Of a stretch of 64,000 nucleotides of DNA, positions 1 through 64,000 are shown one piece after another; the first letter of the stretch is position 1, and each line of letters starts with the position of its first letter. The stretch spans positions 20,216 through 84,215 of the forward strand of contig CAVGWA010000001.1 of the NCBI GenBank assembly GCA_963632935.1, written 5' to 3'. Under the pieces are notes generated by a model. The model saw only the letters and a program-made list of their open reading frames with translations. It had not been told where the DNA came from and made no database searches. Position numbers and translations under genes: made by a program. Origin of the DNA: Oscillospiraceae bacterium (lineage in GTDB: Bacteria > Bacillota_I > Bacilli_A > RF39 > UBA660).

Positions 1-222
1 TGTGGGCATGTACAAAAATAGTCATTTATATTTTTATTTTGGTCTGTTATTATTTCCACGTCGTATTCTTTGTCTATTCTTTCTGATATTATTTTAAAGT
101 AGTTTCTTTTTACTATATTTTCTTTTTCTGATTTGATTAATTTTATTTTATTTGATTGATAATTTAAGCCTTTCATAAAGTCTGTTGTTCCACATATTCT
201 TATTACTTTGTCGTATAGTTTC
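1..222 (-). CDS. hypothetical protein, 3' end beyond the window. Start ATG at 222 preceded by GAGGTG RBS. Translation begins MKLYDKVIRICGTTDFMKGL.
   Basis: Open frame on the minus strand running off the window start. Good RBS spacing. No recognisable family. Confidence 0.35.
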
Positions 223-341
223 ATAGTTACACCTCTTTTGATATATTACTAGTTTTTTGCTTATTTAACAAGCGAACATGTTTAATTTGCCTATACTTTT
301 TATTTTTTTATTCATAGAATATGTCGAAAGGGGTTAAATAG

Positions 342-842
342 ATGAATGACTATTTTAATATGAATAATTTTTCTAATGGGTTTATGATGTCATTTCCACA
401 GGAAAATAATTATGATAATGAACTTAGTAAAAAGTTACAGGCTCAAGCTGGTGATAATATGAATTTTAATAAGTGTAATTTTAATGGTAATGCAAGTCCG
501 GATAAATTATATGATGTTTATAATGGTTTTATCAGAGGTAATATGTTTCCAAATTTATTTAATCAATATAAGCTTTCTAGGCCTTATGATATTAGACCAA
601 TGAATGAACAAGCAAATCTTTTAACTAAGGTTGATGCTTATGCTTTTGCGGCTCATGATGTAAATTTGTATTTGGATACACACCCTGATGATAAGGTGAT
701 GATAGAACTTTTTAATCAATATAGTTCTGATAGTAAATATGCGACTGAAGAATATGAAAACAAATTTGGAGCACTTTGCGTGAATTCAAAACAAGGGGTA
801 CCTTGGACTTGGAATGATACTCCTTGGCCTTGGGAAAATTAG
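342..842 (+). CDS. cotJB: spore coat peptide assembly protein CotJB, with a long N/Y-rich N-terminal extension.
   Basis: The C-terminal ~80 aa carry the CotJB signature (VNLYLDTHPDD ... YENKFGAL ... PWTWNDTPWPWEN). The gene lies immediately upstream of the cotJC start. Confidence 0.7.
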   Translation: MNDYFNMNNFSNGFMMSFPQENNYDNELSKKLQAQAGDNMNFNKCNFNGNASPDKLYDVYNGFIRGNMFPNLFNQYKLSRPYDIRPMNEQANLLTKVDAYAFAAHDVNLYLDTHPDDKVMIELFNQYSSDSKYATEEYENKFGALCVNSKQGVPWTWNDTPWPWEN

Positions 843-850
843 GGGGTTAT

Positions 851-946
851 TATGTGGAAATATGAAAAAAAATTACAATATCCTGTGAATATTAAGAAAA
901 AAGATTTAAATATGGCTAAATGTATTATGACACAATATGGTGGACC
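851..946 (+). other. cotJC: 5' segment of the interrupted spore coat gene cotJC (manganese-catalase family): MWKYEKKLQYPVNIKKKDLNMAKCIMTQYGGP. The frame then reads into phage DNA and stops at ~1003.
   Basis: Strong match to the conserved CotJC N-terminus (B. subtilis MWVYEKKLQYPVKV...EQYGGPDGELAA). The conserved sequence ends exactly at the att core. RBS GGGGG precedes the ATG at 851. Confidence 0.85.
935..945. repeat. attL core TATGGTGGACC, with putative crossover dinucleotide GG at 941-942.
   Basis: Identical 11-mer at 29329-29339. Phage-side flanks form an inverted repeat. Confidence 0.8.
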
Positions 947-1197
947 ACACACCAAAAAAGACATATATAAGGATAGAAAAAACTTTCTTTTTATACTTTC
1001 TTAAAAACTATGAAAAAAAATTTAATCAAAAGGAATATAATAAAGAATTTAACAAAAAACACTATAGGCAATTTAAAACTGAACTTCCAATTGCTGAAAA
1101 AGAAGAGATTGATAATTTTTTAAAGGAAATTAATATGAGTAAAGTTGAGTTTATTAGAAAAGCTTATGTCCTCTTAAAAACAGAATTCAAAAAATAA
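937..1197 (+). CDS. hypothetical small basic protein at the prophage left end, overlapping the attL core in another frame.
   Basis: ORF only. K/E-rich with no recognisable family. Followed by a strong hairpin terminator. Confidence 0.25.
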   Translation: MVDHTPKKTYIRIEKTFFLYFLKNYEKKFNQKEYNKEFNKKHYRQFKTELPIAEKEEIDNFLKEINMSKVEFIRKAYVLLKTEFKK

Positions 1198-1213
1198 AAA
1201 AGTAGCAAAATAA

Positions 1214-1250
1214 AAAAGGTAGTGATTTTTACACCACTACCTTTTTACTG
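1214..1250. terminator. bidirectional rho-independent terminator (GGTAGTGATTTTTACACCACTACC hairpin, A-run upstream and T-run downstream).
   Basis: Perfect 7-bp stem with flanking A/T runs, between convergent ORFs 937-1197(+) and 1271-2194(-). Confidence 0.6.
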
Positions 1251-1270
1251 TTCAATTTTTGAACGGAACA

Positions 1271-2194
1271 TTATTTCATTTGAATTGCGTCAATTTCTCT
1301 TCCATAGATCCCTGCATAACCATCATTTGTATTATCGGCTTTATGTATCCAAGGAAGCCATGAGCCACCTTTTGTATGTACTCTATAACTTACATAACCA
1401 TAGTCAGACCATATTTTAACGCCGTCAATAGTTTTGTTTATTATGCCACTATAAGAACTTCCATTGTTTGAGTTCTTTGCATATGTATCTGATTTAATTG
1501 TAGATAACCAAGAACCACCTTTTACATGCGTTAACATATAAATACAACCATTGACACATTTGGCTCTTATACCACCCATAGAATTGCCTAAATTACCAGC
1601 ATAACCATTATCATTAACAACTTCTGGTAACCAACATTTCTTGACATTATCATATGATTGGTAAGTAATATTTCCTGTGCAAGTTGGTTCAGAGTTTTTT
1701 GCAGAGTTTTCTGCAGAGTTGCCTAATTCTGCTCTAATCATATTTAAAAATCTATCCCAGCCCATATCTAAAGTACGATGTGGGCAATATTTTTTTGAAT
1801 AGTCTTGATGTTTTGTGACTTTATCAATACCCCAATCTCTTTCTTTTAAAAGTTGAGCAATTAGTTTTGCTGCGTTTTGTTCTGCTTTAATAAATCTATC
1901 TCCACCTGATTTAGAATAACAAATTTCAATAGATATACCTTCTTTATTACCTTTGCCGTTGCCATCACCTGCATTCCATGTGTTTCTATTAAATGGAATA
2001 CCTTGTACGGCTTCTTTATCATCAACAGCGATATGATAGGATACTTCATTATTGTTACTAATCATATATTTAATTTCATTATTAGCACTTGCGTCATTTG
2101 CAGTATTATGCACTACAATTCTTGTCGCATTCATACTATATGGACATTTATATTTATATTTACTATTATCTACTAACATTTGTCTTATTTCCAT
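1271..2194 (-). CDS. phage endolysin: N-acetylmuramoyl-L-alanine amidase (Amidase_2/PGRP-type) with C-terminal repeated GGSWL cell-wall-binding-like repeats.
   Basis: N-terminal RIVVHNTANDASA...YHIAVDD...GIPFNRNTWNAGDG motif block typical of amidase_2 lysins. Position is next to the holin at the prophage end. Confidence 0.8.
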   Translation of the reverse strand: MEIRQMLVDNSKYKYKCPYSMNATRIVVHNTANDASANNEIKYMISNNNEVSYHIAVDDKEAVQGIPFNRNTWNAGDGNGKGNKEGISIEICYSKSGGDRFIKAEQNAAKLIAQLLKERDWGIDKVTKHQDYSKKYCPHRTLDMGWDRFLNMIRAELGNSAENSAKNSEPTCTGNITYQSYDNVKKCWLPEVVNDNGYAGNLGNSMGGIRAKCVNGCIYMLTHVKGGSWLSTIKSDTYAKNSNNGSSYSGIINKTIDGVKIWSDYGYVSYRVHTKGGSWLPWIHKADNTNDGYAGIYGREIDAIQMK

Positions 2195-2195
2195 A

Positions 2196-2462
2196 TTATC
2201 CCTCTTTTCTTAATAAATTTTTAAGCATTTCATACATACCTGTAGATGCTAAACCACTTACCATGCCTGTTAATATTACATCTAAAGTTATGTTATGTAA
2301 ATTAGATACAACACTTAAGAATGTGCCTAAAACTAATACAATTAAGGGTATATATTTATTAAAGTCATTTGTATTAATTAAATTTTTAATAACATACCCA
2401 ACACATAAACAAATTCCTAAAATTACAACATTTACACTTTCGGTTAAAAAACTTAAATCCAT
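2196..2462 (-). CDS. phage holin (88 aa, predicted transmembrane segments, charged C-terminus).
   Basis: Small hydrophobic protein immediately upstream of the endolysin, with a 1-nt intergenic gap to the lysin. Confidence 0.7.
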   Translation of the reverse strand: MDLSFLTESVNVVILGICLCVGYVIKNLINTNDFNKYIPLIVLVLGTFLSVVSNLHNITLDVILTGMVSGLASTGMYEMLKNLLRKEG

Positions 2463-2463
2463 A

Positions 2464-2784
2464 TTATCTACCTTCTTTCATTAACTTATCCCACCAGTCA
2501 TGGATATAGCTATTACCACCTAGACTGGTATATCTTTCAAAACATTCATATGCTCTTTGTTTTTCAATAGCACTTAGCTCCTGCTTATTTTCTATGTCCT
2601 TCAAAAATCTCACTAAATAATTTTTACATTGAGATTTATCAACTTCTTTTAAATCTTCTCTAATAGGTTCAAAGAGCTTATTTATTTGTTTTTTGAGCAC
2701 ATTACATATATATGCGACTGAGCCAATTAATGCACTTAAAAAAGCCAAGACAGTTGCGATTTGACCTAATGTTATTGTTTCCAT
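2464..2784 (-). CDS. hypothetical protein with N-terminal TM helix (lysis-module accessory or second holin component).
   Basis: N-terminal hydrophobic segment IATVLAFLSALIGSVAYI. Translationally coupled to the holin. Confidence 0.35.
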   Translation of the reverse strand: METITLGQIATVLAFLSALIGSVAYICNVLKKQINKLFEPIREDLKEVDKSQCKNYLVRFLKDIENKQELSAIEKQRAYECFERYTSLGGNSYIHDWWDKLMKEGR

Positions 2785-2959
2785 GTTTTTCCTCTTTCTA
2801 CTTTTTAAAATTTACCTCCGAAGTTTGCCTGAATTTCATTAATTACAGTATCCAAAGATTTATATTTTCCTGTTTCATTATTTTGCAGTGCAATCTCGTT
2901 TGCATTTAGTTTATTACCTTTAAAAAAGTTTTTAAATAATTTCATTATTTTTTGTGCCA

Positions 2960-3394
2960 TCATGCTACTCTTAACCAAAAATAAACGGCGTAAAATTTAG
3001 GCATATTATTATGTGCTTTAGAATCACCTGAAGTCTGTGTCGAAGTGGTACCTTCTGGATTGGTCCCATTCGCAGCCATTACAATATCACCAACTGACCA
3101 CATACTTACTCCAGTTCTTCCTGAAATTTGATGTGAATGTGATGGCATTTCATCAACTGTTAATGTGTGTGTGTTTTCGCCACCTGTAGTTTTTACTGGA
3201 TAGGTTTCACTAGCACTCATTAAGAATGTTTCTTCTTCTATTTTTTGCCACGTCGTTCCCTTATATCTTGCGTTAGGGTCTATATTATTTGTTGTAGTTA
3301 ATATATCTCCTACCATATAAGGACATACTAAGAATTCCATTTCTTCGCCGTCTATTTTCTTTTTCCATAAAGTGCTTGCTACTTTCATTAACAA
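2960..3394 (-). CDS. phage tail-collar fibre domain protein (likely receptor-binding tip).
   Basis: GGENTHTLTVDEMPSHSH motif is characteristic of the Phage_tail_collar / MdpB domain. Confidence 0.6.
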   Translation of the reverse strand: MLMKVASTLWKKKIDGEEMEFLVCPYMVGDILTTTNNIDPNARYKGTTWQKIEEETFLMSASETYPVKTTGGENTHTLTVDEMPSHSHQISGRTGVSMWSVGDIVMAANGTNPEGTTSTQTSGDSKAHNNMPKFYAVYFWLRVA

Positions 3395-3493
3395 ACACCT
3401 CCTAGAAGAGAGTTACTTAATAGAACTCCCTCCTTTCTTGTATTGTTTGACATATATATATTATAAGTAATATTTTCAATAAATAGTTTCATG

Positions 3494-4147
3494 TTATTCC
3501 TCCTCCACTTCAATAATCGTTGTATCGAAGATTAGTTTATCATTTATTTCATCTATTTGATTTTGTAAATTACCAGCAACGTCTGTTGATAATTGCCCCT
3601 TAACATTATCAAACCACGTAGTAAACCAAATATTGTATTGCTTAAAAATATCTTCAGTAGATAAACTTTGCACTGCTTGCACAACGTTACCACACTCGTC
3701 AGTAAATCTAGTATCAGTTATCTTATCAGTTGTTATTCTCGTAGTTCCAGTTGAAACCGTAATGTTCGCAAGTCTTAAATCATAAATATTTCCACTTCTT
3801 GTTAGTATTGGCTGGCCTGGTGTCGTGGCTGTTTGTCCTTCTAAAATCATTGCAGTAATATTTCTATCACTTAGATTTAATCTCAATATAACCGAATCAA
3901 TTCTATTTAATTCTTTATCTGCCTCGTCTATATCTAAAGTAAGTGATTCTGTATTTTCATAACTATATCCATTAATATTAGCTGTTCCTGCCGCAACAGA
4001 AACAGTCATATTATCGTTTGCACTTACTTTTAAAGAATTATTAAATATTCCATTTGTAAAAAACTTTGATAAAAAATCAGCAACATCACTGGCATCATAA
4101 ACCCTATCATTGTTTACTGAATTAAAGAATCCATATTTTTGTGCCAT
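3494..4147 (-). CDS. hypothetical phage tail/baseplate protein.
   Basis: Position between the Tal-like protein and the tail collar protein. No motif recognised. Confidence 0.35.
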   Translation of the reverse strand: MAQKYGFFNSVNNDRVYDASDVADFLSKFFTNGIFNNSLKVSANDNMTVSVAAGTANINGYSYENTESLTLDIDEADKELNRIDSVILRLNLSDRNITAMILEGQTATTPGQPILTRSGNIYDLRLANITVSTGTTRITTDKITDTRFTDECGNVVQAVQSLSTEDIFKQYNIWFTTWFDNVKGQLSTDVAGNLQNQIDEINDKLIFDTTIIEVEEE

Positions 4148-4163
4148 TTATATCATTCCTTTC

Positions 4164-6161
4164 TTATTCGCCATCCCAAGCACTTGAAAAAGCACTTCCA
4201 AAGGTTGGCTTAACTGTTATATTCCCATCTTCTATTATTTCTTCAACTTCTATTATTCTATATGAGGTTAATATTCCCCATTTATCCTTTTTGATATTAA
4301 CAATATCTCCTAAGTCCCATTTATCTTTATAATCACCAATGTTTAATGCGGTTACTTCTAAGTTAAATGTTCCTGTGCTTAATTTTCCTTCTCCAACGGT
4401 TTTTAATTTTTCTATATATTCACTTGATGATAGATTATTATTACTTAAAGATTTTTGATCACAAAATAATTCATATAAATCAAATCCTGTTTTACCTTCA
4501 TCAACTGTAGTTGTTATTCTTGCTGTATCTTCTCCAGTTCCACCAACTAAAACATAATTAACACTTGTTTTCTTTGAAATAACAAGTTTTCCCTGCTCTA
4601 AATTATAATTATCATCACTGAAAGCATATTGTTCATTTTCAGTTTGATTAACTGTCCTATCTTTTCCCTTATATACTTCAAACATATAAACCTTTGAATC
4701 AACATTAGGTACAATTCTTATTCCAAGGCCAGAGTATTCACTGAGTTTAAGCAAATAATCGTAAACGTTTTTATATGTACACTGAAAAGAAATTGGTTCT
4801 GAACTCATTGTTACTGTTTCAGTCTCCCATGCGTCTGTCAGTGGAGTCATAGCATTGACTATTGTGTTCATACCTTCAATTGAATTGCCTGTAAAGTTTA
4901 TTTTATTTTTAACAATTCTTCTTTCGAATAAACATGACAGAAATCTACCACTTATGGTTACTTCTTCATCTGTACTATCATCACTAAATTCTATCGTTTC
5001 AATAATACCCGCCTCGGTATAATTATTTCTCATAACTAAAATATCAGTATCAATAAATTTCATTATATAATCAGTAACTGGCAATACTATTTCAAATTCA
5101 CCAGCCTCAAAATATTTTCTACGCCATCTTAGACTAATAAAATAATCAATAATTCCAAGCATATTAAGTTCTTTATCAAAAAAGAACAAGGATGAATCTT
5201 CATCACCATCAGTAGTAAGTTCACGGGATAGATTTAATATATAAATAGGTATTGTTCCAGTTTCTTTATAATGCTCTGCTGTTATTACCATTACATTCTT
5301 CTCATTATTATAGGCTAATCCATATCTAAGACCTGCTGTGCCATTATCAATGTCAGTCCATGATACACCATCTATTGATTGCAATATAGTACCATTGTAG
5401 CCACAAGCAATATACGTTCCATTTGCATATCTAGACCTAATCAAATATGCATCAGTTCCAGTTTCTTGCTTTGTCCAGTTTATACCATTTGTTGAGGTTA
5501 AAATTGTTCCGTTATCTCCAGTAATTACAAACTGACCTTTACCATATGTTATACCAACAAGTTTTACTGTTGTTTCTGATACTCTTCTTATCCAATTGTC
5601 AAGATCTGTAGATGTAAATATTGAACCAGTTTCTCCAACTCTTACATAAGTTCCGTTGTAAAAATCGATGTCCATTTGATTAAGATTTTCACTAGATTCA
5701 ACAATTAATTGATGTTTTGTCCAGCTTATACCATTTGTACTTTCGTAAAACCAGTCTTCAGTTTTAGTTCTTATTTTTTTTCCGTCTATCGTCTTATACC
5801 AATAAATACCAAGTAATGCTACAAATCTATTATTTATAAATTTGACACTATTACTAGAAATTCCAAAAGTTTCACCTGTATTTATCTTAATTGGCGTCCA
5901 ATTAACACCATCAGTAGATCGATAAAACCAAGTATCAGTACTTGTACTACTTTCACCTGTTATTATAAAAACACCATTGCCATATACAATATTGCTTGGT
6001 TTTAAATAATCTTCATTTAATTGATATTCAGTCCAATTTTCTAAGTTTTCTGATACACATACTTTTGCAGGGCTCTTTGATAATAAATAGTATTTCCCAT
6101 CAACGTATGCAATACCTCGACCACGACCTAATATACCACTATCTTTTTCTATTAATTTCAT
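4164..6161 (-). CDS. phage tail-associated protein (Tal/prophage-tail endopeptidase family position). The N-terminal half has repeated G..Y..G..G.I..S.DG..W (BNR/beta-propeller-like) units.
   Basis: 665 aa ORF directly after the Dit-like gene downstream of the tape measure. Internal ~45-aa repeats visible (GVNWTP, GISWTK, GINWTK, GVSWTD). Confidence 0.5.
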   Translation of the reverse strand: MKLIEKDSGILGRGRGIAYVDGKYYLLSKSPAKVCVSENLENWTEYQLNEDYLKPSNIVYGNGVFIITGESSTSTDTWFYRSTDGVNWTPIKINTGETFGISSNSVKFINNRFVALLGIYWYKTIDGKKIRTKTEDWFYESTNGISWTKHQLIVESSENLNQMDIDFYNGTYVRVGETGSIFTSTDLDNWIRRVSETTVKLVGITYGKGQFVITGDNGTILTSTNGINWTKQETGTDAYLIRSRYANGTYIACGYNGTILQSIDGVSWTDIDNGTAGLRYGLAYNNEKNVMVITAEHYKETGTIPIYILNLSRELTTDGDEDSSLFFFDKELNMLGIIDYFISLRWRRKYFEAGEFEIVLPVTDYIMKFIDTDILVMRNNYTEAGIIETIEFSDDSTDEEVTISGRFLSCLFERRIVKNKINFTGNSIEGMNTIVNAMTPLTDAWETETVTMSSEPISFQCTYKNVYDYLLKLSEYSGLGIRIVPNVDSKVYMFEVYKGKDRTVNQTENEQYAFSDDNYNLEQGKLVISKKTSVNYVLVGGTGEDTARITTTVDEGKTGFDLYELFCDQKSLSNNNLSSSEYIEKLKTVGEGKLSTGTFNLEVTALNIGDYKDKWDLGDIVNIKKDKWGILTSYRIIEVEEIIEDGNITVKPTFGSAFSSAWDGE

Positions 6162-6171
6162 CTAACCACCT

Positions 6172-7047
6172 CTATACTGCCTCATAATAGTTATAATAAC
6201 TAATAGTACAATCTAAGTTGGCTGAACCACTATCTGCATTTGTCACATATTTATTTACACCATTCGGTGCCTGTAAGAACTTTGTACCAAATACCAACGC
6301 ATTTGTTATATTACTTTCATTTCCATTAGAATCAATATGAGTAATAGTTTTTTCATTGTTATAGGTAGTAACAACTATTTGCTCGCCTAACTTTAAAGTA
6401 TAATTTAGTTTCATGATTTCATTAGTTCTGGTGTTTGTTAATGATGGATTTACTACTTCACCATTTGCTATAAATGTGATAGTCAAACCATACGATATAT
6501 GTGAATTATTTTCAATTTCAACTGTAGTAACATTATTTTGACTACCAAATTCAATACCAGAAACAGGTATTTCAAGTGGAAAACTAAATAATTTATCCCA
6601 ATTACTAAGTGTAGCTATTGTTTCTTTTGAATCCATAAAATAAGGACTTGGACATAATAAATTAATTGTTGCGTAAGTGTAATTGGCTTTTCTAGTTAAG
6701 GTTACCTTTTCAACGTAATAATTTATCTTTCTTTCTATATAGCCTTCATAATAATAGAGTGTACCTTTATCTTTTAATGGGAAAATATTATATATTTTTT
6801 GCTTATTTGTAATTAAGTTTTCCCCATCCTTAAATGCAATTACCAAACTAATACTTCGTTGATTAATCGATGTTCCTATATATGACACACCAGTACCGAA
6901 TGCACTTTTTATAGTAGCAACACTTCCCGCATATTCATGAATTCCAGAATATGAATCTAAAAAAAATGGAAATGAATAGTTAAATGATAATTTATATCCA
7001 TAACTGTTTTCACATATTATTTTTTTGGTTCTTGAATTATAAGCCAT
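6172..7047 (-). CDS. phage distal tail protein (Dit-like).
   Basis: 291 aa ORF immediately downstream of, and translationally coupled to, the tape measure gene. Canonical siphovirus order is TMP-Dit-Tal. Confidence 0.5.
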   Translation of the reverse strand: MAYNSRTKKIICENSYGYKLSFNYSFPFFLDSYSGIHEYAGSVATIKSAFGTGVSYIGTSINQRSISLVIAFKDGENLITNKQKIYNIFPLKDKGTLYYYEGYIERKINYYVEKVTLTRKANYTYATINLLCPSPYFMDSKETIATLSNWDKLFSFPLEIPVSGIEFGSQNNVTTVEIENNSHISYGLTITFIANGEVVNPSLTNTRTNEIMKLNYTLKLGEQIVVTTYNNEKTITHIDSNGNESNITNALVFGTKFLQAPNGVNKYVTNADSGSANLDCTISYYNYYEAV

Positions 7048-9353
7048 TATCTAGCACCCCCATATTTTAATTTATATAATTGATATTCTTGTCTAAGAAG
7101 TCTTACATTCTCAGCAGGTGATGTATATTTAGAGTAATTGTTGATAACTGGATTGAATTCAATGTTGTTTTTATTATCATTTGTATTGTTACTGTAACGT
7201 TCTAACATTAAGCTATTAGCATTAGGGTTAATCAATGGATTTAATGAGTTTTTTACACCATAATTGAGTGCTTTCATTGCTCCAGTAGTATTTTTCAATA
7301 TATCATCAAAAGATAATTTATTTGCCATATTTTGGGCCATCTTATCGGTTGCATTTTCTAATAAGTAACTTGATTGGTTAATTCCTTTAACCATACCTTT
7401 AACCATGTCAGGCATCCATGTTTCATAATCTCTTAGTGGTCCTATATCAGGTCTTGAAAAGTGTAAGAAATTTTTGATTTTGTCGGCAACACTCTTTGCT
7501 GCATCTCCAACTTTTCCTATCATATTTTTAATACCATCAATAAAGCCTTGAATCATGTCCTTACCCCAATCGAGAGCCATTTTAGGTAATTGACCCATCT
7601 TTTCTTTAATCGCACTAATAACTTTTAATATTCCAGTCCCAACTGCACTATTCATACTTATTATTCCAGATATTAAAGATCCAATTATCTTAATTCCAGC
7701 CTCAAATATTGTAGGTAAATTTGATTTGATTGCCGCAACTATTTTTAATACGATTGTTGGTATTGCCTCAACTATTTTAGCAAGTGAATCTGGAGCAGTT
7801 AATCCCTCTACTAAGCCCACAATAAGTTGTATTCCTGCATCAATTATTAAATCTATATTATCAATAATTGTATCTACAATATTCAATATGCAATCAACTA
7901 TTTGTGGTATTAATGTAGGTAACATTTCACCAAGTGAAATAGCTAATTGTGAAATAACTTGTATTAGTGTGTTTATTATAGTAGGAAGATTAGTTAATAA
8001 TAAATTAGCGATGTTTTGTATTAAATTTGTAATAAGTGGAATTAATTTAGGGAGCAACTCTGGAATCATCTTTATAATTTCATCTAGCATTTGGCTTATG
8101 ACAGGTATATATTTATCAGACATTTGAATCAAATGATTTGCAACATTAGTTGCAAAAGTTCCTAACTGTTTTAATAGATTATTCATTTCTTCACTAATGT
8201 CTTCTCCGCTTACCATCTTTTTAATCATGTCTTTTGCAGAATTCATTACTGGTGTTATACCTTCTAAAAGAGGTGTCATTATTTCTGCACCAACTCTTGA
8301 CAATGCACTTTTTAAATTAGCTAAAGATGACGTAAAGGTTTGTCCAGCATTCTGAGCAGCTCCTCCTAAACCTTGTTCCATTGCTTTTGAAAATTCTTCG
8401 AACCCTACTTTTCCAGCACTAACAAGTTTACTAACCTCGGATGTGCTAATTCCCATAGTTTCAGATAACATTTGTAAAATTGGTATGCCAGAATCAGATA
8501 ACTGATTTAATTCTTCCCCAGTAATTTTTCCGTTTGCAGCTATTTTATTAAATATAGAACCCATATCTTCCATAGAACGGCCTGACACTTGAGATGCGTC
8601 TGCTACAAGTTTTAAAGCACTTGTCATATCTTCTCCCTCTTTAATACCTGCAGCAAATAATCCACTTGCTACTGTAGCAGCACTATCCATAGAAAAAGCA
8701 GTGCCATCAACCGAGTCACTGACATTTTGCATTATTTCATCAAGCTGTTCTGTAGAATCAACAAATGTAGACATTTTAGCTTTAGCATTTTCCAAATTTA
8801 ATGCTCTATCAATACCACCAGAAATAACCATATTCCCTATTGAATTAGATATAGATTTAATTTTTCCTACTATGTTATCAAATACTCTAATAATTGCTTC
8901 ACTAGCAAGATTTGCTTTTATTAAATCTCCCACTTTGATAGCACTCTGACCCACTTTATCCATTTCATTAGTTATTGGTGTTAAATTGCCAGATTTGATA
9001 CTATCCAGTTCTTTATTCATCTTAACTAAATTACTTTGTGCCTTAGCAATTTCAATTGATAAATTAGTATACTGTTGTTTCTGCTCTTCTGTTAAATTAG
9101 AATACTCTCCTAATTGTGATTGAGCAGTTTTTAGCTGTTTTAATCTTTCAACGGTAGCACCTATGTTTGCAGTTAATAATTTTTGTTTGGTTGCTAATGT
9201 ATCAGTATTTGTAGGGTCTAATTTCAATGCTCTATTCAACTCCCAAAGCCCTGAGTTGGTTGAATAAACTACTTGATTAACATTTTTTAATGATTCTTCT
9301 AATTTAGATGTATTACCACCAATGTCTATAGTAATACCTTTTAAACTCGCCAT
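7047..9353 (-). CDS. phage tail tape measure protein (768 aa).
   Basis: Long alpha-helical/low-complexity protein with coiled-coil N-terminus and repeated IP..I segments. Lies between the major tail protein and Dit. Confidence 0.8.
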   Translation of the reverse strand: MASLKGITIDIGGNTSKLEESLKNVNQVVYSTNSGLWELNRALKLDPTNTDTLATKQKLLTANIGATVERLKQLKTAQSQLGEYSNLTEEQKQQYTNLSIEIAKAQSNLVKMNKELDSIKSGNLTPITNEMDKVGQSAIKVGDLIKANLASEAIIRVFDNIVGKIKSISNSIGNMVISGGIDRALNLENAKAKMSTFVDSTEQLDEIMQNVSDSVDGTAFSMDSAATVASGLFAAGIKEGEDMTSALKLVADASQVSGRSMEDMGSIFNKIAANGKITGEELNQLSDSGIPILQMLSETMGISTSEVSKLVSAGKVGFEEFSKAMEQGLGGAAQNAGQTFTSSLANLKSALSRVGAEIMTPLLEGITPVMNSAKDMIKKMVSGEDISEEMNNLLKQLGTFATNVANHLIQMSDKYIPVISQMLDEIIKMIPELLPKLIPLITNLIQNIANLLLTNLPTIINTLIQVISQLAISLGEMLPTLIPQIVDCILNIVDTIIDNIDLIIDAGIQLIVGLVEGLTAPDSLAKIVEAIPTIVLKIVAAIKSNLPTIFEAGIKIIGSLISGIISMNSAVGTGILKVISAIKEKMGQLPKMALDWGKDMIQGFIDGIKNMIGKVGDAAKSVADKIKNFLHFSRPDIGPLRDYETWMPDMVKGMVKGINQSSYLLENATDKMAQNMANKLSFDDILKNTTGAMKALNYGVKNSLNPLINPNANSLMLERYSNNTNDNKNNIEFNPVINNYSKYTSPAENVRLLRQEYQLYKLKYGGAR

Positions 9354-9440
9354 AATTTCACCTCTTTACCAATACTAAAAAAACTACTTTTTAAAGTAGT
9401 TATAAGTAGTCTTTTTACTACTCTAAAGAGTAGCATTAAA

Positions 9441-10007
9441 TTAAACTGTTTTTTCATATACAGAACTAAAGAAACTATCATATGCAGTTTTATTTTCTTC
9501 TGTTTCTTCTAAGAACACTTTAACTCTATTATCACTAATTCTTGCATTAGCAGTAATATTTAAAGTATCAGTGGTTGGCTCTTTTGATGTTTCAATAGTT
9601 TGACCTGAAGTTGATGGTCTTTGAGCAGATACGTTATAGAACCAAAATTTACGATTTGATTTATCACCATTGATTTGGAAACCTAATGCAAAATCAGATA
9701 TAGTATCATCAACGCTCTCTATTAATGCGCCGTTTGAATCTGATGTTTCGCCCAAAATTTGAGTTCTAAATTCATCAGTTATCATAGCAATTTCTAATGA
9801 ACCACTATAACCTTGATTGGCATATTCACTAAAATATTTAGTATTATCACCATAAAAATCAGTGCTTTCACCTTCTGGATCAAGTGTTAGGTTTACCGCA
9901 CCAGGTATTTTAAATGGATCACCATAAGTAACACCATCACTAGAATTAGCAGTTATTTTAGCAATATGTACATTACTTAATCCAAATTTAACTTTATTTT
10001 TTCCCAT
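9441..10007 (-). CDS. phage major tail protein (phi13/TP901-1-like).
   Basis: N-terminus KVKFGLSNVHIAKI typical of major tail proteins. Size 188 aa. Position upstream of the tape measure. Confidence 0.6.
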   Translation of the reverse strand: MGKNKVKFGLSNVHIAKITANSSDGVTYGDPFKIPGAVNLTLDPEGESTDFYGDNTKYFSEYANQGYSGSLEIAMITDEFRTQILGETSDSNGALIESVDDTISDFALGFQINGDKSNRKFWFYNVSAQRPSTSGQTIETSKEPTTDTLNITANARISDNRVKVFLEETEENKTAYDSFFSSVYEKTV

Positions 10008-10018
10008 ATTTTTTCCTC

Positions 10019-10330
10019 CTATATTTCATAAAAATTATGATAAATTTTTTCGTCTTCATCCCATATTTCATCTGTTATGTCATATGGAATATTATTTTTT
10101 GTTAACAATTCTTCAATAGCCTGTTCTAATACAATATCTTTTTTTTCTGTTATAAGTTCTATTTCAAAAGAAGAAGGCCTATAATATACCTTACCATCAG
10201 CTTTAAATGTTTCTGTACTGGATTCTCTATAGACAACAAAAGGTGGAGTTACATTCTGTTGTACATTAAAGTGATCATAAGCTACTGGTATATTCAATTC
10301 ATTCAATAATTCATATATTTTTTTATGCAT
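10019..10330 (-). CDS. hypothetical tail-completion / neck protein.
   Basis: Gene order only. Confidence 0.3.
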   Translation of the reverse strand: MHKKIYELLNELNIPVAYDHFNVQQNVTPPFVVYRESSTETFKADGKVYYRPSSFEIELITEKKDIVLEQAIEELLTKNNIPYDITDEIWDEDEKIYHNFYEI

Positions 10331-10331
10331 A

Positions 10332-10718
10332 TTAACTCTTCTTTCTTATACCATTTTCTACATTTTTCACATATTCAGATATACATTGTTCTGCGACAGG
10401 TGCAATATGTACAATTGGCTTAGTCTTACCACCATTTCTTGTAACGTGTCCATTTTCAAGCAAGTGGGTTAATTGCCAGTCAGTTTTATTATGAATAGTG
10501 CAATAGATTTCACCTTTGCCAACTTCTTTTTTTATTCTCCAACCTTTAGCATATCTTCCACGATTTTTTGTTGCTCTTTTATTCTTTGGTGAAGTTGCTT
10601 TTAGTGTCTTAACACCCTCTTTTGCAATCTTTATTGTTTCCTCTTCAATTAGTGCTTGAATATCATCACAATAACCAGCAAGAATATCATTTATATCTAA
10701 AATAGAAGAGTTAGCCAT
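10332..10718 (-). CDS. HK97 gp10-like head-tail joining protein.
   Basis: Size (128 aa) and position in the head-tail connector cluster. Confidence 0.35.
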   Translation of the reverse strand: MANSSILDINDILAGYCDDIQALIEEETIKIAKEGVKTLKATSPKNKRATKNRGRYAKGWRIKKEVGKGEIYCTIHNKTDWQLTHLLENGHVTRNGGKTKPIVHIAPVAEQCISEYVKNVENGIRKKS

Positions 10719-11025
10719 TTATACCAATCTTTCTAGAGCATACTAAAACAATATCAAACTTGTTTTTAGGTTCTACTGTCCTAATAACCTGATATCGTTC
10801 ATTATTCCACTCTAATTCAAATTCACCATTGTAATTTAGTCTCTTAAGAACAAACTCACAATTTGGTGTTAATCCAACTTCTATTGCACTATAGTATTCT
10901 CCAGTTTTTACACTTTGTTTTTTAGCAAAACACTTTTGTTTGGTTTCAGAAGTGGGAAGATAATTGCCAATATCATCCTGCTTCTTAACTTGATTTATTA
11001 AATAAATGATTTCACTATATTCCAT
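10711..11025 (-). CDS. phage head closure / head-tail adaptor protein.
   Basis: Gene order. 104 aa. Confidence 0.35.
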   Translation of the reverse strand: MEYSEIIYLINQVKKQDDIGNYLPTSETKQKCFAKKQSVKTGEYYSAIEVGLTPNCEFVLKRLNYNGEFELEWNNERYQVIRTVEPKNKFDIVLVCSRKIGING

Positions 11026-11029
11026 ATAA

Positions 11030-11299
11030 TTATTTCTCTGTTATATACTCTTTAGTGTGTCTTAGCACATCTTTTTGAAGTGCGTAACTATTGGAATATA
11101 AATCAGCGTTTGCTACATCTAATAAACTTAAAACATAAGTAATTATTGCGGTATTTATCAAACTATCAGAATTATTAATAAAAGTATCGACTATGCCGAT
11201 ACTTTTAAGGTCTAACTTAGCTGAATCAATCCAATTTTGAATAACTGAATCAAATTCAGTATGATTTATACCTTGTATTTTTTTTATTTCATCTAGCAT
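11030..11299 (-). CDS. gp6-like head-tail connector protein.
   Basis: 89 aa ORF directly downstream of the major capsid gene. Confidence 0.35.
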   Translation of the reverse strand: MLDEIKKIQGINHTEFDSVIQNWIDSAKLDLKSIGIVDTFINNSDSLINTAIITYVLSLLDVANADLYSNSYALQKDVLRHTKEYITEK

Positions 11300-11316
11300 A
11301 GTCTTCCTCTTTTCTA

Positions 11317-12594
11317 TTAAACGGTTAATTCAGGTTTAGCCACTAATGTAAATGCTTTATCAGCAACAATACCTACACCAACATATTGACGACCTAAAAT
11401 TTCAACTAAATCCTCTTTCTTACGAGTTAATTCATCAAATTTAATATTAACTTCATCGCCATTAGGGAAGTTTGCGGCTGCACCTTGACCATAGTCACCA
11501 ACTATCATATAAACATCTCCTGAACTAGCTGTTTCATATGATGGTAATGTATTATTAAATTTAACATCAAAGCCCTCAAAAATATCTACGCCATAGTTGT
11601 TAGCATATTGTACTTCTTTAAACTTAGCATAAGTTAATTTATTCATTGTTATTACTGGGTTTGAAGCTTCATCACTTAAATTAGCAAATGCAGTAGCAAT
11701 AGTTGATGCTTTTGGTTCAATTGCTATTTTAACAGCACTTGGGCTTGTTTTTGTTGCAGTTTGTGGTAATGCAGCAATCTTAGCAATTAATACATTAGTT
11801 GCTTTTTTAACAATTCTATAAGTTAATTGATTATAAATATAGCTTAAGAATTTTTCACCTCTTAAATCCATTACTTCATCAGATATTGAAATCCATTCTT
11901 TGATAGATGCTGGACTAATTGTTGCAATACCTTCCTTAAGGTCTTCTTCATCTACAGCACCACTACCTTCAGTATGAACTACAGCATCGCTTCCACTTAT
12001 TTCAAACTGAATTTTTAAATTTCCTTTGAGTTCTGTTTTAGTAACTAATGACATAATATCAGATTTTTCCCACGCAGTTTTTACCTCATCTAAGACAAAA
12101 TCTGGTACAGCAATAGTTCCATCAGTGGCGTTTTCAGATAAAAGTGTTCTTACCTCCTCATCTTTACCAGTTTTTATATATTCTGCATAAGCATCAATAT
12201 ATTTTTTTGAATTTCTTACTTCTTTTAATTTTTCATTATTCATTTTTCTTTCCTCTTTTCTAATCTCTTTTATTACAGATTCTTGTTTTTTCATTTCATC
12301 TGCAATTGTTTTATTTTTTTCTTGGCTCTCAATTTGAGTTTCTTCTTCATTTAATGCATCTACTTCTTTTTCTTTTTCATTTAATTCTTCAATATTTGAT
12401 GCATTTTGAATTTCATTACGAAGTTCAACTTTACGAGCTTCAATTTCTTCTTTTCTTGTCATTATTGACCTCCTATTCCTTTTGAACTCTTTAGGGCTGT
12501 ATCTTTCCCACTCGGCTCTCCAGCCTTTATTAAAACGACTTAGTTGATATCCACCAACAAAAAAAGAACTCTCCAGTTCTTCTTTCATCATCAT
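11317..12594 (-). CDS. phage major capsid protein (HK97 fold, with N-terminal coiled-coil delta domain).
   Basis: 425 aa. N-terminal E/K-rich coiled coil followed by a capsid-like C-terminal body. Lies downstream of the prohead protease. Confidence 0.8.
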   Translation of the reverse strand: MMMKEELESSFFVGGYQLSRFNKGWRAEWERYSPKEFKRNRRSIMTRKEEIEARKVELRNEIQNASNIEELNEKEKEVDALNEEETQIESQEKNKTIADEMKKQESVIKEIRKEERKMNNEKLKEVRNSKKYIDAYAEYIKTGKDEEVRTLLSENATDGTIAVPDFVLDEVKTAWEKSDIMSLVTKTELKGNLKIQFEISGSDAVVHTEGSGAVDEEDLKEGIATISPASIKEWISISDEVMDLRGEKFLSYIYNQLTYRIVKKATNVLIAKIAALPQTATKTSPSAVKIAIEPKASTIATAFANLSDEASNPVITMNKLTYAKFKEVQYANNYGVDIFEGFDVKFNNTLPSYETASSGDVYMIVGDYGQGAAANFPNGDEVNIKFDELTRKKEDLVEILGRQYVGVGIVADKAFTLVAKPELTV

Positions 12595-12595
12595 A

Positions 12596-13183
12596 TTAAC
12601 CTAATTTAGTAATTAGTTTATTCTTTGCCTCTTCCAAGGCTTTGTTTTCTTCATATTGTTTTCTTAATTCTGCTCTTCTTTCTAAAAAGTCATCATTCTT
12701 ACTTGCAATACTTACATCAGTTGCATTATAAAATGGTTGATCTACAACTGACACATCAAACAACTTACCAATTTTAGTTATTGTTCTAGTATCTGTTTCA
12801 TAATCATACTCATCTTCTTCTACCGTGAATGCAAATGATTGTTTATCTATTAATCCTGTTTTTATTGCATTAAATATATTTTTATGTTCTGTTATATCAT
12901 CTTGCAAAACAGCATCCATAAATAAACCTTTTTCATCTTTAGCAAGTTTTAATGAACCATTTCTTGTTCTTGCAAGAACCATAAACGAATCATTATGATT
13001 GTATCTTAATACTACATCATCTATCTTAGCATTATCTAATGCACTCTTTGATATAATTTCAGTATATTCGTAAGTTTCAGGGCTATTAAAAACTACTGCA
13101 TAACCTTTTATTTCCATCTTTTCTTCTTCAGTAGTTTCTGCCCTAAATTGCATATCTAATTTTCTTATTTCTTTCTCTTTCAT
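12596..13183 (-). CDS. phage prohead serine protease (HK97 family, S78).
   Basis: IKGYAVVFNSPE...SFMVLARTRNGSLKL block typical of Caudovirus prohead proteases. Confidence 0.75.
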   Translation of the reverse strand: MKEKEIRKLDMQFRAETTEEEKMEIKGYAVVFNSPETYEYTEIISKSALDNAKIDDVVLRYNHNDSFMVLARTRNGSLKLAKDEKGLFMDAVLQDDITEHKNIFNAIKTGLIDKQSFAFTVEEDEYDYETDTRTITKIGKLFDVSVVDQPFYNATDVSIASKNDDFLERRAELRKQYEENKALEEAKNKLITKLG

Positions 13184-13226
13184 TTTTACACACCTTTCTT
13201 AAAAATAAAAACACCCTTTTGAGTGC

Positions 13227-13460
13227 TTATTCATCTTCTTCTATTCCCGTAATTTCTTCTAAATCATCACATAATTCAAAACCATATTTATAAATATCAT
13301 CCGTATCAGTAATGTTATTATCAACTATATAGTCATACATTTTTTGTATATCTTCTTCTGTATCTAGTAATCCCATAACTCCTGAAATATCATTTTCTTC
13401 ATGGTCAAATATATATTCTTCTTTTAATTTTTTTCTTAATTTTTCTTCGATTTCACTCAT
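13227..13460 (-). CDS. small acidic hypothetical phage protein.
   Basis: ORF between portal and protease. D/E-rich. Confidence 0.3.
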   Translation of the reverse strand: MSEIEEKLRKKLKEEYIFDHEENDISGVMGLLDTEEDIQKMYDYIVDNNITDTDDIYKYGFELCDDLEEITGIEEDE

Positions 13461-14947
13461 TTTTTATATTTCCTCCTGTCAATAATATTATAATCATTAT
13501 AGCCATTATACTCAAAAAAATACAAATTGTCATCTATGATTTGAGAATTAATTTTATTTTTAGACCATTTTTTTGGATGTGAATCAATTAAATGTGCCAG
13601 TCTTCCATATTCCTTTTTACTTATTTTACACGATGCATTGCCACTAGAAGTAAATTTTCCATGCTTATCATGATATGGATTACCTTTAGATTCACTACTT
13701 TTAGATTCACTACTTTTTATATTATCTTGGTTATCACCATTACCACTCTGATTATTGCTACTGTTGCCTTGATAATCATTGGCTATATCACTATCAATAT
13801 GATTCAAATCTTGCATTATCTTGTCACCATCGGCACGAGGTGGTAGATTAAATACTTCTCTTAATTCATTGATAGTCATTATATTATTTGCATATCTTAA
13901 TAAATTGATTTTGGTATTATTAGATACATATTGAAGTCTATTACTTTCAAATACTATTTCATTACCAAAATATTTCTCAGTTGGAGTAAATATTTTATTA
14001 GTAAATTCTAAGCTCATCTGTAAACCTATCGGTTCTAATACTGATTCATAAAATGCATTCCATTCGTCTTCTGAATATTTAGATTGAATAATATTCTCAT
14101 TTATTCCATAATAAGAAAGTATCTTATTATCAATGCTTTTAATTTGATTATCATCTGCAGTTTTAGGTTCAATTTTAACAGGTGTAAAATCTGTAGTAGC
14201 ATCTAATCCTCCGATGCCACTTTCGTCTGCATTTTCAATGAAGTCTTCAACAAATTGATCACGCATTTTTTTTACATCTTCTGGTTTTAACATGGCTTTA
14301 GTTGATTTAATAATACCTTTAATAGATTGAGTGGTTTTTATTGCATTAACTATACCTTCATCTAGTATATGTTTAATTGATAAGGTTTTAGTTATTGGCA
14401 GAGTCGAACCCCCAGTTATTCCGCTTTCTGTTATAAAGCGTGTTAAATGAATACAACTATCATATGGTACAAATCGTTCTTTAGAATAGCCAAATCTAAA
14501 CTTTACCCATATTTTGTTTTCATATTCATATAATTTGCCATCACTAAAATCAAGTGGATATAATCCTGTTACTTTTAAATTTTCATCTCTTTGAATATAA
14601 ATGAAACTATCATTATACAAATATAAATTGTAAATAATTGTATAATAAAAACGAAAAGCGTTTTGCAATTCATTTGGTTGTTTTGATAATAAATTATATA
14701 AGTTATCATTAAGACTTTCAAATTTATTGGCAAAGTTTCTAATGTGTTGTGGATGCATTTTTGCACCATTTCTAGCTATAGCATCTATGCATGCTCTTAC
14801 ATTTATATCGTTTTTAAAATCTCCATTATATTTGGTAAAGACTGCTCTTGTACCATCTAAAATAGTAAACTCACTTGCTTTTTGTGGGATTGGGCTACTT
14901 TGATTATTTCCAAATATCTTACTAAATAAACTTCTTTTTGCCATCAC
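13457..14947 (-). CDS. phage portal protein (HK97 family).
   Basis: 496 aa, directly downstream of and overlapping the terminase large subunit. Typical size and order. Confidence 0.75.
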   Translation of the reverse strand: MMAKRSLFSKIFGNNQSSPIPQKASEFTILDGTRAVFTKYNGDFKNDINVRACIDAIARNGAKMHPQHIRNFANKFESLNDNLYNLLSKQPNELQNAFRFYYTIIYNLYLYNDSFIYIQRDENLKVTGLYPLDFSDGKLYEYENKIWVKFRFGYSKERFVPYDSCIHLTRFITESGITGGSTLPITKTLSIKHILDEGIVNAIKTTQSIKGIIKSTKAMLKPEDVKKMRDQFVEDFIENADESGIGGLDATTDFTPVKIEPKTADDNQIKSIDNKILSYYGINENIIQSKYSEDEWNAFYESVLEPIGLQMSLEFTNKIFTPTEKYFGNEIVFESNRLQYVSNNTKINLLRYANNIMTINELREVFNLPPRADGDKIMQDLNHIDSDIANDYQGNSSNNQSGNGDNQDNIKSSESKSSESKGNPYHDKHGKFTSSGNASCKISKKEYGRLAHLIDSHPKKWSKNKINSQIIDDNLYFFEYNGYNDYNIIDRRKYKK

Positions 14948-16629
14948 TTTACCTCCTCACCAATATAATCCAAATATTCTTGCTTTTTATTAACATAAAT
15001 AACATAAGCATCCATTAAACTTGCTGCACCATCTATTCTCTGCCTTGCTTTTTCTTTTGATAACATAATATTTTCATTATCATCTATTTTTACTACAACG
15101 TTTGATAGATTCCATTTTAATATTGGATTATTATTGTAATTTATTTTTTTATCTATTAAATCAGCTTTCATTTGTTTTAATGGTGCAGACTCAGTTTTAT
15201 AACCTTGTCTTACTTCCACCAAATCAAATCCTTCTGCTTTCATTTCATCACACCAAAATTGAGCATTCCAACTATCATACCCTACCCAAAGTGGTCTTAA
15301 ATCGAATTCTTGAACCTGCTGTTTAAACCAGGTGGTAATATCATGATAATCAATTTTTGATTCACCACTTAATCTAAGATATCCTAATTTTAACCATTTA
15401 TCATAGGGTATCTTATCTTCAGTTACCTTTTTTTCTAAGAAATTTGTAGGAATCCAATACATCTGTTTCACTCTTATTTTTCCTTTAACTACGCCTAAAA
15501 GTGTAGCACAAGTTAAATCTGTAGTAGATGATAAATCACATCCTCCAATGCAGTAAGAGTCTTTCCAACCAGAATATATTTCTTCATTGTTTAAATCATC
15601 AAATGTTAACCAAGCGTTTATTGAATTTTGTCTAACATTAAAATCTTTACAAAGTAAATTAACTAATTCAATAGGATTGGCTTTAGCTCTTTGAACTTTT
15701 TCTCTTAACGCCTTGATTGATTTAATTTTTCCAAGTGATGGATTAGCTTTATACCACGCTTCTTCATTAACCCATTCTTTTTCGTCATCAAGTTCATAAA
15801 TAATCGGCAATAATACTTCATCTTGTATTGTTCCATTAATAACTTGAGATGCATAATCATACTCAATATCAAATACGTTCTGCCTTATAGTTCCCATCGT
15901 GCTTGTTTCAAGTAATAAAGGTTGCTGTCTTGCACTCATTGAATCATACATTACATCAAGTAGATTTTTATCTTTCCAAGCATGAACCTCATCAGCAATT
16001 ACCAAATGACTATTTAATCCATCAAGTGAATTAGAATCACTTGCAAGTGCTCTAAATGTAGAATCGGTTGCATCATAATATATTCCACCAATCAAACATC
16101 TAATTCTTTTTGCTAAGGCAGGCGACTTTTTTATCATTTTTTTTGATTCTTCCCAAACAATTTTAGATTGATCACGTTTTGTGGCAACCGAATATATCTC
16201 TGCTCCACCCTCGCCATCTTTTGTAAGCATAAAATTAGCTATTGCAGAATCTAAAACTGACTTACCATTTTTTCTTGCTACAAATAGTATTGCCTTTTTA
16301 TATCTTCTAAAGCCTGTATCTTTATCTACAAATCCAAATAACGCTTGCAAAAAAGCTTTTTGAAACAATTCTAACTTCAATTTCTGACCATTCCATTGTC
16401 CTTTTGATTGCCTACAATATTTTTCAATAAAATGAATACACCTCAAACTTTTTTTCTCATCAAAAATATATGTATGGTTTTCAGTCTCTCCAGTTGATTG
16501 ATTAATAAAAGACACCTTTTTTGGTGTCTTAATATCATCAACTAATTTTTTATATATAGTCTTTACTTTTTGACATACTTTATTTGGATTATTATTAATC
16601 CAGTTATAATACTCTTCTATATATGTCAT
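14944..16629 (-). CDS. phage terminase large subunit.
   Basis: 561 aa. Walker A-like VARKNGKS. C-terminal nuclease-like region. Overlaps the small subunit and portal genes. Confidence 0.85.
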   Translation of the reverse strand: MTYIEEYYNWINNNPNKVCQKVKTIYKKLVDDIKTPKKVSFINQSTGETENHTYIFDEKKSLRCIHFIEKYCRQSKGQWNGQKLKLELFQKAFLQALFGFVDKDTGFRRYKKAILFVARKNGKSVLDSAIANFMLTKDGEGGAEIYSVATKRDQSKIVWEESKKMIKKSPALAKRIRCLIGGIYYDATDSTFRALASDSNSLDGLNSHLVIADEVHAWKDKNLLDVMYDSMSARQQPLLLETSTMGTIRQNVFDIEYDYASQVINGTIQDEVLLPIIYELDDEKEWVNEEAWYKANPSLGKIKSIKALREKVQRAKANPIELVNLLCKDFNVRQNSINAWLTFDDLNNEEIYSGWKDSYCIGGCDLSSTTDLTCATLLGVVKGKIRVKQMYWIPTNFLEKKVTEDKIPYDKWLKLGYLRLSGESKIDYHDITTWFKQQVQEFDLRPLWVGYDSWNAQFWCDEMKAEGFDLVEVRQGYKTESAPLKQMKADLIDKKINYNNNPILKWNLSNVVVKIDDNENIMLSKEKARQRIDGAASLMDAYVIYVNKKQEYLDYIGEEVK

Positions 16630-16952
16630 AATTCATCATTATCAAAATCGTCAAAACCATCTATATCTTCTTTTGGTAAGAGTTCATTTATTTGCTTAAC
16701 TGTTGATTGATAATTTTTAATCATAGCATTATATTGATTCAATGCTGGATTAGCCCTCTCTATACTATACTTACCTTGTGACATCTCCGTTACTACACCT
16801 TTTTCTTGAAGTTCCTTTTTTAATTTAGTTAAAGTTTTTTTCATGAATTCTAATTCTTTAATTAATGTAAGTCCAAGCATTCCCTTTTCACTTCTCATTT
16901 CATTAAAGATTTTTTTCAAATTCTTAAAACTAATTGGTTTGATTTTATCCAT
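16626..16952 (-). CDS. phage terminase small subunit (P27-like). Start probably at MDKIKPISFK; the listed ORF extends to 17000.
   Basis: Position immediately upstream of TerL, overlapping its start. Size ~110 aa. Confidence 0.45.
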   Translation of the reverse strand: MDKIKPISFKNLKKIFNEMRSEKGMLGLTLIKELEFMKKTLTKLKKELQEKGVVTEMSQGKYSIERANPALNQYNAMIKNYQSTVKQINELLPKEDIDGFDDFDNDEL

Positions 16953-17064
16953 TTTATCACCTTTTTCTCGAAATAGGGGGGGATATGCACAAATCTGCAC
17001 ATTTTTTGAAGGCTCTCGCTTCGGTTTCTCTTAAAGCCCATTTAAAAACCCCACTAGGGGGGAT

Positions 17065-17406
17065 TCAAACTCTTTGAACTAGGTTTCCATTTTCATCAAA
17101 TGTATAATTTTTTCTAGTTGATACATCTTGATGATGTTCTAACTCATGACATTCCTTACACAGACCCTCTAAGTTTTCTTCACTTAAAGTAATACTGTCA
17201 TCATAGACATTAGAATTATCTAAGTACTCTCTGTGATGTACTATTCCTATTCTTCTCTTGTCTTTTGGAAGCCATTCACTTAAACCATCAACATACACTG
17301 GCTTATGACATCTATTACATAATAGATTTTGTTTTATCCAGATATTTTTTCTAACTTTCTTCCACGATTTTGAATTATAGAAGTTTTTTCTTATTCCATA
17401 ACTCAT
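17065..17406 (-). CDS. HNH homing endonuclease (packaging-associated).
   Basis: CNRCHKPVYV...HHREYL...CKECHELEHH HNH motif. Adjacent to terminase as in cos-type phages. Confidence 0.75.
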   Translation of the reverse strand: MSYGIRKNFYNSKSWKKVRKNIWIKQNLLCNRCHKPVYVDGLSEWLPKDKRRIGIVHHREYLDNSNVYDDSITLSEENLEGLCKECHELEHHQDVSTRKNYTFDENGNLVQRV

Positions 17407-17690
17407 TTTGTTTTCTTATTAGATGTTTTTGTTTTCTGCAATGCAGTTTCAGCATCAGGTTCTAACTTAGCATTTTCTACCTTTTCTGTTTGTTCTTGTT
17501 CTTCTTGTTGTTCTTGTTGTTCTTGTTCTTCTTGTTGTTCAATAACTTCACATACTCCTGCCTTTACTAATTCAATAGCTCTTTCTTTAGTTACTATTCT
17601 TTCATAATTAGCATCCTCTGGGTTGTTAGTTATTCTTTCATTAATTTCTGAATCAATATATGTTTGTATACATCTTACTTTTGTTTCCAT
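17403..17690 (-). CDS. hypothetical phage protein with EQEQQEQQEEQEQ low-complexity tract.
   Basis: ORF with a GAACAA nucleotide repeat at 17480-17540. Confidence 0.3.
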   Translation of the reverse strand: METKVRCIQTYIDSEINERITNNPEDANYERIVTKERAIELVKAGVCEVIEQQEEQEQQEQQEEQEQTEKVENAKLEPDAETALQKTKTSNKKTK

Positions 17691-17886
17691 TTTATTTTTC
17701 CTCCTTTATAGTATTAATCTATCTATATCCTCTTGAGTAGCCTTTCTTACAGCACTATCTGAGGTAGATTCTATACTAGATAATAATATGTTTAATAAAC
17801 TTACAAATGACATTTCTTTCATATCACTCATACTTATATTAAGTCTTTTAGCAAGTGCCAACACTTGATATTCATCTATTGGCTCA

Positions 17887-18249
17887 TCACTTTGCGATTG
17901 ATTGGGGATTTCCTTGATTTCCCCCTGATATGGGAGTTAATGCTAATTCTATTACATCATTAACCCAATCCATGCTGTCAAATAGTGTTTCTATATTTTT
18001 CAGAAAATCATCAAAAGAACCAACTTGTGAAGCATCAGATTCAACTATCATTACATAAGTTATTTGTAATAATATTTTTAGAAAGTCATCTAATATATTT
18101 AAAGTATCATCTTTATTAACTTTTAATTCTTTTATACTATCTATATCTTGCATCAATTTTCTACCAGTCATATCACGATATTTAAATTGTGTTAATGCAC
18201 TTGATTGCATTGTGTAGGATTTCCCTCCAAGATTAATTATTTTTTTCAT
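17887..18249 (-). CDS. hypothetical phage protein (possible late-gene regulator by position).
   Basis: Strong RBS GGAGGATTAAAATG. Lies at the head of the HNH/terminase operon, downstream of iteron-like repeats. Confidence 0.3.
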   Translation of the reverse strand: MKKIINLGGKSYTMQSSALTQFKYRDMTGRKLMQDIDSIKELKVNKDDTLNILDDFLKILLQITYVMIVESDASQVGSFDDFLKNIETLFDSMDWVNDVIELALTPISGGNQGNPQSIAK

Positions 18250-18261
18250 TTTAATCCTCCA

Positions 18262-18358
18262 ACTTGTTTTTTTAATTTAAGTATTTTTCTACTTTATCAT
18301 TCTATCACAAGAAAACTATCATTTTTTATCATTTTCTATCATTTTCTATCATCTTTCA
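18262..18358. repeat. six to seven direct iterons of TATCATTTTC-like 10-mers.
   Basis: Sequence ctttatcattc/tatcacaag/ctatcattttt/tatcattttc/tatcattttc/tatcatctttc seen directly. Confidence 0.6.
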
Positions 18359-18799
18359 TTTTTTTGTGTTTTTTGCTTGCAAAGTATTTCTTATTTCATT
18401 AAGCATTCTATATACTTGAGCATCCTCATATGGCATTATATTTATTATTTTTTTAACCTTGTATTTTTCTAAATATTTATATACATATATTTTGTCTATC
18501 CATTCGCTGCTATTTCTTAATTCAATTTCCTTTTTATCTAATAATGCTTTTCTATCATTCATTAGTGTTTGAATTTCTTTTAATCTTTTATCTATTTGTT
18601 TTTCTTCTTTCAAAATTAAATAATCATTTATTAAATTGTTTTTCTTACCACCGTCGATAGATATTTTATTTAGATTTAAGGATTTAGGTTGAGTTTTAGC
18701 AAACAATCTTTCTTGTTCTTCAAGTATTCCAATATATATATTTTGTAAGTCATTATATTTTTTCTTACATTCTTCATATGCAATATAAATATCGTTCAT
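18356..18799 (-). CDS. hypothetical coiled-coil phage protein.
   Basis: ORF only. Confidence 0.3.
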   Translation of the reverse strand: MNDIYIAYEECKKKYNDLQNIYIGILEEQERLFAKTQPKSLNLNKISIDGGKKNNLINDYLILKEEKQIDKRLKEIQTLMNDRKALLDKKEIELRNSSEWIDKIYVYKYLEKYKVKKIINIMPYEDAQVYRMLNEIRNTLQAKNTKK

Positions 18800-18972
18800 A
18801 TATGCACCCTCTTTTCTTAATTATCCTTCTTATAAAATGTTCTATAATCCCTTAAACTCGAACATTTTTATATAGCAATTTTTAATCTATATTTTTGTCT
18901 TATTTTATAAGTGTAAAAGTTATTTTTCCACATTATATTTTTTGAAAAACGTTACCGTAGATACTAAACACG

Positions 18973-19650
18973 TTAATTCCGTAATTTTTTAGGTTTTTGA
19001 TGACCGATGAAGATAGCCTCACGATCTGCCTCTGCATCATCAATTCCCCAGTGCACGTAACGCATCGTGTAGTTGTAATCATCGTGATTATACATCTTCA
19101 TAAGTGTTTCAGGTTTACCACCATGAAGAATATACATATAGCCAAATGTTTTACGCAGACTATGTAATCCAAACTTAAAATCCATATTCACTGCATTTCC
19201 AGCTTTTTGAATAACTCTGCGTGCTTGTTGCTGAGTTATTGGAAGTATTACATTAGTTGTCTTTCCTTTGTACGTATTTATCGTTTTTTGTCCCATAAAT
19301 AGATAATCATTTGGCTTTAAATCAAACTCCTTGATATATTTAAGTACTTCATCGTGAAACTGCTTATTCATTCTGAAATTCTGCATCTTACCAGTTTTTA
19401 ACTCCTTAATTGATACATAACCTTTTTCTAATTGAAACACCTTTAATTGAAGCAAATTTTCAGCTCTAAACGCAGTATTGAATCCAATTAAACAGATCAT
19501 ATAATTACGATATGCTTGATAATACTTAATTTTTGACTTGGCATGCTCAACTTTAGACCACAGATTATCCATTAAAGCCTGCAGCTGTTTCTCGTCTTTA
19601 ATTGGTAAGGTTTCCTGTTGTCCTCCAAACAAAGCTATTCTTCTACCCAT
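18973..19650 (-). CDS. small tyrosine recombinase (225 aa, catalytic domain only, FimB/FimE-sized) with its own AGGAGG RBS.
   Basis: Conserved R (TAFRAENL), HSLRKTFG (H-x-x-R) and a C-terminal Y (TMRYVHW). GC content is visibly higher than that of flanking phage DNA. Confidence 0.7.
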   Translation of the reverse strand: MGRRIALFGGQQETLPIKDEKQLQALMDNLWSKVEHAKSKIKYYQAYRNYMICLIGFNTAFRAENLLQLKVFQLEKGYVSIKELKTGKMQNFRMNKQFHDEVLKYIKEFDLKPNDYLFMGQKTINTYKGKTTNVILPITQQQARRVIQKAGNAVNMDFKFGLHSLRKTFGYMYILHGGKPETLMKMYNHDDYNYTMRYVHWGIDDAEADREAIFIGHQKPKKLRN

Positions 19651-19685
19651 ATTATCCTCCTATTTATATTTTTCTACTTTACCAC

Positions 19686-20133
19686 TTATTGTGATACTTG
19701 TTCATTACTTTTCTTTCCCATCTTCATCAATAACTCATGCCTAAATTTTATTTGATTATTTCTATATACTCTCTTTCCACAATGGCTACAATATGCAAAT
19801 TCTAATTTGTTAGGCACAAATACAGTATGACTACATTCACATACGTGTCTTATTTTATATAATTCATTAAATCTCTTTTTTTCTTGAAGAGCCTTCGCCA
19901 TAGCCATCGCCAGAGCCATCGCCAAAGCCTGAGCCAGAGCCATCGCCATAGCCAGAGCCATCGCCAAAGCCAGAGCCAGAACCATCGCCAAAGCCTGAGC
20001 CATCGCCAAAGCCTGAGCCATCGCCATAGCCAGAGCCATCGCCAGAGCCATAGCCAAAGCCAGAGCCAGTATCTTTTTCTTTTATGTATTTATCAGTTAA
20101 TTGTGTTGCTTTTATATATTCTATTTTTCCCAC
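19686..20133 (-). CDS. frameshifted (or two-frame) gene. The N-terminal part carries GSGFGDGSGYGD repeats, ending at 19867. A C-x-C...C-x2-C zinc-ribbon tail follows in the +1 frame (to 19686). The frames meet at an A7 tract.
   Basis: GC-rich tandem repeat (gccagagccatcgccaaagcc) open in all frames. Homopolymer AGAAAAAAAGAG sits at the frame switch. Zn-ribbon motif HVCECSH...CSHCGKR lies downstream. Confidence 0.4.
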
Positions 20134-20486
20134 TCACTAACACCTTCAATGCTTTTTTGTGCTTTTGCCGTACATTCTATAATTTCAATGGCTTCTGTAA
20201 CTTCTATTTTATCAACTTCAACAGCAAATTTGCAGTCTTCAGGTTTTTTGGTTCCATCTTTGGCAAGTTGACTTAAGCTGTTTGCTCCATCCCAATACCA
20301 AATTCGTCTTACTTTCCTAATTACTACTTCTTTACCATTTCTGCTTTCTACATATCCCGCAAACACTCCTGCGGAATAAGTTCTTACTATGCAATACTTC
20401 ATTCCTTCATATTCTTCAGCTTTTAAATATTTTGTAACTTCTGTTTCTGGAATATATTTAATTCCATCAATAATAATTTCTTTCAT
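20121..20486 (-). CDS. hypothetical phage protein.
   Basis: ORF in the early-gene run. Confidence 0.3.
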   Translation of the reverse strand: MKEIIIDGIKYIPETEVTKYLKAEEYEGMKYCIVRTYSAGVFAGYVESRNGKEVVIRKVRRIWYWDGANSLSQLAKDGTKKPEDCKFAVEVDKIEVTEAIEIIECTAKAQKSIEGVSEWEK

Positions 20487-20487
20487 T

Positions 20488-20991
20488 TTAATCCTCCTCT
20501 AAATATTCATCAATAAGTCTATTTTTTTCAGCAATGATATTTTTCTTTAATTTACTATATTTTTCAATTAACAAACAAATGGAGTTTATTTTTTCTTTAG
20601 TATATTCTCCATTCAAAAAGAATTTTTCTTTATCATATACTTTATCCGGATCCACATAATCACTATCATATGCTTCGTCTCTATAATTAGTCATAATGAT
20701 AATAGGAAAATCACTTGCAATCTTTTTTATTTCTTCATAAATTGAAGTGCCTTTTAGTCTATTTCCTTCTATAACTAATTTATTATCAATAATTAATAAC
20801 ATAATTTTGTCTTCAAGAATATCTTTTTTGATTTCATCTATAATATCAACATAATTTATAGTATTTTTATTCAAATTATAATCTTTATATAGAATAGTGT
20901 GCTCAAAAGATAAATGAGTATATATAGTTCTTTTAATTGAATTTAATTCCTCTAAATCATCTTCAATAATTCCAATTTTATATTCCTTCAT
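20488..20991 (-). CDS. hypothetical phage protein.
   Basis: ORF, tight spacing to neighbours. Confidence 0.3.
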   Translation of the reverse strand: MKEYKIGIIEDDLEELNSIKRTIYTHLSFEHTILYKDYNLNKNTINYVDIIDEIKKDILEDKIMLLIIDNKLVIEGNRLKGTSIYEEIKKIASDFPIIIMTNYRDEAYDSDYVDPDKVYDKEKFFLNGEYTKEKINSICLLIEKYSKLKKNIIAEKNRLIDEYLEED

Positions 20992-20992
20992 A

Positions 20993-21412
20993 TTAATCCA
21001 CCTTTGGCCATCTTATTGTGTCTATTCCTTGCTGTTCGCACTCTTGAATAAGCCCACTCATCAAGAATGCAAATTCGCTTGTATTCAGTTCGTGACTTGG
21101 AGTATATATCATGTATATATCCCACGCATTTCCGTTTTTAACTTTAGAACTTAACTTTTCATAATATTTTATTCCTCTTATCAAAGTATTGTGTGGCACA
21201 CAAACTTGATATCTCACAGAATAATCTTTCAACATTTTAAAATGTAGTTCTTCTATATTCGTTTTTAATACTTTTGCTAATTCGTATAATAATTTCCAAT
21301 ATTTTTTATTTTGTTCTTTATTTCTAGCGTTTTTATACTCTTTTAATTCGTATAATTTATCTTTGTCAAGCTTTATTAATTCACTAGCTAATTTCTCGGG
21401 TTTTGCTATCAT
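20993..21412 (-). CDS. hypothetical phage protein (replication-module position).
   Basis: ORF immediately downstream of SSB. Confidence 0.3.
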   Translation of the reverse strand: MIAKPEKLASELIKLDKDKLYELKEYKNARNKEQNKKYWKLLYELAKVLKTNIEELHFKMLKDYSVRYQVCVPHNTLIRGIKYYEKLSSKVKNGNAWDIYMIYTPSHELNTSEFAFLMSGLIQECEQQGIDTIRWPKVD

Positions 21413-21414
21413 AA

Positions 21415-21831
21415 CTACTCCAAGAAATTATCGTCAATATTTACTTGCTCTCCAAAATCTGCGAATGGGTCCTCATCTTTCTTTTCGACTTGTTCAGTTT
21501 TCCTTGCAGATTGTAAAAATGATATTCTTTCCACATTGACTTCTGTAATGTATTTTGTAGCACCTTGAGTATCAGTATATCTATTTCCAGTTAATCTTCC
21601 TTTTACGACTATTAAATCGCCTTTTTTTACATATTTGTTAACTGTTTCAGCTGTGTTGCTCCAGCATCGACAATTTATAAAATCTGTATCATATTCGCCA
21701 TGTTGATTTTTAAAATTGCGTGTAACTGCTAATGTAAACGTTGCATAGCTTTTTCCTGTACTCGTTTTTTTTAATTCAATATCTTTTGTTAATCTTCCTA
21801 ACAATATTCCTTCATTAAGCATTTTTTTCAT
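21415..21831 (-). CDS. ssb: phage single-stranded DNA-binding protein.
   Basis: OB-fold N-terminal region (LLGRLTKDIELKKTSTGKSYATFTLAV...VVKGRL) and acidic C-terminal tail ending DDNFLE. Confidence 0.75.
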   Translation of the reverse strand: MKKMLNEGILLGRLTKDIELKKTSTGKSYATFTLAVTRNFKNQHGEYDTDFINCRCWSNTAETVNKYVKKGDLIVVKGRLTGNRYTDTQGATKYITEVNVERISFLQSARKTEQVEKKDEDPFADFGEQVNIDDNFLE

Positions 21832-22155
21832 CTCCTAATTCTTTTGATAATTTTTCTAACTCTCTAATTAAAATTGGCTTATAATGTGATTTTGACATAT
21901 CCTTTTCTCCCTTTTTTATTTTTTCGACTAATTCTTGATTATTCATATTAACCACCTACATAATTACCTTTATCATCATGCGTTATTTCAATTATTTTAG
22001 GAACAATGTTATAAACTTCATCTTCTTTAATTCCGTTAATAACATTGCATATATAATCAGTTGTTTCTACTAAATATTCAGATACATCTTTGATACAACC
22101 TATAAAATCACATTTATTGCTTTTCTTATTGATACAGCATACATTTCCTCTATAA

Positions 22156-22464
22156 TTATAGATTTACAATTAATGGTAATCTTTTTAAATTAGGTTTTAT
22201 TTGTTTAACATTTATATTAATATCAAGCTTATATTTAACATAAAATTGTTGTAAAAGCACCAGTACATCTGCTATTTTTTCTTCAATACGATGTCTTAGA
22301 TATGTTTCCATATCAACATTCAAACTATAAAGTTCATAATCCTTAATCGCATCTAATAATCCTTGAATTTCTTTACGTAATTTATTCATTTGATTTGATT
22401 TTCCATAATTATTAAATATTTTTAATAGTTTTTCTTTCATCGTTTTTTCCACACTTTCTTGCAT
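22156..22464 (-). CDS. hypothetical phage protein.
   Basis: ORF only. Confidence 0.25.
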   Translation of the reverse strand: MQESVEKTMKEKLLKIFNNYGKSNQMNKLRKEIQGLLDAIKDYELYSLNVDMETYLRHRIEEKIADVLVLLQQFYVKYKLDININVKQIKPNLKRLPLIVNL

Positions 22465-22599
22465 AAATTACTATGTTTTTCAAAATATTCATAGTTAGTA
22501 GTACAATTATGATCTATTGAGCACATACATATTTCAAAGAGAAAAAAGTAAAAAAATAAAATTCCTAGAATAAACACAAACATCATAACTTTTTTCATT

Positions 22600-22899
22600 T
22601 TAACCTTCTTCCAATTGCCCAAAATTTTTTATATATTCATCAACTGAAGCTATTTCAATCATTAAATTTTTAACATATTCCTCAGAAACGACTTCAATTT
22701 TATTTAAATCTTTAAAGTAAACATTCTCACATTTTCCAACAAAATTTAAGTATGTTCCTTTTTTTGTTTTATAAATCTTTGCGTTAAAATATTGATCAAT
22801 TATTCCAAAAAAAGTTGAAACAGGAATTTTCTGTTGATATTCTAAAATCACATCACACTTATCAGTATCATAAATTTTGTTTTCTATAATTTTTTTCAT
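22600..22899 (-). CDS. hypothetical phage protein.
   Basis: ORF only. Confidence 0.25.
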   Translation of the reverse strand: MKKIIENKIYDTDKCDVILEYQQKIPVSTFFGIIDQYFNAKIYKTKKGTYLNFVGKCENVYFKDLNKIEVVSEEYVKNLMIEIASVDEYIKNFGQLEEG

Positions 22900-23143
22900 T
22901 TTTTCTCCTTAAGTCATTTAATTGTTTAGTTAAGCCTTCAATTTTGCTGGCGTTTTGGCGTCTTTGCATCTCTTTTATTTTTAGCTTGTATTGTAATTCT
23001 TTGTTTTGTTTGTTAATCAAAATTATTGCATCATTTAAACTATCAAATGCTTTTTTGATTTCAAAAAATTTCTTTTGGATTTTTCCAAATTCATTTTCAA
23101 AATATATTAAATCTTTATATTTTTTATTGCTTATTATTTTCAC
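22868..23143 (-). CDS. hypothetical coiled-coil phage protein.
   Basis: ORF only. Confidence 0.25.
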   Translation of the reverse strand: MKIISNKKYKDLIYFENEFGKIQKKFFEIKKAFDSLNDAIILINKQNKELQYKLKIKEMQRRQNASKIEGLTKQLNDLRRKNEKNYRKQNL

Positions 23144-23156
23144 TTTATTCCCCTTT

Positions 23157-23441
23157 TCATTCTTTAATTTTAAAATAATTATTTACTAAATTAAGATCAG
23201 TCGAATTGATAATTTTATTTTGGCCTTGAAATTTGATGCTAAAACTTTCACCATTCTTGCTATATATTTCAAATTTTTTTACTTTATTTTTCTTATCAAT
23301 CACTTTTGTTCTAGTTACCATTGCAAAGTGCCAAAACTTTCGTTGACTAATAAAATATCCAATATCTTGTCTCCACTGTTTTTGATTAAAATCAATGATA
23401 TTTTTTTTAGCAATCCATGAACGATTATATTTTCTAGCCAT
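23157..23441 (-). CDS. hypothetical phage protein.
   Basis: ORF only. Confidence 0.25.
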   Translation of the reverse strand: MARKYNRSWIAKKNIIDFNQKQWRQDIGYFISQRKFWHFAMVTRTKVIDKKNKVKKFEIYSKNGESFSIKFQGQNKIINSTDLNLVNNYFKIKE

Positions 23442-24177
23442 AGTTACATCTCCGTTCTAAATCTTTTATTTCTTCAAAAGTTGCTTTATCTTCTGCTATT
23501 TCTTTTCCATACCAATCAGGGCCATTTTCATTTTGTTTATATTTGTTTTTTTCTAACATACATTCCTTTAATGTTTTGTAACCTTTATCATGCCATGAAT
23601 TAATAATGGTAGTTGTATAATTTAAACCTCTAGCTCCATTAAGTAATGTCTTTTCAACAGCATAATTAATCACATCATCATCAAACCATTCTTTCCAATT
23701 CATCAGTGTTTGATATTCAACAGGAGATAATGTTCTACCAAATTGTTCTTCACAGTAGCTGAAGCAATTTTTTTCTTCTTTAGTAGTTTCTTCTTTTATA
23801 TCCTTATCCTTATCTTTATCCTTATCCTTATCCTTTTCCTTATCCTTATCGGGTTTTTTTAGGTTATTAGGTTTTAAATAGGTTTCTTCTTTAGGTTTTT
23901 GTTTTTTAGGTCTACCACCCTTTTTACCATTTAATTTAGAGGTTTCTGACCTTTTGTCATAATTTTCTTTATCTCTTTTTAGGTTTCTTTTTATGAATGA
24001 AAAAGCCATTTTTGTAATACCGTTTAATTCTTCATCTTCAAAACCTAATTTTTCATATTTAAACATTGCTCTAACCAATTTACCTAATTCTTCATTTGAT
24101 AAATCTTCTAACAATTCTTCATAGTCATAGTACATCAAAAATGATTTTTTGCTTTCTGTTTCTTCTTTTATCATCAC
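23434..24177 (-). CDS. DnaD-domain replication protein (phage replisome organiser) with internal (KD)n low-complexity linker.
   Basis: C-terminal FGRTLSPVEYQTLMNWKEWFDDDVINYAVEKTLLNGARGLNYTTTIINSWHDKGYKTLKE matches the DnaD C-terminal domain pattern. Position at the head of the early operon. Confidence 0.6.
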   Translation of the reverse strand: MMIKEETESKKSFLMYYDYEELLEDLSNEELGKLVRAMFKYEKLGFEDEELNGITKMAFSFIKRNLKRDKENYDKRSETSKLNGKKGGRPKKQKPKEETYLKPNNLKKPDKDKEKDKDKDKDKDKDIKEETTKEEKNCFSYCEEQFGRTLSPVEYQTLMNWKEWFDDDVINYAVEKTLLNGARGLNYTTTIINSWHDKGYKTLKECMLEKNKYKQNENGPDWYGKEIAEDKATFEEIKDLERRCNYG

Positions 24178-24200
24178 TCATAATCACCCTTCTTTTATTC

Positions 24201-24425
24201 TTATATTTTGTTAATTTCGTAAGTAAAATAATCAGTAATTTCTATCACAAAACAAAGTGAAATTATAAAAGTAAATAATCCACACCATGTCCAGCCAAGT
24301 ACCTTACTATTAAACCAAGGCATTATAAGAAGCACATATAAATCATGTAATATGATAATAGTACTTACTATTAAAACAATTAATAATGCTATGTTATTCC
24401 ATTTTATTTTTCTTCTCTTCTTCAT
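24201..24425 (-). CDS. small membrane protein (2 TM).
   Basis: Hydrophobic ORF. Confidence 0.3.
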   Translation of the reverse strand: MKKRRKIKWNNIALLIVLIVSTIIILHDLYVLLIMPWFNSKVLGWTWCGLFTFIISLCFVIEITDYFTYEINKI

Positions 24426-24672
24426 AATTTCACCTCTAATTTGAATAATATTTTATTTTTAACATATTAGATATGTCTATAAGAGCCTTTTTGTCCTGCT
24501 CTTCAGTTAATTTATTTGTAACAATTATTTTTAATTTTTTTTGTTTTGGTAGTTTTTTATTTTTCATTTGATCACCCCATTAAAGTTTATGAATTTAGAT
24601 ATTCCAGTATCTAAAATTATTTATAGTTATCACCAACATGCTATAATGTAGATATAGATTGGAGGTGAATTT

Positions 24673-24882
24673 ATGTATAAGGTATATTTTAAAGACATAA
24701 ACAATGAACTATGTTTATTAAACAACGAAACTGATTTTATCGATGGTATTCTGCCTAACGATTTTGTGAATAAGTTGACAGATAATAAACTTAATTTCCA
24801 AAATGACTTTATCAGAATTCAATATCAAGGAAATAAGTATATAATCAGTATTAGTAATTTAATAATTTATTTAGAAGATTAG
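24673..24882 (+). CDS. hypothetical small protein.
   Basis: ORF with RBS GGAGGTGAATTTATG. Confidence 0.3.
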   Translation: MYKVYFKDINNELCLLNNETDFIDGILPNDFVNKLTDNKLNFQNDFIRIQYQGNKYIISISNLIIYLED

Positions 24883-24887
24883 TTAGA

Positions 24888-25166
24888 TTAATCTTTTAAT
24901 TTATACCATTGTTTAGTTGCATCACTAATTTCCAAATAGATTTCACTTTGGATTCGAATTAAAGAATCTTCATAATTACGTTCAACAACATTAACAAGTC
25001 TTTTAAATGTAGAATAATCAATCTTATTTTCTTGAATGTATTTTATAAAGTTTCCAAGAGCATCACTAAAATTATCAGTTTTATTTACTTTTCTACATTT
25101 ATCAGCAATCTGTTCTGGGCTTAAATATTTGTCATTATCATTTACATAAACTTTCATCTTCCCCAC
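24888..25166 (-). CDS. hypothetical phage protein.
   Basis: RBS GGAGGTGGGGAAGATG. Immediately downstream of the Cro-like gene. Confidence 0.3.
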   Translation of the reverse strand: MGKMKVYVNDNDKYLSPEQIADKCRKVNKTDNFSDALGNFIKYIQENKIDYSTFKRLVNVVERNYEDSLIRIQSEIYLEISDATKQWYKLKD

Positions 25167-25169
25167 CTC

Positions 25170-25418
25170 CTATTCTTCTTTATTTTCAACATTATTTTTG
25201 TGAATATATTCGCAAATATTTCTAAAAAAAATATCTGATGGAACATTATATTTTTCAAGAAAAGAATATAACTTTCCAATTTTTAAAATTTCAGGGTTGT
25301 TCTCATAAACACTTAATGTATTTTTATGAATACCAAGTATTTCAGCAGCACTTTCTAACGTCAATTCCTTACGTAATCTAATTAATTTTAATTCTCTGCC
25401 TATTTGTTCAACAAACAT
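25170..25418 (-). CDS. XRE-family HTH protein, Cro-like (same orientation as lytic genes).
   Basis: HTH_XRE motif LTLESAAEILGIHKNTLSVYEN. 82 aa. Divergent from the CI-like gene. Confidence 0.6.
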   Translation of the reverse strand: MFVEQIGRELKLIRLRKELTLESAAEILGIHKNTLSVYENNPEILKIGKLYSFLEKYNVPSDIFFRNICEYIHKNNVENKEE

Positions 25419-25557
25419 TTTCTACCTCCTATCTAGCATCATTATATGCGAATATATTCTCAAAGTCAATTGTTTTTGTGAAAAAATTCGCAGATTTGTT
25501 GATTTTTACATTTTTTTGCGATAGAATTAGTGTGAATAAATGTTGAGGAGGAAAAGA

Positions 25558-25956
25558 ATGGCAAACTATTTTGTAAAAAATTTAAAATATATTAGAAACC
25601 AAAAAAAAATATCCCAGCAAGAATTAGCTGATAAAATAGGGGTTGACCGTTCTACTATTGGATACTGGGAAAATGGTAAGGCAGACCCAACTTTATTAAA
25701 TGTTCAAAAACTATCTGATGCATTAAATATTAATATGATAAAGTTAGTTGGAACTGATTTATCTTTAGAAGAAAATCAAACAAATGAAAAAAAACAATTC
25801 TCCGAAGAAGAAAAAAAAGAGGCTTTAAAACAAGTGTTAAAAGATAAAGGCTTTTTTAATGAGAATGAAGAAATATCCAAAGATGATGTTGATAAATTAA
25901 TCGACTTTGCTAAAAGAAATAAAGATTATATTATAGATAAGAAAGAAGAAAAGTAA
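25558..25956 (+). CDS. XRE-family HTH repressor, CI-like. Start at MANYF with GAGGAGG RBS; the ORF-track start at 25540 is upstream in frame.
   Basis: ISQQELADKIGVDRSTIGYWENGKADP HTH. Divergently arranged from the Cro-like gene, heading the plus-strand lysogeny operon. Confidence 0.6.
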   Translation: MANYFVKNLKYIRNQKKISQQELADKIGVDRSTIGYWENGKADPTLLNVQKLSDALNINMIKLVGTDLSLEENQTNEKKQFSEEEKKEALKQVLKDKGFFNENEEISKDDVDKLIDFAKRNKDYIIDKKEEK

Positions 25957-25961
25957 AGTAT

Positions 25962-26633
25962 ATGAAAAGATTCGAATATGAAAACAAAATATTAAAATGG
26001 AAACCATGGGTACACATTGTATTAGGCATCTACACTTGTTTTTTATGGTTCATTGTTTTATTAATCATTTACTTTGATTATAATAATTCAAATAAAGAAT
26101 CAGCAAAAAAGGCAATTAATTCTAACACTGAAAATTATGACAACAAAAAGGAACCTATTATATCAGTACATTTTAAAGTTGCAGGTGTAACATTTGAAAA
26201 TAGACAAAAAATAATAAAACAAATTGTAAATGAAAATAAAAATACAATATTTCACAAACCGTATTATGGAATGACAAATAAAGAAATAATTGATAATGGA
26301 AATGAAATTTACGAAATAAATAATCTGAGTGTTAATTCTTTAAGATTAGAACCTACAACCTTCAAAAATGAAGATGCAATCGAAGTTTATATAAGTGATA
26401 ATGAAGAAAAAGAATATATGGTAGGATATGTTCCAGAACATAAAATTAAAGAAGTTCAAAAATTTTTAATAATGTACAATGAACACCCTAACTATCAATT
26501 AAAATCTGATGCATATTTTACTGGTGGTAAATACAAAGTTGGAGAATTTAATGATTGTAGCAAAGAAGTTATTAAAACATATAAAAACAATTATGGAATC
26601 AATATCAAGTTAGAATTATATGAGCAAAAATAA
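25962..26633 (+). CDS. membrane-anchored HIRAN-domain protein (lysogeny-module cargo).
   Basis: N-terminal TM helix. VAGVTFENRQ...LRLEPTTFKNEDAIEVY...YMVGYVPE fits the HIRAN pattern (hydrophobic-GY/R, EP.N..D..AI.V, IGY.P). Confidence 0.4.
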   Translation: MKRFEYENKILKWKPWVHIVLGIYTCFLWFIVLLIIYFDYNNSNKESAKKAINSNTENYDNKKEPIISVHFKVAGVTFENRQKIIKQIVNENKNTIFHKPYYGMTNKEIIDNGNEIYEINNLSVNSLRLEPTTFKNEDAIEVYISDNEEKEYMVGYVPEHKIKEVQKFLIMYNEHPNYQLKSDAYFTGGKYKVGEFNDCSKEVIKTYKNNYGINIKLELYEQK

Positions 26634-26744
26634 AAAAGAGTTAAAAACTTAATCAATATCTAACAAATAAATTATTGATTTTGTAAAAAAAATAAAGATT
26701 ATATTATAGATAAGAAAAATACCACAAAATAAGGAGTATGATGT

Positions 26745-27272
26745 ATGAATAATAAAATTGATATTGCCTGTAATAGGTACAAACTTATAAAAAATAGTTT
26801 ACACCCTAAATTTTGTACTATTGATGAATGGTTAGACAAAGAAAGTAAAATTTTTGAGAGTGAATTATCCTCCAAACCAAGAACTTATAAAAAATTAAAA
26901 AGAGGTCAGATTATCAAAGTGGACTTTGGTATAAATATTGGTTCTGAATTATGTTATACTCATTTTGCAATAGTTTTAAATAAAAATGATAGCATTTACA
27001 GTGATAATGTAACTGTAATACCAATTACCTCAAAAAGGGGAAATAATAGAATTGCACTTGGGAAAATATTGCATAATGTATATCCAAATTCATTAAAATA
27101 TAATTTGAATTGTTATGCCAACGTAACACAAATAAAATCAATTAGCAAATCCAGAATATTTCAAAATAATAAAAATTACGTTTGTATTAACGATATACTA
27201 GATAAAATAGATAATGCAATTTTAACAACATTTACTAATGTTAATAAAAATAAAACAAAAATAGGTGTATAA
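26745..27272 (+). CDS. PemK/MazF-like fold protein (putative toxin/abortive-infection cargo) with ~50-aa N-terminal extension. No adjacent antitoxin evident.
   Basis: RGQIIKVDFGINIGSE...HFAIVL...NVTVIPITSK parallels the MazF/PemK signature (GD.V.VDF.P..GSE...RPA.VLS...v.v.PiTs). Confidence 0.4.
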   Translation: MNNKIDIACNRYKLIKNSLHPKFCTIDEWLDKESKIFESELSSKPRTYKKLKRGQIIKVDFGINIGSELCYTHFAIVLNKNDSIYSDNVTVIPITSKRGNNRIALGKILHNVYPNSLKYNLNCYANVTQIKSISKSRIFQNNKNYVCINDILDKIDNAILTTFTNVNKNKTKIGV

Positions 27273-27799
27273 AAATTTGACTTTAGAATAAAAATATGGT
27301 ATAAGTAAAGTAATCATTTAATTGATTATATTTAGTCCTTAACGGACACCTCAGTTTCTTTTGAAACTGTACTTGGCTTTTTACAAGCACTTAAGATACC
27401 ATATTTGGTATCTTTTATTTTATATAAACACATATAAAATTCTAAAAAAAGAAATTTACTAAACATTAATAATCAATGTCTAGTAAATAAATCAAAACTA
27501 TATAAAGTTCAATATTTAATCGATAGCTTTGTAATAGTTTATAAAAATCATCAAATTTCATAAAAACCTCCTAACGGAGAAAATATTATAATGTAAATTT
27601 AAAGATAATTAAAAACTCTCTAGCTGGAACTAGAGAGCAAATGAAAAATTTAAGCCACCAACTTAGCAAAAATAGGATTGAAATCAATACTATAATTGCA
27701 TACTATAACATACGATGCATATAAAATACAATACATATGCTACAATACAATTTTTCTATATAATTGTATCATAAATTTATTAATAAAGGAAGTGCTATA

Positions 27800-29308
27800 A
27801 TGAAAAAACAAATAATATCTGAATTTATTGATTGGTTAAAAAAAGAAAACTTATCTATAACCAATTTAAATGCAAAAAATACAATTGCTATTTATATTAG
27901 AGTATCAACTAACAAGCAAGAAGAATTAAGCCCATTAAGCCAATTAAAAGAGATATATAAATATGCTGTAAGAAATAATTATCAAATTGATATAAATCAA
28001 ATTTATGTAGAAGAGGAAGGTATAAGTGGTAAACATGCTGAAAAACGTAATGAATTTCAAAGTATGATTGCACACGCTAAATCTAAAGAAAAAGAATTTG
28101 ATACTATTGTTGTGTGGAAATTTTCAAGATTTGCAAGAAACCAAGAAGAAAGTATTGTTTATAAGAATATGCTTAAGAAAAACAATGTTAACGTTGTAAG
28201 TGTATCAGAACCTATCATAGATGGTCCTTTTGGCAGCCTGATAGAGCGAATTATCGAGTGGATGGATGAATACTACTTAATACGTCTTTCAGGTGAAGTT
28301 ACACGTGGAATGACCGAAGCAGCCAATCAAGGTCGTGTTCTTAGTACAGCACCGTTTGGATATCGTAATGAAAATAAAAAATATATAATTCATGAAGAAG
28401 AGGCGAAAATAGTTAAATGGATTTTTGAAACTTTTGTAGATGGAAAAATGAGCCAAATTGAAATGGCTAGACATATTAATAATCTAGGATTTAAAACCAA
28501 AAGGGGAAGTAAGTTTGAAAATAGAACTATTTCATACATTTTATTAAATCCGACGTATACTGGTAAAATACGATGGACGCCTAATGGAAAACTCACAAGA
28601 GAAGAACTATATAATAATACTAAATCAATTATAACAAAGGGAACACACGAGGCAATTATTAGTGAAGAATTATTTAAAAAGGCAAATGAAAGACTAAAAG
28701 AAAACAGGAAGTTCATGCACTCACATGAACATCACACAAAAATATGGCACTGGATGAAAGGTTTAATAAGATGTGAGTGTGGAAGGACATTTGTTAGAAC
28801 CAGTGGAAAATTACGCTGTAATGGGTATAATAAAGGTACTTGTACAGCATCTGATAGAATAGACTATAATGAAGTAGAATGCCTTGTTTTGGAACAATTA
28901 AAAAGAGATAGCACGCATAAAATAGCAATTGAAAATATAGTACAATCAAAAAAAGAGTCTAAAAAGACAAATGATCTAGAATATGAGGCACTTAAAAATT
29001 TAGAAAAAAAAGAAGAAAGAATAAAGGAAGCTTATCTTAATGGAATAGATTCATTAACTGAATATAAATATAATAAACAAAAGATACAAAAGGAACGAGA
29101 AATATTATTACAAAAAATAGAAGAAAATACAGAAAAAAAAGAAGATATTTCTATTGAAGAAAAGATAAGTGAAAACTTAAAAACCATCTACGAAACGCTT
29201 ACTGATGATAATGTAGATATAAAAAAGAAGTATGATATTGCCCATAGATATATAAACGTAATTACTTATAAAAGCGGCGTTTTATACATGAAATATAACG
29301 ATTTTTAG
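27800..29308 (+). CDS. large serine recombinase (prophage integrase, SpoIVCA/SprA-like class). Probable start at MKKQII (27800); the ORF is open from 27764.
   Basis: N-terminal resolvase domain AIYIRVSTNKQEE...S with catalytic Ser. Recombinase and zinc-ribbon regions and C-terminal coiled coil. Ends 20 bp from the attR core. Confidence 0.9.
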   Translation: MKKQIISEFIDWLKKENLSITNLNAKNTIAIYIRVSTNKQEELSPLSQLKEIYKYAVRNNYQIDINQIYVEEEGISGKHAEKRNEFQSMIAHAKSKEKEFDTIVVWKFSRFARNQEESIVYKNMLKKNNVNVVSVSEPIIDGPFGSLIERIIEWMDEYYLIRLSGEVTRGMTEAANQGRVLSTAPFGYRNENKKYIIHEEEAKIVKWIFETFVDGKMSQIEMARHINNLGFKTKRGSKFENRTISYILLNPTYTGKIRWTPNGKLTREELYNNTKSIITKGTHEAIISEELFKKANERLKENRKFMHSHEHHTKIWHWMKGLIRCECGRTFVRTSGKLRCNGYNKGTCTASDRIDYNEVECLVLEQLKRDSTHKIAIENIVQSKKESKKTNDLEYEALKNLEKKEERIKEAYLNGIDSLTEYKYNKQKIQKEREILLQKIEENTEKKEDISIEEKISENLKTIYETLTDDNVDIKKKYDIAHRYINVITYKSGVLYMKYNDF

Positions 29309-29328
29309 GGTTTTTGTCCTTTTTGGTG

Positions 29329-29339
29329 TATGGTGGACC
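29329..29339. repeat. attR core TATGGTGGACC, with putative crossover GG at 29335-29336.
   Basis: Identical to 935-945. The cotJC reading frame resumes through it. Confidence 0.8.
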
Positions 29340-29802
29340 CGCTGGTGAGCTTGCGGCTGCGTTTCAATATTTAGATCAACGTTATAATATGCCTGATGAT
29401 CGTGGTAAGGCTTTACTTACTGATATTGGTACTGAAGAGTTAGCTCATGTTGAGATTATTTCAACTATGGTGTATCAACTTATGAAAGGTGCGACTAAGG
29501 ACGAACTTTTAAAGGCTGGCTTGGATGGAATGTATGCTCAATTTGGAAGGGATTTATTTCCTTCTGATGCGATGGGAAATCCTTTTAATATGAGTTATAT
29601 TAAAGTTTCTGGTGATTATATTGCTGATTTGGAAAGTGATATGGGAGCGGAACAAAGAGCGCGAGCTACTTATGAACATTTGATGGATTTGACCGATGAT
29701 GCTGATATTTTGGGACCACTTTCTTTTTTAAGACAAAGGGAAATTATTCATTATCAAAGATTTAAGGAATTGCGTGATTATTATTTAAGTATGAAAAAAT
29801 AA
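29330..29802 (+). CDS. cotJC: 3' segment of cotJC (manganese-catalase-family spore coat protein). Conserved sequence resumes at ...YGGPAGELAAAFQYLDQRYNMPDD. The ORF-track Met at 29314 is fortuitous.
   Basis: Strong similarity to CotJC/Mn-catalase (GELAA..YL.QRY, EEL.H.E.I). The reading frame across the reconstructed attB is continuous with 851-946. Confidence 0.85.
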
Positions 29803-29804
29803 TG

Positions 29805-29826
29805 CTTTATAGCATTTTTTTGTATT
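29805..29826 (+). terminator. rho-independent terminator after cotJC (ATGCTTTATAGCAT hairpin plus T7).
   Basis: Hairpin and T-run seen directly. Confidence 0.55.
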
Positions 29827-29865
29827 GTTTTTTATTTTTATATAATAATAATTATAGGTGATGAT

Positions 29866-30519
29866 ATGAAAAGATTACTAATTTTTATTATTCCTTTTTT
29901 AATTTTGGGATGTTCAAAAAAGCTTGAGATAAATGATAAAATTACTGAGATTAAATATAATAATTATGTTATTGATAGTGGTGATTTTAATAAGATTAAA
30001 AATATGATAGGAACTAATTTTAACAAAAAATATGGTGGAAATTTAGCTGATAAGTTAATAATTAAAACTACAAAGGATATATATTTTTTTTATTTAGATG
30101 ATGAAATGATTAAATATAATAGCATGGTTCAATATAATAATAAATTAAATAAATTTTTAAAAAGTTTGATTGAAAAATATACTAATAAGGATTTTTATTT
30201 TATAGAATATAAGAAAAATTATGAAGATGGTGATAATAATATTTTGCTTGATAAAACATCTAATTATATTGTTTTAAATTTTAATGAGGATGTTTATGAT
30301 TTTAGAATTAATGAGATTGAAAAAAGTAATGATAAATTTGAAGAGGTTAATTTACTTTATTCACAAGATGTGGTTAATGAAAATATTGTAATTCGTAAGA
30401 CTATTGATTATGAAAATCCTGATGTTAAGATTTCTTTTAAGAATAAATATGGTTATACTTTTTCTATTATTCCTTTTTATATTAATGATAATTTAAAATT
30501 TAATGTAAAAATTACATAA
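29866..30519 (+). CDS. lipoprotein (lipobox LILGC), hypothetical.
   Basis: Signal peptide with Cys lipobox. N/K/Y-rich body. Confidence 0.55.
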   Translation: MKRLLIFIIPFLILGCSKKLEINDKITEIKYNNYVIDSGDFNKIKNMIGTNFNKKYGGNLADKLIIKTTKDIYFFYLDDEMIKYNSMVQYNNKLNKFLKSLIEKYTNKDFYFIEYKKNYEDGDNNILLDKTSNYIVLNFNEDVYDFRINEIEKSNDKFEEVNLLYSQDVVNENIVIRKTIDYENPDVKISFKNKYGYTFSIIPFYINDNLKFNVKIT

Positions 30520-30523
30520 TAAA

Positions 30524-30550
30524 AGTCGCTTGATAGCGACTAATTTTTCT
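30524..30550. terminator. bidirectional terminator (AGTCGCTTGATAGCGACT hairpin) between the convergent lipoprotein gene and typA.
   Basis: Hairpin with A/T runs on both sides. Confidence 0.55.
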
Positions 30551-32351
30551 TATTTGAATATTTTTTTCTTTCGTTTGTGTTTAATATTTTTTTTCTTAAT
30601 CTGTATGAAACTGGTGTTACTTCGACTAATTCATCTTCATTAATGTAGTCTAAGCAAACTTCTAAGCTCATTTCTCTTGGTCTTTTTAAAACTACTGTAT
30701 GGTCTTTATTAGCACTTCTTGTGTTTGTTAGTTGTTTTCCTTTGGTCACATTAACGGCTAAATCATTATCATGATTATTTTCTCCAACTATCATTCCCTC
30801 GTAAACATCTGTACCTGGTGCGACAAACATTACTCCCCTATCTTCTAGTGAACCTAAGGCATAAGCTGTTGCTTTACCACCGTCTATTGATACTAAAACT
30901 CCGGCTTTTCTTTCTCCTATATTTCCACTAGTCATTTTTTCATATGATTTAAATGCATGGCTTAGGATACCATATCCTTTTGTTAATGTCATGAATTCTG
31001 TTGTAAAACCGATTAATCCTCTTGATGGAATTGTATATAAAAGTTTTGTTTGATTATCAAATGGTTGCATGTTTTCCATTGTACCACCACGGTTTCCTAA
31101 TGCTTCGATTACTGATCCTACATATTCTTCTGGAACTTCTATTTCAACATCTTCGTATGGTTCGTATTTTGTTCCATCTATTTCTTTTATAATGATTTGC
31201 GGTTTTGATACTTGTAGTTCGTATCCTTCACGTCTCATTGTTTCAATTAATATAGATAGATGTAATTCACCACGACCTGATACTATCCAGGATTCTGAAT
31301 CTAATTGTTTTACTTTTAAGGAAACGTCTTTATCTGTTTCTTTTAGTAATCTTTCTTCTATTTGTCTTGCAGTTAGGAATTTTCCTTCACGTCCATTGAA
31401 AGGACTTGTATTTACGCCAAATGTCATTTGAAGTGTTGGTTCATCAATTCTTAATGTAGGTAAGGCTTCTTCGTGTCCTACTTCGCAGATGGTTTCTCCT
31501 ACTGATATGTCTGGAAGACCTGCAATTGCGACTATATCTCCTGCATGTGCTTCAGTAACTTCAATTTTATTTAATCCTAAATAGCCAAAGATTTTTTGAA
31601 TTCTAAATTGTTTAACTGTTCCATCTAGTCGCATGCAAGAAACATTTGAGTTTACTTTTATGTGTCCTCTTTTGACTACACCGATTCCAATACGTCCGAC
31701 AAAGTCATTATAATCAAGTAAAGCAGGTTGAAATTGGAATGAGCCATTTTCATCTACTTCTGGGGCTGGTATATTTTCAATAACAGCATCTAAAATTGGA
31801 TCCATTGTTTGTTTTTGATCACTTACTTCAGGACTTGTACTTGATGTCCCATTTAGGGCTGATGCATATAGAACTGGAAATTCTAGTTGTTCTAAAGATG
31901 CTCCTAATTCAATAAATAGGTCCATCACTTCATCTACAACAGCTGCTGGTCTAGCGGATGGTTTATCTATTTTATTAACTACAACAATTGGAGTTACCCC
32001 TGCAGCTAGGGCTTTTTTTAATACAAATCTTGTCTGTGGCATGGTTCCTTCATAAGCATCTACTACTAGTAATACACCATCTACCATGTTCATTATTCTT
32101 TCTACTTCACCGCCGAAGTCAGCATGTCCTGGTGTATCTAATATATTAATTCTATAGTCTTTGTAATTTATAGCTGTTGTTTTAGAAAGAATTGTAATTC
32201 CTCTTTCTCTTTCTAAGTCATTTGAATCCATTGCTCTTGTTTGAACTGTTTCATTTTCTCTAAATGTTCCTGATTGTTTTAGTAGTTGGTCTACTAATGT
32301 TGTTTTTCCATGGTCGACATGGGCAATTATTGCTATATTTCTTTGTTTCAT
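30540..32351 (-). CDS. typA: translational GTPase TypA/BipA. Likely start at [18 protein letters not shown]; the ORF is open to 32372.
   Basis: G1 [21 protein letters not shown] motifs. ~603 aa. Domain order of BipA. Confidence 0.9.
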
Positions 32352-32424
32352 ACATACTCCCTCTTTTCGCACTAGGGTTAATTATAGCACGTATAGTATA
32401 AGTTGTAAACCTTTTTAGGTAAGA

Positions 32425-32452
32425 AAAAAGCTTGATAATTTATCAAGGCTTT
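32425..32452 (-). terminator. rho-independent terminator downstream of the NUDIX gene (AAGCCTTGATAAATTATCAAGCTT hairpin plus T-run).
   Basis: Seen directly. Confidence 0.5.
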
Positions 32453-32454
32453 GT

Positions 32455-32895
32455 TTAGTTTTCCTCATTAAAATAATTTTTTAGTATGTAGTCAAATGTA
32501 ATTTTTATGTCGGGAAATACTGGCATTTCTTCTAGTTGTTTTCTAGTAAACCATCCTATGTCAGTACTTTCTGAACTGATTTTTAAGGAAGCTTCTAGAT
32601 TATTAGGAATACCAACATATATAATATCTATGTGCTTATCTCCATTAATTTTTCTATTGCACTGTATTCCTAATGGTCTTATTAAATCATCTTCTCTTGG
32701 AAAATGTTCACCTAATAATGTTATTTTTAAGCCTGTTTCTTCATATACTTCTCTTATTGCGGCTTCTTCTGGAGTTTCATTTTCTTCAATATGACCTCCT
32801 GGTTGGGTCCATTTTCCCCATATTGCATGTTTTACTAATAATAATTTTTTTTCATCATTTACTACAAATGCGGATGCACAAAAGTGTCTTTTCAT
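32455..32895 (-). CDS. NUDIX hydrolase.
   Basis: Nudix box GGHIEENETPEEAAIREVYEETGL. Confidence 0.75.
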   Translation of the reverse strand: MKRHFCASAFVVNDEKKLLLVKHAIWGKWTQPGGHIEENETPEEAAIREVYEETGLKITLLGEHFPREDDLIRPLGIQCNRKINGDKHIDIIYVGIPNNLEASLKISSESTDIGWFTRKQLEEMPVFPDIKITFDYILKNYFNEEN

Positions 32896-32937
32896 ACTAT
32901 CACCGTTTTTAAGTATAGCAAATTATTTATTTTATTA

Positions 32938-33657
32938 CTAGTTTAATACGTCGTAACTTTCTTGGTTTACATTTTTTTCGTAAATTTCTAAATTTTCTTG
33001 TAGATCTAGTGTGGCTAGTATGATGTTTTCTAGTTTAATTCCTTTTATTTTTATTTCATGTTCTAACCATTTTTTATCTTTGTTCATAGTTTCTAATGAT
33101 TCTTCAATTATTTGTCCGTCTACTATTAGGTTTGCACATAGTCCTGATTTTTGTTTTTTTATTTTTAGGTCTTTATTATTTGGAAGTTGATAATCTGGTT
33201 TTAATAAAAAGCTTATTTTACCGTTTGCTTCCATTAAGGCATAATCTATTTCTGATAGGTCAAAGTGTCCATTTATTCTACATTCTTCTAATAGATCGTT
33301 AATATCAAATTTTGTTTTTTTTAGATTTTTATATATTACATTTCCATTTTCTATTAATATTGTAGGGTCTCCTATAAAGAATTTTCTTGCTTTTAAGTTT
33401 TTTAGTGTTAGTATGGAAACTAGGTATGCGACTAGTCCGAAAACTATTACAGCTATTATTCCATGAAGGTATTCTGATTTTAGATTTATTGACATTTCGG
33501 CTGCGAAGTTTCCTATTGATATTCCTATTACATAATCAAATAAGCTGAATTGGGATACTTGTTTTTTTCCTATCATTTTTGTTACTAGAAATAAGGTTAT
33601 TAATGATAATAAGCATCTTAATATTACATCTAAAATTTCTATTATTTCTTTTTCCAT
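32938..33657 (-). CDS. DUF421/YetF-family membrane protein.
   Basis: Two N-terminal TM helices plus YetF-like C-terminal domain pattern. Confidence 0.45.
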   Translation of the reverse strand: MEKEIIEILDVILRCLLSLITLFLVTKMIGKKQVSQFSLFDYVIGISIGNFAAEMSINLKSEYLHGIIAVIVFGLVAYLVSILTLKNLKARKFFIGDPTILIENGNVIYKNLKKTKFDINDLLEECRINGHFDLSEIDYALMEANGKISFLLKPDYQLPNNKDLKIKKQKSGLCANLIVDGQIIEESLETMNKDKKWLEHEIKIKGIKLENIILATLDLQENLEIYEKNVNQESYDVLN

Positions 33658-34004
33658 AAGTTCACCATTTTTATTATGGATATAAAAAAAATAATTATGT
33701 AAGAATTTTGGTTGTTTTATAAGTAGTGCTGGTGAGTGTAATTTACTACACTGTTTTTATATAAATTTAATACAATGTAATTGTTAATTAAACATTGAAA
33801 GGAATAAACTTATGTCTACAAATAATTATATACTAAATATTAAAGATGAAACAAGCGTTAAAAGAATTACTTTTGGTTATAAAAAATATGATTATTTTAT
33901 ATCTCGTATTTTCTTAATTAAAGGCATTATAAAGGGATGAATTTCTTCATCCCTAAATCATTTATCAAATTTATTGTTTACCAACACTATTTGACAAAGA
34001 ATCA

Positions 34005-35066
34005 TTATTTTTTATGTTTTTTATGCATATGGGCTGTGTCAACAACTATGTCTGTTTTTAACACGAATATTACAACTATTATTGTTAGTAATGCGTATAT
34101 TACGTATCCAACTTTTTGGTCATGAAGGACGTAGATAATTGATGCTATGGCAAATAGTATATCGATTGCATAAATGATTAATACTGTTGTTTTGTGTGAA
34201 AAATTTTTATTCAATAGTTGATGATGTAGATGTGATTTATCTGGTTTTGATATTTTTTCACCTTTTAAAAGTCTTCTAATGATTGCAAATACGGTATCTA
34301 ATATTGGAATTGCAAGAATTAGCAATGGTATTATTAAGGATGTTAGTGTTACACTTTTAAAGCCTAGTAAGGCTATTACAGCGATCATAAATCCCATGAA
34401 TAATGATCCTGAGTCACCAGCAAAGATTGATGCAGGGTGGAAGTTATGGACTAAGAAGCCTAATACTGATCCTAACATTATAAAAGTTAATACAAAGTCT
34501 AATCCCATTTTACCCATTATTATTGATATTATTCCGATTGTTGCGAAATATATTGCACTGATTCCTGATGCTAGTCCATCTAGACCATCAATTAAGTTAA
34601 TACAATTTAAGCATCCTAATATAAAGAATATTGTTATAGGATAAGCGAAAATTCCTAAATCTATATATAATCCAAATGCGGTAATATCTTGTATTAATAA
34701 TTTTCCATAGCAACATACTACTATTGCGGCCATTAGTTGGGCAACAAATTTAATGGATGCTTTTAATGGTTTTATGTCATCTATAGCTCCTGTTAGAACT
34801 ATGATGAAACTTCCTATTAAGATAGAATTCATTGTACTACTTGGTTCACCAAATAACATGTATCCGAATAAAAAGCCAAAGAATATTGCAAGACCACCTA
34901 ATCTTGGCATTGGCTTACTATGAACTTTTCTTGCATTTGGTATATCAAGTGCTCCTACATGAATTGCTATTTTTTTTATAAATGGAACTATACATACAAC
35001 GAATAAAAATGTTGTTATTATCATTAGAAATATTTTTATTATTTCGTTTTGTCCCATAAAACTCAC
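34005..35066 (-). CDS. tagO: undecaprenyl-phosphate GlcNAc-1-phosphate transferase (WecA/TagO, glycosyltransferase family 4).
   Basis: PNARKVHSKPMPRLGG, GAIDDI, NLIDGLDGLASG motifs of the MraY/WecA superfamily (WecA-type). Polytopic membrane protein. Confidence 0.7.
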   Translation of the reverse strand: MSFMGQNEIIKIFLMIITTFLFVVCIVPFIKKIAIHVGALDIPNARKVHSKPMPRLGGLAIFFGFLFGYMLFGEPSSTMNSILIGSFIIVLTGAIDDIKPLKASIKFVAQLMAAIVVCCYGKLLIQDITAFGLYIDLGIFAYPITIFFILGCLNCINLIDGLDGLASGISAIYFATIGIISIIMGKMGLDFVLTFIMLGSVLGFLVHNFHPASIFAGDSGSLFMGFMIAVIALLGFKSVTLTSLIIPLLILAIPILDTVFAIIRRLLKGEKISKPDKSHLHHQLLNKNFSHKTTVLIIYAIDILFAIASIIYVLHDQKVGYVIYALLTIIVVIFVLKTDIVVDTAHMHKKHKK

Positions 35067-35103
35067 CTCTTGTTTTTATTTTAACACATTTTGTTTATTT
35101 ATG

Positions 35104-35604
35104 CTATTGTTGTTTTAATTGATAGTTTATGCTGTAGGTTACTATTATTATGTATATAACCATTAATATAAAGTCATTATTAAAATTTAGTGTGGAAAAT
35201 AAGGTTTTAATTAATAATGTTGTACCGCTTAATGATGTTGATATTATTAATAATGGTTTTGTGAATTTAACGCCCAATATTCCAGCTAGTATGCCTGATA
35301 TTATTCCAAATATTATTCTTAAAGACTGATTAATACCTATAAACTGACATAAAATATATGCACTTACACCACATAGGATAAATATACCAATTAAATATAA
35401 TTTGTAAGATATAAAACCTATTATTATTCCTATTATGATTGAACATGTTGTTACCATCTGACTTTCTATTATGTATGATGGTAAAGATGCCAGTGCGAAT
35501 TTGTAACCGATTATGAATCCTAATATAGCTAATAATGCTTTACTGAATTTATAGCCAAAAAGACATGTAATAAATCCTAGTATTAAATCAAGAATTTTTG
35601 TCAT
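35104..35604 (-). CDS. hypothetical integral membrane protein.
   Basis: Multiple hydrophobic helices. Confidence 0.35.
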   Translation of the reverse strand: MTKILDLILGFITCLFGYKFSKALLAILGFIIGYKFALASLPSYIIESQMVTTCSIIIGIIIGFISYKLYLIGIFILCGVSAYILCQFIGINQSLRIIFGIISGILAGILGVKFTKPLLIISTSLSGTTLLIKTLFSTLNFNNDFILMVIYIIIVTYSINYQLKQQ

Positions 35605-35644
35605 ATATTCCTCCTTTTTTAATTATAGCACGAAAAAAGACGAA

Positions 35645-37054
35645 TTACTCGTCTTTGTAGAATATTTTATATGCTCTATAGGCATTATATATATCAAATT
35701 TACTTGTTATTTCGTATGGTGAGTGCATTGATAAGACGGGAATTCCACAATCTAGTACATCTAGACCTTTGTTGGCTAGTATATATGCGATTGTTCCACC
35801 ACCACCTACTCCTATTTTACCCATTTCACTATTTTGGTAGGCTATATTATTTCTTTCAAATAAATTTCTTATATATCCAACATATTCTGCGTTTGCATCT
35901 GAGGCTCCACCTTTACTGGCTGTTCCTGTATATTTTATTATTGAAATTCCATGGGATATATATGATTCGTTATTTTTTTCATATATGCCTTGGAAGTTTG
36001 GATTGTATGCTCCTGTTACGTCGGCTGATAGAACTTTTGAATTATTAAATATTTTATCTAATAACCCTACTTTATTTCCTACTGTTTTTTCTAATAATAT
36101 TTGAATAAAGTTTTCAAATGTTCTTGAACACATTCCAGTGTTTCCCACGCTTCCTATTTCTTCTTTATCTGCTAATAGGCAAATGCATGTTTTCTTTGGA
36201 TTTTCTATGTTTGCTAATGCTGTTATACTTGTATATGCACATGATCTATCATCTTGTCCATATCCAGCAATTAAACTTTTATCAAAGCCTAAACTTTTTG
36301 CATTAATTGCTGGAACAAATTCTATCTCACTACTAACAAAATCAGATTCGGTAATTTCGTATTTTTGGTTTAATAAATTTAAAATATTTAATTTTGTTTT
36401 TTCACTTATTTCTTCATCTGTTTCATATGGTATATTGCCAACTAATATATTTAAATCTTCACCACTTATTGCTTCTTCTAGGTTTTTTTTATTTTGCTGT
36501 TTTGAAAGATGTGGTAATAAATCTGCGATGGTGAATATTGGATCGTCTTCTTTTTCTCCAATGTTTACTGTTAGTTTTTCACCATTTGCTTTTATTATTA
36601 CACCATGCATGCTTAATGGAATATTTACCCATTGATATTTTTTTATTCCACCATAGTAGTGTGTTTTAAACATTGCAAGTTCTGTTTGTTCGTATAATGG
36701 GTTAGGTTTTAAATCTAATCTTGGTGAGTCAATGTGAGCTCCTATTATGTTAAATCCTTTTTCTAAATCTTCACTTCCTATTATTGCGGCATAGATATTT
36801 TTGTTTCTATTTATATAAAATACTTTTTCTCCTGCTTTTAGGCATTCTTCTTTTTCAATATTTTTAAAACCGTTTTTTATTAATAGTTGTGATATTTTTT
36901 CAACGCATTCTCTTTCTGTTTTTGCTTCATTTAGAAATTTTATATATTTATTACTGTAATCAAATATTTTTTCTTTTTCTTCTTTGGTTGTTTTTTCCCA
37001 ACCTGATTTTGATTTTTTGAATAGTTTTTCTTTTAATTCTTTAGCGTTTTTCAT
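35645..37054 (-). CDS. M18-family aminopeptidase.
   Basis: 469 aa. GAHIDSP and conserved His/Asp/Glu metal-ligand blocks typical of M18 aminopeptidases. Confidence 0.65.
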   Translation of the reverse strand: MKNAKELKEKLFKKSKSGWEKTTKEEKEKIFDYSNKYIKFLNEAKTERECVEKISQLLIKNGFKNIEKEECLKAGEKVFYINRNKNIYAAIIGSEDLEKGFNIIGAHIDSPRLDLKPNPLYEQTELAMFKTHYYGGIKKYQWVNIPLSMHGVIIKANGEKLTVNIGEKEDDPIFTIADLLPHLSKQQNKKNLEEAISGEDLNILVGNIPYETDEEISEKTKLNILNLLNQKYEITESDFVSSEIEFVPAINAKSLGFDKSLIAGYGQDDRSCAYTSITALANIENPKKTCICLLADKEEIGSVGNTGMCSRTFENFIQILLEKTVGNKVGLLDKIFNNSKVLSADVTGAYNPNFQGIYEKNNESYISHGISIIKYTGTASKGGASDANAEYVGYIRNLFERNNIAYQNSEMGKIGVGGGGTIAYILANKGLDVLDCGIPVLSMHSPYEITSKFDIYNAYRAYKIFYKDE

Positions 37055-37079
37055 ATATGACCTCCATTTGTATTATGGA

Positions 37080-38087
37080 CTAATAATTTTTGTTTAAACC
37101 ACTTTCTAGTAATGGGATGTTTTCTAATAAGACACCTGTTCCTTCAACTACACATGTAAGTGGTGATTCTGCTATAAATACTGGAACTTTTAGTTCGTGA
37201 CTTAAAAGTTTATCTATCCCATCTAAGAGTGCTCCACCGCCTGTTATTACTATTCCTTTATCAATTATGTCTGCTGATAATTCTGGTGGTGTTTGTTCTA
37301 AAACCGATTTTGCTGTTCCAACAATTACGTAAGCACTTTCTCTTAGAGCTTCTTCTACTTCTTCTGATGATAATGTTATTGTATGAGGTAGACCTGTTAC
37401 TAAGTCACGACCTCTTACTTCCATCTTTTCATCTTTTGATCCTGGAAAAACTGTTCCTATTTGAAATTTTATTTCTTCAGCTGTTCTATCTCCTACTAAC
37501 AATTTATATTTTTCTCTGATGTATTTTATTATGTCATTATCAAAAACGTTTCCGGCTATTTTTATTGATGAAGATGTTACTATACCACCTAGTGATAAAA
37601 CTGCAACATCGGTTGTTCCTCCACCAATATCAATTACCATGTTTCCACTTGGTTTTGATATGTCCATTCCAGCGCCTACGGCTGCTACTTTTGGTTCTTC
37701 TTCTAGGTATACTTTTCTAGCACCCGTTTTTTCTGCGGCTTCTCTTATAGCGTTTTTTTCTACTTGTGTTATGTTTGAAGGACAGCATATTAGTATTCTT
37801 GGTCTGCCAAAGAAGCTTTTTCCATTTACTTTTCTTATAAAATTATTAAGCATAATTTCTGTTATTTCGAAGTCTGCAATTACTCCATCTTTCATTGGTC
37901 TTATGGCTTTTACTTGTCCAGGGGTTCTTCCTAACATTTCTTTTGCAGTTGTTCCAACGGCAACTGGTCTTTTTGTTTCTTCATCTATGGCCACTACACT
38001 TGGTTCATTTAATACTATTCCTTGTCCTTTTATGTAAATTAGAACATTTGCTGTTCCTAAATCTATTCCTATATCTTTTGAAAACAT
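37080..38087 (-). CDS. mreB: rod-shape determining actin homologue MreB/Mbl.
   Basis: DIGIDLGTANVLIY...GGGTTD and actin-fold phosphate motifs. 335 aa. Confidence 0.85.
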   Translation of the reverse strand: MFSKDIGIDLGTANVLIYIKGQGIVLNEPSVVAIDEETKRPVAVGTTAKEMLGRTPGQVKAIRPMKDGVIADFEITEIMLNNFIRKVNGKSFFGRPRILICCPSNITQVEKNAIREAAEKTGARKVYLEEEPKVAAVGAGMDISKPSGNMVIDIGGGTTDVAVLSLGGIVTSSSIKIAGNVFDNDIIKYIREKYKLLVGDRTAEEIKFQIGTVFPGSKDEKMEVRGRDLVTGLPHTITLSSEEVEEALRESAYVIVGTAKSVLEQTPPELSADIIDKGIVITGGGALLDGIDKLLSHELKVPVFIAESPLTCVVEGTGVLLENIPLLESGLNKNY

Positions 38088-38167
38088 TTTATCACCCTTT
38101 TTCTTTAAGTATTATAACATACAGCGTTCTTTATTCGCAACAAATTATTTCGACATTTTATTAATAA

Positions 38168-39025
38168 TTAGTGCTTATAATAATGTGTTCTGTTCATGTA
38201 TTTATTTCGTTTTTTATTTTTTATTGTGAAGATAATTATAGCTATTATAATTGGTGATGAAAGGATTAAAATTCCTATTGCCATTCCTATTATGTCTGTT
38301 ATAAACATACTTTTTGAATAATTTATATAGTATTTTTGTATTTCGTTATTTTCTGCTGTTATATAGATTGTTATTTTATTATTTCCCGTTTTTAATTTGT
38401 TATTTCCTTCTATGTTTATTTTTGCTTTTTTATCTTCAGTTATTATATTTATTTTTAATGATTTCCTGTTTGATGTTACGAAAATATTGTTTATTTCATT
38501 ATCTATAAATTTATATTCTTTGCCATCAATTTTAATTGTTTTTATTTTATTATTACTACTTAGTTTTTTGTTTCTTATTATGTTTATTGTGTATGTTTTA
38601 GTCATACCACCTGGAGTTGTTAATTTTGCTTCTATTTTGTTATTTCCTATTTCTAAGTTTTTTGTTTTTTCGTATTCTACTTTTGCATATTGATAATTTG
38701 GGAGTATTTCTATGTTTGCGGTGGAGTCATATGTTGTAAATGTCATTTCATCATTTGTTTGAATATTTGTTTGATTTATTGTTACACTTTTCAGAGAAAT
38801 ATCATTATATTCTGCACATGGGTCTGTGTATATGGCATCTCCTTCGGCAATAAAACCGGCATCCGTTTGCTTTGCTTTGTGGTAGTGATTATTGTGATAG
38901 CCATATGTTATTCCATTACATGATTTTATCGAGTTTTCATATAACTGTCCTTCATCAGCTTTTACACTATTGATACTTATTCCAAATAGAAACAATAGCA
39001 AAAAAGCATATCTTGTTTTTTTCAT
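38168..39025 (-). CDS. secreted, membrane-anchored surface protein with cadherin-like beta-sandwich-type repeats.
   Basis: Signal peptide. C-terminal TM helix with basic tail. Two ~80-aa repeat units (NIEILPNYQ..., KIKTIKIDG...). Confidence 0.4.
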   Translation of the reverse strand: MKKTRYAFLLLFLFGISINSVKADEGQLYENSIKSCNGITYGYHNNHYHKAKQTDAGFIAEGDAIYTDPCAEYNDISLKSVTINQTNIQTNDEMTFTTYDSTANIEILPNYQYAKVEYEKTKNLEIGNNKIEAKLTTPGGMTKTYTINIIRNKKLSSNNKIKTIKIDGKEYKFIDNEINNIFVTSNRKSLKINIITEDKKAKINIEGNNKLKTGNNKITIYITAENNEIQKYYINYSKSMFITDIIGMAIGILILSSPIIIAIIIFTIKNKKRNKYMNRTHYYKH

Positions 39026-39182
39026 GATACCACCTACTCCATTTAATTTTTTTGAATGCTATATAATAGTATACAGCAACAACAATATAATATCAAAAGA
39101 AAGTGAGAATTTTGTTTATTTTTTTGTTATATTTTAAAATTAACAAGAATAAAAAAATAAAAAAGATTTTGTGATATAAAAA

Positions 39183-39205
39183 AAGTGACTTTTCGTCACT
39201 AATTT
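39183..39205 (-). terminator. terminator after the pyrophosphatase gene (AGTGACGAAAAGTCACT hairpin plus T-run).
   Basis: Seen directly. Confidence 0.5.
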
Positions 39206-40815
39206 TCCATGTAATTCATAATTTTTGGTACAATTTGTTTTTTTCTTGAAACAAGACCTTCAAAAAAGTGGCCTTGTTCAATATTTTCTACACCAAATGA
39301 ATTTGCGAATATTTCTTTGCTTTTTTCATTAAAGAAAATATAAGAACCATTTTTTAAAATGTCTGTTACAAATAGGGCAATTGCTATGTATCCTTCATCT
39401 TGAGCATCTTCATTTAATTCTTTGATGAACTCATCTTTTTTATTTAAGATTTCTGATGTTGTCATAGTAGAAACTTGTCCTATTCCAAATTTTTGATTTT
39501 CTACCATAAAGTTTTTAAAGTCTTCGTGGATTATTTCAGAAATGCTTTTTCCTTTCATTGAAGAACCAGCTTTAAACATTTCCATACCATATTCTTTATA
39601 ATCAACACCAGCGATTTTGCTTAGGGTTTCTAAGGCTTGTTTATCTATGTCAGTTGTTGTTGGCGATGTTAAAAGTAAAGTATCAGAGATAATTCCGGAT
39701 ATCATTAGGCCAGCAATTTCTTTTGGCACTTCTATATTATTTTCTTTGTACATTAGGTATAAAATAGTTTCAGTACATCCTAATGGCATATTTCTAAAGT
39801 TAATAGGCATGCTTGTACCTATGTTTCCAATTTTATGGTGATCGACTATTTCAATAATATCTGCTTCATCTAGGCCAATAACACTTTGTTCTTTTTCATT
39901 GTGATCGACTAAGATAACTTTTTTTGGATGTTTTGAATTTGCGGAACTTATTTTGAAAACGCCTAGACATTTTCCATTGTTATCTAAGATAGGGTAATTA
40001 CTAAATTTTTTCTTGTTTGCTAAATCTAATACTTCTGATAAAGCATCGTTTTCGTTTACTGTTATAATGTTTGTTTCCATTTTTGTTTTGATAAAGTTAC
40101 TTAAAACAACTAGGTTAGAAGCAACTAGAGTATCATAGTCAGTACTTATAACATCAACTTGATTTTTTTTGGCTAATTGTAGGTGTTCTTCTTTCATTTG
40201 AACGCCGTTAGTTAAGATAATTATTGATGCACAATTTTCTATGGCGTATTCTATGATACTATGTCTATCTCCAACGATTAAAACGCTTTCTTTATCTATG
40301 TTTACTTTTTCTTTGAATGTTGTGCTTCTATAGCCTGCGGTTAAAATATTACCTATGATTTCTTTATCAAATCTTAAAATTTCTTTACCATTTAGGGCAG
40401 AAAGTAGGTTATCATATGATGTGTCTAATTTATTTAAATTACCATCAATTAGATTACCTAAGGCATCTTTCATTGAAATTGCTCCAACATATTTTCCTTT
40501 TTTATTTACAACTGGAATGGTTCCAATTTTTGTTTCGTTCATATATTTGTAACCATCTAGTATTGAATTTTCTTCATTTAAAAAACAATTCTCTTCATAA
40601 TCAATGTCTTTTATTTGTAATCTTACATCATTTAAGTATTTAGGTGTTTCAACTTTAAAGTAGTTTAATACAAATTTTGTTTCATTGTTGATATTTCCTA
40701 ATATTCTAGGTTCACAGTCCATTCCTAATTTATTTTTTAGGTATGATAGTACTATAGCTGAAGTTACTGTATCTGTGTCCGGTTTTTGATGTCCAAATAC
40801 GAATGTTTTTTCCAT
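39199..40815 (-). CDS. ppaC: manganese-dependent inorganic pyrophosphatase with inserted CBS domains (DHH/DHHA2 family II PPase).
   Basis: N-terminal FGHQKPDTDTVTSAI DHH motif. CBS pair in the middle. C-terminal DHHA2 region. 538 aa. Confidence 0.8.
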   Translation of the reverse strand: MEKTFVFGHQKPDTDTVTSAIVLSYLKNKLGMDCEPRILGNINNETKFVLNYFKVETPKYLNDVRLQIKDIDYEENCFLNEENSILDGYKYMNETKIGTIPVVNKKGKYVGAISMKDALGNLIDGNLNKLDTSYDNLLSALNGKEILRFDKEIIGNILTAGYRSTTFKEKVNIDKESVLIVGDRHSIIEYAIENCASIIILTNGVQMKEEHLQLAKKNQVDVISTDYDTLVASNLVVLSNFIKTKMETNIITVNENDALSEVLDLANKKKFSNYPILDNNGKCLGVFKISSANSKHPKKVILVDHNEKEQSVIGLDEADIIEIVDHHKIGNIGTSMPINFRNMPLGCTETILYLMYKENNIEVPKEIAGLMISGIISDTLLLTSPTTTDIDKQALETLSKIAGVDYKEYGMEMFKAGSSMKGKSISEIIHEDFKNFMVENQKFGIGQVSTMTTSEILNKKDEFIKELNEDAQDEGYIAIALFVTDILKNGSYIFFNEKSKEIFANSFGVENIEQGHFFEGLVSRKKQIVPKIMNYMEN

Positions 40816-40918
40816 TTAATCCTCTCCTTTTTTAAGCTGTAACAATTATAGCACTTTTTAATTTTTATTTAAAGTATAATTATTATATTTTCACGCACAA
40901 TAAAATCTAGAAAGAAGG

Positions 40919-41443
40919 TTGAAAATGAAACAATTTGGAATCATTAGACGAATAGATGAGCTTGGGAGAATTGTAATTCCAAAAGAGATGAGAAGGGCTT
41001 TAAGAATTAAAAATGGGGATAGTTTAGAAATATTTATTGATAGGGAAAATATAGTTTTGAAAAGGTACTCAGAGATAAATGAATTTTCTGATTTGGCTAG
41101 GGTTATTGTTAATTTGATTGGGAATTATTTGAAGTGTGATGTTTTATTATGTGATACAAATTGTTATTTATTTGGTTCTGGCGATGGAGGAAAAAGTTAT
41201 ATAAATAAAAATGTAAGTAATGATATTATTGATATTTTGGAAAAAAGAAAGTTAGTTAGTAGGGATAATGTTTGTTTGATAGGCAGTGAAAGTAGGGAAG
41301 GAGAGTTTATTATAAATCCTATTGTTTCTGGTGGTGATGTTTTAGGCGGAATTATTGTATTTTGTCCTGATGAGTTTACTTCTGATAATATAAATATACT
41401 CAATTTTGGATCTAAAATTTTAGAAAGACATATTGAAAACTGA
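40919..41443 (+). CDS. spoVT: stage V sporulation protein T (AbrB-type N-terminal domain plus GAF domain).
   Basis: GIIRRIDELGRIVIPKEMRRALRI closely matches B. subtilis SpoVT N-terminus. GAF-like C-terminal domain ending GPIV..GD..G.IV.F. Confidence 0.8.
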   Translation: MKMKQFGIIRRIDELGRIVIPKEMRRALRIKNGDSLEIFIDRENIVLKRYSEINEFSDLARVIVNLIGNYLKCDVLLCDTNCYLFGSGDGGKSYINKNVSNDIIDILEKRKLVSRDNVCLIGSESREGEFIINPIVSGGDVLGGIIVFCPDEFTSDNINILNFGSKILERHIEN

Positions 41444-41454
41444 TATTAAAAATG

Positions 41455-41660
41455 TTATAATTACCGTGAAATGCGAGGAAAGAAAGAACGGTAGGTAACT
41501 TTATAGAGAGTTTATGTTTGGTGGAAATAAACAAGGTGACTATCTTAAATGGCTCTGGAGCAGTCTAACTATGTTAGAACGTAATCACACGTTACGTGTT
41601 TGAGGTAAGTTTTCTTACAAATTAAGGTGGTACCACGTTCAAAACGTCCTTATATATAGG
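41455..41660 (+). promoter_or_regulatory. T-box riboswitch leader upstream of metG.
   Basis: Conserved T-box sequence AAGGTGGTACCACG at ~41626-41639 followed by terminator/antiterminator. Leader about 200 nt. Confidence 0.7.
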
Positions 41661-41687
41661 ATGTTTTTTATTTTGAGGAGGGATATT

Positions 41688-43250
41688 ATGAAACCAAAAT
41701 TTTATATTACAACATCTATATTTTATGCTTCGGCTAAACCACATATTGGAAATACTTATGAGGGTATTTTGACTGATGCGATTGCGAGATATAAACGATT
41801 GATGGGATTTGATGTTAGATTTCACACTGGAACTGATGAACATGGCGAGAAGGTTGAATTAAAAGCAAGGGAAGCTTCTAAGAGTCCTCAAGAATATGTT
41901 GATGAGGTTTCTTTAGAGGTTAAAAGAATTGATGATTTAATGAACATAAGTTATGATAAGTTTGTTAGAACTTCTAATCCACATCATAAGGAAGTTGTTA
42001 GTAAGATTTTTAAGAGATTATATGAAAATGGTGATATTTATAAGGGTAAGTATGAAGGCCTTTATTGTACACCTTGTGAGTCGTTTTTTACTGAAAAGGA
42101 TTTAGTGGACGGAAAATGTCCTGATTGTGGTCGTGATGTTCATAAAACTGAGGAAGAAGCTTACTTTTTGAAATTAAGTAAGTACAATAAATGGCTTGAG
42201 GATTATATTGATTCTCATCCGGATTTTATTAAACCTGAAAGTAGAAAAAATGAAATTGTTAATAATTTTATTAAACCTGGAGTTCAAGATTTATGCATTT
42301 CAAGAACATCTTTTGATTGGGGTGTGAAGGTTCCGTTTGATGAGAAACATGTTATTTATGTTTGGCTGGATGCTTTGGTTAATTATATTACTTTTGTAGG
42401 ATATGATCCTGATAATAAGAGTGATGAATTTGATAAATATTGGCCTGCGGATGTACACATCATTGGTAAGGATATTTTGAGATTTCATACTATTTACTGG
42501 CCTGTAATTTTGAAAGCACTTGATTTACCATTACCAAAATGTATTTTTGGTCATCCTTGGGTATTATCATCTGATAGTGATAAAATGAGTAAATCTAAGG
42601 GAAATGTTTTATATGCGGATAATTTGGCTCGTTTATTTGGTACTGATGCGATTAGATATTATGTTTTGCACGAAATTCCATATGGACATGATGGTAATAT
42701 AGGTTATGAATTGATTATTGATAGAATTAATTCTGATTTAGCAAATACATTAGGAAATTTGGTTAATAGAACAATTAATATGAGTTATAAGTATTTTGAT
42801 GGTATTGTAAGTAATCCTAAGCAATATGAAGATGTTGATAAAGCTTTAATTGAAAGTGCGACTAGTTTAGGTGATAGAATTGATGAAAAGATGAATGATC
42901 TTAAGGTTGCTGATGCGATTGAAGAGATAATGGAATTATACAGACAAAGTAATAAATATATTGATGAAACAACGCCTTGGATTTTAGCTAAGGACGATAG
43001 TAAAAAGGAAAGACTTCAAACTGTTTTATATAATTTACTTGAATCTATTAGAATTGCAAATGTGTATTTGTCTGCTTTTTTACCTGAGACTGCCGAGAAA
43101 ATATTTAAACAATTAAATACTCAAAATAATAGGGTAGAGAGTACTAAAGATTTTAACGGTATGGATGATGGTATTAAGCTAAATGAACCAGAAATTTTAT
43201 TTGCTCGTATTGATAAAAGTGAATTTGAAAAAAAATTGGAAACTATTTAG
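41688..43250 (+). CDS. metG: methionine--tRNA ligase (short form).
   Basis: HIGN (HIGNTYEG) and KMSKS (KMSKSKGN) class-I motifs. Zn knuckle CTPCESFF...CPDCG. RBS GAGGAGGG before ATG at 41688. Confidence 0.9.
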   Translation: MKPKFYITTSIFYASAKPHIGNTYEGILTDAIARYKRLMGFDVRFHTGTDEHGEKVELKAREASKSPQEYVDEVSLEVKRIDDLMNISYDKFVRTSNPHHKEVVSKIFKRLYENGDIYKGKYEGLYCTPCESFFTEKDLVDGKCPDCGRDVHKTEEEAYFLKLSKYNKWLEDYIDSHPDFIKPESRKNEIVNNFIKPGVQDLCISRTSFDWGVKVPFDEKHVIYVWLDALVNYITFVGYDPDNKSDEFDKYWPADVHIIGKDILRFHTIYWPVILKALDLPLPKCIFGHPWVLSSDSDKMSKSKGNVLYADNLARLFGTDAIRYYVLHEIPYGHDGNIGYELIIDRINSDLANTLGNLVNRTINMSYKYFDGIVSNPKQYEDVDKALIESATSLGDRIDEKMNDLKVADAIEEIMELYRQSNKYIDETTPWILAKDDSKKERLQTVLYNLLESIRIANVYLSAFLPETAEKIFKQLNTQNNRVESTKDFNGMDDGIKLNEPEILFARIDKSEFEKKLETI

Positions 43251-43368
43251 GTTTCCATTTTTGTTTGTAAATTGTTGTAAAATGTCGAGAGTTTATTGTT
43301 GCCTTTATAAATGTAATCGTGTTATTCTAGGGGTGGACGAATTAATAAAACAAGAGAGGAATATTAAC

Positions 43369-43533
43369 ATGAACCATAAAAACATTAGTGGAATTGGTGT
43401 GATGTTCGTTTTTATTATTTTTTATTTAACAATGAGTATTATTGATAAATTTAATTATTTAGATTTTGTATACCTTTTGTTTATAATTGGTTGTTTTATT
43501 AGATTTATTTTTATTAAAAAAGAACAAAATTAG
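43369..43533 (+). CDS. small membrane protein (54 aa).
   Basis: RBS-preceded ATG. Two hydrophobic helices. Confidence 0.3.
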   Translation: MNHKNISGIGVMFVFIIFYLTMSIIDKFNYLDFVYLLFIIGCFIRFIFIKKEQN

Positions 43534-43537
43534 GGGA

Positions 43538-43798
43538 TTAATTTTTTAAGTTATTAATCTCTTTTTCTAATGCTTTTATTACTTTTTCAAGCATATATAT
43601 TGTATTTTCTTTATCATTAAATGTTGTTTTTTCATTTTTTAGTTGTACAAAGTAAGCATTTGTGCATAACATTTGAGCTATTAACATAAGCCAGTTTCCT
43701 AAGGCATTTTGTTCAGCTGATGTTGTGTCATCTAAAAGTAGATAACCTATTGCGACTGCACTTAGTGTTGAAAGTTTTGGAGGAAGGTTTGAAAACAA
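43538..43798 (-). CDS. hypothetical protein.
   Basis: ORF only. Confidence 0.3.
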   Translation of the reverse strand: MFSNLPPKLSTLSAVAIGYLLLDDTTSAEQNALGNWLMLIAQMLCTNAYFVQLKNEKTTFNDKENTIYMLEKVIKALEKEINNLKN

Positions 43799-43932
43799 AT
43801 TATTACCCCCTTATATAAATTCTATTATATATATCTAAACTAATTACTTATTTTATTTGTATTTTCTTTCAAGGTTTTATAAGGTGGGGACTGATTATAT
43901 TTTAGGGCTTACAGATATAAAAAAAGTTTGAT

Positions 43933-44754
43933 TTAATTCAAACTATTAGCTATTTCTACAAATATTTCTATTGGTAAGGCTTCAGCTCTTACGGTTAAAT
44001 CTAAATTATGGGTTTTTAATATTTCTTCTATTTTATTTAAATCATAGTTTTTTAGATTATTTTTTAAGGTTTTTCTTTTTTGTTTAAAGGCATCTTTTAT
44101 TAGTTTGAAAAAGATTTCCTCATTTACTTTTAATTTTTCTTCTTTCTTTGTAAAACATACTACTATGCTATCAACGTTTGGTTTTGGTATAAATACGTTT
44201 TTACTAACATCTAATAGTTTTTCCACATTATAATAGTAATTTAAAAATATTGATAATGAATTATATTCTTTTGTGTTTGGTTTGGCTTTAAATCTATTAC
44301 CAACTTCTTTTTGAACCATGACTACAATTTTGTCTATGTTTGATTTATCTTCTATTAGTTTTATTATTATTGGTGTTGTTATATAGTAGGGGAGATTGGC
44401 TACTACGTATATTTTTTTGTAATCATATTTTTTTAAATCTTTTTCAATATTTCTTTTTAAAAAATCACCATATATTATTTCTGTGTTGTTTTCAATGTTT
44501 TGCTCTAATATTGGTTTTAGTGTTTCGTCTATTTCATAGGCAATTACATTCCCTGCAACTTTACCTAGTTCACTTGTTAGGGATCCTGCTCCTGGGCCTA
44601 TTTCCATTACTAATGTATCTTTATCTATTTTTGATTTATTAATTATGCTGTGGATAATATTTTTGTCCACAATAAAATTTTGACCATATTTTTTTTTGAA
44701 GTTAAAGTTTTGATTTTTTAATGTATTACTTATTGCTTTTGGTGAGTATTCCAT
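43933..44754 (-). CDS. rsmA: 16S rRNA (adenine1518/1519-N6)-dimethyltransferase.
   Basis: KKYGQNFI, EIGPGAG, NLPYYITTPI motifs of KsgA. Confidence 0.85.
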   Translation of the reverse strand: MEYSPKAISNTLKNQNFNFKKKYGQNFIVDKNIIHSIINKSKIDKDTLVMEIGPGAGSLTSELGKVAGNVIAYEIDETLKPILEQNIENNTEIIYGDFLKRNIEKDLKKYDYKKIYVVANLPYYITTPIIIKLIEDKSNIDKIVVMVQKEVGNRFKAKPNTKEYNSLSIFLNYYYNVEKLLDVSKNVFIPKPNVDSIVVCFTKKEEKLKVNEEIFFKLIKDAFKQKRKTLKNNLKNYDLNKIEEILKTHNLDLTVRAEALPIEIFVEIANSLN

Positions 44755-44794
44755 AGTTTTTCCTCCAAGTTTATTATACTAAAAAAATGAAGTT

Positions 44795-45499
44795 TTAAAA
44801 ACCCCATCTTTTAACGCTATATTTAACGTTTGAACTGGTTGTTTTGTTTATATCTGGGTCTGTTTCTGATTTATAAGCTAGGTCCATATGAACTGTTCCA
44901 TTTGACCAAGCATTTCGCATTGCACTACCAGTATCTAAAACGATAGCATTGAAGGTTCCTAAATTAGGGTTATTTACTTCTATTATTGTTCCACAAGGAA
45001 ATTTATCTAAAGCTGCGGCGATGATACGAACTGTTCCGTATTCATCATCTTGATATGTGTTTCCATCTGTTGTTAAGCTGTGATAAGAGCCAGATTTTGT
45101 TTTACAATATAGTGTTCCCGTTTTTGAACAACCTTCGCAGTCTGCACCATAACCTGTCATTTTTCCTACGTATTCAGCTTCATCACCAGTTCCAATTTCG
45201 ATTTCTGCATTTGTTGGACTTTCAATGACTTGTGTGTTGTTATCACTGTCAATATAGGCTAGTCCGTTATGCCCCTCTTGTTTTGTGATGGTTGTTCCAG
45301 TAGGAAGACTTTTGTTATAAGTTTTGACTGTATCATATTCTATGACTTTCGTTAAAGCCACAGAGTTTTTTGTCTGGTTTAAGTTTTTTACTTCAACTTT
45401 CTTTTCTGAAATTGGGTTACCAGAACTCAATAGCCCTGTTAAAATTAATGTTATTAAATATAAATTAACGCTTAATTTCCACAGGTGATTTTTATTCAT
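44795..45499 (-). CDS. YabE-like cell-wall protein with C-terminal 3D (RlpA-like) domain.
   Basis: Signal/TM N-terminus. C-terminal D..G.A...D.AY 3D-domain pattern. Conserved position between tatD and ksgA as in B. subtilis. Confidence 0.55.
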   Translation of the reverse strand: MNKNHLWKLSVNLYLITLILTGLLSSGNPISEKKVEVKNLNQTKNSVALTKVIEYDTVKTYNKSLPTGTTITKQEGHNGLAYIDSDNNTQVIESPTNAEIEIGTGDEAEYVGKMTGYGADCEGCSKTGTLYCKTKSGSYHSLTTDGNTYQDDEYGTVRIIAAALDKFPCGTIIEVNNPNLGTFNAIVLDTGSAMRNAWSNGTVHMDLAYKSETDPDINKTTSSNVKYSVKRWGF

Positions 45500-45547
45500 A
45501 TTTCACCTCATATTTCAAAATTGAAACCGAGTAGTATGATAACACTA

Positions 45548-46306
45548 TTATATTTTTATGTCAAATTGATGAATTGCAGTCGATGTTGTTGTGTCATATA
45601 TTATATTTATATCTATGTTTTTTAATTCTGATATTTTTTGAGCTACATATTTAATGTTTACTGGTTCGTTTTGATGACCTCTAAATGGTTCAGGAGTTAG
45701 ATATGGGCTATCTGTTTCTAAAAGAAAGTTTTTTAAATCTAATGTTTTTACTATTTCTTTTAGTTTTTTTTCATTTTTGAATGTTAAGACGCCTCCTATA
45801 CCAAGTGTTATGTTTAATTTTATGAATTTTTTTGCCATTTCTAGGCTTCCACTATAGCAGTGCATATGACATTTTGTTTCTTTTTCTTTATATTTTTCTA
45901 TAATATTATATGTATCTTCAATTGCATCTCTACTATGAATGACTATTGTTTTTTTATATTTATTTGCAAGGTTGATTTGTTTTATGAATAACTGTTTTTG
46001 GTTTTCTTTGTTTTCTTTGGTGTAATGGTAGTCAAGTCCTATTTCTCCAATGCCTACTATTTTTGGATGTGCTAGATATTTTTCTATTTTTTTTATATCT
46101 TTGTCTTTATATGTATCAGCAAATTCTGGATGAATTCCTATTGTTCCATAGATATTGTTATAATTTTCACATAAATAAATTACTTCTTCTATGTCTTCTG
46201 GTGAGGCAGTTGATACTATCATTATGTTATTTTTCATGTTTTTTATTATTTGTTTTGGGTTGTCATAGTCATTTTTGCTTATATGACAGTGTGTATCTAT
46301 CATCAT
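45548..46306 (-). CDS. tatD: TatD-family metal-dependent DNase.
   Basis: IDTHCH, GEIGLDY, HSRDA motifs. Confidence 0.85.
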   Translation of the reverse strand: MMIDTHCHISKNDYDNPKQIIKNMKNNIMIVSTASPEDIEEVIYLCENYNNIYGTIGIHPEFADTYKDKDIKKIEKYLAHPKIVGIGEIGLDYHYTKENKENQKQLFIKQINLANKYKKTIVIHSRDAIEDTYNIIEKYKEKETKCHMHCYSGSLEMAKKFIKLNITLGIGGVLTFKNEKKLKEIVKTLDLKNFLLETDSPYLTPEPFRGHQNEPVNIKYVAQKISELKNIDINIIYDTTTSTAIHQFDIKI

Positions 46307-46365
46307 TTTTTAACACTTCCTTTGTTTGTTTTATGTTTGAAATATCAAAAAAATAAGGATTTTCC

Positions 46366-47202
46366 TTATAATTCATGATATTCATTATAGACTTCACTTT
46401 TTGGAATGTTCCTTTCCTTGGCAACTTTTTTTATTGCTTCTTTTGGAATTAATCCATCTTCTATATATAAATCTACATGCTCTTTTATAGTAATATTTTC
46501 AAATGTTTTTTGCTTTGTATTGCCTTCTGTTATTATAACTATTTCGCCTTTTATGTTTTCTACTTGTTTTATCACGTTATCAATGTCATCTCTAATGACT
46601 TCTTCATATTTTTTGCTTATTTCTCTTACGATTGCAATTTTTCTATTTCCAAATATTTCTTTTATGTTATTTAATGTTTTTAATAGTCTATGTGGGGCTT
46701 CATAAAAGGCAATAGGGTATGGAACTGTTTTTAATGATTCTAATTCTTTTTTTCTTTTACTTTCTTTGCTATTTAAAAATCCATAGAACATAAATGGTCC
46801 ACCACTTAGTCCCGACATTACTAGGGCAGGTATTACTGCTGTTGGTCCTGGAAGGCAAACTACATTATAATTATGTTTAATAGCATTATTTACTAGTATA
46901 AATCCAGGATCACTTATTACGGGTGTGCCTCTATCACTTACTACTGCAATGTTTTTTCCTTGATTTAGATATTCAATTTCCTTTGTTTCGTTGTTTTCTT
47001 CATTGTATAAATGGCTAGATATTAATTTATTTTTAATATCATAGTATTTTAACAGTTGATTGGTTGTTCTTGTATCTTCAGCAAATATAACATCTACTGT
47101 TTTTAGTATGTTTAATGCTCTTAGTGTTATATCTTCCATATTTCCAATTGGGGTTGGTACTATGTATAAAGTAGGGGAATCATCATAACTTTTTTGTTTC
47201 AT
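46366..47202 (-). CDS. rsmI: 16S rRNA (cytidine1402-2'-O)-methyltransferase.
   Basis: LYIVPTPIGNMEDITLRAL...AEDTR tetrapyrrole-methylase-fold N-terminus typical of RsmI. Confidence 0.85.
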   Translation of the reverse strand: MKQKSYDDSPTLYIVPTPIGNMEDITLRALNILKTVDVIFAEDTRTTNQLLKYYDIKNKLISSHLYNEENNETKEIEYLNQGKNIAVVSDRGTPVISDPGFILVNNAIKHNYNVVCLPGPTAVIPALVMSGLSGGPFMFYGFLNSKESKRKKELESLKTVPYPIAFYEAPHRLLKTLNNIKEIFGNRKIAIVREISKKYEEVIRDDIDNVIKQVENIKGEIVIITEGNTKQKTFENITIKEHVDLYIEDGLIPKEAIKKVAKERNIPKSEVYNEYHEL

Positions 47203-47213
47203 GTAATGTCACC

Positions 47214-47933
47214 TCATTTAAAATATTTTTGAATTTCTTTTGTATATGTTCCATCTTCATTATGTGAATATAGGGGTGGTAATATTTTTAATCCTTTTTT
47301 TCCGTTTTTTTTACCTTCAATTAATAGTATGTTGGCTTCTTTATTTTTTTTAGGATATATTAATCTTATTTTTTTTGGTTCTATATTGTAATTTCTCATT
47401 TTCGTTAATATATCTATTAATCTTTCTGGTCTGTGTACTAAGGCAAGGGTGCCTCCATTTTTTAGTAATTTTTTTGATGCGGAAAGTAGAATATCTAAAT
47501 TTAAATTTATTTCATGACGAGCAAATGTTTTGTAATCACTTTTGTTTAATTTTGAATTATCATTTATTTCAAAATATGGTGGATTACAAGTTATTACATC
47601 GTATGTTTCTGTTTCTATATAATTTTTATAGTTATTTATATCGTCGTTAATTATTTCAATTTGATTTTCTTTGTTGTTTATTTGAATGCTTTCTTTTGCC
47701 ATTTGACTTACTTCTTTTTGTATTTCTACGCCAGTTATATGAGCTGACGTTTTTTGCGATAAAATAAGAGGAATAGGGGCATTGCCACAACCTATATCTA
47801 GGATTTTTTTTGCTGATTTATTAAGGGTTACAAAGTTTGCTAATAGTATACTATCTAATGAAAAATTAAACATTTCATTGTCTTGTATTATTTTTAGGTT
47901 TTCATAACCTAGCAAATAATTTGTTACTTTCAT
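47214..47933 (-). CDS. SAM-dependent N6-adenine methyltransferase (YabB/TrmN6-like tRNA m6A37 methyltransferase).
   Basis: DIGCGNAPIPL SAM motif and NPPY (CNPPYF) motif. Confidence 0.6.
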   Translation of the reverse strand: MKVTNYLLGYENLKIIQDNEMFNFSLDSILLANFVTLNKSAKKILDIGCGNAPIPLILSQKTSAHITGVEIQKEVSQMAKESIQINNKENQIEIINDDINNYKNYIETETYDVITCNPPYFEINDNSKLNKSDYKTFARHEINLNLDILLSASKKLLKNGGTLALVHRPERLIDILTKMRNYNIEPKKIRLIYPKKNKEANILLIEGKKNGKKGLKILPPLYSHNEDGTYTKEIQKYFK

Positions 47934-48706
47934 TTTTTGTCGATTTCTACTATTCCATAGTCTTTGACATTTACTTTGTATTTTTGCCTTAATATATCTA
48001 ATCCTATTACTTTCCCTTCACCATGTTCTGTTGATACTTTATCTCCTATTTTAAGCATATTTTTACGGCATGAAAGGTAACATTCGTTTTCATATTTTAG
48101 ACAGCACATTAATCTACCGCATACTCCATTTATTTTTGATGGGTTAAGTGCGATGTTTTGATTTTTTGCTTGATTTATTGATACTGCATTTAAATCTTTT
48201 AGGAAACGGGCACAACAAAGTTTTTGTCCACATGGGCCATAACCGCCAATTGATTGTGCTTTATCTCTAATTCCTATTTGTCTTAGTTCTATACGAACTT
48301 TATATATGCTTGCTAATTCTTTAGCTAAGTCTCTAAAGTCAATACGATTTGATGAGACAAATTTAAATATTAATTTATCTCGGTCAAGTGTGTAATTTGC
48401 TTCTACTATATTCATTTCAAGCTTTTTTTCTGCTGCTATTTGACGACATTTTTTTAATGCATGGGAGGCATCTTTTTTATTTTTTTTATAATTTAGGTAA
48501 TCTTTTTTGGTTGATATTCTTACTATATTTTTTATTTCATTTTTTTCTTTTTCTATTTTTATATTTGTTTGTACGACTGTTGCGAATTGAAGTCCTTGCT
48601 GGGTTTCAACTATGACAGTTACATTATTTTTTAATTTTAGTTTTCCAGGTGCATAATAGTGAATTCTACCTGTAGGCTGAAATTTTACTCCAACAACTTC
48701 AATCAT
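47930..48706 (-). CDS. ricT: PSP1-domain protein YaaT/RicT.
   Basis: N-terminal VVGVKFQPTGRIHYY matches YaaT. Conserved position after holB. Confidence 0.75.
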   Translation of the reverse strand: MIEVVGVKFQPTGRIHYYAPGKLKLKNNVTVIVETQQGLQFATVVQTNIKIEKEKNEIKNIVRISTKKDYLNYKKNKKDASHALKKCRQIAAEKKLEMNIVEANYTLDRDKLIFKFVSSNRIDFRDLAKELASIYKVRIELRQIGIRDKAQSIGGYGPCGQKLCCARFLKDLNAVSINQAKNQNIALNPSKINGVCGRLMCCLKYENECYLSCRKNMLKIGDKVSTEHGEGKVIGLDILRQKYKVNVKDYGIVEIDKK

Positions 48707-49638
48707 TCTATTCCTCCTTCTAAATTTATTATTAGCTTATCCATTAGTAAATTTAAATTAGCATTATATTTTATATTTTCTTTTTGTTCAACTATTATGT
48801 TTATTTTGTTACATAGATTTTCAATTGTATTTTTGTTTGCTATTTGCATAATGTTTTCTGTGTTTTCAAATATTTCCAATTTGCTATTTAGTTTGCAGTT
48901 TAATATATCTTTATAGTATATTGTCATTATTTCAAGTGATAGGGATGTTTCTTCTTTGGTCTTTATATAATCATTCCATAGTTTGTTTAAATAAAGTAGG
49001 GTATTTAAGCCATTTTTTTCATAGTAATTTATGAATTCGATTGTTTTTTTTATTAATTGATTTTCATCTAGTGTATTTTCCATTTTTATTATATTTTTTA
49101 TTTTTTCTGTTTCAGTGTTTGCTTTAATTATTTCTGTTTCTTTTAATTTCAATATTTGACAGCGGGATCTTATTGTTGTTAAGACATTATATATGTTATC
49201 TGCAAGTAAGATGGCAACTATATTTCCTTCAGGTTCTTCTAAAAATTTTAAAATTGAATTGGCTGAAGCTTTATTTAATCTTTCTGCATTTTTTATGATA
49301 TATATTCTTTTGGTTCCAATAAGTGATTTGGTTGAAAATTCTTTTTGAAGGTCTTGTAGTTGTTCTTTTTTTATCCATTGTCCTTCTGGAGATATTATTT
49401 TTATTTCTGGAAAGTTAGATGAGTCTATTACTTCACACTGATGACATTTATTACAATTTTCTTGGTGTAATTTTTTTTGTGGACACAAAAGTGATTTTAC
49501 AAAGGCCATTGTAAAATTAAAATAATCATAAAAACCGCCTGTTTCTATTAAATAGGCGTGTGAATACTTTTCATTTTTTATAGCATTTTTTAGTATTTTA
49601 TATACAATTGGTTGTTGGTTTTTATAGTCATCTAACAT
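48703..49638 (-). CDS. holB: DNA polymerase III delta-prime subunit.
   Basis: HAYL, Zn-module C..C..C..C, and SRCQ motifs. Overlaps the yaaT start. Confidence 0.8.
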   Translation of the reverse strand: MLDDYKNQQPIVYKILKNAIKNEKYSHAYLIETGGFYDYFNFTMAFVKSLLCPQKKLHQENCNKCHQCEVIDSSNFPEIKIISPEGQWIKKEQLQDLQKEFSTKSLIGTKRIYIIKNAERLNKASANSILKFLEEPEGNIVAILLADNIYNVLTTIRSRCQILKLKETEIIKANTETEKIKNIIKMENTLDENQLIKKTIEFINYYEKNGLNTLLYLNKLWNDYIKTKEETSLSLEIMTIYYKDILNCKLNSKLEIFENTENIMQIANKNTIENLCNKINIIVEQKENIKYNANLNLLMDKLIINLEGGIE

Positions 49639-49649
49639 ACTGCTGCCTC

Positions 49650-49856
49650 CTAGTAGATTACTAATCTTATTATTATTAAAAATATTATTGCAGGTATACT
49701 AAAGATGGTTATTAATGATATTGTTATAATATTTATTGGTATTATTGCCGTTGCGGGTGCAATAACATTATAACCATATAGCATAAAAAAACTCATTATT
49801 AATTTTTTTATGATTTTTAATAATTTATTGAATATTTTTATCATGAAGCACCTCAA
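49650..49856 (-). CDS. bofA: BofA-like small membrane protein (pro-sigma-K processing inhibitor candidate).
   Basis: Two TM helices with IPIN.IT.....IP.I..L motif resembling BofA. Conserved location next to recR. Confidence 0.4.
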   Translation of the reverse strand: MRCFMIKIFNKLLKIIKKLIMSFFMLYGYNVIAPATAIIPINIITISLITIFSIPAIIFLIIIRLVIY

Positions 49857-49881
49857 TAAATTATATAGTTTTTTTCGGTTT

Positions 49882-50481
49882 TTATGAAATTATAGTTCTA
49901 TCTTCAATAGCCATTTCGAGTGTTAGGGGATCGATGTAGTCAATATCTGCTCCCATTGGTATTCCGTGGGCAATTTTTGATATTTTTATTTTTTCATTTT
50001 CTAGCATTTTTTTGATATAAAGTGAGGTTGTTTCTCCTTCAATACTTGGTTTAAAGGCTAATATAACTTCATTTATATTTTCTTTTTTTATTCTATTTAT
50101 TAGTTTGTCCATGCATATGTCTTCAGGATTAATTCCTTCTAAAGGTGATATTAGTCCTCCTAAGACATGGTATAGTCCTTTATATGTGCCTATTTTTTCA
50201 AATAATACTACATTTTTGCATTCTTCTACAACACATAATGTTTTATTATCTCTTGAAGTGTCTTGGCATATTTGACATGTTTCATCTTCAGTTAGACTAC
50301 CACAACGTTTGCAATATTTTATTTTTGTTTTTCCATCTTGAAGTGATTTTGAAAACATATTTATTATTTCTTCATCCATACTTAATGAGGCAAGAGCAAG
50401 ACGTTCAGCTGTTTTTTCGCCTATTCCTGGATATTTTTTAAAGCATTCTATTAAGTTTAATATTGTTTTTGGATAGTTCAT
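49882..50481 (-). CDS. recR: recombination protein RecR.
   Basis: HhH, C4 zinc finger (CKRCG...CQIC), Toprim. 199 aa. Confidence 0.9.
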   Translation of the reverse strand: MNYPKTILNLIECFKKYPGIGEKTAERLALASLSMDEEIINMFSKSLQDGKTKIKYCKRCGSLTEDETCQICQDTSRDNKTLCVVEECKNVVLFEKIGTYKGLYHVLGGLISPLEGINPEDICMDKLINRIKKENINEVILAFKPSIEGETTSLYIKKMLENEKIKISKIAHGIPMGADIDYIDPLTLEMAIEDRTIIS

Positions 50482-50777
50482 TAGAAAAGACCTGGCATTC
50501 CTTTTGTGTATTTACCCATTTTTTGTTCTGTTTCGCTATCAATTTGTTTATTAACATCATTTACTGCAACTAAAATCATGTCCTGTAACATTTCAATGTC
50601 GTCTTTTTCTAGTTTATCTATATCTATTTTTACTTCTATTAATTCTTTTGTTCCTTTGGCTTTTACCGTAACAAATGATGATTTTCCTTCGAAAGTTTTT
50701 TCATCAATAGATTTTTTTTCTTTTAACATATCATTTTGTAATTTTTGTGCTTGTTTCATCATTGCTTGTATATTCAT
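50481..50777 (-). CDS. ybaB: nucleoid-associated protein YbaB/EbfC.
   Basis: 98 aa with typical KQAQ..Q and C-terminal GMPGLF. Confidence 0.85.
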   Translation of the reverse strand: MNIQAMMKQAQKLQNDMLKEKKSIDEKTFEGKSSFVTVKAKGTKELIEVKIDIDKLEKDDIEMLQDMILVAVNDVNKQIDSETEQKMGKYTKGMPGLF

Positions 50778-50795
50778 ATTTTTTCCTTCTTTCTT

Positions 50796-52547
50796 TTAAT
50801 TATATTCTATTATATCTTCAAAGATTTTATTTATTTTTTCGTTTGAATTTAATTCTTTAAAAATGTCATCAAGTTTAAAATTTTCTTCTTGATAATCGAA
50901 TTTACGTAATTTATTGTTAAATTCTTTTTTTATTATTTCCCATTCATCTACATCGGTTGCTATTAAATTATATTTTTTATTTAAGATTTTTTCAATAGTT
51001 TGTTCAATAATTATTAAATTTTCGTTAAATAATTCTGATAATCTTTTTGTTTTATAGACGAATATTAAATTAGTATCACTGGCTGCTTTTAATGTACCGT
51101 CTAATATGATAGAGGCGGTGTGACTATATTCAGGATTTAAAAGCATATCATTTAATTTTTCAAGTTTTATAATTATAGTTTTTAGATTAGTTTTGTTAAA
51201 TCTTGCTAGTGTATTATCTATTCTTATTTTTTTTATTTCATTTAGCCTTTTATGTAATTTGATTTTTGTGTCATTTGATGGAGCTATTTTTTTTTCATCT
51301 TCTTTATTATCTACTGTTTTTTCTTGAATCGGTTTATTTTGTTGTTCTTTTATGTTTGATTTTTTTGTGTTTTCCACATTTTTTATTTCTTTTTCCTCAC
51401 TTTTGCGGGGGTTTTTTATGTTTTGTTCTAAATTAACTATTTTTTCTGGTGTTTGCTCATTTTTTTGAACACTATTTCTGTTATTTTCTGATATTATTTT
51501 GATTATTGCTAGTTCAAATAGTAATTTGCTATTACTACTGTTTTTCATTTCAAATGAATATTTATTTAAAACTTCTATGTATGAAAATATCTGATTTATA
51601 TTTACTGATTTACTGATTTTTTCATAATTTTCGAGGTTTTGAACTCTTGTTTTAAAATAATTTGGTGCTTCTTTATATAATAATGTATTTCTCATAAAAT
51701 TAATTAATTCTTCTGTTAATTTTATAAAATTTTTACCTTTATCATTATATTCATCTATTTTTTCTAATATTATATTTAATTTGCTATCTAAAATATTTGA
51801 GGTTAATTCCATTAAGTTGGTTTCGGTTAATGTGCCATTGATATCATGAATATCTTTTGTTGTTATTTTTCCTTCAGTATATGATCTTGCTTGATCTAGC
51901 ATACCTACGGAATCTCTCATTCCACCATCTGCTAGATTGGCTATTTCTGTTAATGCTTCTTCATCAATATCAATTTTTTCGCTTTTGGCTATTTTTTTTA
52001 AATTTTTGATTATTGCTTCATTGCTGATTTTTTTAAAGTCTAATCTTTGACATCTTGATAGTATTGTTTCTATGACTTTATGGGGATCTGTTGTTGCTAA
52101 TATGAATATAACGTGTGCTGGTGGTTCTTCTAATGTTTTAAGTAGAGCATTAAAGGCACCTTGGGTTAGCATATGAACTTCGTCGATTATATATATTTTG
52201 TATTTTCCATATGCTGGTAATAGGTTTACTTTGTTTCTTAATTCTCTTATTTCGTCTACACCGTTATTACTTGCGGCATCTATTTCTATTATGTCGCTAT
52301 TATTTGGTTGAGTACAGCTTATGCATTTTCCACATGAATGATAATTTGTTGGATTTTCACAATTTATTATGTTAGCAAATATTTTTGCTACGCTTGTTTT
52401 ACCAGTGCCTCTAGGTCCTGCAAAGAGATATGCATGATTTATTTGGTTATTTCGAATGGAATTTTTTATTATTTTTACTATTATATCTTGTCCCATTACA
52501 TCGTCTAAGGTTTTTGGCCTATATTTTCTATATAGTGCTTGGTACAT
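50796..52547 (-). CDS. dnaX: DNA polymerase III subunits gamma/tau.
   Basis: RPKTLDDVMGQ, GPRGTGKTS Walker A, Zn module C..C..C..C, SRCQ. Confidence 0.9.
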   Translation of the reverse strand: MYQALYRKYRPKTLDDVMGQDIIVKIIKNSIRNNQINHAYLFAGPRGTGKTSVAKIFANIINCENPTNYHSCGKCISCTQPNNSDIIEIDAASNNGVDEIRELRNKVNLLPAYGKYKIYIIDEVHMLTQGAFNALLKTLEEPPAHVIFILATTDPHKVIETILSRCQRLDFKKISNEAIIKNLKKIAKSEKIDIDEEALTEIANLADGGMRDSVGMLDQARSYTEGKITTKDIHDINGTLTETNLMELTSNILDSKLNIILEKIDEYNDKGKNFIKLTEELINFMRNTLLYKEAPNYFKTRVQNLENYEKISKSVNINQIFSYIEVLNKYSFEMKNSSNSKLLFELAIIKIISENNRNSVQKNEQTPEKIVNLEQNIKNPRKSEEKEIKNVENTKKSNIKEQQNKPIQEKTVDNKEDEKKIAPSNDTKIKLHKRLNEIKKIRIDNTLARFNKTNLKTIIIKLEKLNDMLLNPEYSHTASIILDGTLKAASDTNLIFVYKTKRLSELFNENLIIIEQTIEKILNKKYNLIATDVDEWEIIKKEFNNKLRKFDYQEENFKLDDIFKELNSNEKINKIFEDIIEYN

Positions 52548-52609
52548 TTTTTCACCTCACTTTACATTAATTATATCATAGTTTTCCACAAAAAAAGTAG
52601 GTTATGTTG

Positions 52610-53035
52610 TTATTTTTGACTTGTTTTTTTACTGGCTCTTTTGTTTTTGAAAAATTGTTTTAATAGTTTGGCGGAGTTTTCCACATTTTCTATTTGTATA
52701 AGAGTAGGGAGGGGCATTTTTGATTTTTTTTGCTGGGGTGCATTATAAAATATTTGTTTTATTCTGGCTTGTTTTATTGCTTCAAGGCACATCTGGCATG
52801 GTTCAAGTGTTACATATAATGTGCAATTATCTAAATGCCACGTGTTTTTCTTTTTGCATGCTTTTTTTATTGCATTTATTTCTGCGTGTGCTGTTATATC
52901 TTTTGTTTTTTCACGGGTATTATGTCCTTTTGCAATTATTTTGTCATTTTCTACTATTATGGCACCTATTGGAACATCATCGCTTTTTAAACTTTTTTTT
53001 GCTTCTTTTAATGCTATCTCTATATATTTTTTCAT
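52610..53035 (-). CDS. tadA: tRNA-specific adenosine deaminase. Start likely at MKKYIEIAL; the track ORF to 53065 would overlap the SRP RNA.
   Basis: HAEINAI and PCQMC zinc-binding deaminase motifs. Confidence 0.85.
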   Translation of the reverse strand: MKKYIEIALKEAKKSLKSDDVPIGAIIVENDKIIAKGHNTREKTKDITAHAEINAIKKACKKKNTWHLDNCTLYVTLEPCQMCLEAIKQARIKQIFYNAPQQKKSKMPLPTLIQIENVENSAKLLKQFFKNKRASKKTSQK

Positions 53036-53050
53036 ATCTTCTCCTAAATA

Positions 53051-53132
53051 AAAAGGTACACACAATTAGTGGGCCTTAAGGCTGCTATCTTCCGATTCTG
53101 ACCTGATTCAACCATAATTGTTGTACCTCTTT
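53051..53132 (-). ncRNA. ffs: small-type signal recognition particle RNA (4.5S-like, ~80 nt).
   Basis: Minus-strand sequence AAUCAGGUCAGAAUCGGAAGAUAGCAGCC matches the conserved SRP domain IV (CAGGUCAGGUCCGGAAGGAAGCAGCC). It is closed by a GGUACAACAAUUAUGG/CCACUAAUUGUGUGUACC stem and a U-tract. Conserved location between tadA and upstream genes. Confidence 0.7.
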
Positions 53133-53209
53133 AATAATATAACATTTTTTTCAAAAAATCAACAAATAGTCAACATGTTAATAAGTAGTTTTCCACAGTA
53201 TTTCTTTTT

Positions 53210-53225
53210 TGTTTCACGTGAAACG
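53210..53225. promoter_or_regulatory. parS site 1, TGTTTCACGTGAAACg (15/16 to consensus).
   Basis: Match to ParB/Spo0J binding consensus TGTTNCACGTGAAACA. Confidence 0.75.
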
Positions 53226-53428
53226 TTAGTGTTGTAAACTCCTTTTGTTACTTGTTAATAATGTTGTAAATTATTTTATTTAAACATAATTATCATACTT
53301 TTACATTTTTTCGGTTTGTAATAGTCATTTAAATATGTATATCAATATTTTTTTATTAAAATTAAACATTTCTTGTTAAGAAAATTTATCTTAGTTGATA
53401 TGCATTATCAAGCTTGATGTTTAAACAA

Positions 53429-53444
53429 TGTTTCACGTGAAACA
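53429..53444. promoter_or_regulatory. parS site 2, TGTTTCACGTGAAACA (16/16, within a 20-bp perfect palindrome).
   Basis: Perfect consensus parS. Confidence 0.85.
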
Positions 53445-53705
53445 TTAGTACTGTGGATTATTAATTAATATTTAATATGTTTAATCTTTATTACATTTTC
53501 TGCAAAATCCATATAATTTAGCTATTTTTTATGTAAATTGGTACTAGAATAAGGAAAAATATAATTTTTCTTTTATTTTATTATATTGTTAAAATATTGG
53601 ATTGAATATCTAGTGTAACCTAAGTGTTTTATTCACAATTAAAAATAGATAGAAAATTATTTGTCTTTTTTATATAAATAAAAAACAATTTTATTTTTGA
53701 ATTAA

Positions 53706-53721
53706 TGTTTCACGTGAAACA
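53706..53721. promoter_or_regulatory. parS site 3 (16/16, within a 24-bp perfect palindrome).
   Basis: Perfect consensus parS. Confidence 0.85.
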
Positions 53722-53829
53722 TTAATGCTGTGGATTATTTTTACTATTTAATAGTACTACTGATGGTAGAATAGGAAAATATATTTTTTATGTTTTATAA
53801 TAATAAAATTCACTTGATTTTAACACTAA

Positions 53830-53845
53830 TGTTTCACGTGAAACG
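53830..53845. promoter_or_regulatory. parS site 4 (15/16).
   Basis: Match to parS consensus. Confidence 0.75.
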
Positions 53846-54058
53846 TTAGTGTTGTGAATTCCTTTTGTTACTTGTTAATAATTTTGTAAATTATTTTATT
53901 TAAACATAATAATCATACTTTTACATTTTTTCAGTTTGTAATAGTTATTTAAATATGTATATCAATATTTTTTTATTAAAATCAGACAATTCTTGTTAAG
54001 AAAATTTATCTTAGGTGATATGCGTTATCAAGTTTGATGTTTAAACAATGTTTCACGT

Positions 54059-54074
54059 GAAACATTAGTGCTGT
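54059..54074. promoter_or_regulatory. parS site 5 (16/16).
   Basis: Perfect consensus parS. Confidence 0.85.
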
Positions 54075-54294
54075 GGATTATTAATTAATATTTAATATGT
54101 TTAATCTTTATTATATTTTCTGTAAAATCCATATAGTTTAGCTATTTTTTATGTAAATTGGTACTAGAATAAGGAAAAATATAATTTTTCTTTTATTTTA
54201 TTATATTGTAAAATATTTGGTTGAATATCTAGTATAACCTAAGTGTTTTATTCACAATTAAAAATAGATAGAAAATTATTTATTTTTGAATCAA

Positions 54295-54310
54295 TGTTTC
54301 ACGTGAAACA
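54295..54310. promoter_or_regulatory. parS site 6 (16/16).
   Basis: Perfect consensus parS. Confidence 0.85.
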
Positions 54311-54376
54311 TTAATGCTGTGGATTATTTTTTTGTTTTTAATATAAAAAAGAACGAATATAATATTCGCTCTGCTA

Positions 54377-54392
54377 TGTTTCACGTGAAACA
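54377..54392. promoter_or_regulatory. parS site 7 (16/16), 2 bp beyond the gyrA stop codon.
   Basis: Perfect consensus parS. Confidence 0.85.
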
Positions 54393-54394
54393 TA

Positions 54395-56866
54395 TTAATT
54401 TGTTGATTTAGTTGATTCTTCTTTGATGTCCTCAGTTGGTAATTCTTCTGTATCTTTTTCTAGTAGGGCTATGCTACTCACTTTTTGATTATCCTTTAGA
54501 TTAATTAATCTGACTCCTTGTGCAACTCTTCCGGTTGTTGAAATTTGTTCAATTGGTAATCTAATAATTATTCCACTATCAGTTATAATCATTAAATCTT
54601 CATCCCCATTTACTAGTTTAAATGATACAATATTTCCGTTTTTATCCGTTATATTAAGAGCTTTTACGCCTTTGCTACCTCTATGAGTCATTCGATATTC
54701 ATCAGTATTTGTGCGTTTTCCATAGCCTTTTTCTGTTACAACTAATATTTGTTGATTTGATTGAGCTATTTCACAGCCAACACAGTTTCCATCTCCAAGT
54801 TCAATTCCTTTAACTCCTGAGGCAGTTCTTCCCATGATTCTGATTTCATTTTCATTAAATCTAATCATTCTACCATTTGAAGAAGCTATTATTATTTCAT
54901 TTTCTCCAGTTGTTTTCTTTGCTGATATTAACTCATCTCCGTCTTTTAAATTTATGGCTATTTTACCATTTGATCTTATATTTTCAAATTCACTTAAAGC
55001 GGTTCTTTTTATTAATCCTTTTTGTGTACAAAATACAATATTCTTACATTCTTCTTCATTGCTTACTTTAAGCATTGTTTTTACTATTTCGTCTTTTTCT
55101 AATGGTAATAAGTTAACAATTGGCAAACCTTTTGATTGTCTACTATATTGTGGTATTTCATATCCCTTAACTCTATATACTTTTCCTTTGTTTGTAAAGA
55201 ACATTAAATAATCATGCGTTGTCATTGATAATAATTTTTCCACATAATCATTTTCGTTTGTTGTCATTCCTTTAATTCCAACACCACCACGATTTTGGGT
55301 TTTGTATGTATCTGATGTCATACGCTTAATATAACCTTTATTTGTTAATGTTATAACGATGTTTTCCACAGGTATTAGTGATTCATCTTCTATATAGTCA
55401 ATTGCTGTCATATCAATGTTTGTGCGTCTTTCATCACCATATTTATTTTTGATTTCTAGCATTTCATTTTTAATAATTTCTAATATTTTTTCTTCGGAAG
55501 CTAATATTTCTTTATACATTTTTATTTTTTCTAGCAATTCATTTAATTCTGCTTCTATTTTATCTCTTTCTAAACCTGTTAAACGTCTTAATTTTAATTC
55601 AAGAATGGCTTCTGCTTGAACAAGTGTTAGACTATATTTTGCTGTTAATTTTTCTTTCGCTTCTACATCTGTTTTAGCTTCTTTGATAATTTTGATAAAA
55701 TCATCAATATTATCAAGTGCTATTTTATAACCTTCTAATATGTGAACTCTTTTTTCAGCTTTGTCTAAATCAAATTGTGTTCTTCTTGTAATTACTTCTT
55801 TTTGATGATCAATATATTTTGAAATAATATCTTTTAGTCCTAATGTTCTTGGTGTTTTATTATCTATCATAAGTAGGATAATACTATATGTTGTTTGAAA
55901 TTGTGTATGTTTATATAAATTATTTAAAACAACTTGTGGATTAGCATCTTTTTTCAAAGTAATTGTTATTTTTATACCATTTTTTAGGTCCGTGTGGTAA
56001 TCTGATATACCATCTATTACTTTTGTATGAACAAGTTCTGCAACTTTATTTTTAAGTTCTGATGTGTTTACTCCATATGGTACTTCATCGATTATGATAT
56101 AATGTCTTCCATTTTTTTCTTCGATTGTCGCTTTACTTCTTATTGTTATTGTTCCACGGCCTGTTTCATAGGCTTTTTTTATACCACTATTTCCTAGAAT
56201 TGTTCCACCTGTTGGAAAATCTGGACCTTTTATATACTGCATTAGACCAAGTGTATCAATTTCTGGATTATCTATGTATGCTACACAGCCATCTATTACT
56301 TCACTTAGGTTATGTGGTGGAATATTTGTCGCCATTCCAACTGCAATACCCATTGTTCCATTTACTAATATATTTGGAAAGCGAGAAGGTAGAATTGATG
56401 GTTCTTTTTCTGATTCGTCAAAGTTTGGTTCAAAATCCACAGTATTTTTTTTAATATCTCTTAGTAATTCTAATGATATTTTTGAAAGTCTTGATTCTGT
56501 GTAACGCATTGCTGCCGCACTAGATCCTGCAATATTACCAAAGTTTCCATGTCCATCTACAAGCATGTATCTATAACTAAAGTCTTGAGCCATACGAACC
56601 ATTGCTTCATAAATACTAGAATCTCCATGTGGATGGTATTTACCCATAACATCTCCGACTATACGAGCACTTTTTTTATGTGGTTTATCTGGTGTATATC
56701 CAGATTCATACATTGAATATAATATACGACGATGAACTGGTTTTAAACCATCTCTTAGGTCGGGTAGGGCTCTTGATTTGATAACACTCATGGAATATTC
56801 TATGAATGAGCTTTCTATTTCACTAACGATGTTATTTTCTAATAATCTATCTCTTGTGTGATCCAT
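54395..56866 (-). CDS. gyrA: DNA gyrase subunit A.
   Basis: Active-site region AAMRYTE, QRD region (YHPHGDSS), C-terminal beta-pinwheel repeats. 823 aa. Confidence 0.95.
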
Positions 56867-56876
56867 AAGTTACCTC

Positions 56877-58802
56877 CTATACATCTAAATTTTCCGCATA
56901 TTGTGCGTTTTCTTCTATAAATTTTCTTCTTGGTTCTACTTCTTCACCCATGAGTTTTGAAAAAGCTTCATCGGCTGCCATAGCATCTTCTACTGTTATT
57001 TTTCTTAAGGTTCTATGGTTTATATCCATTGTTGTTTCATTTAATTCTTCTGGGTCCATTTCACCTAAACCTTTCATACGCATGATATCATATTTTGTAT
57101 TAGGATTTAGTGAAGCTATATATTTGTCTCTTTCTTCTTCATTTAAAACATATTTTATTGTTTGACCATGTTTTATACAGAATAGGGGAGGCTGAGCAGC
57201 ATAAATGTGACCGGCTTCTACTATTGGTTTAAAGAAACGATAAAATAGTGTTAGTAATAATACTCTTATGTGTGAGCCATCAACATCGGCATCAGTCATT
57301 ATTATAATTTTATTATACCTTAATTTAGACAAATTAAATTCTTGCCCAATTCCTGTTCCAAAAGCTGTTATGATTGTTCTTATCTCTTCATTTGATAAAG
57401 CTCTATCTATTCTTGCTTTTTCCACATTTAAAATTTTACCTCTTAGTGGAAGAATTGCTTGTGTCATTGAATCTCTACCTTTAACGGCTGATCCTCCGGC
57501 ACTATCTCCCTCGACTATAAATATCTCACATTTTGATGGATCTTTATCTTTGCAATCTTCAAGTTTTCCACCGAAATTAACTACATCAAGGTCACTTTTT
57601 CGTCTAGTAAGTTCTCTTACTCTTTTGGCTGCGATACGTGCTCTTGCAGCTGTCATATTTTTATCAATTATTACTTTAGCTTCGTCTGGGTGCTCAAGAA
57701 GATATCTTTCAAAACCTTCTGAAAATACTTTGTCTGCTAATTTTCTTACTTCTGAGTTACCTAATCTACCTTTTGTTTGTCCTTCAAATTGTGGGTTAGG
57801 ATGTTTGCACGAGACTATCATTGTAAGTCCCTCTTTTACATCTTCACCACTTAGGGAAGAATCCTTTTCTTTTAAGATGTTATTTTTTCTAGCGTAATTA
57901 TTGATAACTCTTGTTAAGGCTCTTCTAACTCCTTCTTCATGTGTTCCTCCATCATGGGTATTTATGTTGTTAACAAACGAATAAATACTTTCTGAATAAT
58001 CTGTACAATATTGCATTGCTACTTCAAAAAATACACCTTCATCTTCGCCGTCTAGGTGAATTATGTCGCTTTGAATAGGTGTTTTATGTTTATTTAAATA
58101 TTTAACATATTCACTTATTCCACCTTCATAGTAAAATACATCTTGAAGTTTGTTATCTTCATCTCTTGTGTCTGTTAAAGTTATTTTTAAGCCTCTATTT
58201 AAGAATGCTAATTCTCTTGTTCTGGTTTTTAGGGTATCATAATCAAATATGTCTGTATCAAATATTTCTGCATCTGGTTTAAATGTTACCGTTGTACCAG
58301 TTTTTTCGATATTGCAATCGCCAATTTCAGTTAGTTTTTGTTTTATTTTGCCACCGTTTTCAAATTTGGCTTCATATATTTTACCATTTTTATATACAGT
58401 AACATCAACCCAAGATGATAGGGCATTTACAACTGAAGCTCCAACTCCATGAAGTCCACCTGATACCTTATATCCACCACCACCGAATTTTCCACCCGCG
58501 TGGAGAACTGTATATACTGTTTCTACTGTGGAAAGTCCTGTTTTTGGATGAATTCCTGTTGGAATACCACGTCCGTTATCTTGTACGGTGATGGAATTTC
58601 CTTTATTTATTGTAATTTCAATATGATTACAATATCCAGCTAAAGCTTCATCTATACTGTTATCTACTATTTCCCATACTAAATGGTGTAGGCCTTTGAC
58701 ATCTGTTGTTCCAATATACATTCCTGGTCTTTTTCTTACCGCTTCTAGACCTTCTAGAACTTGAATGTCGGATTCGTTGTAGTGCTGATTATTTTCGTTC
58801 AT
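56877..58802 (-). CDS. gyrB: DNA gyrase subunit B.
   Basis: GHKL ATPase motifs ([16 protein letters not shown]), Toprim [17 protein letters not shown]. 641 aa. Confidence 0.95.
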
Positions 58803-59914
58803 TTTTCCACCTCTTTTATTATTTTTCCATCTTTTATATGGATTAATTTAGCTTTGGATAGGAGTTTTTTATCTATGCTATCTAAATTTGTTGTTGTTAT
58901 TATTACTTGCATGCCACTATCTATGTAGTTTAATAAATTATTTTTTTTATTATTATCTAAATCACTAAATACATCATCAAGTAATATAATAGGACTTGTT
59001 TGTTTATAATCTTTGAATATTTCTATTTCAGATAGTTTTAAGGCTATTACTGCCATTTTTTGCTGTCCCTGAGAGCCGAATTCTTTTACTGAATTGTCTT
59101 CTATGTTGAAGATAAAATCGTCTCTGTGAGGACCATATAATGTTTTTTTTAGCTTCACTTCTTTTTCGTGATTATTTTTATATGCTTGATATAATGTGCT
59201 TTTTATTTCTTCTTTTTCAAATGTTTTTAAATCTATTGATGGGTAATATTGGATGTTAAAATTTTTTATTTTGGCTATGTTTTCATATATTGAAGGACAT
59301 ATTTTATTTAACTTTTCCACATACTTTTTTCGCATTTGATAAATAAAAACACTTTTGTTGATTAAATAATCTGTTAGAATATCAAAATAATTTAAATCAA
59401 TTTTTAAGCCCATGTTTAAATCTTTTAATAATTCATTTCTTGTTTTGAGAAGCTTATTGAAGTCGCTTAATGTTTGGTAATAGTTTGCTGAAATTTGTGA
59501 TAATTCTAGGTTAAAATATTTTCTTCTATCACCTGGAGAACCTTTTATCAAATCTAAATCTTCTGATGAAAAGATAATAATATTCATTTTTTCAATGTAA
59601 TCTGATATTTTTGTTATCACATTATTATCTATTTTTACTGTTTTTTTTGTTTTAGATAAATCTATTTCTAAATTGTATGGTATTTCTTTTTGTAAAGTTC
59701 CTTTTATTATAGCTTTATCTTTTCCTGATTTAATAAGGTTATCGGATGTATATGAACGGTGAGAAGAAGTAAGTCCTAGAATGTATATACTTTCAAGTAA
59801 ATTTGTTTTACCTTGACCATTTTCTCCATAGATGATGTTTATTTTGTCATCTAAATTAATTTTGAGGGATTCGTAATTTCGAAAACTATGCATTTCTATA
59901 TTTTTGATGATCAT
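58799..59914 (-). CDS. recF: DNA replication and repair protein RecF.
   Basis: Walker [16 protein letters not shown]-like signature region. Position between gyrB and dnaN. Confidence 0.9.
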
Positions 59915-60057
59915 AATTTACCTCATTTCGATTTTTAAGCTCTTCATTTTTGATTTATAGCATTTGGCATACTCCTATACCTCATATCCATTATACCATA
60001 AAATAAGGTTAAAAACGCAAAAATAAGCTAATTTTAGCTTATTTAATAAGTATTTTT

Positions 60058-60507
60058 TTATAATTTTCGTTTTTTTAAAACTAATAGTAGTTTTGTTGCC
60101 CTTAGAATTTGATTTTCTAGTGAGGGATATGATATATCAAGGTTTAATTCTGTTCCATTCATGAATGTTATTTTGCTTTGATAATCATTTTTTTCATATT
60201 TTAAAATATTATTTAATGAAATCCAAATGCATTCTTTTATTTCTGGTGAAGTTGTGGGAAAAAATATTATTTCTCTAGTTTCTTCAAGTATTATGGGTAA
60301 TTTGTATTTCATACCTAGTGCATATTTTGATGCTTCATTTCTTCCATTTAAAGTACTTCCATAGTATTTGCAATTATATTTAAGTAATTCCCTCACTGAT
60401 TTGTTTACTATTATTGTTTCATTTCCTGCAATTATTTTTGCTGTATTATTATTTTCTGGCATTATTGCATATGTTTCGCTATTAATCTCATAATTTTTGT
60501 CAAACAT
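60058..60507 (-). CDS. comK: ComK-family protein (competence transcription factor-like). It sits where yaaA (S4-domain RlbA) lies in Bacillus.
   Basis: Collinear motif matches to B. subtilis ComK: YEINSETYAIMPE / YEVNGATIAVLPE; YYGSTLNGR / FFGSSYAGR; IIFFPTTSP...CIWIS / IFLFPTLSS...CGWIS; ITFMNGTELNLDISYPSLENQILRA / VTFSNGKTMELPISYNSFENQVYRT. Confidence 0.55.
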   Translation of the reverse strand: MFDKNYEINSETYAIMPENNNTAKIIAGNETIIVNKSVRELLKYNCKYYGSTLNGRNEASKYALGMKYKLPIILEETREIIFFPTTSPEIKECIWISLNNILKYEKNDYQSKITFMNGTELNLDISYPSLENQILRATKLLLVLKKRKL

Positions 60508-60607
60508 AATCTTCCTCCTTTTTTTGAAACAACTCTCTTATACTCATAATGAATGTCAAAATTTGTTGTTTTTTGTCGATATGGTGGAAAAACTTAAAAA
60601 AAAGAAC

Positions 60608-61729
60608 TTAATATGTCCTAATTGGTAAAATTAGTTGTATTAAGTCGTCATTTTCTACATTTTTAAGAATTATTGGTTTTATTTCTCCGTTAAACATCAA
60701 TTCTATATCATTTGTTTCTAATGATTTAATTGCTTCCATCATATATTTTGAATTGAAGGCAATTTTTATTTCTGAATTATTGTTTTTTTCTATTTCTATT
60801 TTTTCTTCTACATTTCCTATTTCAGGAATATTTGAGGAGATGAGTGCTATATCGTTTGTTGATTCAAATTTTATTGTGTTTTTATCACTTTCATTTGTAA
60901 GAAGTGAGGCTCTATCAATGGCACTATATAAATCATCATATTTAACTTTCATTGTTAATTCAAAATTTTCTGGGATTAATTTAGATGTATCTGGATAAGT
61001 ACCACTTATTAATCTTGTCATCATTGTGATTGTTCCAAATCTGAATACTGCTTTATTTGCAAATATGTGCATTTCTATATCTTTTTCATCATCATTCATT
61101 AATTTAACTAATTCATTTAAATTCTTTGTAGGTATTATTATATTTGAATTTTCTGAGGCTTTTGTATCTAATTTTATTGTTTTAACTGCTAGTCTATATG
61201 AATCGGTTGCGGTGCATTTTATTATATCATCATTTATTTTAAAATTTATACCAGTTAAAACAGGTCTTGTTTCACTTACTGAGGTTGCAAATGATGTTTG
61301 ATTTATTATTGTTTTAAATAGTTTTTGATTTAATGTTATAGGATTTTGATTAAATTCTAATTCTAAATCTGGAAATTCATTTACATTGCTACAATTTAGA
61401 GTGAATGAAGAGTTTTTTGTTGTGATATATAGCTTAGAGTCAATTACTTCTTCTAAATTTATTATTTCATCTGGTAATTTTCTTATTATTTCATATATAT
61501 ATTTACCTGATACAACTATTTCTCCTTTTGTATCTATTTTAATTATATTTTTTTTATCTATAAATGTTTTAATTGATATATCACTATCTGTACTCATTAA
61601 ATACATTCCTTCATCTGTTAATTCAAATTTTATACAGTTTAATATTGGTCTTAAATTTTTGTTTGATATTCCTTTAATTACATAATTTAAATGTTCTAAT
61701 AGAACAGATTGTTTAATTTCTAATTTCAT
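60608..61729 (-). CDS. dnaN: DNA polymerase III beta sliding clamp.
   Basis: 373 aa. Three-domain clamp. N-terminus MKLEIKQSVLLEHLNYV typical. Confidence 0.9.
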   Translation of the reverse strand: MKLEIKQSVLLEHLNYVIKGISNKNLRPILNCIKFELTDEGMYLMSTDSDISIKTFIDKKNIIKIDTKGEIVVSGKYIYEIIRKLPDEIINLEEVIDSKLYITTKNSSFTLNCSNVNEFPDLELEFNQNPITLNQKLFKTIINQTSFATSVSETRPVLTGINFKINDDIIKCTATDSYRLAVKTIKLDTKASENSNIIIPTKNLNELVKLMNDDEKDIEMHIFANKAVFRFGTITMMTRLISGTYPDTSKLIPENFELTMKVKYDDLYSAIDRASLLTNESDKNTIKFESTNDIALISSNIPEIGNVEEKIEIEKNNNSEIKIAFNSKYMMEAIKSLETNDIELMFNGEIKPIILKNVENDDLIQLILPIRTY

Positions 61730-61781
61730 AAATTTTCTCCTTTATTTTTTTATTTTTAAATATATTCTTTATTATTGGTGT

Positions 61782-61863
61782 GGAAAAAGTTGATAACTAT
61801 AATTTTCCCTTGAAATATAAAGTTAAATCATTACTTTACACCATGTGGATAAATGTGGAAAAG
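61782..61863. promoter_or_regulatory. DnaA-box cluster between dnaA and dnaN (TGTGGAAAA, TGTGGATAA, TGTGGAAAA) with adjacent AT-rich tract. Downstream part of a bipartite oriC.
   Basis: One perfect and two single-mismatch DnaA boxes seen directly at 61782, 61844, 61855. Confidence 0.6.
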
Positions 61864-61874
61864 AATGTTTTTTT

Positions 61875-63221
61875 TCACTCTTTAATTTGATTTATTATTT
61901 TTGATATTTCTATTTCTAAGTTTTTATCTTTTTTTAGTTCTCTTTTTATTTTTGCAACTGAGTGCATTACTGTAGTATGGTCTTTCCCTCCAAATTCACT
62001 TCCTATTTTTGGTAAAGATTCTTTTAGATGTATCCTACATATATACATTCCTATTTGTCTTGGTACTGCTATTTTAGATAATCTTTTTTTAGATTTTATA
62101 TCTTCCACAGTTATATTGTAATTATTTGCGACTAGTTGTATTACTTGATCTATTTTATTTCTTGATATTATATTTTTTCCAATATAGTCTTTTAAAGCTT
62201 CTACAGCAAGTTCTAGGGTTATTTCAGAACCATTCATTATTGTGGCGTATGCTAATACGCGGGTTAAAGCACCTTCTAATTTTCTTATGTCAGTTGTGCA
62301 GTTGTTAGCAATATATTCTTTAACTTCCATTGGTACAAAGCTTTTCATATCATGTGCTTCTATTTTTTTATCTAATATTGCTAATCTTAGGTTTAATTCG
62401 GGTGGTAATATGTCTATGGTTAATCCCCAGTTAAATCTGGTTCTTAATCTTTCTTCTAGTTTTTTTAAGTCATCTGGTGATCTATCTGATGAAATAATTA
62501 TTTGTTTATTGTTTGTGTGTAAATCATTGAATGTGTTGAAAAATTCTTGTTGTGTTTTGCTGGCAATTTCTAAATATTGTATATCATCTATCATTAAAAC
62601 ATCAATGTCACGGTATTTTCTTTTAAAGTTATCCACAGCCTTGAAATTACTAGTTTCATTTTTTCTATATATATTAAGAAAGTCGTCTACAAATTTTTCA
62701 CTAGTAACATATAGAACTTTTTTATTAGATGTTGAAACGATGTAATTTCCTATGGCGTGCATAAGATGTGTTTTTCCTAGACCGCTTGAGCCATATATAA
62801 ATAGTGGATTATACATAGCACCTGGTTTTTCAGCAACTGCTAGCCCTATAGCTTTAGCAAATTTATTACTTTCTCCAGATATAAAATTATCAAATGTGTA
62901 TTTACTATCTAGTCCACTTTCAAATACTGCTTCATTGTTTTCTTCATTTTCTTCATTTGGTTCAATATTGTTTATTTCATTAGGTGTTACATATTTAAAT
63001 TTAAAAATTGAGCCAGTTACTTCCATAAATGTTTCTTTGATAATTTCTCCATAATTTTCTTTTAAATGTTTTTTATGTACATCTAATGGAACTTCAATTA
63101 TTGCATATTCATTATTTAAATCTATTAATTTTGTATCTTTAAACCATGTTTGAAACAAAACAGGTTTTAATTTTATTTCCATTTTAGATAAAAAAACGGT
63201 CCACATGCTTTCTAAATCCAT
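61875..63221 (-). CDS. dnaA: chromosomal replication initiator DnaA.
   Basis: AAA+ Walker A GSSGLGKTHL. Domain IV DnaA signature (basic-loop and HTH region). 448 aa. Confidence 0.95.
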   Translation of the reverse strand: MDLESMWTVFLSKMEIKLKPVLFQTWFKDTKLIDLNNEYAIIEVPLDVHKKHLKENYGEIIKETFMEVTGSIFKFKYVTPNEINNIEPNEENEENNEAVFESGLDSKYTFDNFISGESNKFAKAIGLAVAEKPGAMYNPLFIYGSSGLGKTHLMHAIGNYIVSTSNKKVLYVTSEKFVDDFLNIYRKNETSNFKAVDNFKRKYRDIDVLMIDDIQYLEIASKTQQEFFNTFNDLHTNNKQIIISSDRSPDDLKKLEERLRTRFNWGLTIDILPPELNLRLAILDKKIEAHDMKSFVPMEVKEYIANNCTTDIRKLEGALTRVLAYATIMNGSEITLELAVEALKDYIGKNIISRNKIDQVIQLVANNYNITVEDIKSKKRLSKIAVPRQIGMYICRIHLKESLPKIGSEFGGKDHTTVMHSVAKIKRELKKDKNLEIEISKIINQIKE

Positions 63222-63224
63222 ATT

Positions 63225-63660
63225 ATCCCCCCATATGTGTTTTTTTGAACATCCATTTCCATTTTACATTATTTTTACATTTTTTTCTATAAAAACTGTG
63301 GAAAATAGGTAAAAAAGTTTTAAACATGATTTTATTGTCGAAAAATATCGGTTTATAGTAGATATGCACATATTGTGTGGATAAATAAATTTGCACATTT
63401 GTTGATAAATTATAATTATTCACATATGTTGAAAAGTAGAAAATTGTCTTTTTTATTGACAATTTTTTTGTGTGGAAAATAAAAAAATATAAAACTTAAA
63501 AATTTTATACTGTGGAAAACTCAATATTTGCATTTGGGTTTTATTTGTGTTATAATGCATGTGTTTTTTTTAATTAAATTTTGTTTTAATAAATTGACAT
63601 TTGATTGTTTTATCTATATAATTTATTAAGCAATGTGATTTTTATTTAGGAGGTGGATTT
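63225..63660. promoter_or_regulatory. oriC upstream part / dnaA promoter region with DnaA boxes and an AT-rich tract.
   Basis: DnaA boxes at 63297-63305 (TGTGGAAAA), 63376-63384 (TGTGGATAA, perfect), 63471-63479 and 63511-63519 (TGTGGAAAA), 63416-63424 (TTATTCACA). Very AT-rich stretch 63540-63620. Divergent dnaA and rpmH. Confidence 0.75.
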
Positions 63661-63661
63661 G

Positions 63662-63787
63662 ATGTCAAAGAGAACTTTTCAACCAAATACTCGTAGAAGA
63701 AGTAAAAAAATGGGATTTTTTGCTCGTATGAAAGCAGGTATTGTTAATAGAAGAAGAAACAAAGGCCGCAAGGTATTATCTCATTAA
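63662..63787 (+). CDS. rpmH: 50S ribosomal protein L34 (41 aa).
   Basis: MSKRTFQPNTRRRSKKMGFFARM...RRRNKGRKVLSH, a typical L34 sequence. RBS GGAGGTGG. Confidence 0.9.
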   Translation: MSKRTFQPNTRRRSKKMGFFARMKAGIVNRRRNKGRKVLSH

Positions 63788-63837
63788 ATTGCCACTGCTG
63801 GCGAAAGCGGTGGTTTTATTTTTATTATGGTGATGTT

Positions 63838-64000
63838 ATGAAAAAAATAAATATTGTTAAGGAAAATAGAGAATATAGTCGTATTATTCAAAATAATAAA
63901 CCTTTTAAGTATAAGGATTATATTATATATATAGATAAAAGAAATAATGATGTATACAAATTTGGATTTTCTGTAGGTAAGAAGATTGGTAATGCTGTTG
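63838..64000 (+). CDS. rnpA: ribonuclease P protein component, 5' part. Continues beyond the window.
   Basis: FGFSVGKKIGNAV motif characteristic of RnpA. Follows rpmH. Confidence 0.8.
   Translation, partial: MKKINIVKENREYSRIIQNNKPFKYKDYIIYIDKRNNDVYKFGFSVGKKIGNAV

Follow-up and report, generated by a model that had tools for sequence, protein, structure and literature searches.

A short gene of the ComK family occupies the interval between dnaN and recF in the 64,000-nucleotide stretch of DNA analyzed here (hereafter the window), a position in which it was fixed before the uncultured lineage of low-GC Bacilli that carries it diversified. Public pipelines already label relatives of its product ComK in MAGs, so the competence-regulator homologue that the initial annotation considered unexpected is less of a surprise than it seemed; the new elements are a terminator belonging to the gene itself and a conserved promoter module of three TTCGACA repeats with exact 10-bp phasing. 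Our overall reading, in which we place slightly better than even confidence, is of a lineage-specific short ComK regulator that would be gated by Spo0A. The features to which we refer are the following.

63221-61875, minus strand: dnaA (open reading frame)
60608-61729, minus strand: dnaN, the 5' neighbor (open reading frame; Pfam DNA_pol3_beta in relatives; tblastn synteny)
60551-60580, minus strand: three direct repeats with 10-bp phasing, ATCGACAAAA / AACAACAAAT / TTTGACATTC
60537-60542, minus strand: -10-like hexamer TATAAG inside the conserved block GAGTATAAGAGAG (motif from 71 upstream regions)
60514-60520, minus strand: ribosome-binding site AAGGAGG, 6 nt 5' of the ATG (read from the sequence)
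60058-60507, minus strand: comK-like coding sequence, 149 aa with an ATG start (listed open reading frame; PF06338 match)
60011-60044, minus strand: intrinsic-terminator-like hairpin directly after the comK-like stop codon, with a 10-bp stem AAAUAAGCUA/UAGCUUAUUU and a U-run
59990-59998, minus strand: predicted recF promoter, extended -10 element TGGTATAAT (from sequence; TGnTATAAT is kept in nearly all related comK-recF spacers)
58799-59914, minus strand: recF, the 3' neighbor (open reading frame; Pfam SMC_N/AAA_23 in relatives; tblastn synteny)

A ComK-family gene in the dnaN-recF slot

By every sequence test that we applied, the product is a member of the ComK family, as the initial annotation had proposed from the letters alone. 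The 149-aa protein matches the Pfam ComK model (PF06338) over its full length, with residues 4-147 covering model positions 2-150 of 152 at an E-value of 8.4e-40, and the score of 136.4 bits stands far beyond chance against a curated cut-off of 22.3 bits. ComK was the sole Pfam match even at E-values up to 10, the S4 RNA-binding domain of the YaaA/RlbA type being absent from the protein in this search; no NCBIfam model matches it, and sequence comparison with the PDB returned no related solved structure and no ComK structure. A search with a B. subtilis ComK sequence led to P0121, a B. subtilis-group ComK that is 97% identical to the query and stands for 142 sequences bearing the name 'competence transcription factor ComK'. 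BLASTP aligns the window protein with P0121 collinearly (4-147 against 10-157, 28% identity, E = 1e-24), and the two have in common the motifs C..(F/Y)GS...GR, FFPT, C.WIS, TF.NG and IS..S.ENQ..R. The invariant columns shared with ComK are Cys-46, Gly-50, Gly-55, Arg-56, FFPT at 82-85, Cys-93, Trp-95, Asn-132, Gln-133 and Arg-136. The protein is therefore of the same family as the 192-aa competence master regulator of B. subtilis, with which it shares a collinear core (CxFFGSS..GR, FFPT, C.WIS and S.ENQ..R).

The gene is intact and under strong purifying selection. A search of a 90%-clustered database gave 550 homologues below E = 1e-3, nearly all of 147-153 aa with a PF06338 match; a second, divergent family query added 711 more, and a profile search of a 50%-clustered library gave 1,800 ComK-family representatives. 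Computed on unsaturated pairs only, dN/dS was 0.045 for the window against locus L002 (dN 0.011, dS 0.25), 0.03 for L064 against L070 (dN 0.012, dS 0.41) and 0 for L067 against L068 (dN 0, dS 0.17), and recent values of 0.03-0.05 indicate that the gene is functional. Over longer distances the ComK-like protein diverges much faster than its neighbors, the usual pattern for regulators: against locus L005, identity is 91% for DnaA, 88% for DnaN, 85% for GyrB and 74% for RecF, but only 53% for ComK. That the frame is open by chance, is a pseudogene in decay or belongs to a mis-assigned gene of the S4/YaaA type can in practice be dismissed given the full-length Pfam match, the hundreds of full-length homologues, the low dN/dS, the strong ribosome-binding site, the terminator, a confidently predicted fold and the lack of an S4 domain.

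The flanking reading frames are indeed those of DnaN and RecF, and the minus-strand order in the window is dnaA-dnaN-comK-recF-gyrB-gyrA, with rpmH divergent at 63653. In Bacillus, Staphylococcus and Clostridia the same chromosomal slot holds yaaA/rlbA, also a small gene, whose S4-domain product has no sequence or domain relationship to the window protein; B. subtilis comK itself lies at a non-origin locus. Contigs of up to 1.39 Mb that encode three homologues with 51-54% identity (P0058, P0054 and P0031) have the same dnaA-dnaN-ComK-recF-gyrB-gyrA order, with the neighbors confirmed by precomputed Pfam matches. The compact genome supposed in the initial annotation is consistent with the finding of a relative with 91% identical DnaA on a 1.39-Mb contig.

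We surveyed synteny at 80 metagenome loci retrieved by means of a family alignment, using the DnaA, DnaN, RecF and GyrB proteins of the window as tblastn probes. DnaN lies directly upstream at 59 of 69 informative loci and RecF directly downstream at 46 of 53, both holding together at 41 of 49, and the dnaN-comK-recF order persists where DnaA is only ∼44-48% identical to that of the window. At two loci (L041 and L042) recF is missing, and at about 10 the comK-like gene is found beside ligA and gatCAB instead of the origin. In a neighbor-joining tree rooted on Bacillus ComK, these copies away from the origin all fall in one clade, which branches from within the origin-linked ones. The survey, together with this nested ligA-linked clade, argues that the origin position is ancestral with one relocation away from it, and rules out a recent insertion at dnaN-recF; what had been described as a gene "inserted" at the origin is an arrangement conserved across a deep uncultured lineage. 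In the literature on ComK with dnaN and recF we found no description of such an arrangement.

Relative to B. subtilis ComK the window protein is without the N-terminal extension of ∼8 aa and the C-terminal extension of ∼35 aa, so that the tail that follows the xNQxxR motif is 13 aa long compared with 46 aa in B. subtilis-group ComK. Short proteins of 131-165 aa account for 106 of the 148 family representatives and have a median tail of 17 residues; another 26 are long, exceeding 180 aa, and their median tail is 47 residues. To judge from its sequence the window protein is a short form, a bare DNA-binding and oligomerizing ComK core that is essentially the Pfam domain alone. An FMLYPK-like motif is absent from it. 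FMLYPK is the MecA-recognition motif in the B. subtilis ComK tail, and because this tail is missing a proteolytic switch of the MecA/ClpCP/ComS type acting through it would not be possible. The AlphaFold2 model built on the family alignment (pLDDT 92, pTM 0.87) has a beta-rich core with a long helix at the end. In a Foldseek search of the PDB the sole coherent set of matches was to LytTR DNA-binding domains (3d6w, AgrA and ComE), with a probability of ∼1 and TM scores of 0.58-0.63 on the target, at E-values of at least 0.016, which are not significant. A 2026 preprint groups a ComK model with AgrA-LytTR and RemA.

A conserved promoter module

The terminator-like hairpin has a centroid fold of -8.9 kcal/mol (z = -3.4), and hairpins of equal kind stand in nearly all related comK-recF spacers. 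Since recF has a separate promoter it would not be driven from that of the comK-like gene, and this, combined with the gene's own terminator and with the terminator that also follows dnaN in many relatives, points to an insulated transcription unit. The G-rich ribosome-binding site is likewise kept in related loci.

An ungapped motif search over 71 non-redundant upstream regions gave the 48-nt consensus TTCGACAAAATTCGACAAATTTCGACAATTTATTATGGTATAAT, laid out as TTCGACAAAA-TTCGACAAAT-TTCGACAATTTATTATGG-TATAAT, that is, three 10-bp repeats, 11 nt and a -10 element. The family consensus is TTCGACAAAA repeated three times, and the TTCGACA within it is the reverse complement of the 0A-box core TGTCGAA. 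With up to 4 mismatches in 15 allowed, (CGACA)x3 was found in 57 of the 71 upstream regions, compared with 1 of 1420 shuffles and none of 65 control regions, and TATAA starts 11 nt after box 3 in 28 of the 38 loci that have it. The density of exact TTCGACA in the dnaN-comK spacers is 3.2 per kb, ∼90 times the 0.036 per kb seen over the other 556 kb of the loci. The CGACA core in the spacers is strongly oriented (64 occurrences in gene orientation and 4 in reverse), and the gaps between neighboring boxes are always 10 or 20 bp, save three isolated long gaps. Conservation is highest in boxes 1 and 3, at a distance of 20 bp from each other.

The boxes of the window itself are degenerate, reading ATCGACA, AACAACA and TTTGACA, with cores CGACA at 60578-60574, CAACA at 60568-60564 and TGACA at 60558-60554, so that only box 1 has the full CGACA core. 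Even so, when both strands of the 64 kb were scanned with a position weight matrix from whose training set the window and its near-identical relatives had been left out, the site at 60580-60551 scored 20.0 bits; the second-ranking site reached 4.1, and the highest score in 30 shuffles was 14.3. There is no second three-box site on either strand of the window; the expected target genes also lie outside it. The ligA-linked clade keeps the promoter boxes, which indicates that the repeats belong to the comK-like gene and not to the origin. Some sub-clades depart from this pattern, either with CTACA variants, in which a contacted base is altered, or with no boxes at all (L040, L043 and L051).

Several other identities for the repeats and the promoter were considered and rejected. 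DnaA boxes are ruled out by a double dissociation with oriC: in the oriC regions of the loci, DnaA boxes number 10-14 per kb and 0A-like boxes no more than 0.4 per kb, while in the dnaN-comK spacers 0A-like boxes reach 2.6 per kb and DnaA boxes stay at a background level of 0.66 per kb; the DnaA boxes in the oriC of the window are canonical (TTATCCACA-type). Plain sigma-A -35 hexamers do not account for the repeats, as TTCGACA has an extra C and the -35-like hexamers in boxes 3 and 2 stand 11 and 21 nt from the -10 element rather than 17. No -35 hexamer is present at normal spacing in the comK-like promoter, and with -35-like hexamers only at non-canonical spacing the promoter looks activator-dependent. 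The spoIIG promoter also has a -35-like hexamer at non-canonical spacing from its -10. A candidate sigma-H promoter downstream of TATAAG was discarded, its GAAT elements being the 3' arms of a sequence-variable 5'-UTR hairpin, and none of the PhoP, CodY and LexA consensus sequences fits the repeats when compared by eye.

ComK boxes were searched as two A4N5T4 elements with spacers of 8, 18 or 31 bp, and none is consistently placed upstream of the comK-like gene or of recF in related loci. Across the window their number is that expected by chance (1 against 0.7 with up to one mismatch; 14 against 9.9 ± 3.8 with up to two), and the scan, which the initial annotation had put forward as a check, is uninformative in DNA of 28% GC. 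An apparent excess of ComK boxes in the dnaN-comK spacers turned out to be the dnaN terminators, with their A-tract, hairpin and T-tract. Two canonical features of a B. subtilis-type master regulator, the C-terminal region and autoregulation through ComK boxes, are thus not found here; unlike B. subtilis comK, the window gene has no ComK boxes detected at its own promoter.

Probable Spo0A control and the possible role of a short ComK

Spo0A makes base contacts at G2, C4 and G5 of the TGTCGAA core, and the tandem boxes occupied by Spo0A~P dimers are separated by 3 bp, giving a 10-bp period. Head-to-tail TGTCGAA boxes 3 bp apart lie near or overlap the core promoter at abrB, spoIIG and the A2c promoters of phi29 and Nf, as they do here, although the window promoter has three predicted sites rather than two. 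In B. subtilis, Spo0A~P binds PcomK directly and first induces, later represses. The comK promoter of that species is hence also a direct Spo0A~P target, whereas for the window gene this is predicted from the boxes, which form one tight triple array in place of separate activating and repressing sites. We lean toward the view that the triple repeats are 0A boxes and that Spo0A controls the comK-like gene. Multimers of Spo0A~P would bind the three repeats, and this master regulator of sporulation and the stationary phase would switch the gene on (the more likely outcome) or off, in a compact version of the B. subtilis link from Spo0A~P to comK; the overlap of the boxes with the -35 region might, however, point to repression. 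The window contains sporulation genes (CotJB, a split CotJC, a SpoVT-like gene and YetF), which fits the earlier description of a spore former and leads us to expect Spo0A in the lineage. A tblastn search with a Spo0A C-domain found no spo0A in the window or the fetched loci, as expected for origin-proximal DNA. We found no paper on a triple 0A-like comK promoter.

The repeats might instead be bound by the ComK-like protein itself, in autoregulation, or by a different response regulator with direct-repeat recognition, a view that we regard as rather unlikely. B. subtilis ComK is known to autoactivate its own promoter, and the predicted fold resembles known direct-repeat binders, the LytTR domains of AgrA and ComE; the superior conservation of the two boxes that are 20 bp apart and the failure to find spo0A in the window or the loci would fit this view as well. 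OmpR-type regulators, too, read direct repeats of 10-11 bp. On the other side, reverse-complementing the consensus 7-mer yields the 0A core exactly, the A/T flanks agree, and the tandem geometry of 7 + 3 bp is that described for Spo0A dimers. Characterized ComK, moreover, reportedly binds the A4N5T4 dyad and not direct repeats, which speaks against self-binding. That the three-box site is the only one in the 64-kb window also weighs against a binder other than Spo0A, with the qualification that the targets expected of such a protein lie outside the window as well.

[quoted passage not shown] Neither the window nor the flanks that were fetched contain the late competence genes comG, comE, comF, dprA and ssbB, or recA.

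That this ComK-family regulator does not activate DNA uptake at all, in line with the non-competence role that the initial annotation had thought possible, seems to us rather improbable. Such a protein might be a repressor or modulator like the truncated ComK2 paralogues of B. cereus and S. aureus, or a stationary-phase or sporulation-stage regulator of other genes. B. subtilis ComK deprived of its C-terminal 25 aa keeps DNA binding and loses comG activation in vivo, and B. cereus ComK2 (BC5250), which naturally lacks 22 aa of this C-terminal region as the window protein lacks its tail, lowers comG expression. S. aureus ComK2 is reported to repress competence under oxygen limitation, and the effect of the ComK2 proteins of the two species on competence genes is thus modulation or repression, not activation. 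The tail deletion and the B. cereus effects suggest that a core-only ComK may not be a competence activator, and the 13-aa tail and the lack of an autoregulatory ComK box in the window gene agree with this. However, ComK2 paralogues coexist with a full-length ComK1, whereas the window lineage yielded the short form only, at a fixed syntenic position. As the only form seen in a large lineage, and the form of more than two-thirds of the 148 representatives (the 106 of 131-165 aa), it is probably the sole ComK there and not an accessory paralogue. The motifs of the DNA-binding core are also fully conserved, and the predicted promoter logic parallels that of bona fide comK.

The origin-proximal position and its implications

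The location of the gene is most simply explained as historical: it entered the most rearrangement-resistant cluster and stayed there. In Firmicutes that cluster is the one from dnaA to gyrA, and its resistance to rearrangement means that passive retention explains the synteny. An array of seven parS sites lies 5.7 kb from the comK-like gene, and a single 0A-like box is conserved in oriC-1 of the window clade.

We think it quite unlikely that the position is itself functional, with the dose of the gene tracking origin copy number or replication stress, or with DnaA or ParB exerting control, so that the ComK-like program would be coupled to replication status. The precedent is comCDE of Streptococcus pneumoniae, a competence master locus also near oriC and parS, which is modulated by gene dosage and ParB spreading. 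The deep conservation of the dnaN-recF placement, the nearby parS array and the 0A-like box in oriC-1 could all be cited in favor of such coupling. Yet in one clade the gene, still intact, has been relocated together with its promoter module to ligA/gatCAB, the repeats are distinct from DnaA boxes, and passive retention in a rearrangement-resistant cluster suffices. The comCDE locus, furthermore, belongs to an unrelated family (a two-component system with a peptide). The parS array makes the idea of dosage or ParB coupling slightly more tempting, and no result requires it.

The most far-reaching version of these ideas is a long shot. In it, entry into a competence-like (K-state) condition would be a two-step circuit from Spo0A~P to the tail-less ComK, dispensing with the MecA/ComS switch and with ComK-box feedback and kept beside oriC and the seven-site parS array so that its dose follows origin copy number or ParB spreading. 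If true, this circuit would be a convergent counterpart of the origin-proximal pneumococcal comCDE, and it would imply natural transformation in never-cultured gut Bacilli with reduced genomes.

Work on ComK, the textbook competence switch, has hardly gone beyond Bacillus and Staphylococcus. The branch identified here is large and purely metagenomic, comprising hundreds of 90%-identity clusters, and is set apart by a tail-less protein, by a fixed place of the gene within the dnaA-gyrA cluster and by a promoter of simple design and strong conservation that resembles a triple Spo0A site. If the reading of a Spo0A-gated short ComK is true, sporulation control would be wired to a ComK program in a minimal, testable way, and there would be a handle on the natural transformability of uncultured small-genome gut Bacilli.

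Prophage within the spore-coat gene cotJC

The spore-coat gene cotJC is interrupted in the window by a siphovirus-like prophage of ∼28.4 kb, which carries genes for TerL, portal, capsid, tape measure and tail proteins, an amidase and a PemK toxin.

852-946 and 29329-29802: cotJC, split in two pieces
about 947-29328: prophage
27764-29308 (+): large serine recombinase, at the prophage/cotJC junction

The 5' piece of the coding sequence ends in ...MTQYGGP and the 3' piece restarts with (Y)GGPAGELAAAFQYL..., and an 11-bp core, TATGGTGGACC, is present at both prophage/cotJC boundaries (936-946 and 29329-29339). This arrangement fits the skin/SPbeta class of intervening elements in sporulation genes; cotJC itself is not mentioned in the literature that we found on this class. 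Elsewhere in the window, a gene for an AbrB-family regulator lies immediately upstream of the leader of metS.

40919-41443 (+): SpoVT-like AbrB-family regulator
41467-41654 (+): T-box leader, ahead of metS

Elements flanking the origin genes

We found sequence elements at both ends of the cluster that runs from dnaA to gyrA.

63336-63342: single 0A-like box TTTTTCGACAA, in oriC-1, upstream of dnaA
53210-54392: parS array, in the spacer between the SRP RNA (53043-53136) and the gyrA stop at 54395

The 0A-like box, so named for its likeness to Spo0A-type sites, stands amid canonical DnaA boxes in the rpmH-dnaA origin region and is conserved within the window's clade, at the same place in L003, L005 and L019; it resembles the Spo0A boxes of the B. 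subtilis oriC. At the gyrA end, in an ORF-free spacer of 1.26 kb, the parS palindrome TGTTTCACGTGAAACA occurs seven times with one mismatch or fewer, compared with 0.01 expected by chance; most of the seven are followed by a DnaA-box-like TGTGGATTA, and the spacer includes a 620-bp tandem duplication with 95% identity. The array is centromere-like and unusually dense, and it adjoins the origin gene cluster. A Bacilli-type origin region with 96-99% protein identity to the window was also present in a metagenome-assembled genome labelled "Sphaerochaetaceae bacterium" (L002, CAVDHX010000037.1), a label that probably reflects mistaken binning or taxonomy in the public record.

Leaders and locations of recF and the comK-like gene

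The leader of recF contains two conserved blocks, the first of which occurs only once in the window.

59970-59980 (-): recF leader element GTATAGGAGTA(C/T), ∼10 nt downstream of the recF -10

Most related loci carry this strongly conserved element at the corresponding place, and the second block, G(A/C)(G/C)C(A/T)TTAAAA, lies ∼20 nt ahead of the recF ribosome-binding site. Rfam gave no match; the conserved element may represent a leader RNA or else an operator.

In related loci (for example L010, L023, L024, L037 and L087), the predicted comK-like mRNA has at its 5' end a hairpin, located between the -10 and the ribosome-binding site, that is conserved in position and variable in sequence; the window's clade lacks it. 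Folding z-scores of the comK-like leaders fall below -2 in 16 of 47, with a median of -1.4. This hairpin may be an mRNA stabilizer or a translational element.

One sub-clade (L023, L045, L062, L087 and relatives) carries the comK-like gene away from the origin, with ligA (and pcrA/RmuC-type genes) on one side and gatCAB on the other. Given this ligA-side location, both known homes of the comK-like gene adjoin genes of DNA replication or repair.
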